From: the human T2T-CHM13v2.0 reference genome, Homo sapiens
Assembly: GCF_009914755.1 (NCBI RefSeq)
Contig: NC_060928.1
Direction: 5' to 3' (one strand)
DNA length: 64,000 bases
A program made the position numbers and the translations under genes. The notes under the pieces were generated by a model. That model searched no databases. It saw only the letters and a program-made list of their open reading frames with translations, and was not told the DNA's origin. The first letter of the stretch is position 1. Each line of letters starts with the position of its first letter. Below are positions 1-64,000 of this stretch, piece after piece.

Positions 1-1133
1 ACAGTAGATATATTAGGATGACCAGATCAAAAATAAAAGCTGTTTACTAGAGGGGGTCTACTATGATATTAGCAAAATATTGAAGAAATAGGTTGAGCTG
101 ATCCAAGAGAATATTTTTTGTAGACAGCTTAAAAATAAAGAGTATTTGTAGGCCTATAGACAGAATTCAAGAAAAGTAAATAAATAAATAAATAAAATTT
201 AAAAGTAAAAAAAGCCACACACCTCCAAACAATGTATTTCAGGTCTCTTATATGTCAGTATCTAAAAAGCAGCATTTGAAATTATTAATTATCTAACTGA
301 TAAGATTTCTCAGTAACGGTGGCATGCAAATCTACTAATCTAACTTAAAAGGAGGGGAATAAAGATAGAGAAAAAAGTTCATAGCTCAAGTCAGTGAAGA
401 AATAATTTGAGAGAAGCATCCATCCATCAGGAAAGTACTTAATCCTCTTTTTGCATAAAATGTGACATTTTACATCGAGTGGCTAATTTGCACATATTAA
501 AGATGGCATGTTTATAAATAATGAGATTGTCAATAGGTTTATGCTGAAGTGGTGAGATGCCAGAAGTATTGAAATTTGTAGAAGTAAATTCATTTTTATA
601 ACTGGCATTTAATCAACTCAGCTGTCAGTTTAGATGGGAAACCTATTCTCTAGAGCAAATAAGAGATGGAAATCTTGAGATGACAAATTAATGAATTAGC
701 TGTTGTCAGGTTAAACTCAATAATATAAGGTAATCAGCCTTCATCTTTATATTAAATTACTGCATTATCAGTGCGAAGTTTGACAGCAAGTCAGATTTCT
801 GACAAGTTTAAATTATTTCTAAATGAAATATCTATCAGGATCCACTGTATAAACCCCAAATTCTACCTTACCTTATTTTTTGCATGAAATCATGTGAAGA
901 ATTACCTTATGTAAAAGTGTTGTTACTGCTTAAGTTCCAAGCATAAATATTTTATCAAAAAAAAAATGCATCTCATATACTGCATGTGATTCTGAGTAAG
1001 AATGGGGACAGGGAATGCAAAGAAGAAGGAATCATTCCAGCGGAAATAGCGTGGAGAAGGGTAGCTGGGGTTTAGAGAAGGAAGAAGATGAAACCCCAGG
1101 CTAAACTGTGCATCGTTTGCCTGTGGCTCTTAG

Positions 1134-1300
1134 AAACCTCTTGGCCAATCCTTTTAACTGTAACTGCTACCTGGCTTGGTTGGGAGAGTGGCTGAGAAAG
1201 AAGAGAATTGTCACGGGAAATCCTAGATGTCAAAAACCATACTTCCTGAAAGAAATACCCATCCAGGATGTGGCCATTCAGGACTTCACTTGTGATGACG
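1134..1300 (+). CDS. SLIT2: SLIT2 coding exon (~exon 20), end of LRR domain 3 and LRRCT
   Basis: tag|A AAC CTC ... GAC G|gtaag; 167 nt; encodes [55 protein letters not shown], a typical Slit LRRCT. Confidence 0.97.
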
Positions 1301-2174
1301 GTAAGAAATACTTATCAACTCTTTGATTGTCAGGCATTCACATGCCTGTTCTGATGCAGCTTTGCACAAATCTACAGCATAGTTCAGCTCAGCAAATAAT
1401 GATCGTGTATCTTTTGCTTTGTCGTTTGGGTTTTGTTTTAGTGCCAGGACACTTACTTTCTTAGACTTGCCTTCCACATTTGAGTCTACTTGATGTGCAT
1501 TTCTGAATGTTTTAGATTTTCTAGTTTCCAACTTGTGGTTGGTCTTACTTATATAGCTTCATTTTAACTTTTCTTTATTACCCTAGGCATGTTTTTTAGT
1601 ACCTACCATTTTCAAAGGAGAAAAGAAATTAACTTACAGAAGTTTTAGTAAATCTGACAAAAATACTAGTTGTCACTTTTTAATGCTCTTTCTATATCAT
1701 CACATTTGATTCTCATATAGCCCTATCAGGTACATAGAACAAGTTCTATTATTATTGCCAATGAACGGAGAGCTAATTTGAGCTTTATAAATGAGGAACC
1801 TAAACTTTTAAGTTAATATATTCCCTTATGTCTCTTCATATCTGTTTCCGTGCCGTTTCTCTGTAATTCACTTTACATTTACATATTGTAATTAAAAATA
1901 TAATTTGTACAAATAACTATTTTCCATTGTATTGGTAATTGTAATTACAGTTTACAAATTGCAAGCCATTTTCCAGAATTCTTCCCTAGGCAGTCTGAAA
2001 ACAGTGCTATATAGAACTTACGGTATCAATTAGTAAATACTGAATGTCCCGCAAATAAATGATTATGTAGCTTAAGACTCTTGTGTTTGTTAAGTTAATT
2101 TAAAGGCATAAAATCCCTTCTAGCACCTTCAAGACCACAAATCTTGGTTTTCCTGTATTTCCTCTGCGATTTAG

Positions 2175-2307
2175 GAAATGATGACAATAGTTGCTCCCCA
2201 CTTTCTCGCTGTCCTACTGAATGTACTTGCTTGGATACAGTCGTCCGATGTAGCAACAAGGGTTTGAAGGTCTTGCCGAAAGGTATTCCAAGAGATGTCA
2301 CAGAGTT
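2175..2307 (+). CDS. SLIT2: SLIT2 coding exon (~21), LRRNT of domain 4
   Basis: ttag|GA AAT ... GAG TT|gtaag; 133 nt; [45 protein letters not shown]; phase matches previous exon. Confidence 0.97.
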
Positions 2308-2492
2308 GTAAGTAGAGCTTGTCTTTCTTTTCTTTTCTTTTTCCTTGATGATAAATGTTTCATACACCCAGAGGAATGGACAAAAATCTTTACAATCTTC
2401 TTTACAAATCATATTCTAAGGCCAGTTAATTATTATCCTGTAAAATGGTAAATAAGTAATGCAAAAGCTACTTTAGAGGCCCTTGGGAATTG

Positions 2493-2493
<1 letters not shown>

Positions 2494-2535
<42 letters not shown>
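2494..2535. repeat. (TG)~21 microsatellite
   Basis: perfect TG run. Confidence 0.95.
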
Positions 2536-2537
<2 letters not shown>

Positions 2538-3660
2538 ATAAGATTTCTCAGTGCCTTTACTATGCTAAAGTGTACTATGACTCTTCAAGAAACAATGGTA
2601 AAATATAAGGTATCTTTCACATTTATTTGTTCCTATACCCCTTTTCTCATGGAGCATCTTACAAGACTAATGGCCCATGGAATGCACTTTGGGAAATGCT
2701 TTATATTTCATTTACTTACAGTCTAGGATATTCTGTACAGGAAACTTTTTTTTTTACCTCTGTGACCCCTAGGAGAAAATTTTACCACATGGGATAAATA
2801 ACTATCTGGTATATGGAAGAAACTAGCATAATCTCTTCCCTTAAGAAGAGATGCTGCTTTTGGAGGCTTGAATCAAAGTCCTTTAGATCCTAAAGGGTAT
2901 GGGACCAATTATCCTTGACATTTTCATAACTGATATTTAACCACAAATTATATGGCCAGTATATACACATCTCGACCTTCTTCTGCACTGCCCACGCTCC
3001 CTTGGCTGCCTCATGCTACAGTTGCAGAATGGAATTCATTAGAGAATATGCTGCCAGAATAATGATGCTTCCATGCCCCATTCATTCCATTCCTTTGTCT
3101 CTAAACTGTCATATTCTGGATATGCTTGATCTGAATACAGTTGAGTCACTTTGCCTGTTTATTTTTTATCTATGTGGAACTATGGATCAATAATGATTTA
3201 AACCCAAATGTAATTTATGCAGATGTGTATCAGTTATTTGTGCAGATGCACACACATATTCCAAATGAGCAGGTTTGACAAACTTTTGACAGTGTGCAAC
3301 ATAGGTAATGAGGTTCAAGGGCATGTCATTTCAATTTTTAAGGATCTTATTTTCAAATCACGTGCAATTCTTTAAACCCTAAGTTTGATCCTGAATAGAA
3401 CACTTAGAGGAAAAAGGCACAAACTTAGCACATGTGCTTAGAACACGGCTCTTAGATTTGAACTGCTGTTAAGTGCTTAGGTCCTCTCTCACTACCAATC
3501 ACATTGGTTAATCAACTGGAAGGACTATTTTATATGTATATGTGTGTAATTAAATATTTAATTCTTATAGTAATGTTTTTTATTTCAGAAGATCACATAG
3601 GGATATTCCGAAACCCTCCTCTGTGGGAAAGCTAGATGCCTATAGAATATTCTGTGTCCA

Positions 3661-3892
3661 CAGGATGGGGAACATCACACACCGGGGCCTGTCTTGGTGT
3701 GGGGGGATGGGGGAGGGATAGCATTAGGAGAAATACCTAATGTAAATGGCAAGTTAGTGGGTGCAGCAAACCAGCATGGCACATGTATACATACGTAACA
3801 AACCTGCATGTTGTGCACATGTACCCTAGAATTTAAAGTATAGTAAAAAAATAAAATATAAAGCAGAGATAGTTAAAATAAAAAATAAAAAA
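3661..3892 (+). mobile_element. 5'-truncated L1PA 3' end with poly(A) and 17-bp TSD
   Basis: gggaacatcacacaccggggcctgt...gtaacaaacctgcatgttgtgcacatgtaccctaga; TSD agaatattctgtgtcca at 3644-3660 and 3893-3909. Confidence 0.92.
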
Positions 3893-5699
3893 AGAATATT
3901 CTGTGTCCAAAGCATTAATTTTAGGAGTACACCAATGAAGAACTTACACTCAGACCACCTTTGATGCTAAATCCCTTCTTCTACAATTTTAACTGGACTA
4001 TGTATTGGTCACTTTACTCTATTCCCATTAAATAACTTTAAACATTTCTTACTAAGCTCCATTGGACATCCTGCTTGGTGCATACCCTGTGCTATCTACA
4101 GCATATTTCAACTATTCAAAAAGTTGAATTTTCAATCTATTTTACTACAAATTATTAAAAAGTAGTCTTTTTTTCCAAAGAAAGTTTGTCATAGAGATGA
4201 GAAAAATATTAGCTTATCTGTTTTGAATTCAAGTTTTACCCCCTGGAGAGCTTATTCTTGTAACCTTACCAAGTCAGCAGAATCCTTCTTAGCAGTAACA
4301 TATATGCATGTATTAGAAGAATTTCATATGTGTATTACATTAAATAATTAAAGACTTTGGCAAAAATTAGTATTATTGGTGGACTAGTTTTAACAAATGG
4401 TATCCATTATTTTTAATCAGTTCCATATAACTTCCGCCTTAGATTATTTTACATATAAACATTCATAGCGCACATTCTGAATCTTGACCTTCTGCTGTGT
4501 TTTCTGGAATAAAGGGAGAGTGCTGAACTATATAGGGTGATGCTTCCCTCTAGTGGTATCAAGAAAAACTTAGGTAGAGGAAAGAAAAAAATGGAGAGGG
4601 GTCGAAGAAGAAATATCAAGTCAGAAAATTTAGGTAGACATGATGAGTCATAACATAGACCCAATTATTTATCAAACATTAATTATATTTTCTGATAACT
4701 GGTGCCTTTTATATCATTGTTTTTATTTTGAAATATTGGGAATAAATTATCATCTTAGACAACTTCTCAGCTATTTCTATATCCAGAAAAAATACCAACT
4801 TCAACCTGGAATCTTGAAATGGACCACAACATTGGGGTAGGAACGGCCACATGTTTAATGTCCCAGAAGTGTCTGTGGGCACATGTATAGCCAGATGGCC
4901 CCAGTTTCTGAATGACATTTGCACCCTTCACCATCTACGTTCTAGGAAAAACAGCCTTGGAAGGAGATGAAATTTATTTTCCTTATTGTGACATAATAGA
5001 TATAACTTCAGGCATTCGATTATCTCTCTGTCCTGCCAGTTAGCCCAAAACCTATTTTCTGATTATTCTTCTGACTCTAATAAGAAGGGAAAGTTTACTT
5101 ATATATGGTTATTTGATTATTGCTGTTACATATATATATATATATATTTATACACTTCATCAATTTATATTCTATAAAATCTCCTAATGTTATCATCACC
5201 AAGAAGATATATGCTGGTTACAACTATTTTTAAACTTAAACCTAATATGTTCAAATCCGCAAATATGCCTTTAATGTGTCCATTGTTATTCACTAAGTGT
5301 ATTGACACATATTAAGGCAGCAATGAGTGGTCTTGGCCACAGCAGCAAGGTTTTGTTACTAGTTAATGAATTTCATGGTATTGTGTCCACATAAACACAA
5401 GCAAACTGAAGGCTGACTAAAAGTACGGTTAATTGAATGAATCTCCTTGCTTGCACACAGATGGCTAAATGCTGGGCTTGCCTTGTTAGATAAACCACAA
5501 AGAACTGGACTCGTGGACAACTCTGCTTTTTTTTTTTCTTTACTTCTCTTAAATAATAATCCATGCTTGGAACACGACATCTTAAAGCAAAAATTGCCAA
5601 GGGGTTCCTTGCCTCAGTTAAGAGTGAAGTACTGTTTACTTATTTTATTCAAGGCCACCATTACTTTGTAAGAAGATAATATTGTTCCATTGTTTTTAG

Positions 5700-5768
5700 G
5701 TATCTGGATGGAAACCAATTTACACTGGTTCCCAAGGAACTCTCCAACTACAAACATTTAACACTTAT
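5700..5768 (+). CDS. SLIT2: SLIT2 coding exon (~22), single LRR
   Basis: tttag|G TAT CTG ... CTT AT|gtgag; 69 nt; [23 protein letters not shown]. Confidence 0.96.
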
Positions 5769-8156
5769 GTGAGTAACATATTGCACTTTTCTTTGACTTA
5801 CTCTATTTCCAGAAAATGGGGATGGCAAGGGACAGAAGATTTAGTGAACCTTCCAGATAATACAAATCATTCACAGTTAGATGTTTCCCTCCTTGCTCAT
5901 TGCGGTTCTGGACCCCTGGCTACATCTTCATTGAATATCGATCAGGCGATGGAGTGTCTTAGCAAGAGGTCCTCCTCTATTCAAAAAAGCACAAATACAA
6001 CGAAGTCTGAGTAGTCAGAGAATTATGAAAATGTATAAACCTGCAGATTTTTATTGATAATGAATATGGGTTATTTTATGACAAACTAAGGAAGGAAAGA
6101 TAGAAAACGATGCCTTTATTCTTGACTTTAAGCGAAAGATGGTAGGTGGTAATGACTTTCCCAAAAATGTAAATGTAGTTTATTATGTTTGTTTCTTATA
6201 CAAAGCATTGTTAAATAAGTTATGGGTTTCCAGTATTAAAATGTATTTTAGAAAATCCATATATATTCATGTAGTGTTTAAGTAAACTTGACAAAGATAC
6301 TAACATTTTGAGTATAAATTTCAAAATTTTGATTTTTTAGCTTAAAATAACATCTCTTTTTTTATTAATGTAAACAACCTTTGACAACCCTTAAGTTGTA
6401 AATACAAGAAGATATTTAAATATACAAACATTTGATCTAGTTACATGCACAATGTTTAAAAATTGATATAATCTTTTACATATAATACTATACTTTTAAA
6501 GTAGCCTTATTGGTAATTGAGAAAACTTTTCAGAACACAAAAAATCAGGAAAAAGATAGTAGATATTAATAGAAAGTACCGTATCATTTGTTTAAGTCTA
6601 TCTAATTTTAGAGTAAATATTACTAGCGTAAGAAGCAGATTACTGGTTAACGAATTAGAAGGTTTATTTCTAAGTGAATTCTACAAACCTAAGTAGCAAA
6701 AAATATTACATGCCCCAATGTAAACTAGGTACATTGAAGCTAGTTAAAATTGCTGCTGATCACTTTCCTTGAAAGTATGGGTAAATCAAACACTTTATAG
6801 AAAGTAAATAGGAGTATTTAAATGACAAATGATTAAACAATGGAAAAAGATATCCTCTAAGATGTCTTGTTCTGCTTCTAGTTATTTATTTGATAGCAGC
6901 AAGAACTGATTACATACATTTTGTTCTGTTAAATAAACCATTAAATTGCTGCAATTTCCAAAGGGTCACTTTAGCAGAATTGGGTCATTTGTGGGACAGC
7001 ATGTGATTACTTTCAAGCCAGTTCGAAATGACAAATGAGGATTTGTGGATCCAAAAATGGTTTTACTAGTGACTCATGATACAACTCTAGGCAAGTTACT
7101 TCTGCTAATACAGATACTTTTATTTTTAAAATTTAGGAATAGTTCTTCAGCAGTTAAAAATATGAGTATAAAGCTCCTCTCAGATTCTTAACATTTTCAC
7201 AATTTCATGGGTCCATTTTACTGACATTTTGATATTTTAATAAAGGAATAGATTATCCTCGGTTTTTCTGAATCTTCCATTTATTCATATATTTTGCATT
7301 TTGCTTCAGAAAAAAATTAGTGAATATATTTAGTTATTATAAATGGTGAATATATATTAGTATTACATATTGTATATATATTTTAATATATTTTTTACAT
7401 ATATAGTGTGTGTATATATACACTATATATATAATGAGAATAAGATCAAGTTCATGAAATGTAAATTACGACCCATAGTACAAACTATACATATAAGTAG
7501 CCATTTAACATTGGTAAAAATTCAACGTCTCTCCCATTTACTTAACATTCATTAAACAAATATTTATTGAGGACCTACTGTGTGACCATGACTCAGCCAG
7601 GGGCAGGAGCACAGACGTTTTTATTGATGACATTTTGAATGTAATTAATCAGGGGTTCTTTCAGTGATCAAATTTGAGTCTGTGTATCAGTGAACATATG
7701 TATCAATGAGGGTAAAGTATGTGTATCTGATAGGACTTTTGAAGATAAGGGTTTATTTCCCACCGGCAAAATTTTGTCTATCGCAAGTCACCTCCAAGGA
7801 AGCTCCCTGTAAAATATCAAAAGCCTTATGGAGATGGGCGCAGAGGGATAAGGGCAAATAAACTCTGCTCTGAAGCTGCTGCTTTGAAGTGAACCAACCC
7901 CTTGCACGTACACTACATTGGCTAAAGCAATGCATATATATATAATCACTCCTAATTTCAAAACAGTGAGGTGTAAATAATCATGAATAACATTGCAATC
8001 TACTCCAGTGGGTCGTTCACTGTTTTATTGTTTTCAGATAACAGCTGAATGCTAACAATACTGCTATGACTATAAGAAGACCCTTCTCCTTCTAAGAATC
8101 ACTAATATTTTCATTTCTGTGGTTAATAGTGTACTCCATTTCTTTTTCTCTTTTAG

Positions 8157-8228
8157 AGACTTAAGTAACAACAGAATAAGCACGCTTTCTAATCAGAGCT
8201 TCAGCAACATGACCCAGCTCCTCACCTT
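8157..8228 (+). CDS. SLIT2: SLIT2 coding exon (~23), single LRR
   Basis: ttttag|A GAC ... ACC TT|gtgag; 72 nt; [24 protein letters not shown]. Confidence 0.96.
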
Positions 8229-8725
8229 GTGAGTGTGAAAGTGTGGTACTGAGTATTCATTAATTCAATGGACAAAAGGCAGTCTCTAGATGCTGGACAT
8301 TGCTATTGAACAAGACAGTCTCTACCCTCAAGGAATGTTTCTATTGGGAGAAACAGACAAAACCACGATACGTGAACAATGTAGACATTAGGAAAAGTAT
8401 TGCGTTCTATTAAAAAAAACAAAGAATAATTTGTGTTTGTGGGGGGCTTAGGGGAGATCCCTAAGATAGGGAAAATCCACCTTAGGGAAGGGACGGCTGA
8501 CGCACCAAAGTTGGGCAGGAGTAGGCAGCGGGAAGCATTCTAGGTTGTATTTAGGAAATAAGTATGTTGTGTTAGGGAGACAACACACAAAAAATAACAA
8601 TATATTGTGTGTTAACACTATCAGTTAATAAGATGCTTTAATAAGCCTTAACTGCTTTATTTTTGGAAGTATTTGGCCATTTTTGGATTTCTGAATAAAA
8701 CAAATTGACATATGTATGCTTTCAG

Positions 8726-8797
8726 AATTCTTAGTTACAACCGTCTGAGATGTATTCCTCCTCGCACCTTTGATGGATTAAAGTCTCTTCGATTACT
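8726..8797 (+). CDS. SLIT2: SLIT2 coding exon (~24), single LRR
   Basis: ttcag|A ATT ... TTA CT|gtaag; 72 nt; [24 protein letters not shown]. Confidence 0.96.
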
Positions 8798-10495
8798 GTA
8801 AGCATCTTGTGTTCAACAGAATATCTCTTTTCTCAGAGATCTGAGTTTGGGGTTGTCTTTTTAAGGATGTAACTGCTTTGTTGATTCTTGGTGCTTGAAG
8901 ATACATGCATTAGGATTTATTATAAATTAGGAAATAGAAAAATCATTTCTTACAGTATCATTGTCCAACAGCTTTGCTTTGGACAATATAACTTCCTTTT
9001 TAGTAATACTGATTGTTGTTATAGTCATTTATTTGATTATATGTAACATTAAGACATATGGTTTATAGAGTTTCAATTAACTTTGAAAGAAACTTTCAAA
9101 ATTGAGAAACTTTCAAAATTAATTTCTTTAGAAATTACATAGTATATGAAAACATTTTTACTGTGAAATGTCCTTTAAAATATGTGAAATAAAACATGAT
9201 CCTTGATCCTACTCTCCTGCCTCAGAATTTACAGTTTGATGTGCTCTCTGGTCCTTTTTCAGATGCATTTTTTTCTATTCTAATAGATGTAGGCCCATGG
9301 CTATATAGCTTTTAAAAGCCACAGATATTAATAGGATCTGTTTTTGTTCTGCCATTGTCTATTTTTGTTTAACATATGCTTTTGAATATTTCAAGTCTAT
9401 CATATATATGAATAAAAATATATATATAAGAATGGAATAGATATATATTTATACATATATATAACTCAACTGTTTAACTGGTAGAGACTGTTGTATTGGT
9501 GGGAGGAACCAGAACTGATTCAATCATCTTCATCTTTACTGTGATTTGGTTTAATTTCAAATTTTAATGAGTACTATACAGTACTCTAATGAACATCCTA
9601 TACATTCCTCTTGGTGCAAATGTGCTGGCATTTCAGCAAGAATTTAGGGTGTGTGGGAAGGTACTGTCAAGTATATTGGAAGGATTCCAAAAGTAACTGT
9701 CTTGTTATTCCCCAGACAAGACTTTGTCCATTTAGAAGTTAATTTTTCCACCAACTATTTAAGAGTACCTTTTTCAAAACACTCTTGCAAACACTGAATA
9801 TTATTTATTCTTTTATTTTTGTCCATATGACAGATTCAAAGTTATTCTGCGTTCCTGTCTTAATTTGCACTTCCAATTAGTAGAGCATTTGAATATATTT
9901 TATTTGTTTACTAAGCACTCGTGCTTTTTATTCTAATGAGCTTGATCTATCATTTCCCCATTTTCTGTTGGGTACTTTATATTTTCCTTATTAATGTAGA
10001 TATCTTTATGCATATACTACTTTACTCTATGCTTGCAGGGGTTTTTTTTAAATGAAAGAATTAATCCTTATATCTTATATAAGTTGCAAATATATATTAT
10101 TCTATTTCTTATATGGAATATTTTATTGTTTGGATATATTTTATGTTGTCAAAAATTTCTCCCTCTTTTCCTTGATGGTTTCTGGATGTTATAACTGAGC
10201 CTTTGAAAGCCTTCCTCACTCCACATTTATAAAAGGAAGATCTTCTTTATTTTCTTTTAATACATTTTTATTTTTACATTTAATTCTTCATTCTGGAATT
10301 TATTTTGTACACATAATGTGAGGTGGAAGCCATTTGCTTTCTCAGGTATCCAGTTGTACCAAAACTGTTTATTTTATAGACCGTCTTTTCTGCACTCATT
10401 TAAAATGCTTATTATAAACTAAAGTCTCGGAATTTCTCTGGAGTCTATGAGTTCAGAAATATAGGAAGTTTAATTTTTCTTTTTCTTTCTTTTAG

Positions 10496-10567
10496 TTCTC
10501 TACATGGAAATGACATTTCTGTTGTGCCTGAAGGTGCTTTCAATGATCTTTCTGCATTATCACATCT
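10496..10567 (+). CDS. SLIT2: SLIT2 coding exon (~25), single LRR
   Basis: long pyrimidine tract, tttag|T TCT ... CAT CT|gtgag; 72 nt; [24 protein letters not shown]. Confidence 0.96.
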
Positions 10568-12030
10568 GTGAGTACCTAGTTTATGAATATAGGTTTAGGG
10601 TCAAACACTTCCTAATGAGTGACTTGGAACATTCCTCTGCCAGTTATTTTACTGTAACATCATAAGATGTAATTGGTTTCATCTTTAAAGAAAATGTGAA
10701 GATTTTCAAACTGGATATGATGCCTTCTGCAAGATGGCTTTAATTTTCCCTTCTGGCTCTTATTTTCCAGTAGTCGAATTATCTTTGCTTAGCTAAACAT
10801 GTCTCTTCTACAAATATGGCTCTCCAACTTTACTAGCCTATGCTTTTTCTCTCATTATTATCTGATTCTAGAACATCAGCTCCCTTTTAATTATCTATAC
10901 TAACCCTGCTTTTCTAAGTCACATCTCAAGTATCACCTTCTCTATGAAGCCTCTCCTGATTTGCTCAAAGTGGATTTACTTATTCAGCATCAACTGTGGC
11001 ACCACACAAAAATAAATTCAACATGGTTCGAGACTATAGTTTGGAAGTAAGACACAGCCAAATACTTAGATTGGGTGAAATGGCTTTTCCTTTATGTTTT
11101 CTCTGATCACAACTTGTTTGTACCTCCATAGTTTTTGGAAGTACAGTATAACCATTTGAAAATATGTGATAAGTGTGGTCCAAAAAACTCATTTGGGTCA
11201 AATTCCATGATTTTATTATTACTAGGTGTAATGTTAAGATCATGGCAAACCTAGAAGGAAGTTCAGCCAGCAGCCTTAGGATCCAAAGCCTCCTTGGCTG
11301 ATGCTGAGTTGGGTGCTTGGTGGCAACTATCTATTTAACTATGCCTAAATAGCAATGTCAGTTGTGCCCCAGTTTCCTAGAAGAGATTGCCTGCCATATC
11401 CTCTCCTGGTTTTGCACTTCTCTCGAAAACCCACAAACTCCAAGAAGATACGATTTTACAAAATTGAGAAAGGAATAATCATTTTTCACTCCAAAAATAT
11501 ACATATGATTGGAATTTTAAAATTTGCCACCCAAAAGTCTACGCTTTTACATCTTCTTTGAATTGAATTGAAGATCCAATGTTCAATCACATTATGTCTG
11601 CATTTGCCTTATAGAGTCTGTGTTATCAATTGATGTTTTGTACATCAGTCTATCAGACTGGTGCCTATTAATATTCCTTCCACTAAACTACTAGGTCCAG
11701 GAAGGCAGAGCCTTTACATTTTCGTGTTTGAGCCAAGAACCTACCTCTAAGTCACTCCTTTACAAACTCCATGGCTGCCACGTGCATGAGCTGCAATATG
11801 AAGGAAGCTACTAGCTCAGAGATGCAGGGCTGTGGTGCCCTCAGGCAGAGAATGCAGGCTGAATGAGGAGGTAGCCGTTCTGCTAGTGTTATGGTCAGGC
11901 ATCAGAAAAGGCTTCACAGGAAAGGTGCTGCTTGAGCTGAGCGGAACTTCCCTTCATGTTACCAGCCTCCTCCCGCAACAGTGAGAGCAAGTAGAGTCTT
12001 CCTTGTTCTGTGCCCTGCTCTGCCTTGCAT

Positions 12031-12131
12031 TTCTTTTTTTTTTTTTCTTTATATATATAAAGAAATTTTACATTTTATATTTTATTATACTTTAAGTTCT
12101 AGTGTACATGTGCACAACGTGCAGGTTTGTT
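12031..12131 (-). mobile_element. Very short L1PA 3'-terminal fragment
   Basis: poly-T then ttattatactttaagttctagtgtacatgtgcacaacgtgcaggtttgtt, the reverse complement of the L1PA end. Confidence 0.85.
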
Positions 12132-12544
12132 TGTGCCTTGTCTTTTACCCCCTAGATCATAAAGAGCTCTGCTTTTTCACTTTTCCCACTTCCTCCCCTG
12201 TCACATCAAGGACTTAAATGTTGATAGAGATGAGATCAAATGACTAAAAAACATCATTTTGCTCATTTTTAATTTGGAAGGGTTTGAATCTGACATACAT
12301 ATGCAGGTAACATTCACTACATTCTGATTCTTAAACGGGGCATTAAAACTTCCACAGTATCGAGTATTATGATTCTACACATATATTTCAGGGGCTACCT
12401 AAAAAAAATAAGATAACTATCCTGACGGTAGACCTAGTAGGATTACTAGTTAGAAGCTAATTGTAAATCAGAAGTAAGCAGTTTTTAAATGCCATTGTAT
12501 GCATCTACGGCTTCAATCCAACCTTTATAAGGTTATGAGTCCAG

Positions 12545-12690
12545 GTCTCAGTTTCTTAATCTGTAAAGTCAATTATTAATTAAATGGACCTTATAAAGTT
12601 ACTATTTAGGATAAAATGAAGTAATTCTTATAAATGGCTTATCCCAGCTCCTGCATATAGTAATAGTGCAATAAATGTTAGCTATTACCT
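12545..12690 (+). mobile_element. MIR fragment
   Basis: ctcagtttcttaatctgtaaa ... ataaatgttagctatta, MIR core/tail similarity. Confidence 0.6.
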
Positions 12691-13404
12691 TGATTACTTT
12701 CCTGTCACTACTTCTAATGAACAACCGTAAAATGAACGATCTTGAAAAGTGACAGACAGCACCCAGTGCAGGTCCAGCTCAGCTCTGGTGAGCTAGCTCT
12801 AGACATCTTCAGTATTTTATGTTCTTTCTTTGTACTTACCTGTCCTTTATCTGTATCATTATTCCCAACCTTTCTTTCTACTTAACTCTAACTATCCTAC
12901 ACAGCTTAGACTTTCTTAACCACCAGCCTCCCAGAAAAGTTAATCTGTTTGTTCACCATCATCTTGTAAATACTTCTCCTACATCACTTCTAATGAAACT
13001 TCTTTGCATCTGTGAGTATATCCCAATGCTAATGCTAATCTCCTCTGCAGCAGGGGTTCTTTGGAGGTAAGAATAATGCATTATTTATATTTGGGTCCTC
13101 AGAACCTTGCATTGTGACTTAAGTCATCAGTAAATAATTGGTGAATGAAATAGTAATGCACTCGGTGTGTTTACACTCAATATAAACACGTCTCTGAAAA
13201 TATTAGGAGACCTTCTAAAGCAACATGAGTGTTGACACCAGTGACAACTCACTAAATCCCAATGCACATCATTCAGGAAAATGGGGAATCCCCAGTGTCT
13301 CTATTTTTTTGCTAAATTGTTATCCTCAATAAATCTATGGGGATTTTCTGCTGAGCATCACTTTGAATTCTTTTGCCCTTAGGAAATAACAATACTTCCA
13401 TACT

Positions 13405-13450
13405 TGTGTGTGTGTGTGTGTGTGTATGTGTGTGTGTGTATGTGTGTGTG
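13405..13450 (+). repeat. (TG)~23 repeat next to the 3' splice site of the 164-nt exon
   Basis: TG run with two TA interruptions, ending 23 nt before the exon start. Confidence 0.95.
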
Positions 13451-13473
13451 CTTCTGTGGTGTTGTTTTTCCAG

Positions 13474-13637
13474 AGCAATTGGAGCCAACCCTCTTTACTG
13501 TGATTGTAACATGCAGTGGTTATCCGACTGGGTGAAGTCGGAATATAAGGAGCCTGGAATTGCTCGTTGTGCTGGTCCTGGAGAAATGGCAGATAAACTT
13601 TTACTCACAACTCCCTCCAAAAAATTTACCTGTCAAG
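13474..13637 (+). CDS. SLIT2: SLIT2 coding exon (~26), LRRCT of domain 4
   Basis: ttccag|A GCA ... CAA G|gtatg; 164 nt; [54 protein letters not shown]. Confidence 0.97.
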
Positions 13638-13976
13638 GTATGGTTTTTAATCATTTGTATTTCTTTTAAGAATTACTATATTAAGTAAAAAAGAAAAAGA
13701 CAACCAATTGTCAATCCAAAGGTATGGTTGAAATGCCCAGTAAATGATTATTTTTTCAGCCCATGCTTGGACAAGACAGAGCAGTTACCTGAGGTGCCCA
13801 AGTAAAGAATTAGGCTTTTCAAATAAATCTCAGAAATAGTCCATTGGTAATGACCAAGTTTTCTTGAAAGTGTATCAAAAAACGTAGAGTTCACAATTTC
13901 TGGAAATTCCTTTCATAGCCTCTAACAAGTCAAATGTTTTGCTTTTGCCCTGTCTGAACATGTGCCCTGCTCCTAG

Positions 13977-14009
13977 GGCTGCCAGGGCCCTGTGGCTTCC
14001 TCATACCAG
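13977..14009 (+). CDS. SLIT2: Candidate 33-nt in-frame cassette microexon of SLIT2 (alternative acceptor gives 24 nt, 13986-14009)
   Basis: CTAAC branch motif (13922-13926), AG-free pyrimidine tract, ctcctag acceptor, CAG|GTAAGG donor; phase 1-1, no stop (GLPGPCGFLIP). Splice-site pattern only, no transcript evidence. Confidence 0.35.
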
Positions 14010-14309
14010 GTAAGGAGAAACAGGCCCTCCCCAGTGTTCAGCCCAAACCTTCTGACTCGCCTTATGTGCTGCAGCCTTCCTGTGTTGATGTTCTTGTTTC
14101 TTGCTTGTTTGTATCCCTTTCTTTTCCCTTTGTTTGATGTATTTGTGAATCTAAATATTGTCAGAATAACAAATATTATTTTCCTTTTTATTACAAGAAT
14201 AATACATGCCCCTAAATAGAAAAATATGAATAATAAGAAACAATTTATTTTCTGCAAGAAGAAATAAAATTAACCATTAGTCAGCATACCTGGAGATAAC
14301 GACTACTAA

Positions 14310-14737
<428 letters not shown>

Positions 14738-14994
14738 AGATTGTGTGTATTTTAAGAAGGTCACTCATCATTATTAGATGGAGGAGAGAAATTCTTGAAA
14801 ATGTTAAATGTCTAATCAGAAAATATTGATTAAGCATGTTTTATGTGCAAAACTCAATCCTAGGTGTTATGGAGCATAGAGAACTTCATGGTATGGCCTT
14901 GCCTTCCATGATTTGAAAACCTAACTAAAAAGATAAGCTTTCAACATTTGAATATTTATGGAGGAAAAACGTACTTAAGTAGGTAATGCTGTGC

Positions 14995-15225
14995 GGTGGG
15001 TTGCAGTGTGAGCTCTGAAGCCCAGCCTGGCTGGAGCCAAATTCCAGCTTCACTTTTTGGTAAGAGTTAACTGTAGTTTAATTACTTTACTAGTCTGTGC
15101 CTCGGTTTCCTCATTGTAAGCAAAGGTGGTGATGGTTACAGTCTGAAAGGATTTTGTTAAGATTAGATAATATAGATAAAAGACTGCCTCAAACACAGAA
15201 ACATTCAATATGTTAGCTGCTGATT
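14995..15225 (+). mobile_element. MIR
   Basis: gtctgtgcctcggtttcctcattgtaa...gattttgttaagattagataa. Confidence 0.6.
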
Positions 15226-16237
15226 GTATTGTTATAACATTTCAAAACACCAAAAAAAGGTGATGTAGGACACTTCATGGTTTATTAATAAAAAAGTAAT
15301 TTTCAAATCCTATACATACCCTCAACGTTTTTAATTTGGCCTCTAATGTATTTCATGGTGGTAAATGTTTGCAAAAGGTAATTTGCACCACATTGTAAAT
15401 ATTGACATTTTAAAACAAAACTCATCTGAGATTTTTTTTAAATGTATCTGGTGGAATCTAAATATCAGAGCTAATTTTATAAAAGGAAAAAAACAAGATC
15501 CCCCGTAATATATTGCATTGTTTTTTTCTTAAACTGTATTTTCTCCTTGAATTCCTATTTTCAATACCCCAGAAAATTGTGTCATTTTTTTGCTCCAAAA
15601 ACTATGTATACAATTGAAATTTTAAAATTTCCTGCCACCAAAAGGCTGTAAGTTTTTACATCTTCTTTGAATTGAATTATTGCTGTTAATATTAGTGCAT
15701 CACTGATTGAAACTACATAATTATTTATCAATATTTTATTTTATTTAAAGTTGAAAGTGAAATTTTATTGCAGTGCCTCTCTGGGATTATGTGCATTGAT
15801 TGCAAGAATTTTTGCAATAATCTTTCCTTTACGATCCTAGATCTTTATTGGGACAGTGTCCTGTGATAAGTTTCTGGTGGGCCGAGAAGTATATCATTAT
15901 TTTGTAACGTGAGAGAGAGATGATTGTCAAAGGGGAGGAAAGGAAGGTGAAACTGGCATAAAACCTTCTACTCAGCACATTATCAGGCAAATTTCATGGG
16001 GAAGTTGACAAACTGCAAACTGATTCTGTTACACCTTTCTGTGCCCAGCGATACTCATACTTTATTTTCAATAATGCTAATGCTTATCTGTATTTCTTAA
16101 AGTTTATAATTCCCTACAGGTATTTCTTGAAAAAAAATTATAACACAAATCTGAAAAAAGTTGCATATTTGTACTCCACTCTTAGAGCATCACAGTTTAC
16201 ACTAATTTGTGAAATGCTCTTGGAAGTCCAAGATAAG

Positions 16238-18295
16238 TCCCCTGTCTCTCTCTCTCTCTTTCACCTTGGGAATCCCAATTCTCTGAGACCCAACAATACT
16301 GAAATTAGGCCAGACATAACACTACAGTGGTCTCTAAGTGTTCAAGTGAAAGAAAGAGTCTCATATCTCTCACATTAAATCAAAAGCTAGAAATTATTAA
16401 CAACAACAACAACAACAAAAAGTGTAGCAAGGAAGGCCACGTTGAAAGCCGAGAGAGACCCAAAGCTAAGCCTCTTGTGCCAAACAGTTAGCCAAGTTGT
16501 GAATACAAAGCAAAAGTTCTTGAAGGAAATTAAAAGTGTTATTCCAGCAAACAGACCAATGATAAGAAAATGAAACAGCCTTATTGCTGATATGGAGAAA
16601 GTGTTAGTGATCCAAATGGAAGACCAAACCAGCCACAAAATTCCTTTAAACAAAACCCTAACCTAAAGCAAGGCCCCAACTCTCTTTATTTTTATGAAGG
16701 CTCAGAGAAGTGAGGAAGCTGTAGAAGAAAAGTTGGAAACTAGCAGAGGTTGATTCTTGAGGTTTAAGGAAACAAGCCTTCTCTGTAACATGAAAGTGCA
16801 AGGTGAAGCTCCAAGTACTGATGTAGAAGCTACAGCAAGTTACCCAGAAGATCTAAGATAATTGATGAAGGTGGTGACACTGTTAAACAACAGATTTTCA
16901 ATGTAGATGAAACAGACTTTATTGGAAGCAGATGTCATCTAGGATTTTCATAGCTAAAGAGAAGTCAGTGCCTGGCTTCAAAGTTTCAGAGGACAGGCTG
17001 ACTGTCTTGTTAGGGGCTAAGAAGTTGAAGCCAATGCTCATTTACCATTCCAAAAATCCTAGAGCCCTTGATAATTACGGTAAATCTACTCTGCTTATGC
17101 TCTATAAATGGAACAACAGAGCCTAGATGAGAGTACACCTGTTTACAGCATGGTTTCCTGAATAATTTAAGCCCATTCTTGAGACTTGTTGCTCAGAATG
17201 ATTTGTTTCATAATATTACTGCTTCTTCACAGTGCACCTAGTCACCCAAGAGCTCTGATGGAAATACACAAGGAGAATGATGTTTATATGCCTGCTGATG
17301 CAATATCCATTCTGCAGCCCATGGATAAAGGAATAATTTTGATTTTCAAGTCTTATTTCAGAAATACATTTTATAAGGCTACAGCAGCTGTACATAGTGG
17401 TTCTTCTGATGGATTTGGGCATAGTAAATTGAAATCCTTCTGGAAAAGATTCACCATTCTAGATGACATTAAGAACATTTGTGATTCATGGGAGGAGAGC
17501 AAAATATCCATATTAACAGGAGTTTGGAAGAAGTTGATTCCAATCTGCATAGATGACTTTGAAGAGTTGAAAACTTCAATAGAGTAGGTAACTACACATG
17601 TGGTAGAAATAGCAAGAGATTAGAATTAGAAGTGGAGCCTGAAGATGTGACTGAATTGCTGCAGTCTCATGATAAAACTTCAATGAATAAGGAGATGCTT
17701 CTTACGGATGAGCAAACAAAGTGGTTTATTGAGATGAAGTCCACTCCTGGTGAAGATGCTGTGAACATTGTTGAAATAGCCACAAAGGATTTAGAATATT
17801 ATATAAACTTAGTTGATAACACAATGGCAGAGTTTGAGAGGATTGACTCCAATTTTGAAAAAATGTTCTACTGTGGATAAAAGGCTATCAAACAGCATCA
17901 CATACTACAGAGAAATATCTGGTGAAAGGAAGAGTCAATTGAGGCAGCAAAATTCATTGTTGTCTTATTTTAAGAAATTGCTACAGCCACCCCAACCTTC
18001 AGCAACCATTACCCTGATCAGTCTCACCAGCCACTAACTCCAAGGAGACAACCTTGGCTAGCAGAAAGATTACAACTAACTGAAGGCTCAGATGATCATT
18101 CACATTTTTTAGCAATAAAATATTTTATAATTAAGGTATTGCATTTTAAGACACATTTAACATATAATAGTATAGTTAAAAATAACTTTTATATGCACTG
18201 GCAAACCAAAAAATTTGTTTGACTGTCTTTATTGCAATATTCACTTTATTGCGGTAGTCTGGAACCAAACCCACAATATCTCCAAGGTCTGCCTG
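16238..18295 (+). mobile_element. Tigger1 DNA transposon (TcMar-Tigger), ~2.06 kb, 5'-truncated, transposase pseudogenised
   Basis: broken pogo/CENP-B-like DDE transposase ORFs (16932-17126, 17186-17587, 17632-17880: [21 protein letters not shown]); 3' end gtctggaaccaaacccacaatatctccaaggtctgcctg followed by TA. Confidence 0.92.
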
Positions 18296-18441
18296 TACAT
18301 ACATTCATACCTACGTACATCTTTGTGTAACTCAGTATTTATCTGACTAACTTGAGCTTTTTTTACATTTAATGACTATAGAATCTCATGTACTTAATGT
18401 AGCATGAATGGAAATATGTTTCAGGGAAAATTAGCACTTTT

Positions 18442-18645
18442 CAGCACTGCCCAATACAACTTTCTATAGTAATAGAAATGTTCCAAATCTGCACTATTCA
18501 ATGTGGTAGCCACTAGTTACATAGGATTATAGAGCACTTACAATATGGCTAATGCAATTGAGAAAAATAATTGTTATTTTATTTTATTTACATTTAAACT
18601 GAAATATACATGCATGTCTAGTGGCTACCATAGTGGATAGTGTAG
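18442..18645 (+). mobile_element. MER3 (hAT-Charlie MITE)
   Basis: cagcactgcccaatacaactttct...ggtagccactag...ctagtggctacca internal inverted repeats. Confidence 0.75.
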
Positions 18646-19234
18646 TTGCTACAAGAACTCAGAGGGATAATTTGTGTAAAAGAAGGAGGGCTGTGAAAGA
18701 TGTAATGACATAAGTGGACAAGCAGACAAGTGTGAGGATAATGCTACAGGTGGGCATAACTGTGGGAGCAGAGCTTGCACGTAGGAAACTTCTGGACCTG
18801 TTCCAGGGCCACCAAAAACAGTTGAGCTAAAACTTGTTAATTGTCAGATGATGTAAAGCCTAAATTTATCATTTCAACTGTGGAAGTTCAGTTTAATATT
18901 CACTAAACTATAAGATCAATAGATTGCACGTATTTCAAAGTATACCTTAAATAGCAAACAGCATGCGTGTAAGCCAGTTGGCAAGCAGAGTAGACATTCA
19001 AGACTCAATCAATATAGTTGCAGTTGCGTTTAGAAGACTTAAGAGTTTACTCAGTTTTTCTGTAACTGAATTTTAGAGTGATAGGCACTGAAACTTACAG
19101 TGCCCTTTGCCAGCATTTGTCTCAGCATTTGTCAAGCTATTTTGAAGTTTCATTGTCCTATTAATGAAGACTCTGCTAGTTCAAGGTTTATGACAGTTTA
19201 GACTGGATAGTTGCCAATACTACTACCACTACAA

Positions 19235-19465
19235 ATAATAATAACAATAATAGCTAAGTTCTATTGAATAGTTTACCTAATGCTGAGTACTTTACATAGA
19301 TTTTTATCTCTTTTAATCTTTCCGCCATTCTTATAGTGAAAACTATCATTTCCCCATTTGAGATATGAAAATATTGTATTTTAGAGTTATTAAGCAATTT
19401 TTAAAAATCACTCAGCTGCCGACTGGAGTCAGAATTTGAACCTTGACTCTGATTCCAAAGCTTAC
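19235..19465 (-). mobile_element. MIR
   Basis: aataatagctaa...tccccatttgagatatgaaa...ggagtcagaatttgaacc. Confidence 0.6.
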
Positions 19466-20481
19466 TGCTTAAGTTTATTTTAAAGTTTTTAATAAAAGTA
19501 TTTTCAAAATAAATTTTCAGTGTAAATAAGATTGCCACCCTATTATTGAAACATACTTAGAAAATGAAAATTCTGAACTACCCTCAAAAGCTTTACTAGA
19601 AATATTTACTTGTAAAAATGGATTGGTAGAAGGCCAAGTATTTTAATCTATTAATTAAAATAATTCATTCAAGGAAATCCACTGAGTACTATACTATTAA
19701 GCATATATGCTTTTTGAGTTTTAAAGCAGCAAAGTCATGTTTCTTTAAATGTTTTATAATTGAGGTTTACATATTTTAACTTAACTTTCCCTCTAGTTAT
19801 GCCAGTCTAATGTATTTTTATTTTATTCATGAAAATTATGTAAGTACAAACTCTCAATATTAAGGTTTGTCAATGTATAATTTCAAAATATAGCAGGAAG
19901 ACAAATATTTTTAATTGAATGCATGTTTACATAGCTATATTTAAATACAATTTAAATGTTTTTTTCTGCTAAAGGATGCCATGCTGTTATTTTGAGTCAT
20001 TAACTATTTTAATAAAGACAAAAGTGTTTTCTTTATGGTAAACTCTCATCATTTTGATGCATAACAGAAATAAATGAACAGGAAGAAATTGATTATCAGA
20101 TCATATTTAATTAATACCCAGATAGAGCATCCCTGAGTGGGAAGCAGATGGCCATGACTTGTCTTTATAACCCAAATGTCCTGACCTCATCTTTTAAATA
20201 TAAGATGACGTTAGAGTGATTAAGCAGTCTGCAATAAAACAGTTTTTGTCCTCTCCAGATAGTCATTGAGAAAGTCAGTGTGGAAAGTGGAACATTGTTA
20301 ATTTCTAATATTCCCTTTATTTCTCTTGGTTCAGGAAGTTTTAGCTATGGAGGCAACTAAATTATTTTTTTATTTGAAAGACATTTATTAAATAATTACA
20401 TATGCTAATGAGTGAACAATCTAATGGAGATGACTTACATGTGCTGAAGAGTGAACAGACTCATGGAGATGAATGATATGT

Positions 20482-20610
20482 TTATTCATTAATTAAACAA
20501 ATATTATTCAAGTTCGTACAATGTTCAAGGCACTGTGTCTAGGTGATAAGAATACAACAATAAACAATTCAGAGTAAAACCTCTGTCCTCATGGACCTGA
20601 TACTCTACTG
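20482..20610 (-). mobile_element. L2 3' end fragment
   Basis: ttcattaattaaacaaatatt...aggcactgtgtctagg...ctctgtcctcatggac. Confidence 0.55.
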
Positions 20611-21839
20611 ATAGATACTTTTAAATAGATAATTCTAAAAAATGGTATGGAAGTCTGGTGATAGAAATATGTGTAAGATGCTAATAATATATCTATACCA
20701 GATGACTATGGAATTGTAACTGATACTGTCAGGTCCAAGAGGCCAACAGGAAATTCTTCTTTTGAATCAAATGGAGTATAACACAAAGAGGGGAGGAGGC
20801 CCAAAAGGGGAGGGGTCTGGTAGCCATGAGCTCAAAAGAAAGGCCAGGATACGATGCTGAATGTACCTCATTACTTCATTTGTAAAGGCCAGCTGAAGGA
20901 TCAAAGAAACCTGAAACATTGGCATAACCCATGATAATCAACATTTAGCATGCTGTGGTTGATCTCTTCCTCTAATTTTATATGTTAGGAATCCTCTAGA
21001 TTCTGGAATTCCTGTGAAAAACTTCACAATTCTCAGCAATAACATTGTAATATTATTGTTTTTCTTAGCAAGTTGATGTTTTCCATTTTGGACGAGTTTT
21101 TGATAGGCTTGAGTGGGAGCTTTTGTTCTGTGTCTTAAAATTATTGATATTGTCGTTAGTCGTTGAATTAAGCATGAAGGTGATTAAATAATTGAGCCCA
21201 ACCTAAAGCAATGAAAAATTCAGTTTTGAAGCATTATTTAGATCAGTTTTGAAGCATTATTTAGAATAATAATTATTCAAAACTGATCAGTTAGATCAGT
21301 TTTGAAGCATTATTTAGAACTTGGTCAAATCTTTTTTACATTTTCAGATTTAGTATTACTAGTACATAGTTGTATCTTGGAAATTACCTTAGATTTTGGA
21401 GGTTTTGATTTGCTTATTGGCTAAAGAGAACATTCAGGTTTGGATATGGTAGTATGCTAAACGTACCATTTAAAAAAGGGGGGGCTCTTTTATTATACTT
21501 TTTAAAACTTAAAACACTGGGAAAAACTTAACAGATATTTATTTTAATAGGTAAAGAGAACTAGCAATTAATGCTCTGTTCTTATATGTTTTACATCCAT
21601 ATTCTCTCCAATGCAAAGATTTTATAAAATAATTATTGCCCTTTCCATGTAATTTTGGCTCAGGAAGTTCATTTAGTGGCCCAAAGTCACATGTAGGTGT
21701 TGCGAATGGCCAAGCCTGGTAATCCAAAAGGTGTAGTAATTTAGCCTTTGTGTTTTTAGCTAACGATTTTTACAATGCAAATTTACAGGATTTTAACCTC
21801 TGTCATCTGGAGATCATCTCCACCCCTCCACTGAAACTA

Positions 21840-22335
21840 GAACACCAGTATCTTCTATCTTGCCAATTTAGTGGCTTCTTTTTACTTATCTTTATTTGCT
21901 GTCTTTACATCTTCGACATTGGTGGCCACTTCTCCTTCCTCTACAATCTCTTGGCTTCCTCATTCCTTTTATTTTTTCACCCACTTTTTCATGTAGACAT
22001 GTAGCATTCTATCTTTAGCCCTATCAAATTCTCAGTAGATTTCAATCCATGCCTTTAAATTTCTAGCCATGGCTTTTCTTAAGAACTTCACATTCATATT
22101 TCCATTCACTTAGTGGATTCTTCTCCCTTGATGGCTTGCAGAAACTTGAAACACATATTCTAAGACATGCATTCTCATTCCCCACATCCACTCTCTAATT
22201 GATACATGTATGTCTCTCCTGCTAAACTGTAAGTTTTTTCAGAAATTCAGGCATTTCACTTGTCTTTGGTCTCTGAAAATCTGGCCTAGTCCCTGGCACA
22301 ATGTAGATGCTCAGTAAATATTTGATAAATTAATG
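21840..22335 (+). mobile_element. L2 fragment including 3' end
   Basis: pyrimidine-rich L2 body and cctggcacaatgtagatgctcagtaaatatttg tail. Confidence 0.5.
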
Positions 22336-25300
22336 ATGGAATGTTGTTAACAAATATGCATTTGGTATTATTAATAAAACTTGAGAAATGCCATAATGTA
22401 ATTGCAAGTGGAGCGTAAAAGCATTGGTTTTAAATAAAAACCTTCTTTTAGTTAATTATACCCAACATCAAATATCCCCAGGATGTTTTCCTGAGTTGCC
22501 TTTGATGTACCTCTGGCTTGATAGAAGGGCAGTGCTAGAGGATTTTGTTATTTGACCCATGTTTCCAAGGGATGCCAGAATGAAGGCAGATTCTAGAATA
22601 TAGCTAGAAGTTTTTGTCTGGAGCTTTTGGTAATAAATCAAAATGAGATACAGTACTCACTGGGTAGCAATAGTGGTGTCAGGTGCGTAACTAGTGATTT
22701 TAGTCAAGTAAGCTAGTCTGCCTACAGGCTTTAATGGAATCGAGGTCCAACAGTTCTTCCATTAAAGATTAAAGTAACTGACAGAGACAGATTGTTAACC
22801 AAACTTTCTTCTCATTTTCTCTTTGAATTATTAAGCTAACCACACCTCCACCCATATAGCTAATGCTATAGTGCTCTCTTAATCAAAACCAAATCTTAAA
22901 TCAATCCAGTTCACCTCGACTGTTCTCCTTCATTTTAGTGATGTTAGTAAAGATCTTTATCCCTGAAGCTACGTTTCCTTTCCCCTCCGTGGCACACATC
23001 TCATGAAAGCTAATTTGTTAATAATATGTTAACATTTCTTGGAACCAGTTAGCTTTAGAAAGGAGAAAAGCTTAAAGATTGCAGTTCTTTACCAAGCAGC
23101 AATGAAAGAACAAAGAGAACCTCTTCTGTTTCTTAAAGGTGTACTATTATTTCTGGTGCTTGTCCACACCTAATTTGTAAATCACAGTTGCTTTCCCTAA
23201 CAGCTTAAAGTCATTAACTCTCAGTGTTGTACCCGGTGCCCACTTCTATTTCCCATGGGTTTCCTAATAGTCCCTGTAGTTTCCCCAAATTTGAGCAGCT
23301 CCTAGCATATATAGAAGGCTCTCAGGGAGACTGTGATGAATAGATAAACAGCAAGATCTAATTTGCCTTTGTCTGTGTTGAAATTTGGACAAACAAGAAA
23401 ATGACTGCTTTTCTCCTTTTAAATAAAACACTTTTTGTTCCTCCTACCTATTCCAACTCTCTGGAAGTCTAAGAAAGAGTGTCAGTACTTGCCGTAATTT
23501 TGTATTTGATCTCACTAGGTTCCCTCCTTGACATTCATTGACATCTTAAAACAACCTATTGGAATGGCTGCCATTATCCTAATACCACACACTTAAGTAG
23601 TAAATCTGGGTTTAACTTGGGTTGGTGGATTTCAGATCCTATGCCCAAGATTGCTACATATTATGGACATCTTTTCACCTAGGACTGATCAAGTGTGGAA
23701 AATTCTGCCAAGTGTTGGCTTGCTCGTGGAGAGGTGTGCTTCTTCCCTCATTTTATGACTTTATTTGGCATCTCTTTTTAGCTCTGATATCATCTCCTTA
23801 TTGTATAAACAGATTAAAGTTGTCATTCTCCTTGATTAAGAAGATTTCAGGAGAGGTGCTCTGAGAAAGTGTAGTGGATAGAAAATGAATCACAAGTTGA
23901 ATGCAAATAGAAGACAGAAGATGGACTTAGAAGGGCAAAATATGGACAGGGAGATGAATGGGAGGAGAGCCAGATGCAAAGAATATTATTTCAAGAGATT
24001 AGACTATAGAAACAAGTGGATTTAGATAAACCAGGTAGATGTAAAAATCACATTCTGAAAAGGATTTTTGGTTAAGGAGAATTACAAGCTACATAAAATA
24101 GGAAAAGAAATTATATCATATTTAGACCTTTAGAGATATGAGAGGAGGCTGCTATGTGGAATTTGTTTGACTTACAAACATCTTTTGTATTACCCTTCAC
24201 TCAAACTCAAGTGCTAGAAATAAGAAATGATTGTTGAATAACTGGGTTTTAAAAGATATGAAAAACAAGAAGCAAATAGAATGATAGCTAACTTTACCAT
24301 TTTGGTAAAGTTGGTAGTCATGAGCTTTACCAACCTGAAGAAGTTGGAACTCAGTATTTTGCTATATTCCCAAACCCTATGCCACAATCAGTTCAGCAGG
24401 TTTAAGAAATTGTTAAAAGAGTCCTGAGTGTATGAGAATGCTTGTTATCTTGATTTTTTTTTTTAGCTAAACTGAACATATATGAGGAGGCAACAATCTC
24501 CCATAACAAATTCCAGATATGAAAATAATTCAGCATAATTATCTCTGTGGAAAACCAAATTTGGTCTGGAATAAAATGCAAAGAAATTAGATAGTGATTA
24601 TTAATCAGATATGGTCCGGTGGACATTTATTAAATAAATCCCCACTACGTGGTAAAATGAACATGAACTACTTCAGCCAGGCAATGATGCTGCCAGTATA
24701 CTCGATTAAATTCTTCAAAGTGTATTCCATTTTCTTCCCTAAGACAATCTCTTTAATTTCTCATCTAATTACTCAAACATAATTTTTGGAACATGTCACA
24801 TTCCACAGGATGAACTTACAAACTGCCAACCCCAAACTCCTTTTATTTAAACCACAGCCTTACAAGGTTGAAAGCACAGTAACAGGCCAAAAGACATTTT
24901 TTCTCGAGGCCGTGGGATGTGGCCAGATAAATGCTTATAGTCGTTGCATTTGCTGACTTGCTGTTTTGCTGGCATACGTTCTTCACCGTTCCATCCTACG
25001 CCTTTGTTCTGAGTTAGGTTCTTTCCTGTAAACTATTAAGGGATCTGCTAGCAATGAGCTATTTTCTTTCCTCTTGCTGACTCATATATAACTTTAGCAA
25101 ACTCAAAACCATTTATTGTTAGGTATTATGCTAATTTAACTAACTGCTTTCACTGTCACCATTCATTTCTGCAGTGTGCTGAACAGCTAAGTTTTTTGCC
25201 CTTAATTGATAAATAAATTGGGGAGGGCGGAGAGAAATTAAATTTCTATGGAGCTTACTTTACTTCAGAATTAATGCCAGCAGTTTCCCAGCTGTAATTT

Positions 25301-26930
25301 GATATAGAGACTCCTTTAGTTATTGTAGTTACCAAGACAAAATGTAAGGGACATTAGCACTGGCACAGTCTCTCCTAGTGACTGAGGCATCACTAGAAGA
25401 AGTAAGCACCACCTCTTTCCCTTAATACGGTCATCCTAGGAACAGTTAATTTTCTCCTAATGGTTAAAAACAAACAAACAAAAAACAATTTCTATGTGGA
25501 TACATTTCAAGAGTTTTTTAATCGATAGGAAAGCTAAACACTACAGGACACTATCATTTTCATGGATTTTAATTCAATACTGTTACTTGAATATGTGCTA
25601 GTATTTCCCAGGGTAAAGGATATGAAGAGATACAATGAATCTCTGTGGCCACCATATTTATTCATGTTCTCTTACATACATGAGTTTCTTTCAGTAGATC
25701 AACAACGCAAGCGTGGGCTGTAATCTGTAGAATAATTTGATGCAGGTAGTTTATGTGAGTAGAAGTTATATAGCTTTTTGGTGAAGGCACCTTAGAAGGT
25801 TAGAGCAGTAACGGTGGGGGTGCAGAGCTGCTCTGTAATTATCCACATAACTTTGCTAGAAATTGCTTGTGATAAAATGTTCAATTAGAATTATTGCTGC
25901 TTGTTCCAGTGAAGATAAAGAACTACAGAGAAATACTACAGAGTGAAATATAATTAATGTTGACAGTAAGAAATGTATGTGTTTTATGTATAAAGATGTC
26001 AGTGTCCTTTTCAGACACATTTGCCAAAAGGCCTTGTGGTGAGCTCTCACACAGAATGCACAAAGTATCATAGGTGGAACATACTTTTATTGAGGACAGT
26101 ACAATTTCCACATTGTTAGTCATTTGTCCAATAAGTATTTGTGAACAAAGGAAAATGGCTGTGGCTAAATATGCATTTAATCGAGACCTTACAGCTCTTG
26201 AAGTCTTTTAAAGATGTCTCCCAAAACATGATTTTGCAAGTAAAGATCGTTTCAAAGATGTTTTCTTTTTGGAGAGGAAGATACAGAAACATCACCCATC
26301 ACATATTGTGCAAATGAACCAACAAATAAACCGAATCAAAAGGAAATGAGGGAGATGATAATGAAGGTTACACTTTTGGTTTATTTCTATATGCATAAAG
26401 TGGCACTGTTTTGTATCTCCTATATGAAAGTCGTACTACTGAGTCAATGTTACCTGGGCAGGTGCATTGTATTGTGTATTTAATTACAGTGTTAAATTTC
26501 TACTTATTTCTAAAATTTGCTCACCCCACACCACACCCACACACGTAGTCTTCTCTGGGACTGACAATAGGCATGTCCATGAAGCAGGAGGAGGTTAAAG
26601 TACAGACAATGGCCAAGAAACACATCCACATAAACTAGTCAGCCCATGAGGGGACTCTGTGACACTGGCACCATTAACATCAGATACCAACTCAGAGTCC
26701 CACACTGACTTCAGAGAGGCTCACAGTACATCCAATTGAGAAGGCCTCCTGTTGCATTCTTGAACATCATCGGAGGATGCTGATTTCTGGCTTGTCATGG
26801 ATGAGAGACACATATAGATATGTGACCAATAATAATTTTATATGAAATTTACCATTACATTAAGGCATACAAGTAATTAAAAGTAAACTGGAAGAGCGTC
26901 AGTTGCTTATATTTTTGAATTAATTTTCAG

Positions 26931-27055
26931 GTCCTGTGGATGTCAATATTCTAGCTAAGTGTAACCCCTGCCTATCAAATCCGTGTAAAAATGATGGCAC
27001 ATGTAATAGTGATCCAGTTGACTTTTACCGATGCACCTGTCCATATGGTTTCAAG
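26931..27055 (+). CDS. SLIT2: SLIT2 coding exon (~27), EGF1
   Basis: ttttcag|GT CCT ... TTC AAG|gtaag; 125 nt; [42 protein letters not shown]. Confidence 0.97.
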
Positions 27056-27186
27056 GTAAGTAAAAGCACTTTAAGAGTCACAGTTTGAGAGCATAACTTT
27101 TCTTGGTGTGCCTTTATTATTCTACTGTGCTTTCTGTATGTGCCAAGAACTACTTCACTCGACTATACTTGCCCCTTCTTCTCCAG

Positions 27187-27284
27187 GGGCAGGACTGTGA
27201 TGTCCCAATTCATGCCTGCATCAGTAACCCATGTAAACATGGAGGAACTTGCCACTTAAAGGAAGGAGAAGAAGATGGATTCTG
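27187..27284 (+). CDS. SLIT2: SLIT2 coding exon (~28), EGF2
   Basis: ctccag|GGG CAG ... TTC TG|gtagg; 98 nt; [33 protein letters not shown]. Confidence 0.97.
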
Positions 27285-28533
27285 GTAGGTCATTAGTCTA
27301 TGACCATCTGTGTCTGAAGTATTGGAGCAAAGATAACTAAGCCAACATACATTTTCCTTTTCAAATCAAAGGACAGTATTTTTCAAAGAATTTGAGAGAA
27401 ATGGCAATATGTATTGGTCCCTCTCGTAGATATTGCAATATAAAAAATAAATGGAGACACTACAGCATTCTCAGCACAGGATGCTACAAAACCAAAACTA
27501 ATTTACAAACATACACATGTGCACATTATGGTTAATCAGGTCAGATTAGGGCAAGACAAAGTATTAATATTGGCTCCATTATACTAATTAATAGCCAACT
27601 AGTCCCCTACTGCTAGTCATATATTCATCTGTTGTTTTGCTTATTGCTTTAACAGACAGTGTGTAATGACAAGATATAGGTCCCACTGAAACAGAAAATT
27701 AACGATTTATTTCCAAGACACAATGTAAGTAGACAGACTTGCTGTGAACGATTTTAATCTGGAGTTATTTAATCATATGGTACAATTACTTCAGATGTAC
27801 TTCATGAATTATGAACTGGAGCTCTTTATTAAATGACACTAATAATGTCACATAAGAATGCTAATATACTACTAAAACTTGTTAGAATTTCACTTTTTAG
27901 AAGAAATAGACTTCACTGCTGCATTCTATTATGAAGTTCTCTCTTATTCATCTAGACTTTACTCAAAAATTATTCGATACATACTCAAGATAGTTTTATG
28001 CCAGAGGAAGGATTGTATTTAAGACAAAGAGAACATTCACATTTTGTAATTGCAAGGAAGACAAAATTTTGTTTTCGGATTTTTTTTTTCAAAACATCAA
28101 GGACATTATAAGTATGTTAGTAGATATTGCAATTTTAAAGATCAGAACCAGTTCCTCTTCATTTATGAGCAAAGAAGCCTGAATTATTTTATTAGAGCAC
28201 AACTCAAGATTAAGATATCTAGGGCTGTGGAATAAAACTGCTTGTGTTTTAGACCTGCAAATACAGTGGGTTTGTTGACTTTTAAGACCATGGAACCATT
28301 TGCCTTCTTGCAACCGGCATAAATTTTATTTTTTGAAGGGTTTCTGCTTTGGTGGATATTACCTTAAATTGATGTTTACAACATGTCAGTTAAAAGCATT
28401 TTAAAAAATCAATTTCTGGTAGTTAAAAGCTCTATGGTTGATGAGTGTAATTATGCTTTTTTCAATATTTAGACCACATGACTTTAAAATGCAACAAAAA
28501 GATGTTTTTTGCCTTTTCTCCTCTGGCATTCAG

Positions 28534-28673
28534 GTGTATTTGTGCTGATGGATTTGAAGGAGAAAATTGTGAAGTCAACGTTGATGATTGTGAAGATAAT
28601 GACTGTGAAAATAATTCTACATGTGTCGATGGCATTAATAACTACACATGCCTTTGCCCACCTGAGTATACAG
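28534..28673 (+). CDS. SLIT2: SLIT2 coding exon (~29), EGF2 end and most of EGF3
   Basis: ttcag|G TGT ... ACA G|gtaca; 140 nt; [46 protein letters not shown]. Confidence 0.97.
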
Positions 28674-30381
28674 GTACAAATAATAGGAAATATTTTGCCT
28701 TCCATCAGTATATCTGTTTGAAAGCATCATTGGAACTATGTTATATATGTTTAGTAAATCTTTTTTTATTTGATAAATGGTAGGTGTCTTGAAAATCAGA
28801 TGTAATGTAAATAACATAAGGACTTAAAGATAGTTTCAGCTAACCAAATAAAAGACCCAGGAATCTCTGTTCAAACATACGCATCTATTATAAAGCCATG
28901 CTATCCAGTAATAAAAGAAGCTATTTTGCTAAAGCTTTTAGTCCCACAATTAAATGGCATTTTTGTGCAAACCATTTTCCCTGTGCAAACCAATCCCCAG
29001 TACCTGTGTGTAAAGAGGACATTTATTTAATAGCCAAAACATAATTAAGCTTTTGAGATCATTTGTCTTCATACTTGTGTCTTCGCTAGTGAGTATTTGC
29101 CTCTAGTAACCCATGTCCCTCAAAATAAAAGTCAGGAAGATATTGAGCACTTTGGATAGTCTTATAAGACTATCACCTTTTTTCTAACACTTTTGTTTCT
29201 TTGGATGACACATCTCATTAGAGTATTAATTGCTAAACTTCCTCCCTATTCAAACCAATTTGCTCTAAAGTCAACATCAAGTTTATGACTTGTCTGTTTT
29301 GTCAGAATTGATTTTTTATTTTTATTTTTTGTGGCTCCGAATTAGAAACTTCATAGATATGCTCTTTTTCCTTTAATAAATCACTTAACATTGACAAAGG
29401 AAAAACAAGAAAGTTGTACATTTTATTTGTAAGAAAAAAAATGGAGAAGTAATTTTGATCACTCTACTCAAAGTTGCCGTTTTCATTTTCTGGGTGCATT
29501 TCATTTACTATGTCTGTTTTCATATAATTTAATACATAGCGAGAAAATCAAAGGATGAAATTACAATGCAGGTGACTGGAGTTAACATCTCATAACATGA
29601 AAGATGAACATACATCTGTATAATTAAATTTTCCCAGGGATTTGTTGGAAAATTATTAAAACGGAAGCTTTTATGGAATACCCAAACTGAACTTTACTAG
29701 GTACCTTTCTTGATGGGAAAATGCTAGGTAGAATAATGAGGCTCGGTTTTGGCAACCCAGATCTGTTTGAGTGACTCTGAAGGCTGCCTTTTCTAGGGTC
29801 TTATTTTTAATTTTTATTTTTTTGGCACCAATAAAGCACCCAATGTCATGTAAAGCAGTAATAGCATATTAAGTTTCCAGTAGAAATTTGAACGTGCTGT
29901 ATTACCAAGTCTTCTAGTAGTTGTCTATGGCCCTTCGACTGCTTAGTGGGTGGAATTTTAGCATTATTTGATATTTTACATAAACAAAGAATAGCAAGTA
30001 TATTCAACATGCACCTTTCTAGAGTATCTGGAAAGAATGTAAATGTTATGTAGCTTTGATTTTCACACTAATATTACCAATATTATCACACCTCAGAAAC
30101 TTGACTTGGAGCCCTTTGAGCTGCCTAAGAATTTAACTTCATTGGATGGGCTAATTTAGACTTCTCCAAGAAGCCCGATGTTTGCACTAAAATCTGCTAC
30201 CTGGTACCTTCTTAGGATAGAATAATTCTCTTTTCCATCATTTTCCTGATCATTATAGACAGGGCTTAAGAACCCAGTTAATTTTGGAGGCCTCCTTAAA
30301 CCAAGCCACTGTCACTGCACCAGACAAATTGGACCCAAGCATTTCAAGCAAGCTTTGCCTAACCAATGCACAGAACCAGGA

Positions 30382-30425
<44 letters not shown>
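30382..30425. repeat. (TA)n microsatellite
   Basis: TA run with one TG interruption. Confidence 0.9.
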
Positions 30426-32896
30426 TTCCTGATGAAAACCTAGGCTTTGGAGCACAACTGCAATCAGGTTCTTATGTGTCTTTTTGACAATAAAATTTCT
30501 AGAAGGTGGTTGAGGACTCTTGAGTTGGTTTGGAGGAGTCCTCCTGCTTTGACTTTAGATTTGCTATTCCTTATTCTTATCCATTTCTTTTGAGTCTTTG
30601 TCTCACCTGCTCACCCTTCATTTCCCCAGCTCCCTCCCTACACCTGCTCCTCTTGAACACATGTTTTCTCCTATTCTAAGTGTCAGTTCAGAGCAGTTTC
30701 CTTGGAGAAGTGTTATGAAGCCTCACTTCCCCAACTATGTCAGATCTCTTTCTTTGAAACATATCATAAATACCTAAAGCTTAGCCAAACCATTTTTTAG
30801 CCAAAATGTGACATCTATAAAAGCTGTCATCTGGGAACTTGCCATGAGTATCTGTCAAGAGCCATTTGGCTCTCCACAAGAACTGGGACTGTTTTAGTCT
30901 TTTTACTTATAACTATTGCAAATGTCAGTTTGCCTTAATTTGGGCAAAGAATCAACAAAAATACTAAACAGAAAGTGCATGGCGTACAGAACATGAAGAT
31001 ATGACCATTTTATCTTTGGAATGGGTCTTGTGGGCCATGAAGAGTTTGACAATTTGGCATGAGAGAAGGTATCTAAATGGGGCAAATGTATAACTCATCT
31101 ATTAATTGTAGTATTTTTGTGCACACATGAAATGAGCTCATTTACAAAATTTCTAACAACCATCTGCGGATTTTGAAATCATTGACACATAAGTGACCTT
31201 TAATTATGGGGAAGTATGAATGAGGCTCTAGAGTTTTATATCCTACTTCATCCAAGTCTGCAGTTAAGGAGGAATTTTCTTATAATGTGATTATATGGTT
31301 TTAAATTTGAGTTTGGAATCTGATTAATGAGCATGAGATCTGGGAGCAGAAGCCCTGCTATGCTCAGGGAATATAATAGTGTTGTCAGTGTTTAAAAATC
31401 ATCCTAGTAACAAGTTGATTTTTCCTTTGAAAATTTTTTATTCTATATCCCGAAAGCATACAATGAGAAGTGAACTCTGTTTAATAAGAACAAATAATGA
31501 CTTACAGAAAAAAAGCTTGTAAATTATTATGGTGACAGTTTTTGTATTTGACACCTATGTCAAGAGTCAGAACGGACATTATGTCAATGGAAACAAATTC
31601 AGAGATCTGAGAGCAATCTGACAGAGAAGTTATGATGTGATGAACAGACTACAAAACGTGACTAGAAATATTTAAAATAAAATGAGCCACCAATGGGGAA
31701 TTTATTAAACATTGTTTAAGCCCTATGTGACCAAAATATCACAGTAAGTAGTTACTGATTTGTTAGAGGAGAAAATTCTCTGCTCTTTCCTGCTCCAGGG
31801 ATTGACAGCATGAATTGTAAGGACAAGTACTGTTTTTCTGTTATTTAAATATTGCTGTAACTTCACCACCCTAGTCACCAAAACCATTCTCCATATACTC
31901 CAGTTATCATCTGTGCTTCCAGTTGTGTAATGCATGACTGCCGATTACTAGTATATTTTAGGTAAGATTAACTTTTGAAAAGTTGAATTCACTATGAATC
32001 TAAATTAACATCCCTATACTATTAAGAAAGTAGGACTTCAGAATTGTTAAACAAATAATTTTAAAATTAAATTTAAGGTTTTAATTGTAGCTTGAGAGAA
32101 TTTTGTTGATTTTGATTTTTTGTTTGGTTATTTTTTTAAAATCATGATCATCTTCTTTCTAAAGACAAGACATTTCTTGGAGCTAAATTTCCAAGGAATT
32201 CCTGAAATAACATAAACCTAACACCTATGCAAATAAAAACTATAAATGTGGCACCCCTGTTTTTTAAAAAAATGGACACTTTTTTTAGGCTGTAGTGTTA
32301 ACTTAGGTGTTTAATTCAAAAATGTGCTTTTGTATATTTCCCAACAGTCAGAACCCTGGATCTGCTGTATCAAGACTGTGTGTCTTAATTAACTTTTATT
32401 CTTACAGGACCACATACAAGTATGACACAGTTGATCACATTTTAAGCCCTTCTTTCACTTAATGGGATTACTTAAATTCCATAAAGTGAACATCTCCATG
32501 CAGATTGGGTGTGTAAAGCCTTAGAACACATTTTGTGGAAAATATTCAGACCACTTTAAATTTTCCATTGTGTACCCATTTTCTCTTTGTTTTCCGAATC
32601 TCTGACGCCCATGCACAAGCCATTCAGTGTCCATCTTAAACAGTAAAACTGCTGGTTGTTCCATCACCTGGTTTAGACGCAGACCTCTAGCTCCCTGTGA
32701 TGGCATTTACCTTTTGCCTCATTTTCTCCATGTTTGTGCGTGTGGCCCGGCTGTAGGTAAGAAATCCAAGCCTTGCTTCAGCTTGCTCGCCCACCCCTGC
32801 TTCTCTGTTGTGAACGCTGCGCATTGGCTTCCTGTGCTCTGCTGTTGTATTGCAATGTAAAAAGTCTTTTGTCTCTTCTGTCTTTGTCGCTGCCAG

Positions 32897-32923
32897 CTGC
32901 TAATCTGAATGAGGTGGAAAAAG
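32897..32923 (+). CDS. SLIT2: SLIT2 alternative 27-nt microexon inserting AANLNEVEK into EGF3
   Basis: pyrimidine tract 32865-32890 + tgccag acceptor, AAG|gttagt donor; phase 1-1 matches flanking exons, no stop. The peptide resembles a 9-aa Slit2 insert I recall from vertebrate isoforms (unverified). Confidence 0.75.
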
Positions 32924-33488
32924 GTTAGTTGCCTTTTAAGTCTATTATGATTTTCATTTTAGTCTCCCTCTTTCTTGTAAAGTTACATAGATTTCACTGC
33001 GGGTACACAGTAAAAAGGAATGTTGACAAAATATAAAATCTGAAAACAATATGCCAAATCAGTCATTCAGATGTTTAATCTATGCATCGCTATGACAAAC
33101 AGTATAAAATGGGCCTCTGAAATGCAATTTATCTATTGTTAGAAGACAATGAATAGAAACTTTTTGAGTGGGAAGAAGGGGTGGCTAGAATAAGGGACTA
33201 ATATAAATTTTTTTAATTTTCTACTTGTCTATATTCTTTCACTTTTTAAATATATCACAAACATATTATTTTTGGAATGAAAAACATAGGTTATTTAGTA
33301 CTGTAGATAAGGCTGTAGATAGAAAAATTTTTAAGTAAGACTATTCCCATAACTTTAAGCAAATATCTTTAGTAACATGTAACATGAAAAATATTTGAAG
33401 GTGTATACATTTATTGAAACACTTTATGAAATAAATATTATAAAGCCCAAGAAGTTGACTTATAAATTTGTGTTATAGGATACCGTGA

Positions 33489-33924
<436 letters not shown>

Positions 33925-34153
33925 TGAGTCATAGAATTATTAGAGTGATAGCCATGTCTGGGAAATCATCATGGAATATTTATGAAATGTTATCTTAAAG
34001 ACTCAGAGTTTTAACTAATTACATTGGATTTTTAATTATTCAGCTTACCAAAAGTCTTCAAGTACCAAATGCTGGCACAGTGTCCTAAAAGGAACACAAC
34101 GTGTGCTTGTCTTGATAGCTCCAGTTGTATCTGAAGCATTTGCAGTTGGATTA

Positions 34154-34483
<330 letters not shown>

Positions 34484-37400
34484 TTATTATATAGCAGGTC
34501 TCTCTGTCTTCTCTTGCTATGGGCTTCATTTCCTCTGTTGCATTGTTTGGATGATTTACTGTGTTTGCTGACTTACTCTTACAGTGTGCAGAGTTAAGTT
34601 GAAAACAAATGGTTTCATATTTTAGAATGTAACAGTATAACATGTGCTATTCTCTGTGGATTAATGCATCTAATACCTTCCTGGGTCAAATGGCTTCTTT
34701 TCTCTTTACAAGTACTAAGCAATTGGTGGCCTGGGTCAGGGATGTCTAAGGTCTGAGTCTATCTCAGAAACATAATAGCAATTATTCCATCACAGGAATA
34801 TGTCCTTAAATTGTTGTGTATACTCTTAGAAACAATCTTGGCAGTACAAGTGTTTTAAATCGCCATGTGGTTTCATGTGTTGACTAAATTTCATGCTTAT
34901 GTTTATAAAAGCTCCCTTTTATTTCCAAGAATTTGCTGCTGACTGAATTTGCTTTTAAAAGCAGTCAAATCATTCTCTATATTTTCAATTCAAAACTTAA
35001 TTGGAAATAGAATTTCCATTTTTTTCTAGCACCTGGGGGAATTGTCTTAAATAAAAAGAATGTATATCATTAGTCGATACATTGTTAATTTAAAAGAACT
35101 CTGCAGTTTATGTGAACAACACAAAGGTGGGAAAAAACTTCTATGAAACAACGATAAACCACTTATTCAAGGATATGCACCTTGTAAGTAGAGGCCCAGA
35201 TGCAAACCCATGTCTCATTGGCCCCAAAGCATGCACTTTGAGGTGGGGGCCTCTGCTGGAGCCTGTCCCTTCTGCCTTGCTGCCTCCTTCCAGGCACGGC
35301 TTCTTTTCTATCTCACAATAGCTTATTTCTCATTCATGATTTATGCCAAACAAGCTTTCCTTCTGCTCTCCTGCTGTCTCTTCAGCTCGCTGTGCACAAT
35401 TGTCCTTATGTAAGGAAAGCTGTACCCACAAAATTCAAGTGCAGCCAAGCCGTCTATTTTATCTAGATAGGAAAAAAGCACCGAATGAATGCCTGTACAA
35501 TTAATGAATAAATTCCCCCCGAGAACTAGGCTACCTTTTATCCCATAAGGCAGGTGGTTAGTTTGTGTAGGTAAGGGGAAAAGTTCGGGTTTCTCTTCCT
35601 GGCACGAATATTTATAAACTCTGGGACACCTCCCAGTCTTTTATTTTTCTTCTGTGAAAGAGGAATAATGATATCTGTCATATAATTCACATAGACATTT
35701 GAGAGTAACATGTAACTATGTATCGGAAAACACTTTGAATTGGTAAATGTCTATACTCTGGAAATATCGAAGGCTGCCCTGTAAGACAGGTTTAAATTTT
35801 GCATCATTTAATTCCAGCCATCATCACTACAGTGACATGGTTCAGATATATTTGATGCCATTCCTCATGGCAGAAGAATTCTTATGGGAATTCTTTATTC
35901 AATTTTTTATAAAGAAAATTACCTAAGGTAAATTATGTATAGAATGGAAATTTCTCTCCCCATATTGTTCAGTATTGTCTGTCTTTATTATTATTGTTTT
36001 TAATTGTACTTTGTATGCTCACTTCGTATAGAAAGATTTTATTTAGGGATAGGTCTTTGGTTCTCTTTGCCCCCATACACTACTTTGAAACATAAAGAAA
36101 TACACAATGCTGAAGAGCTCTTGGATTTGGCTGAGTTGGATTTGTAGATTTTGTGTATATTTTTAGATTTTCATGATCTCTTAGTAACAGTGACTTCTGT
36201 TTTTAATTCTGCTTCGAGATGTGTAAGGTCTTTATATCAAGGTCGTTATAGTTGTGGACACACTTGTGAGCCTCAAATAAGGGAAACGTTAAGTTGCCAT
36301 CTGTTTTTACTAGAGAGAATACTTTGGCAGCCTAATGATACTATGTGGTTTGTATTCATCCTCCAACCTTTCAAAACTTTCTTAAATGCACTTTAATCTC
36401 AAAAAAAAGTTTTAAAGATCTTGTTTGCTCTTTAGTTAATAGGCAGTGCCCATTGAGCCCAGAACAACAATTTAGCCTAAGCAAGTCTTATTCAATCTAA
36501 TTTGAATTTATTTATTTTGAAAACTGAGTTAAATATTTTCTGAAGTTTCAGTAGCTGCTGGAATTGGCTATATTATTTAGCCTCAGTGTTCCAATAAGGA
36601 AATGCTGAAAAACACTTCATTTTCTGTTTGTTTATTTGGAGAGGTAAGTTTTTTTTTTTTCATTTAAAAATATACCAGATGCTTATTGAGAAAATATATT
36701 ATGCAGGACACCATGCTAAGTATTGAAAGTGATACAAAAATCCATAAGACATTACCCTGATCTACTGAGCAAAAACTCTTTGGCTTTGATTCTTTACTGC
36801 AAGATCAGATCAGTTCAAATATTTCTCAGTACATAACCATCACTTCTCACATTCCAAGAACATTAATAATATAATATAGCTACTTTACTAGTTTGTAAGT
36901 AAAGAAAAACACTCCTTCTGAATATGGACACCGACCAATCTCCCTGACAGAGTCAAGCAACTCATTTCATACCACTTAGAAAACAAAAATAGGAACCGAA
37001 AACTGATTTTCCTTCTTTGAAATGTCTTAACACCTACATTTATAGCATATTTTCTTGAACCTTCCTATTTTGAATTATGATAAACTTTTATCTCACAGGG
37101 TTTCTCTATGGCAGCATTCCGATTATGTACGTGTCCCATTTTGCACCTATTGCACACAAAGATCACATCTGTTAATGGCTAATGTATCTTACTGGGCATC
37201 TGCCTGTGTTACTGTGTTGTGGTGCCTGGGATTATAACCTTGAGTATGTAACAAATAGGGCCTGCCTGGTTTAGCAAAAGAGGAGAAAATATACATACTT
37301 TTCTTTCAGGTCCAACTTAATGAAGCTGCCCTGTGATGACTCCCATAATCTCATCAGCTATATCCACCCTGTGCTATAGATCATCAGTCTCTCTGCCACA

Positions 37401-38684
37401 CTGCATGGTCTGTAGGAGGAGAGAGAATGTTTCTGTTTCTATAAATAAAGAACAAATGGGAAATGTATACTTTTTAAAATCAGAATTGGATCGAATTTAT
37501 AAAATTTGGTAATGATAAACATTCAGGTCCATTCATCTTAACCTTCCTCAAACATTCCACTTAAGTGCTGACAAGTGCAATTTCTTGATAATGGAGCTCA
37601 TAGTCTCCATCCTCCATTGGAATGGTAATTGTTAGGCATAAAAATACAGTAGGGAAATCTGGAAATGAACAGTCTACCCATCTCATCCAGCCTGCAAGGG
37701 CACACCTCGGGCTCACATCTCAGAACACAAATCTGCTATCAGTTTTTTAATTCTCTCTTTGCTTCCTTACATTGTTCTTTATGTGATCTGGGTCTCCATT
37801 AACATTTAAAAAGCATTTGCCTGCAAGAAGCAATCAAATAAGTGCTATCTTTCCTATTTTTTTATCCAGCACTAGTTTGTGCCACTTTACTAGCGAATGC
37901 AATGGGAATGGAGAAATACAAAAATATAAATATAAAGGTATCCCATGCCCTCAAGTAGTGTACTTTTAAGAAACTAAATCATATTTTTTATCTATTAGGT
38001 TGCTTATTTTGATATCTTCCCTTGCTGAGTTAATTCAAAGAGAATAAAATTAGTACATTTATTCAAATCTTTCTTGAGTTTGACTGATTACATTTAACAC
38101 TAGAATTCTGGTCCAGTTATTCAGATTGCCATCCTAAATTTCTCCTTCATTATTATCAATATTAATAATTATTTCTTATAAAAAACAGTTTGTTACAAGT
38201 TACAGTAGGAATAAAAATGGGCTGCAGTATCAGCTCCAGTACCCTCGCCACCTCTTTCGTACATCTATGATATCCAGAATGGACTCAGATTTTTATCTAT
38301 TTCAAAGAGAGAAGAAGCTAATCTAGTTACATTAGCAGAAGGTAGCAACAGTAGCAAGAGTTACGTGTGCCAGCAACACCATGTACTGCTATCTAAAATT
38401 ATTTTGTTGTAGACATGCCCAATTTGAATTTAAAAAGCTAACTTTGGGGAAAATTAAAGAGAGATACTCAACATCCATTTAGTGTAAAACAAATTAATAT
38501 TTTTAACAGTGATTTGAGTTGGAAAATTTCAGAAATCTTAATCTGGGGACAAAATGACCCACTTTTTTGATAAGCAGGCTTCCACCTTTTTGATAAGCAG
38601 GCTTTGAGGACTAAATAAGCCTAGATGAGACATCCCATTGCCCAGATTTCTTGGTAGATAGAAAGCAATTAATAGTCCAGCCAA

Positions 38685-38985
38685 GGTGGGCACAGTAGCT
38701 CATGCCTATAATCCTGGCACTTTGGGAGGCCGAGGCAGGTGGATCACGAGGTCAGGAGTTTGAGACCAGCCTTGCCAATATGGTGAAACCTTGTCTCTAC
38801 TGAAAATACAAAAAAAAAAATCAGCTGGGCGTGGTGGTGCGTGCCTGTAATCCCAGCTACTCAGGAGGCTGAGGCAGGAGATTACTCAAACCCAGGAGGC
38901 GGAGGTTACACTGAGCTGAGATTGCACCACTGCACTTTAGCCTGGGTGACAGAACAAGACTCCGTCTAGGGAAAAAAAAAAAAAA
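38685..38985 (+). mobile_element. Alu (AluS), sense
   Basis: full dimer with A-tail; TSD aatag(t/c)ccagccaa. Confidence 0.95.
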
Positions 38986-39635
38986 TAGCCCAGCCAACAA
39001 TTCTTCAAAACTTTCCTGTCTGTAATTAACACAGCTTATTTAGCAAAGAGAACAAATCTCTTTGGGGTAATAATGTATTTCGGAACTGTATAATATAGTT
39101 TTTAATAATAATTAAAAATAAAAATTTCATTCAGCCCAGTTTCTAGGCCGGGATGCTACACATATGTCAGTCATTAAGGAAACTTAACGGACAGTAGGAA
39201 ATTAGATGTTGATCTTATTTCTCTAAATTTTCCATATAGGAACTTCTCCAGGGTAAAGCTTTGTCATACTCATCCTTCAATCATTTGCTAGATCTAGCAC
39301 AAAAAATTTCTCCCAAGATGTGTAATGAAAATTACACTAAAGCAGCTTTTGTTGGCGAAATAAAAAAACCTCACTCTGAGAGAGTACATGTAAACTAATT
39401 ATATAATCAGTAAATTTATTTTTAAACTATTCTTACTCATTTCGGGAAACATTTATTGTTAACTCTCATGGACCATATACTATCTTCATTATTCATTCAT
39501 TTGTCAAAAAATTACTATAGTTAAGAAATTTCAACAATGCTTAATGAGTTAAAGCAGTATTTTTTAAAGAAAAAGTACATTTAAGAAATTTGACAGTATG
39601 TACAGGAAATGTAAATCAACTCAAATATTCTCCAA

Positions 39636-40003
<368 letters not shown>

Positions 40004-40076
40004 TTGATATAATGTAAAGTAATAAAACACTTTCAGGATTATTTTTATACTTAATGATAGTATATATATATTATAC

Positions 40077-40100
40077 GTGTGTGTGTGTGTGTGTGTGTGT
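40077..40100. repeat. (GT)n microsatellite
   Basis: perfect GT run. Confidence 0.9.
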
Positions 40101-40707
40101 ATGCACATAAGTAGTTAATAATTGCAGCTGTTAAAGTTCAAGATCATCTGCAAACTTACCATAAAGCTGATGGCACAGGCATTCGACTCACTTTCTCTTC
40201 TTCAAGACACAGTAGTCTATGATTCTCTTGCCTTTGCTGTCTTTAAGACCTTGAAGAGGAGAATTGTTGTTATTATTTGGTGGATAGCCTGTCCTGCAAG
40301 CCCTAACTGCTAACACCAGCTCCCCTCCAACAGAGGAGTAAGTGATGATTGGTCCAAGTCAAGCACAACTCACAGTGCTTTGCAGAGAGACATCTGGCCA
40401 CAGCAGCAAATGTAGAGCTAATCTACACTACTGTGCTCCACTTACATCTTGACTCTCTTGAAGCACGGGGAGCCTTGTCATGGAGCACTCCTTCTCCTTT
40501 GTGCACCGCTTATTACAGACTGACTGTTGGAGAAGCTTATAGTCCTAAAAGAAAACTTGAGACAAAGGAGAGGACAGCTACATGAAATAAAATGAGAGGA
40601 AAGAGACGTAAAAATGAAAAAAAGAAAAAGAAAAAGGAAGAAATAGTGGCATAAGTTGAAAGTTTTATTCCCCGCTGTAAACTTCCAGTGATTTGGAATT
40701 TACTACC

Positions 40708-41095
40708 TGTATTGTTTTGCTAGGGCTGCCATAACAAATTACTGCAAACTGGAGGCTTAAACAACAGAGTTTTATTGTCTTACAGTTCTGGAGGCTAGAG
40801 GTCTGAAATCAAGGTGTTGATTCCTGCCAAGGATTGTGAGGGAAATGTCTCTTCCAGGCCTGTCTAGTTGGCTTCTCCCTGTTTTTCATATCATCTTCCC
40901 TCTATGCCTGTCTTTCTTGGTATCCAGGTTTCCCTTTTTGATAACACAAGCCATATTGGATTAGGGCCTATCCTAATGACTTTATTTTAACTTGATTTCC
41001 TCAGTAAAAACTCTATCTCAAAATAAGGTCACAACCTGGGGTACTAGAGGACTCACACATATTTTGTTTTGAGGGGCACAATTGAATCCTCAACA
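40708..41095 (-). mobile_element. MaLR solo LTR (MLT1 family)
   Basis: tgtattgttttgctagggctgccataacaaattac...cagttctggaggctag...ggggcacaattgaatcctcaaca. Confidence 0.8.
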
Positions 41096-41402
41096 CCACA
41101 TCACTGTATTTTAAACTCTGTTTGCACCAGAAAACCTGGTCTTCTTCCACTGTTCTCCATGTCACCAAAAGGTAATTCCCAATATAGGTACCCAAATCAT
41201 AGACATTCTAGACAACTCCCTTTCTCTCTTTCCCCCATGCTTATTCAGTCCATCACAAAGTCCCATCTGTTTTGCTTCCTAAACACTGCTTTGGGCCATG
41301 TATATCTCCACCCCACCCCTACCCTGTACAAGTGGTCACCTCTCATGTGCACTTGTATCCCCACTTATGCAATCTGCCATCCTCCACTGGAGACAGAGTT
41401 CT

Positions 41403-41792
<390 letters not shown>

Positions 41793-42068
41793 TGAAGACC
41801 TTCGACCCTGTGGCCCAGCCAGCCTCTGGGGCTCCTCTGGCACCATGTTTTCCCGGGCTCACTCCCCATCTCTTAGGGCTCCTGTTCTTCATGCTGCCTC
41901 CTGCAGAAGCCTCTGTCAGAGCTCTTCATTCTCCACTTCACCCTTGCCTCTGAGTCTCACCTCTTCAGAAGAATCTCTCCTGTCCTTCTTCAGAGGAAAC
42001 AGTCCCTTTCTAGGGCCCCATAAAATGTTCCTGCTTAGCATTCAGCACAGAGGCAATTTTATGCATAT

Positions 42069-42801
42069 AGTAGTCCCCTCGTTATCTGCGGGTGATACGT
42101 TCCAAGACCCTCAGTAGATGCCTGAAACCACAAATAGTACTGAAGCCAGTTGCTATCAATCAGAACATGTTTCTGTTCATGTCTTTCAACCCACACACTG
42201 AATCCCTCTTCATCCCAAGTAAGCCCTTAGCATGCATGGTGGCTGTAACTTTTGCAGTTTGAGGTATGACAGCAAAACTAGTATGAATTTCTTTTTCCCT
42301 TGTTCACAACTTTGCAGAGATAGGAGATTCATTTTTGCGGTAGATCTTAGCATCCTCAGTGTACAATTTTTCTCTCTTTCCTTATTAAGTTAAGAACTTT
42401 TACCTTTTCACTTAAAGGAAGCACTTGACAGTTTCTCTTGGGCTTGTCCAAATTACCAACATCACTACTCTTGCACTTTGGGGCCATTATTAAGTAAAAT
42501 AAGGTTTCCTTGAACAGGATGACTGTGATACCACGACAACAGATTTGATAACTGAGATGGCTCATAAGTGACTGATGGGCAGGAGGCTTCTTCAGCCAGA
42601 TACCCTGGATAGAGATAATTTACGTGCTGGGTGTGATGGAGCAGAATGGAACAAGATTTCACCAAGCTACTCAGAACTCATGCAATTCAAGACTTACAAA
42701 TTGTTTATTTCTGGAATTTTCCATTTAATATGTTTTGGCCGCTGTTAACAGTGGGGAACTGAAACCACAGAAAACAAAACTGCCGATAAAGGGGGACTAC
42801 T
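42069..42801 (+). mobile_element. MER44 (Tigger7-derived) element, ~730 bp
   Basis: TIRs agtagtcccctcgttatc ... gataaagggggactact; gttccaagaccctcagtagatgcctgaaacc. Confidence 0.8.
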
Positions 42802-43193
42802 TTACTTGGGAAATTACTGAATTAATATCTTTCTCCTCCTCCTCTCATACATAAACTCTGTGGAAATAGGAATAGTTTGTTGTTGTTGTTGTTGTTGTTT
42901 ACCATTATACTTCTAGCATTGGTAGAGGTCCCCATTCATAGTTGGGACTCAAAATATATGGTGATGTTAAAAATCTGATTTGCTGTTTTAATTATTTGAA
43001 AAAGCTATAGGCAGATCATTCTGTAAGTATCAGGGAAGAGCTTTGTAGAATAGTTCTAAAACTATTTCAGTAAGTATGGTAACAAATTTAAACACAAAGA
43101 TAACAAGATACTAGGAAGGAAGTAGAAATGAAGGCAATAGGAAGGGCCCCTTTGTGTTAAACAAGGAAGGAGCATTAAAAACAGTTAGGTTCA

Positions 43194-43517
<324 letters not shown>

Positions 43518-44074
43518 TTAGGTTCATAGATCTAAAATGAAGCAGAAGGTAAGGCCAAACTCCAGGTATTATTTCTCATAAAAACCATCAAAGTGCATTG
43601 AGGTTTCTTCCTCAGTGCAATAATACTCACAATATCAGTACCACAGGGGGCTCTGAACATATGCTGGCACTTTATTTTTACCGCTGAATGAAGTAATGTT
43701 ATTTTGTACAGCTAAGTGTGATACTCCCTCTGGTAACTTGCTGTCTGCATGATCCATATCTTCAGAAGCATTTTCCTTTTTATTGAAAAAAAGGGATTTT
43801 TTTAGAGCCACAGTTAACCTTACACATCTCTAATTCCAGAGCCTCAGTTTACTGATGAAGAACTGAGGCTGAGAACAATAAAATAGTTCTGCAACCAGTC
43901 AACTCTCGTATATTGCATACAACCGTAGAAGGCCATCCTAGACAATAATACAACTAACCAAATGTCATTTTCCCCAATAAGAACAGTTACTTCCTGAGGT
44001 CTCTTTATGCTGATTCACTCTTCACTCCAGAGTATTATCAACTCTGATGATCCAGCTTTTTACTGTTCCACCTA

Positions 44075-44205
44075 GAAGGTGACCCATAACATTTATCATC
44101 CAAATCAGGGTAGTTATGTGAGTGCCCAGGCACACTATTGACAATTACGTTGGGACAACGGGTATAAACCAGGACGGTTGTACAAGCAAGAATGAATGGG
44201 CACAT
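44075..44205 (+). mobile_element. MER94-like hAT MITE
   Basis: ggtgacccataacatttatcatccaaatcaggg...aattacgttgggacaacgggtataaaccaggac. Confidence 0.55.
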
Positions 44206-44456
44206 TACCACTCCATGAAATTTTTCAGAAGAAACACATTCACAGATATTCAGTAAGTAGCATTTTATCTCCCCTTCAAGAGTGAGTCTGAAAAATCATT
44301 CCCATTTAGAAGAGTGGGTATCACTTTTGGCATGCTCTTTCACAAGTTGTAATAGTGTTACTGTAGAACTTGGTCATTTCTTGTCCTGTTGTGTCCCATA
44401 TATAACCGACAGACAAAATCAGGAAGAGGTGATCTAAGAAACAGATAAAACTCTAT

Positions 44457-44755
<299 letters not shown>

Positions 44756-46695
44756 ACCTCTATGTCAAAAAGATTCCTCTGTTTACAACATGTAGCACTT
44801 TTTCTTAAGAAAGTTCTGGCATTCGCAGATATTGGTTACCAGCAATATTTATTACCAGTTACAGTAGATCATTTACTAACCTCTCTTATCCTGAAGAGGT
44901 AACCATAGACCCCTTGATGGACCACTCTTTGTTTTCTCGCCAAAACATACACAACCAACATATATACGTACACTCAGAATGCTTCAACCTCTTATCAACA
45001 AGAGATGAAAACTAGAATCATAAGGAAAATTAATTTGCTCATCTGATCAAAAGTGAAATCACAAATGCCAGGCAATGACTGTGTTCCACACTATTGGGAA
45101 ATTTTAAGGGCCCATGGCTGAAAATAAATAAATAGGATTTCCTGGGATTTAGAGGAATGGGTTGAAGCCAGATCATGGAGTCAAGGCTTGCCTAGGCTCC
45201 TATCTCTTGAGAGGCTCATAGACACCAACATTTAACCTATATTCAACCACATTGCCCCAAACCACTCCAATGGATTGACTTATCTTTCTTGATGTCAGTT
45301 TAAACGTATTAAGACCTGCTTATAGGGTAATCATTTACAACACTAACTCTGTATAGTCGAATAAAGAATATTTCCAGTTTTCCTTTCTGTCACCTCACAC
45401 TTTATCATCTCTGAAAGGGAGGCAGCCATTGATAATATTATCTCAGGACCTGAGCCATCACAAAAGCAAACTCAATTCCCCTATTTTTTATTATTTTTCC
45501 ACTAACTCAGTACTAGCTCTGACTACACTTAAAATAAAAACCAAGTAAAAATGGCATCATGTCCTCACAATACTATGAGGTTTGGGGGAACTTTTCAATA
45601 TTGGTAACTAAAAATACATTAGCTGACTAATGTTAGTCATTTTATCTCTATTCTTCCTGGAAAACCAGTGCAGCTTTTAGCTGTCTAATTTCCTCTTACT
45701 GGTTGAGAAGTAGACATGCAGGCCAGTATTCATCTAAGGAGCTTGCTAAGTTTCCCTTCTTATATTGAGCTCCTGAATCTCGCCACTGTTGCACTCTTTT
45801 GAAAGCGGTCCTTCCCTCAAGTATAGCAGAATCCAATATAATTAAGGAAAATTAAAGAAACAGTCCAATGAAAACATTCATGTTAATATTTAGTCAGGGA
45901 AAATTCACAGTAATGTTTAAAGAGAATAGCATAAGCTATGTTATTACTAATCATGAGTGAGTAATTAAGCAAAAAATTACACTAATCTCTAAAGGCTAGA
46001 ATGAAATCTGAGTTGATTACAGGTCAACAAGATAGAGCTCTTGCCTTAAAAAGCATGATTCCTCCTTTTAATGACTATTATTTGAGTATGTCAGCATACC
46101 ACACTCTGGAAAAAACACAAAAGCAAATGTGGCAAGAATTCTACTCTTAGTGATTTTACAGTCGAGAAAAGAGAGTCAGATAAACACCAGTAATATAAAA
46201 TGCACACATAACAGTGCAACCCTAAAACCTTACCTTATATGCTTGTAATGAATATTAAGTGACTGCATATTTATACAGTGTTTAAAACTGTTTAGCATAC
46301 AGTAGTAAGCATGATATAAATGCTCATTAAGTACATAAACAAATATATACCATGTATATGTCATAAGATAGGCATAGTCAAACACAATATAAAATTAGAG
46401 ATAGAGAAGAAATAGTTGAAAAGATCTGGCATGATTCCATAAAGAAGGGAACATATAATGGATGAGAAAAGTGACAACAGAATTGTGAAAGGTTGTTATT
46501 AAAGCAAAAGGAGAAACCATTAGCCCTGGCATGGAGTTGAAATAAATTCAGGAAATAGTAAACAGACCCAGGTGATATGAATGTCGGGTGGAAGATTGGT
46601 CTTTAAAGCAAGTTAGGCAGTAATTGGATGCAGAAAATGTTTTTGTAATATTTGTTAGCATTATAATGTTCGGTGATAATAAAGAAAATCAAATC

Positions 46696-46981
<286 letters not shown>

Positions 46982-48734
46982 AAAAATCAAATCATTTTTG
47001 ACGTTGTCAACCTATCTTACTAAGGTCAGGTGTATAGCTATGTAATGGTCACAAAGAAGTACCATATACAATCTCAGTAATGATTATTGCTATTTTGCTA
47101 CTCTTGGAGAGGTAAGGAATACTTGACATTGATGTAGTTTTTTATGTTCAAGTTGGCATGCTTAATCTTAAAGCTGTTGATTAGAGATTTAACAATCTGG
47201 TTAGCTAACAGTTTCTTGGAACTTTGTCCTTGTTCACTCCTTTACATTATCAAGTCTGTGGAGTAATTCCTTTTAGACAAGGGTCAACTCTCAGTTTTAT
47301 TTTTTTAGAGATGAAATTCTCTGTCTCTGTTCTTTCCCTAGCTCAAGACTTTCTCTGCTGGTAGATTAAGAACTGATTAGGAGCAGAGTCCATTACATTC
47401 ATCCTTGTAGCTCCAGCCTCTAGCACAACATCACGTAGTAAATCCTTATGGACTGTGACTTAGATTGGATGAATTGGGTTGGATTGTATCAGAGTAAATA
47501 AAGAATAAAACATTTCCCTTTATTATAATTTTAAAACAGTTTCTTATTTAGGCATAAAGTGAAAAGTACATAAAATGACATTTATTATGTATCTCAAATG
47601 GTCCTTCTTTACTATCAGTTTTTACAAACTGTCTTGGATAGATACTACTATAAACAGCCTATATCTCCATCAGATAGATTTGGTTAGAAACTGAAAGTGA
47701 TTTCATCATAGTAGGCTGATAAAATATGATGAATGCATTTCATCAAGGTATCCAACTTAGAGTAATACTATTTGAAATCACAAGCCTTTAAATAAAACCT
47801 GTTTAAAAATAGTTCATCATGCATATGTTGCTAAAAATCTTTTGTATCCCAGAAAACTTATAGAAGCAATATATGAGACTTACTGTGCAATTAGTTCTTT
47901 TTAAGAGACAGATAAAAACTAATATCATACACCAGATTGATGTAATAACTAGATGAATACATTTATTAATTTGCATCACGGGAAAAGACTCTTGAAGTCT
48001 AAATAATATGCCACATTTAGTTGTCAAGCAATGATTTCTACCAACTAGCAGTGTATTATTTTAAAAGGATCATCTTGTAACAAAGGGGTGCTGTTACAAG
48101 GTGCACAAGCCTGAAATTTTAACCGATGCTGTTACAAATGACAGTTTTAGTAGTTTCCTGGAAATGAACAGCTGCCTATAGATGTGTCACTTTATTTGTC
48201 CATTTATTGCATATAAAACAATTCAAAAGTAGGAGTAAAGTAGAAAAGGTAAAAATAACTTAAAATGTATTATGTAAGTTAATATATATTATGTATATGA
48301 ATACCTTTCCAGTCACCTTAATACTTTATGCCACAATTGGGAAAGTCTTCTAAATGAAAATTACATTTGGTCTAATGTATGTGAAATAATAACCATGTTA
48401 TTTTTATCAGAAGAAATTTTCTAAAGAAATTATCAGTCATGTGATTCAACAAAGAGTACCTAGAATCTGCGTGGTTATGCCTTCAGCTCTCATTTGTTGA
48501 TAGAAGTTCTATTTCATGAGTTAGCTGACTTTCATGGAAAAAATATATGTTCCCTGTCTCTGTATTGAGTCTCCTTTTACTTTTTTCTTTATATGTCAGA
48601 GGATGTGGCTCTAAGAAGTTTTCTGTTGAGCTGCGGCAATGATCCACAAGAAGGAAACCAAGTGTTTTTCTTATAGACTTTTAAGACCAGAGACTATGAA
48701 GATTTGAGAATATTTTTTTCAAACATAAAACTAT

Positions 48735-48960
48735 AGAATAAGCCAGGCATAAAAGGGTACATATGGAATGATTTCATTTATGTCAAGCTCAAAAACAGTC
48801 ACAGCTAGCCTATGGTCTTGTCATGATAGTGATCCTCTTTGCAGGGACCGGGGGGAAGGCTTCTGGGGTGCTGGTACATGGTGTGTTTCTAGATGTGGGT
48901 GCTGGTGACCTGAGTGGGTTCAGTTTGTGAATAATCATTACCAATTTATTCATCCTTTGG
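48735..48960 (+). mobile_element. Old L1M 3' fragment
   Basis: aataagccaggcataaaagggtacatatggaatgatttcatttatg...ggcttctggggtgctggt. Confidence 0.55.
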
Positions 48961-49307
48961 GTCTATGCTATATATCAAGAAAAAAAATCCAAAATAAACA
49001 ACGCCATTGAAAAGCATTCAGATTTCCTTTTCCTAATTCCCATAGTATATTCTGAGGGTGCTCATATTAGTCACAGATCACAATAGTCCTGTTGTCCAAA
49101 ATCACAACACTACTTAGCAGCAGACTCAGAATTGGATAATGGACCACCTGGTTCCATGCCTTGTGGCTTTTGTTTTGGGTTTTTTGCTTTGTTTTGTTTT
49201 AAATCACAAGCTGCCCTAACCTCTAAGACCCATGACAATGACACAGTCTGCTGGCAGGAAGCCTGTTGACCTTTTTCTATGAGCTAACACTGTTTGCCCT
49301 GTTGCAG

Positions 49308-49401
49308 GTGAGTTGTGTGAGGAGAAGCTGGACTTCTGTGCCCAGGACCTGAACCCCTGCCAGCACGATTCAAAGTGCATCCTAACTCCAAAGGGATTCA
49401 A
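49308..49401 (+). CDS. SLIT2: SLIT2 coding exon (~30), EGF3 end and EGF4
   Basis: gttgcag|GT GAG ... TTC AA|gtaag; 94 nt; [32 protein letters not shown]. Confidence 0.97.
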
Positions 49402-49543
49402 GTAAGTCAAAAGCTACCTTTTTGCTCACAGTCAGGGTAGGGGACCCATTATTTTAGGAGCCCTTCTCCTCCTTCATCCTTAGCTTCACACCTCTGCTCA
49501 GGATTAAAGGGACCTATTCACTAGTATCAGTGACATTTTTTAA

Positions 49544-49868
<325 letters not shown>

Positions 49869-52800
49869 CCAGACTTTTTGTTTAGTACACTAAAGAAAAA
49901 TGAAAAAGTGTTTCCTTTTCATCCATGATTTTTTTTGTGAAGTCACCTAAGGCAATGAGCAGCCTTTGAAAATGCTTACTTAAATTTATTTGAAGGCCCA
50001 ACCGGTGACATTTGTAATGTCTTCTATGTGCTTCATTGTCTGAAGGTAAGTCTGTGGTAAAATAGAGAATTTGACTTTAATGTAATTGAAGATGTTACGG
50101 TCTGAAACAATGATTGGACTATCCAAGGTGAGAAAGATAGAGTGACCATATATCTCAGGCTGCCCCAGGGAGTCCCAGGCTATGCCTGTGATGATCACTG
50201 TAGTTATTGATAGTGTCTCTTCCAACTTAAATATTTTTTGCATGGGGTGACAAAGCATTATAATCCCGCTAAGTGTACTCCCTTAAGTGAACACAGAACT
50301 TCAAAAAACACTTCCTTTTTCCTCCCCAGCAATATTCCTGAAATATGTTTGCTATGAAATTACGTGATTTCTTTGCCACCATCCTGTAATATTTTAAGGG
50401 TCTTTCAACAGCAACTTCTCTTTTTAGAGCTGGCAGTAGTTTAGAGATCATCTAGTCTTCATTTAAACATGAGGAAACCATGGCCCGGAGAGGTTAGTTG
50501 ACTGTCCAGAGATCTTAAGGTTATTTATTGGCAGAGCTAGAGCTAGGATTTATACTTACCAGTTGGGTGATTTTTCTACTATGTGTTACCTATAAGAAAT
50601 TTTATAGTTTATTAACATTACAGTTGGTATTGTATAGCAAATAGGCTGGATTCTTAGGAATTACACAGTCGGGTACAGGGGTTGAGCTGTGCTTTCATCA
50701 GACAGCTAGCAAATAGCATTATCTGTTCCTTCAAGCAATATTTATTGAGTGCCTGCCATGGCCACAGCACATGGTAATAATACCATCTTATGATTTTGTA
50801 GTCCTTTATAGCTATTCACCTTCACTTAATTCATCTTCTTAGAGAAATGACCCAAGCTCAATTGCCATAGAATTCAGGGAATTAACAATTACACAGGTCG
50901 GGATGAATTTTATAAGAGAAGATGGAATTTGAGCTGGATTGCTAAGATATTTGTACTTACCGAACAGATCATCAGATATTTTAAGTCGGGTGGGAGAGTG
51001 GGGTCAGAATCGCCAGATCCCCACTGCTTTTCAAATATCAATCTAAATTAAATATTTATTCTCAAGCTTTCTTTTGACAATGTGCTTTTGCTTTAATTTG
51101 GTTTAAAATCCAAAAATGTAGAATATGTAGGTACAGTTGTAGCACCTGCTAATTCCCTACAATGTCTTTTTGAAAAAGGAAAGAATAAATTTGATTCTAT
51201 TTTGCATTATATTTTAGTTTACAACCCTAGGCAAAAACCCAGTGTTATTCCATTTTCACTTTATACAAAACTTTACATTATATTTTATTCAACCAAACAC
51301 TGTAGGTAAGTTGTTTTTAGTCTTCATATCAATGATGCGCTCACAATTTAATTTGGCAAATTGAAAACACATCACTTACATAATAAATATCATTTCTTAG
51401 AGAAATTAGCTAGTAAGGAAAGTTTTCCAGAACTGCTCATCTGCTGAACAGATGTCACAGTACTTTGTGTATTGTAAGTATAAGATAAAGTATTAGTAAG
51501 ACTTAACTGAAACTATTAGAAAGTGAGTTTGTCTGCAAAAAGACTAATCCTTAATTAAATATCTCCTCTCGCCATCAAATAAATTAGACACTCTTAAAAG
51601 TGCATTTTGCTGCATTATGGACTAACTCATTTGGAAACCCACTGTTTTCCATTATAGTTTGTAAGCTCGTTTCATAGCTGTATGTAGGTAGTTTAGCAGA
51701 AAACGGTTAGGTCAGTGTGTGTGCTGTTACTCCCGACATTGTGGGAAAGGTAGCTGTGGAAAGAAAATAGACGTAAAAATCAAATTATGTGAAGCTGCTA
51801 AAGAAAATCTCTACTGACAAATGTTGTTTAGACAAGTTATGCTATGCTACTTCAACTTCATTTTCTTATTACTAAGCTAACAGAGCTGGTTTTACTTTTA
51901 TTGCTTTATTATATACCTCATAAATCTCCCAAATTGCTTTGAGATATTTTTAGACTATGATATGCCATAAGCAGTATTTTCAAACCTGCATCTTACATAG
52001 CCAGCTTTGGGCTTCTAAACAGTGTATTTTATATTCTTTGCTTCTTCCTCTCTCCTTGTCAGATAATAGAGTTGAAGGAATGTGATAGGTTTTATTGATA
52101 ATACAAACTCAGGAATTCTTATTTAAATTTTTCTTTCTGTTTTGAAACTCAGTCTGAGGAGCAAAAGAAAGACAAAAATGTTGGACATAATGTAACTCCA
52201 AGCTCTAATGGTCTTGAAAAATAGTATTTGGAGAGAAGGGAATATAAAATAGCTCTTAGACAGCCGCTATGGTGGATGTGTTGTTCTCTTATCTTTCACT
52301 TTGATTTCTTTTTTCAGATAAATAATTCAGAGTGTTTCAAAGCATTTCTTCTTTTTTTTAATGCTTGGCACTTCAACAGCTCTGCTCACATTAACATTGA
52401 TGGAAGTTCTCTTCTCGGGCCTTGTCCATCTCTTTGAGAATGTATATGGCCACTTAGAGTCTATTTAACTTCAGACTTGTTGTTTACTTTGCTTTGCTAT
52501 GATTTAGCATTAAAACCAACTGGCTGCAAAGCAAGCATGCTTATGCAGTGAGCTCATTTTATTTCTTAATTCATACATGCAGAGCTGAAAGTCTGTTTGC
52601 TACTCTTAGAGGCTATATACTCCCATTTGTTTTAATTCTTCCGCTCTCCAGCAACTCTCAAATCCTGATTTAGCATTTTCAGACAAAACCTTAGGCATTC
52701 AGTAATGCCACATTCACTTGGGTGTTTTTAATTATCCTTACTTCAAATCCTAATAGCTTTGAAATAGAAAAGTGGATAATTAATACAGACTAAACCATAA

Positions 52801-53009
52801 AAGCTTTTATAGAATTATAAAGACTATATAGAGAATTATTTTAAAAACCAGCCATTTATAGAACGTGCATTATATATAAAAACTATACTAATTAATTTAC
52901 AGATGGATGCGTTTAATCTTTAAATAAACCTGTGAGGTGGAATTATATACGTGTTAAAGATGAGGAAAATAACACTTACAGAGATTAAGTAATTTAGTCA
53001 GTATTATAT

Positions 53010-53460
53010 ATACTTTATGCTAAGTGAAATAGGCCAGACATAGTAAGACAAATACCGGATGATCTCACCTATATGTGGAATTTTAAAAAGTCAAACTTAT
53101 AGAAAAAGAGAGTACAAGAGTGGTTACCAGGAATTGGGGTGGGGAAAATGGGAAGATGTTGGTCAGTGGCACAAATTTTCAGTTACAAGATGAATAATAA
53201 GTTCTAGAGATCTAATATCACAGCATGGTCACTATAGTTCATACTGTATTATATACTTGAAATTTGCTCAGAGAGCAGATCTGAAATATTTTCACCACAA
53301 AAGGAAAAGGGTAACTATGGGAGGTGATGGATATGTTAATTAGCTTGACTGTGGTAATTATTTCACAATGTATGTATGTATAAAACATTACCATGTACAT
53401 CTTTAAAATATAAAGATTTTATTTTTCAATTATACCTCAGTAAATCTAGAATAAAATAAA
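53010..53460 (+). mobile_element. L1MA/MB 3' end fragment
   Basis: tatgctaagtgaaataggccagaca...ggtaactatgggaggtgatggatatgttaattagcttgactgtggtaattatttcacaatg. Confidence 0.8.
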
Positions 53461-53520
53461 GTTGATAACATACAATTAAGAATGAAGCCGGGGTACAAAC
53501 ACAGTTCTGTAAAACCTGAA

Positions 53521-54078
53521 TTCTGCAAAGCCTGAATTCTGCAGAGCTAAGTTATAGTTTTCTCATATATACACACATATATATACACATATATACATAC
53601 ACTGCTACATACACAATACATATGTGTGTATGTATATGTATATACACATGTACATACATATACACACACATACATATGTATGTGTGTATATATGTGTATA
53701 TATGTACATATGTACATATTCTGCAAAGCCTGAATTCTGCAGAGCTAAGTTATACTTTTCTCATATATACACATATATATACACATGTGCATATATATAC
53801 ATATATACACACATACATATGTATGTGTGTATATATGTATGTACATGTGTGTATATACATATGTATGTATGTGTGTATATATGTATATGTATGTACATGT
53901 GTATATACATATACATATACATACACACATATGTATGTGTGTATGTATATGTGTGTATATATATATATGTGTGTGTATATATGAGAAAACTATGACCTAG
54001 CTCTGCAGAATTCAGGCTTTGCAGTTATGTGTATATGTATGTATATATGTATGTGTATGTGTGTGTATATATATATAT
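53521..54078. repeat. Compound (TA/CA/TG)n array with three copies of a ~45-bp unique unit, two direct and one inverted
   Basis: ctgcaaagcctgaattctgcagagctaagttata(g/c)ttttctcat at 53523 and 53721; reverse complement ending at 54024. Confidence 0.92.
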
Positions 54079-54407
54079 AAAGTCAGTGAACCCTCTCTTA
54101 AACTCAAATCAAAAACACTCTTGGAAGCCAATGTGTAAGCCTAATAAATCACAACAGGAGAGTGTTGAGGAAAAGGTGGAGGGTAGAGGGAGGCTTCCAG
54201 AAGACCCCTCCTCATAGATGGCCATACCTGTAGGGATTCTATGGTCCCCTATAGGTCCACAGTGCAGTTTGAAAACTGCTGCACGTGCCACACTGCCTTT
54301 CTTCATGCAGCTATAAAATCCTGCATCCTTGGTATCATAACTAGAGATCCCAGTGGTCAGCACTAGAGAAGTACAGGTTTAAAGGGAGCCTGTGGAATTA
54401 ATTATTC

Positions 54408-54665
54408 AACAGCATAGTGCAGTGGTTAGAAATACAAGCTTTCTTGTTAGATTGCTTGAGTTTGATTCCTGGCTGTGGCACTTAGAAGTTGAGTGTTTGG
54501 GGGCAAAGTACTTCACCTCTTTGTTCCTTAGTCTCCTCACCTGTAGAGTGGGCAAAGTAATACCACGAATATCACAGGACTGTGGAGAGGATTCAGTGAA
54601 TCCATAGAAGCCACATGGTTAGAGCAGGGCCAGAGGAAGTGCTCAGTGAATGTCAGCTGTATTAT
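54408..54665 (+). mobile_element. MIR
   Basis: agcatagtgcagtggttaga...gggcaaagtacttcacctctttgttccttagtctcctcacctgtaga. Confidence 0.7.
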
Positions 54666-55363
54666 TACTCCTGGTTCCTCACCATCAATGCAGCCAAGAC
54701 CCTTTACCACCATGGTGAACAGGCTGAAAACTGTCCGTGGGATTGGCCCCGTGAATTTTCTATCAGTTCTTCTATCCTAACCCATTATGTCAGTCCCGTT
54801 CTTCTATAATGAGTATCTGGATTCATTGTGAATTAGGGTATTTAATATTAATATATTTGCTTTTCTTAAAATAATACCTTGTTCTGATGTATCTAGTCTC
54901 TATTGTAAAATTAAAAATGTTAATCTTTTTTTAAATATGTTTAATATTTCCAGTAAATTTTACAACATAGCACTTTTATAATCTCAATGATCAAATGGAT
55001 TAGGCCAAACTGAAAATATAGGGCACTGTAAGCAAACAAAATGGGGAAAAAGAAAGGAAGGAAGAGGGAGGAGAGTGGGTGGGAGGGAGTGACCCTGCTA
55101 CAATTACCCTGTTCTTATTTGGGCTGTGGATGTTCACTATCATCAAGGAGATAAAATCACTATTTCTCTGGTAGATCACAGTGATAGAACATGGAACATA
55201 CTGCAGAACAGTTCGATTTTCTAGGTATCCATTAATGTGGGGGCTCTATGAGCCTATTCTAAATAAGTATTTTAAAGATGGTGCCATTGTGTCTAGATAA
55301 AATGCATTGTTTACTTATTTTGGCTCAGTTGGGTTTGAAACCATTACCTGCTTGTTCCAACAG

Positions 55364-55501
55364 ATGTGACTGCACACCAGGGTACGTAGGTGAACACTGC
55401 GACATCGATTTTGACGACTGCCAAGACAACAAGTGTAAAAACGGAGCCCACTGCACAGATGCAGTGAACGGCTATACGTGCATATGCCCCGAAGGTTACA
55501 G
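55364..55501 (+). CDS. SLIT2: SLIT2 coding exon (~31), EGF4 end and EGF5
   Basis: aacag|A TGT ... TAC AG|gtaaa; 138 nt; [46 protein letters not shown]. Confidence 0.97.
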
Positions 55502-55509
55502 GTAAAAGC

Positions 55510-55965
55510 AGAAATGAATAAGACCTAGTGTTCAATAAGACCTAGCACAACAGGGTGACTATAGTCAGTAATAGTGTAATCGTACATTTTAAAATAACTA
55601 AAAGAGTATAACTGGATTGTTTGTAACACAAGGATAAATACTTGAGGGGATGGATACCCCATTTAACATGATGTGATTATTATGCATTACATGCCTGTAT
55701 CAAAATACCTCATTTACCCCATAAATATATACACTTACTAGGTACCCACAAAAATTAAAATAAAAAAATTTTAAGACAAAAAACGTAGAACTTACAGAAG
55801 CAAAGAGTAGAATGAGGGTTACCAAAGAGGAGGACAGAGGGATGGTGTTTGGGGAGATGTTGGTCAAAGGGTACAAAATGTCATTTAGACAGGATGAGTA
55901 AGTTTGGAATATCTGTTGTACAGCACAGTGATGATTTTGTTTAATAGTTAAGAATACTTGAAAAC
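55510..55965 (+). mobile_element. Two adjacent L1MA 3' fragments filling most of the intron
   Basis: cacaacagggtgactatagtc...gaggggatggataccccattt...ctaggtacccacaaaaattaaaa, then gcaaagagtagaatgagggttacc...gttggtcaaagggtacaaa. Confidence 0.8.
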
Positions 55966-56081
55966 TGGAAAAACAAGGAAGTGCACATATATAATATACA
56001 GTTATGTTATACAGCTCTCAATTCAGATTGGCAATTAAGTAAAATCGTATTAACTAATTTTTTTTTCTCCTTATTCTTCAG

Positions 56082-56322
56082 TGGCTTGTTCTGTGAGTTT
56101 TCTCCACCCATGGTCCTCCCTCGTACCAGCCCCTGTGATAATTTTGATTGTCAGAATGGAGCTCAGTGTATCGTCAGAATAAATGAGCCAATATGTCAGT
56201 GTTTGCCTGGCTATCAGGGAGAAAAGTGTGAAAAATTGGTTAGTGTGAATTTTATAAACAAAGAGTCTTATCTTCAGATTCCTTCAGCCAAGGTTCGGCC
56301 TCAGACGAACATAACACTTCAG
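56082..56322 (+). CDS. SLIT2: SLIT2 coding exon (~32): EGF5/6 linker with the Slit-N/Slit-C cleavage site, EGF6, start of laminin-G
   Basis: ttcag|T GGC ... CTT CAG|gtaag; 241 nt; [29 protein letters not shown]...PQTNITLQ; known Slit cleavage R|TSP corresponds to nt 56124/56125. Confidence 0.97.
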
Positions 56323-56413
56323 GTAAGAGATCTCTCTCTATGGAGAGATGATCGGATCTTAAAATTCAGCTTCAGAGAATAAACATTTGTGGTAGCTTCT
56401 GAATGATTGATAG

Positions 56414-57046
<633 letters not shown>

Positions 57047-57930
57047 TAACTCTTCACCCAGAACTTTGAAGAATTGACATGAAATTAACAAACTCAAATT
57101 TTAAGTCTTTCCACCAACTCACTGTATACCTTTAAGCAAGTCATTCAGATCCCTATGGAAGAAGCTGCACTAGATTAAAGATAATAAATATAGTGTACAT
57201 GGGGCAAATTATGTCTACATATTTGTTTTATCTGATAAGCAAAATCATTTAATATATTTTTAATTCAAATGACTTTAGCCAGTTTCATGTAGACACCACC
57301 CCTTTTTTGGTTTACCCTGATACTCTAGTGAGGGACAGGGGATCCTTTTGAAGTCAGGAAGAAGAGAATCCTGGAAGGCATGATTCTCTACCTTCCAGTG
57401 TTTGTCCCACCAAATTGTTATGAGAACCACACAGTGATGTTGGGGCTTAAGTCTTAACTTAGCTAATTAATCCTTTAAAAGCCAAAATGGGCCAAAGAGC
57501 AGGATAAAAACAAAGATTTCCCCCTACACATGGCATAACTGTGAAGAATTTGTTGTTTTTAAATATGAGATATAAAAATCCATCTTTGACAATGTAGTCA
57601 TTTTTCACAGATGCTATAAATAAAGCTTATAACAGGAGCAAAAGGAGCAGTTTAGCGAAAATCTGCAGCAAAGAAAGTTCTAAGCACATCCAACATGTTT
57701 ACTTGAGGATTTCTTATTGTTCTTTTTAAGTTTCTTTATGGATTTATTTGCAACAAAGCAATTTAAGAACAAGTCACCTTTCAAGGAATAATTTCAGCAT
57801 CGTTTTCTCATAGCCATCAGGAAAACATAAACCATAGTAAAACCTGTTCACCTCACTTAGCAGTCTCTTTCTGATCAAATACGTTTGGTTGCGTACACAT
57901 CCTAGTAATGCCAGGGTTACTTTCTACTAG

Positions 57931-58061
57931 ATTGCCACAGATGAAGACAGCGGAATCCTCCTGTATAAGGGTGACAAAGACCATATCGCGGTAGAACTCT
58001 ATCGGGGGCGTGTTCGTGCCAGCTATGACACCGGCTCTCATCCAGCTTCTGCCATTTACAG
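57931..58061 (+). CDS. SLIT2: SLIT2 coding exon (~33), laminin-G domain
   Basis: ctactag|ATT GCC ... TAC AG|gtgaa; 131 nt; [44 protein letters not shown]. Confidence 0.97.
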
Positions 58062-58149
58062 GTGAAGATCTCTCAGTTACGGGTAAAGGTGAAAAAAATT
58101 GCTTAATGAAGAACTGCTTCTCCTCTATCATTTTATTATGGAGAGGAGA

Positions 58150-58672
58150 GAGACTAAGTTGGCCCCAGCAGGTTTTAGGATGAGGGTATTAGTGAAAAAC
58201 CTGGCAGGAACAGAGGGCATACTCAAACTGGAGAGTGTGAGGAGGGATTTGTAAGGGGACTGCTATGCACAAAGAGGTGACTGGGATAGTATAGTAACCT
58301 GGGGCTGGAAACAAGGGATGCAGGGAGGTGTTGCTACCCATATGCCTGAAGGATCAGGAGGAGGGAGCAGTTATGGAAACTCATGCTCTGTAAAGGCTTT
58401 GTAGAGAGGCTTGCCTGCCAGAAGCCTCGACCTTTAATAGACGTTTGCAGTAAGTTCTCAAGGAAACAACCAGCTTTTGAAATACACAACCTCACTCTCT
58501 TTCCTCCCAACAATCTCCTGTCTGTGTTCCCCACGGGCCACACTGCATGCCGGGAAAGAAGGAATCTATAGACTCTAGTAATGTAGCTTGCACATGAGCT
58601 TCCTGGGGCTCAGAGCTGGGTAAAGAAAGTTGGAAGGGAGCTCCAGAGAATCAAATGAAGATATCCAGCACT
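58150..58672. mobile_element. Probable old MaLR (MLT1-type) LTR
   Basis: degenerate similarity only (ggaacagagggcatactcaaactgg ... aaatgaagatatccagcac). Confidence 0.35.
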
Positions 58673-59906
58673 GTGAGTAACTTCAGGTTGCCATTCATAC
58701 CTCAGAGGTTTATTGAGCACTTACTATGTGCCAGACCTGTCCTGAGCTTTAAGGAACAACGCCCCTGCTCATTTGGAACTTACGCAGAATAAGCAAATGG
58801 ATTCATACAATGTTGTCTTAGGGAATCTTGACCATCCATTTTGGAAGTTTTCTAATGATTAATGATATTAATAATATACTGGAGACGTGAAATGGGTGGT
58901 ATTCGTGGGGTATAATTTTTAGTCCTTATTGCATAAGACTAACTATCAGAGCCCCTCTGTTGGAACCCAACACCAATTCCCTAACATCCTGCAGACAATT
59001 TAGCTATTTAATTTTTTCACATGTAGAAATTCACCCTTTAGAGAAGGGATCACAAACTCCTAAGTAGTCAATTTTTCCAGATAAGTAACATAAATGATTA
59101 AAGAGGTCAAGTGCAAGAAAATAATATGCTCTCACCCTTTTATTCTGTAAAAGATCTAAATTTTTACATAAGTATTATTTTATTATAAATAGCCTTGATG
59201 TTGGCAATATAAAAGAAGTGGTTGTGACTGGAATGAACCAATAGTAAATATTTGTCAAAACAGGATTTCATCTACTCAGTTCTTCGTGGAGAAAATATGG
59301 ACTTAGGTTTTTCCAAACTCTTGACTTTTCAGGAAAAAGGCAGAAATCTGGGGGTTTTTTAATATAAATTTTCTCTCCTTTAGATATCAGTGTGCATTTT
59401 TAATACTATATATAATGAACAAAACATATCTGTAGGTCAGACACACTTGGCAACAAAAGAATAGGCATTGATTATGACATAAAGTGGAGACACTGGCCTG
59501 CATGTTATTGATATTCTCATATGTATCAATGTGCTTTAAAAGTCTGCACATCTTATTTGATGCTTCATAATAGTTCTGGGAAAGTACAAGCCACTTGTAG
59601 CCATGAATGGAATTTGATATCCACCACTTGTGAATATTTGGAGCATGGAAACAAACACATAATTATTGGTTTCCAAGTTGAATACAATACTTATTTTATC
59701 TCCAAATGGTGATGAATTAGTGCCAAGATTTTAGATATTACGAGGCCTTAAATTTTCTTGCCTCAATGTGTTTCAGCCCATAAAAAGATTTCAGAAATTT
59801 GTGGTTCATTTTTTTTAATTTTTTTTTAATTTATTTTATGTAATGGTGCAGCACAGAACTCTCAGAAGCCATAGTAAAGGTTTTTGGTTTGGCTTATTAA
59901 AGCTAG

Positions 59907-60389
<483 letters not shown>

Positions 60390-60869
60390 TAATAGAGATA
60401 CAAAATGTGAGGCCTAGAGCAAATACAGCTTTAATTTAATTATTGCCTTTTGGCTTATGACCAAAAAAATTTTCTTGATTTTCCAATCCAGAAAAGCTAT
60501 GACCTTATTTTTTAATAAAAGAGGCAACAATTACCAAGAATTCAGATATGTAGATATGTATAATACATTTTATTAACATATTAAATATAGAATATTATTT
60601 TTATATTGAGAAAATAATATAAGAAAAAAGGAAGAAAGAAAGGAAGCAATGAAGAAAAAAGAAGGAAGACAGGAAGGAAATGTAAGGAAGAACAAGTTCA
60701 AAGGAGATAAATATAAGCACTTACATTTTCATGTATTTGCACAAAGAAAAACTAGACACAAAGAAATAGAAACAAGACTTCTGCATGAATACCATTTTAT
60801 ATCCATTTGATTTTTGAGCCATTTCAATGTCATTACCACTCAAAAATAAAATAGAAATAATAGAAAAAG

Positions 60870-61080
60870 CTGCTGTTCTAGAGATAGTCTGGCTTGATTC
60901 AAGTCCAGCTCTGTTATCAACTAACTGTGTGTCTTGGACAGATTGCTTCAGCTCCCTGGGCCTCATCTGGCAAATGGGGATAACAAATAATAGTGTCCTT
61001 TTTGTGAGATTACGGTAAGAATTGTACGACATGATAAATGTAAAATATTTGCAACAATGCTAGGTAAACCATAAACAATG
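60870..61080 (+). mobile_element. MIR
   Basis: ttcaagtccagctctgttatcaactaactgtgtgtcttggacag...cctcatctggcaaatggggataa. Confidence 0.75.
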
Positions 61081-62185
61081 ATGGCTACTGGTATCACAAA
61101 TTCAGGATGTCCAAAACTGAATTTATTTCATTTGCTTCACCCAAACCTGTGTTCCCATTGCATTCCTTCTTTCATTGAAAGGCATGACAGGTGCAATGGA
61201 TCTACTCTTAATCCTCTCCTTTCCTTTACCTTCAATTTGCAGTTTTACATAACTCTTAGCTCTGATACGGCTAATTTTTTGGCCTTTTTTCAAATGCCAG
61301 AAAATGCCAAGCAAGGCAACCTCTGTCCTGGGCCAGGCCTTTACTACAGTGTAAAATCTTTGATGAAAGATAGTACTTCTCCATCCCTGTAGTAAAATCT
61401 ATCAATAACAGTGTTGCAATCAGCTGTCCCATTAGTTGCTAATAAATATTTTGTCTGGGTGAAGTACATTTTCAAATTTTGATTTGTTTCCACTTAAGTT
61501 CAGTTTTATTGCCATAATTCTATGTTATATAAAATTTACTTTGGTAAAACATTGTTTTCCAAATTTTGCATTATTTAATATATTATTGGGCCTTGCACTT
61601 GGAAATAATTTTATACCTCAGGTGCATCATTTCAATTGCCTGCTTAATTCTCCACATTGAAGAAAATTGATTTTATTTTAGCAAAATGAAACCTAATAAA
61701 ATGAGGGGAAAGTAATAATACACTTATTAATTCTATAGGGTATTTTTGGTTAAAATTTATTTTATATGTCAACTATTGTTTCACATAAATCAGTATGAAG
61801 ACAATTATTTTATGAAATTATCTCTAGACTGGTAATTTGCTGCCCTTCAAAAAGACTTTCTTTTAATCTAGATAAGGGGAAACATTTTTTACAAAAGTTA
61901 ATGAAAAATATGTGCTTCTTTCTTTAAATTCAAATTAATGTCATTTTCCAAACCAGACAGCCTCTTTGAAAACACAGCCAACTATGTTAAAAGTTAAAAG
62001 ACAGTAGTTAACATAGCTTGAAGTGTGTTTAAGAAAACTCAAGATGTAGTAATTATTCTTTTAGCGTAGAAATAAAGTAGTATGCATATTTTCTCATCTT
62101 ATCTGTTACATCTGGATAGAAGATCATGGCTTCTTGTAGACATGCCTGCTGTTAACAGCACCAAGCATACAGGCAGTAGTGTAGA

Positions 62186-62359
62186 ATGGTTGTTTCCAAA
62201 AGTCTGCATTGGAATCACCTGAAAAACATGTTAAAATACAGGCGTTGGGCACCACCCCTAGTTTCTGATTCTGAAGCTCTTAGCTAGACCCGAAAATTTG
62301 CATTTTTAACAAGTTTCCAGGAGATCTTGTACTCCAGGGACTACACTTTGAGAACCCCT
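62186..62359. mobile_element. MER5A (hAT-Charlie)
   Basis: cattggaatcacctg...aatttgcatttttaacaagtttccagg...cactttgagaacc. Confidence 0.75.
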
Positions 62360-62377
62360 TGCGTAAAAGGAATATGT

Positions 62378-62569
62378 ACTTTGAGAGCTGATTGTCTGCA
62401 TGTCTTCTCATATCCAAGTTCTACAACATCATGCTTGATGCTCACATTGAAATCAGCCATATTGGGAATATTCGCACCACAAAAATCAGCAAAGCCTACA
62501 AATCCAGGTTTTTGTTCTTGTTTTTTTTTTAACAGTACCAGTTGTTAAACATTTGCCAGCAACCTACTG
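62378..62569 (+). mobile_element. MER63-like hAT element
   Basis: gagagctgattgt...tgaaatcagccat...ccagttgttaaacatttgccagca. Confidence 0.6.
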
Positions 62570-62695
62570 CCTAAAGGACTCTAACCAGCAACATAGATGA
62601 AATGAGCTGCCTAATAAGGGAATGGATTTGGAATATGGCGCACGGGCCTAATATTTACAGCACTTAGAGAATAGCATAAAGAGGGACTTAGTAAT

Positions 62696-63039
62696 TGTAT
62701 TAGCCTGTTTTCACACTGCTGATAAAGGCATACCTGAGACTGGGTAATTTATAAAGAAAAAGAGGTTTAATTGACTCACAGTTCCACATGGCTAGGGAGG
62801 CCTCACAATCATAGCAGAAGGCGAAAGGAATGTCTTACATGGCGGCAGACAAGAGAGAATTGAGAACTAAGCGAAAGGGGAAAACTCCAGTAAAACCATC
62901 ACATCTCGTGAGACTCATTCGCTACCATGATAACAGTATGGGGAAAACCGCCCCCATAATTCGATTATCTCCCACTGGGTCCCTCCCATAACACGGGGAA
63001 TTATGGGAACTACAATTCAAGATGAGCCAAACCATATCA
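62696..63039 (-). mobile_element. THE1 (MaLR) solo LTR with 5-bp TSD GTAAT
   Basis: tgtattagcctgttttcacactgctgataaag...ccaaaccatatca; gtaat at 62691-62695 and 63040-63044. Confidence 0.92.
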
Positions 63040-63589
63040 GTAATAGTGCCATGAATGAATGGAAAAATGAATGGCAGCCTAAATTTAAGCAGTAGGTCCT
63101 CAGACAGGGCTGGAGTATTAAATTTTTATTCTCAAGTAGGCTAATAATCTGCTCTTTCAAAGTGAGTTTCTTTTCATCTAGAAAAACATAAACTTTTTTT
63201 AACAAAAGTTATTATTGAAAAATATATGCTTCTTTTTTTAGATTCAAATTAATGTCATTTTCCAAACCAGGCAGTTTCTTTGGAAACACAGCTAGCTACT
63301 GTTTAAAAATAAGAAAATCAGATGGACCACCTTACTAGTGTACAGTTTTTCATATTTAGGCAACCTGCTCAAATTCAGGGGACTTTCTGTCACCTACTGT
63401 TACATTTGGTTGGCTACATACACTCTGGGTTGTGCAATTTACAGGCTTACATTTCAACAAAAATACAAAAGAAACTCAACAAAGATTATCTTTGTATCTG
63501 AGAAGTTCAGTCTCATTGGGGAGACAGAGAGTAGACAGAATCTATATGGTATTCTTGTTTTCAAGATGTTTATTCAGCCATTCTTGATA

Positions 63590-63790
63590 TGCCATATGGA
63601 AAGTTCCCCCTGTTTACTAGCTTATAACCTTGGGCAAATTGCTTCATTTCTTTGTGCTTTATTTTCCTTATCTCAGTAAATGCAATTAGCTCTGCTTTTC
63701 ATGTTTGGTTATGAGAATTGAATGAATGTAAAGCACCTAACATCGTGCTTGGCACAGAGTCGGCTCACGATATTGAGTAATGCTGATGAT
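63590..63790 (+). mobile_element. MIR
   Basis: tactagcttataaccttgggcaaattgctt...tgtaaagcacctaacatcgtgcttggcacaga. Confidence 0.65.
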
Positions 63791-64000
63791 TCATGGATAC
63801 TCTTCCTGCTCAAATATCTGGATACTGAAGAATAAATACCCAAGTGGGAATTTTATAGCCTGACATCTCACTGTACAGTATGTTCAAGTTTAGAGAAGCC
63901 TTTCTAGTTTAGTGAATTTTATTCATGTTAATCTGTTTTAAAAGTACTGATTAAAATATTACTTGAACAACTATTTTCTAAAGCTTTCTTTTGAAAAATT

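What the first reader, a model, noticed from the sequence alone, without database searches (positions are those of the whole stretch)
32691..32923. Composite splice switch in the EGF3 intron: AG|GTAAGA recursive-splice-type acceptor sharing a donor with the microexon
Seen: a 64-nt AG-free zone (32691-32754) with a TTTAC branch candidate (32706-32710) and a pyrimidine tract ends in ctgtag|GTAAGA at 32756/32757. The upstream exon ends ...ACAG, so splicing to 32757 would regenerate CAG|GTAAGA, a near-consensus donor stronger than the native CAG|GTACAA. If 32757-32923 (167 nt) were kept as an exon, it would carry an in-frame TAA (32858-32860) 63 nt before its donor. Established: vertebrate recursive-splicing (RS) sites are a 3'ss followed by a 5'ss, defined by an RS-exon that usually has a premature stop. 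Inference: one ~230-nt element could give zero-length re-splicing (canonical SLIT2), the 27-nt microexon, or an NMD/truncating exon. Caveats: known RS sites are mostly in far longer introns, and AGGTAAG occurs by chance elsewhere in this window.
Basis: partly seen in the sequence, partly recalled or inferred. Interest (0 to 1): 0.8.

Follow-up and report, generated by a model that had tools for sequence, protein, structure and literature searches.

The report
Putative recursive splice site beside SLIT2 microexon
A conserved acceptor-plus-donor motif sits 140 bases upstream of the known brain-specific 27-base SLIT2 microexon; it could in principle act as a recursive splice site, but it is already in a published list of computational candidates and no RNA evidence seen here shows it is used.

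Summary
These are the AG-free zone 32691-32754, TTTAC, ctgtAG|GTAAGA at 32756/32757, the 27-nt exon 32897-32923 and the in-frame TAA 63 nt before its donor.

The 27-nt exon best matches the published nSR100/SRRM4-dependent Slit2 microexon, which adds 9 aa. The AG|GT site is not new. Zhang et al. 2018, S1 Table, lists one putative recursive site in this 20.6-kb intron, with 3'ss MaxEnt 5.66 and PhastCons 1.0. Its distance to the intron's 3' end matches 32757.

After splicing, the site would regenerate CAG|GTAAGA (8/9 consensus). That is stronger than the native donor (6/9) and the microexon donor (7/9).

No transcript evidence was found. SLIT2 is absent from Zhang's junction-supported list. This site is absent from a 900-sample brain catalogue that does list another SLIT2 site. 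SLIT2 is absent from the held lariat-study supplements.

The site lies inside the microexon's UGC-rich, CpG-retaining flank, so its conservation is not specific to splicing at this junction.

Verdict: a real, sequence-competent site whose use is unproven. It is most likely a flank element with at most low-level use. The composite switch remains a cheap, testable hypothesis.

The parts
28534..28673 (+). Upstream coding exon (end of EGF2 and most of EGF3). It ends ...ACAG in phase 1 and has the weak native donor CAG|GTACAA.
   Evidence: U1 pairing -7.1 kcal/mol, 6/9 consensus.
32691..32754 (+). 64-nt AG-free zone. It holds the branch candidates TTTAC (A at 32709, -47) and CTCAT (A at 32721, -35) and a pyrimidine tract that is 80% Y at -23..-52.
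   Evidence: The zone is A-poor (5 of 64), which largely explains the lack of AG.
32755..32762 (+). AG|GTAAGA: juxtaposed 3' and 5' splice-site motif, the putative recursive site.
   Evidence: Listed in Zhang 2018 S1 Table (hg19 chr4:20574716; 3'ss 5.66; PhastCons 1). It is the only one of 70 eligible AGGT sites in this intron that appears in that table.
32757..32896 (+). 140-nt UGC-rich upstream flank of the microexon.
   Evidence: 8 TGC against 1.9 expected; only 0.5% of 140-nt windows in the intron reach 8. CpG obs/exp is 0.45 for 32560-32930 and 0.43 for 32691-32923, against 0.21 for the intron.
32858..32860 (+). In-frame TAA if 32757-32923 is kept as an exon.
   Evidence: It lies 63 nt upstream of the donor.
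32897..32923 (+). 27-nt microexon inserting AANLNEVEK between Cys5 and Cys6 of the third EGF module.
   Evidence: Of 89 open 27-nt AG..GT candidates in 13 introns, it is the only one with a pyrimidine tract of at least 0.7 and a donor of at least 6/9. It matches the published nSR100-dependent 9-aa Slit2 microexon.
32924..32929 (+). Microexon donor GTTAGT, shared with the hypothetical 167-nt exon.
   Evidence: -6.7 kcal/mol, 7/9.
49308..49401 (+). Downstream constitutive exon starting GTGAGT. The canonical junction regenerates CAG|GTGAGT.
   Evidence: 9/9 consensus, -12.2 kcal/mol.

Best explanation
The element is the conserved upstream regulatory flank of the known SRRM4/nSR100-dependent 27-nt SLIT2 microexon. 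That flank contains a sequence-competent recursive-type site, TGTAG|GTAAGA.

I think the site's conservation comes mainly from the microexon's control region: UGC motifs for SRRM4 and CU-rich tracts. I think splicing at 32756/32757 is at most a minor side reaction.

When that side reaction happens, the regenerated strong donor CAG|GTAAGA would outcompete the weak GTTAGT donor and be re-spliced to exon 49308, giving a product that is invisible in mRNA. Less often the 167-nt exon would be retained and degraded by NMD.

Shown: the sequence anatomy, the relative donor strengths, the UGC enrichment, the published 3'ss score and conservation, and the published SRRM4 dependence of a 9-aa Slit2 microexon.

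Inferred: that this 27-nt exon is that microexon, that the conservation is due to the flank, and that usage is low.
For: [quoted passage not shown] 32897-32923 is the only one of 89 candidates with good splice signals.
- Flank character: 8 TGC in the 140 nt between the site and the microexon, against 1.9 expected (top 0.5% of windows). GC is 47% against 37% and CpG obs/exp is 0.45 against 0.21. PhastCons is 1.0.
- Weak proximal pyrimidine tract (55% Y) and a modest 3'ss score of 5.66, just above Zhang's cut-off of 5.
- No transcript support. SLIT2 occurs only in Zhang's S1 table and in none of the other five held files, which include the junction-read, sawtooth and lariat tables. The Bass and Salzberg supplement (3,022 CHESS and 4,667 GENCODE sites from 900 brain total-RNA samples) has one SLIT2 row, at chr4:20280878 in another intron. 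The three held Hoppe 2023 lariat files have no SLIT2. The main text of the mouse-brain study PMC8797253 has no 'Slit'.
- The paralogues give no support. The SLIT1 intron here is about 190 nt with no microexon. The 3.6-kb SLIT3 intron shows only chance matches.
Against: The site passes every sequence-level criterion used for vertebrate recursive sites.
- It is the only one of 70 eligible AGGT sites in the intron to pass Zhang's filters.
- Its regenerated donor (8/9, -11.0 kcal/mol) ranks in the top 0.1% of the 1041 intronic GT sites, and it is stronger than the downstream donor, as the competition model requires.
- The long AG-free zone with two consensus branch candidates is what a used 3'ss needs.

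The negative data are weak.
- SLIT2 is missing from Zhang's table of expressed genes (S5), so those cells probably did not express it.
- The brain catalogue used adult tissue, strict thresholds (at least 40 reads, at least 28 samples) and a SPLAM pre-filter whose outcome for this site is unknown.
- I could not read the Sibley 2015 or Wan 2021 tables.
- I had no vertebrate alignment with which to separate site-specific conservation from flank conservation.
Confidence: 0.55

Rival explanations
1. A true recursive splice site acting. The 167-nt unit 32757-32923 is exon-defined and joined to exon 28534-28673. The regenerated CAG|GTAAGA then re-splices in one of two ways. It goes either to exon 49308, giving canonical mRNA, or to the microexon 3'ss 140 nt away, giving microexon inclusion. 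Failure to re-splice leaves an NMD substrate.
For: - All sequence hallmarks are present.
- The published 3'ss score is 5.66 and PhastCons is 1.0.
- The regenerated donor is stronger than the donor of the recursive-splicing exon, as in 67% of Zhang's sites.
- The native donor is weak, so a donor upgrade before the remaining 16.5 kb is plausible.
- SLIT2 is an axon-guidance gene, a class enriched for recursive sites.
- Recent catalogues include introns of this size.
Against: - There is no junction, sawtooth or lariat support in any list I could read.
- Conservation is explained equally well by the microexon flank.
- SRRM4 microexons are mostly spliced downstream-intron-first.
- EJC deposition tends to repress regenerated donors (PMC6224609, passages). 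That would favour a wasteful NMD product.
- 36,870 sites pass the same filters but only 342 had junction support.
Confidence: 0.2
2. A regulated alternative 3' splice site. Use of 32757 instead of 32897 gives a 167-nt poison exon (TAA at 32858) that lowers SLIT2 output by AS-NMD, without any re-splicing.
For: There is an in-frame stop 63 nt before the donor, and the length shifts the frame. The conserved block and the shared donor fit conserved poison exons in general (general knowledge). The 3'ss is usable.
Against: The regenerated donor is much stronger than GTTAGT, so retention should be rare. My literature searches found no SLIT2 poison or cryptic exon (the only listed paper holding SLIT2 with one of these terms mentions it for NOVA binding). 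The proximal pyrimidine tract is weak.
Confidence: 0.1
3. The GTAAGA is not spliced at all. It acts as an intronic U1-binding pseudo-donor that modulates recognition of the microexon 140 nt downstream. Alternatively it is the donor of an upstream pseudo-exon such as 32691-32756.
For: In its genomic context TAG|GTAAGA pairs well with U1 (-9.4 kcal/mol, top 0.9% of intronic GT sites). It lies in the conserved flank. By eye, 32691-32756 is 66 nt and open in phase 1.
Against: No data bear on U1 occupancy. The acceptor at 32690 has a purine-rich upstream sequence. An open 22-codon frame is expected by chance about a third of the time.
Confidence: 0.1

Closest known systems
Vertebrate recursive splice sites with recursive-splicing exons (Sibley et al. 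2015; Zhang et al. 2018; Blazquez et al. 2018)
   Same: YAG|GTAAG motif. High conservation. A downstream recursive-splicing exon with a premature stop. A regenerated donor stronger than that exon's donor. A host gene in axon guidance.
   Different: There is no junction, sawtooth or lariat evidence. The intron is 20.6 kb and is not the first intron, whereas mouse-brain sites lie in introns over 51 kb and in the first two introns. The donor of the recursive-splicing exon here belongs to a known coding microexon.
SRRM4/nSR100-dependent neural microexons (Quesnel-Vallieres et al. 2015; Irimia et al. 2014, recalled)
   Same: A 27-nt frame-preserving exon with a UGC-rich, pyrimidine-rich upstream flank, including a UGC at -6 from the 3'ss. 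[quoted passage not shown]
   Different: The paper places the insertion in the 'fifth EGF domain', whereas my cysteine-pattern count gives the third. The microexon donor is weak by U1 pairing, whereas microexon donors are described as strong.
Drosophila Ubx microexons mI/mII removed by re-splicing (Hatton et al. 1998; cited, details recalled)
   Same: Recursive re-splicing is coupled to the choice of whether a microexon is included.
   Different: In Ubx the microexon itself starts with the regenerated donor. Here the microexon starts with CTGCTA, and the AG|GT lies 140 nt upstream of it.
EJC-repressed annotated recursive-splicing exons and cryptic microexons (Blazquez et al. 2018)
   Same: A two-step decision is taken on the part-spliced transcript. 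Exon 49308-49401 fits this class, since AG|GTGAGT regenerates a 9/9 donor.
   Different: In that class the cryptic microexon is the first 15 nt or fewer of a longer exon and is produced by an internal donor. Here the microexon is the last 27 nt and would need a second acceptor.

Membership tests
Vertebrate recursive splice site (Sibley/Zhang type) | Juxtaposed AG|GT with an extended donor match after ligation to the upstream exon | tested here: met
   TGTAG|GTAAGA. Regenerated CAG|GTAAGA is 8/9 consensus and -11.0 kcal/mol.
Vertebrate recursive splice site (Sibley/Zhang type) | Usable 3' splice site (MaxEnt at least 5, branch point 20-50 nt upstream) | tested here: met
   Published MaxEnt is 5.66 (Zhang S1); I did not recompute it. 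yUnAy candidates lie at -47 and -35. The proximal pyrimidine tract is only 55% Y.
Vertebrate recursive splice site (Sibley/Zhang type) | Evolutionary conservation of the AGGT | tested here: inconclusive
   Published 100-way PhastCons is 1.0. The site lies in the conserved flank of a microexon, and no alignment was available to separate the two.
Vertebrate recursive splice site (Sibley/Zhang type) | Downstream recursive-splicing exon with its own, weaker donor and a premature stop | tested here: met
   32757-32923, TAA at 32858, donor GTTAGT at -6.7 against -11.0 kcal/mol.
Vertebrate recursive splice site (Sibley/Zhang type) | Junction reads from the upstream exon to the site, a sawtooth, or lariats | not testable with these tools
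   No RNA-seq was available here. Published lists read: SLIT2 is absent from Zhang S2-S4. Only another SLIT2 intron appears in Bass and Salzberg. SLIT2 is absent from the held Hoppe 2023 files. Sibley 2015 and Wan 2021 are not held.
Vertebrate recursive splice site (Sibley/Zhang type) | Long host intron | tested here: inconclusive
   The intron is 20,634 nt. That is above Zhang's 5-kb cut-off and within the range of newer catalogues (medians of about 4-10 kb). It is below the >51 kb reported for mouse brain.
SRRM4-dependent neural microexon with its regulatory flank | Frame-preserving exon of 51 nt or less with canonical splice sites | tested here: met
   27 nt, CAG|...AAG|GTTAGT, open in phase 1. 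It is the sole good candidate of 89.
SRRM4-dependent neural microexon with its regulatory flank | UGC motifs enriched upstream of the 3'ss | tested here: met
   8 TGC in 140 nt against 1.9 expected, including one at -6.
SRRM4-dependent neural microexon with its regulatory flank | Experimentally shown SRRM4 dependence | not testable with these tools
   It was shown for a mouse Slit2 9-aa microexon (PMC4387716). Identity with 32897-32923 is inferred from length and location. The EGF numbering differs.

The most novel reading that the evidence does not exclude
Two-step inclusion of a neural microexon through a recursive site. The 27-nt exon is too short for exon definition, so the spliceosome first defines the 167-nt unit 32757-32923 and joins it to the upstream exon. 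The regenerated strong donor CAG|GTAAGA then chooses between two acceptors. One is the microexon acceptor 140 nt away, an intron-defined and SRRM4/UGC-promoted choice that includes the microexon. The other is exon 49308, 16.5 kb away, which skips it. The NMD-prone 167-nt exon is the failure product.
Probability: 0.08. Interest if true: 0.7.

Novelty: already known. Interest (0 to 1): 0.33.

Why it matters
SLIT2 is a central axon-guidance cue. Its 9-aa microexon is among the most SRRM4-dependent exons in mouse brain, and its function is unknown.

If the upstream AG|GTAAGA were really used, it would link two fields that are usually treated separately: recursive splicing and neural microexon control. 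It would also offer a mechanistic answer to how a 27-nt exon escapes the exon-definition size limit.

As things stand the site is one of tens of thousands of computational candidates with no RNA support, so the practical value is a cheap, well-defined test in public RNA-seq. My full-text searches for SLIT2 with 'recursive splicing' and for 'microexon' with 'recursive splicing' found no paper making this link. Supplements I could not open may still bear on it.

Tried and rejected
1. RNA structure. Folding 32680-32935 gave z = 0.23, and 112 of 200 shuffles folded at least as well. A predicted helix between 32702-32725 and 32906-32932 (-20.3 kcal/mol) ranks only 54 of 4096 intron windows. The best duplex in the upstream 400 nt was matched by 35 of 200 shuffles. 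Rejected as chance.
2. Known RNA families. Rfam gave 0 matches at E up to 1 over 32300-33200.
3. Repeat or transposon origin. The 401-nt region has a single match in the whole assembly.
4. Paralogue comparison. The SLIT1 intron is about 190 nt with no microexon. The SLIT3 intron (3.6 kb) gave only chance matches of 16 nt or less, and its only AGGTRAG hits in the fetched stretch are exon boundaries. This is uninformative about the site's function.
5. A microexon in the EGF5 intron, to explain the paper's 'fifth EGF'. There are 0 open 27-nt candidates in 55502-56081.
6. Literature sources I could not use.
   - Sibley 2015 and Wan 2021 are not held.
   - The Blazquez supplements held as text are only 36 k characters and contain no SLIT2.
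   - The held Insplico supplement has no SLIT2.
   - One of the two Quesnel-Vallieres supplement files could not be searched.
7. MaxEntScan and SpliceAI scores could not be computed here. I used U1 duplex energy and consensus counts instead.
Full report
**Observation**

The sequence is as described.
- 32691-32754 contains no AG; the previous AG is at 32689.
- TTTAC is at 32706-32710.
- The motif ctgtAG|GTAAGA has its junction at 32756/32757.
- A 27-nt open exon CTGCTAAT...GGAAAAAG lies at 32897-32923, flanked by ...gctgccAG and GTTAGT.
- TAA is at 32858-32860.

The upstream exon 28534-28673 ends ...TAT ACA G in phase 1. Reading from 32757, the TAA is therefore in frame and lies 63 nt before the donor. 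167 nt also shifts the frame.

**Chance**

AGGTAAG is common on the sense strand: 12 copies, of which 2 are annotated donors and 6 lie in this intron. The antisense strand has 3, and the Markov expectation is 4.4 +/- 2.1.

A gap of 64 nt or more without AG precedes only 63 of 4146 AGs in the window. 2 of the 14 AGGTRAG sites have a gap of 60 nt or more (P about 0.03). However, the zone has only 5 A in 64 nt, so its AG-free state is largely compositional (P about 0.31).

**Splice-site quality**

There are two yUnAy branch candidates, TTTAC with its A at -47 and CTCAT with its A at -35. The pyrimidine tract is 80% Y at -23..-52, but the 20 nt next to the AG are only 55% Y.

| Donor | U1 pairing (kcal/mol) | Consensus match |
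|---|---|---|
| Regenerated CAG\|GTAAGA | -11.0 | 8/9 |
| Native CAG\|GTACAA | -7.1 | 6/9 |
| Microexon donor AAG\|GTTAGT | -6.7 | 7/9 |

The regenerated donor is in the top 0.1% of the 1041 intronic GT sites, and the annotated donors in the window average -7.8 kcal/mol. MaxEnt and SpliceAI could not be run.

**What the 27-nt exon is**

Quesnel-Vallieres et al. [quoted passage not shown] I scanned all 13 introns of the window with the correct phases. There are 89 open 27-nt AG...GT candidates. Only 32897-32923 has a pyrimidine tract of at least 0.7 and a donor of at least 6/9. The intron inside EGF5 has no candidate at all.

By cysteine pattern, the insertion (AANLNEVEK) falls between Cys5 and Cys6 of the third EGF module. 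I treat the identity of the exon with the published microexon as a strong inference, not a demonstration.

The 140 nt between the AG|GT and the microexon hold 8 TGC against 1.9 expected (top 0.5% of windows), including one at -6. The block 32560-32930 has GC 47% against 37% and CpG obs/exp 0.45 against 0.21. It is among the most CpG-retaining 300-nt windows of the intron. The windows that score as high or higher fall in stretches the hub annotation lists as masked repeats. This is the expected look of an SRRM4 microexon's regulatory flank.

**The site is already catalogued**

S1 Table of Zhang et al. 2018 (PMC6110456; methods passages, table rows) lists 36,870 'putative RS sites'. These are AGGT sites in introns of at least 5 kb, more than 2 kb from annotated splice sites, with 3'ss MaxEnt of at least 5 and 100-way PhastCons of at least 0.5.

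One row reads: SLIT2, chr4, intron 20570627-20591266 (20,639 nt), site 20574716, 4089 from the 5' end, 16550 from the 3' end, score 5.66, conservation 1.

In the window the intron is 20,634 nt. The distance from 32757 to the intron end is 16,551 bases inclusive, and the upstream part is 4,083 nt. The only other AGGTs within 200 nt are inside the microexon or at its donor, and those cannot score 5.66 as acceptors. The 5-6 nt difference upstream can sit in the (AT)n tract at 30382-30424.

The published row is therefore this site, and it is the only one of 70 eligible AGGTs in the intron that passed. Because the site lies in the microexon flank, that conservation is not specific to splicing at this junction.

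**Transcript evidence**

None was found.
- In Zhang's six held files, SLIT2 occurs only in S1. It is not in S2 (342 sites with at least 3 junction reads), S3 (sawtooth) or S4 (lariats). SLIT2 is also missing from S5, the table of expressed genes, so this negative is probably uninformative.
- Bass and Salzberg 2026 (PMC13622621; methods, results and supplement legend read) screened all AGGTs in introns of at least 200 bp, using 900 adult brain total-RNA samples. The held supplement has a single SLIT2 row, at GRCh38 chr4:20280878, far upstream. Coordinate prefixes around the expected position of this site found nothing (the offset was recalled). So SLIT2 pre-mRNA was sampled deeply enough to score one site, but not this one. 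I do not know whether this site passed their SPLAM filter.
- The held Hoppe 2023 lariat files have no SLIT2.
- The main text of the mouse nuclear RNA study PMC8797253 has no 'Slit', and its sites lie in introns over 51 kb.
- Gohr et al. 2023 (PMC10250204) find that most SRRM4-dependent microexons are spliced downstream-intron-first.

**Other checks**

These were negative or neutral.
- No Rfam family.
- No unusual folding (z = 0.23).
- A tempting helix between the branch region and the microexon donor is not better than chance.
- The region is single-copy in the assembly.
- SLIT1 has a roughly 190-nt intron here with no microexon, and the 3.6-kb SLIT3 intron shows no related sequence.

**Reading**

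The most likely account (0.55) is that this is the conserved control region of the SLIT2 microexon, which happens to contain, or tolerates, a competent AG|GTAAGA. Any splicing there is a minor side path, hidden by re-splicing from the strong regenerated donor or cleared by NMD.

| Account | Confidence |
|---|---|
| Conserved microexon flank; splicing at the site minor at most | 0.55 |
| Plain poison-exon acceptor | about 0.1 |
| Unspliced U1-binding pseudo-donor | about 0.1 |

The boldest reading not excluded is two-step microexon inclusion by way of the 167-nt unit and a 140-nt mini-intron. I give it 0.08.

**Comparison with known systems**

The element works like a Sibley-type recursive site on paper. 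All the sequence features I tested are met. The defining RNA intermediates are untested here and absent from the lists I could read.

It differs from Drosophila Ubx, where the microexon itself starts with the donor. It also differs from the cryptic microexons of Blazquez et al., which are made by an internal donor near the exon start.

**Novelty and score**

The microexon and the putative site are both in print. The link between them was not found in my full-text searches. I rate the finding 'already known' with moderate-low interest (0.33). Its main value is a precise, inexpensive test.

Noticed in passing
window 49306-49313 and exon 49308-49401; L012 (SLIT3) and L013 (SLIT1): The constitutive exon after this intron itself begins AG|GTGAGT. 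The canonical junction therefore regenerates a perfect donor, CAG|GTGAGT (9/9, -12.2 kcal/mol), and AAG|GTGAGT after the microexon. This is the annotated recursive-splicing-exon class that the EJC is reported to protect. Skipping the 94-nt exon would shift the frame. SLIT3 has the same arrangement (CAG|GTGAGC); SLIT1 does not (CAG|GAAAGG). The motif encodes Gly-Glu, so coding constraint may explain it.
   Followed up: partly
window 51304-51312: A second recursive-type motif, CTGTAG|GTAAGT, has a 61-nt AG-free zone. It lies in the next intron (49402-55363), 1.9 kb from the upstream exon, so Zhang's 2-kb rule would have excluded it from their table.
   Followed up: no
whole window: AGGTAAG shows a strand asymmetry: 12 on the sense strand (only 2 are annotated donors) against 3 on the antisense strand, with a Markov expectation of 4.4 +/- 2.1.
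   Followed up: no
window 32897-32923 against PMC4387716: The paper places the 9-aa Slit2 insertion in the 'fifth EGF domain'. Counting six-cysteine modules in the window's coding sequence places 32897-32923 in the third EGF, between Cys5 and Cys6.
   Followed up: partly
window 32702-32725 and 32906-32932: A predicted long-range helix (-20.3 kcal/mol) pairs the branch and pyrimidine region of the upstream acceptor with the 3' half of the microexon plus its donor. It appears in both the MFE and the centroid structures but is not better than shuffled or intron-wide controls.
   Followed up: yes
window 30382-30424: There is an (AT)n microsatellite in the upstream part of the intron. The hg19 intron in Zhang's table is 5 nt longer than in this assembly, and this tract is a likely place for the difference.
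   Followed up: partly
outside the window (SLIT2 upstream introns): Zhang 2018 S1 lists 8 further putative recursive sites in SLIT2: 7 in the 199-kb intron and 1 in an 18.6-kb intron. Bass and Salzberg 2026 list one read-supported site at GRCh38 chr4:20280878.
   Followed up: no
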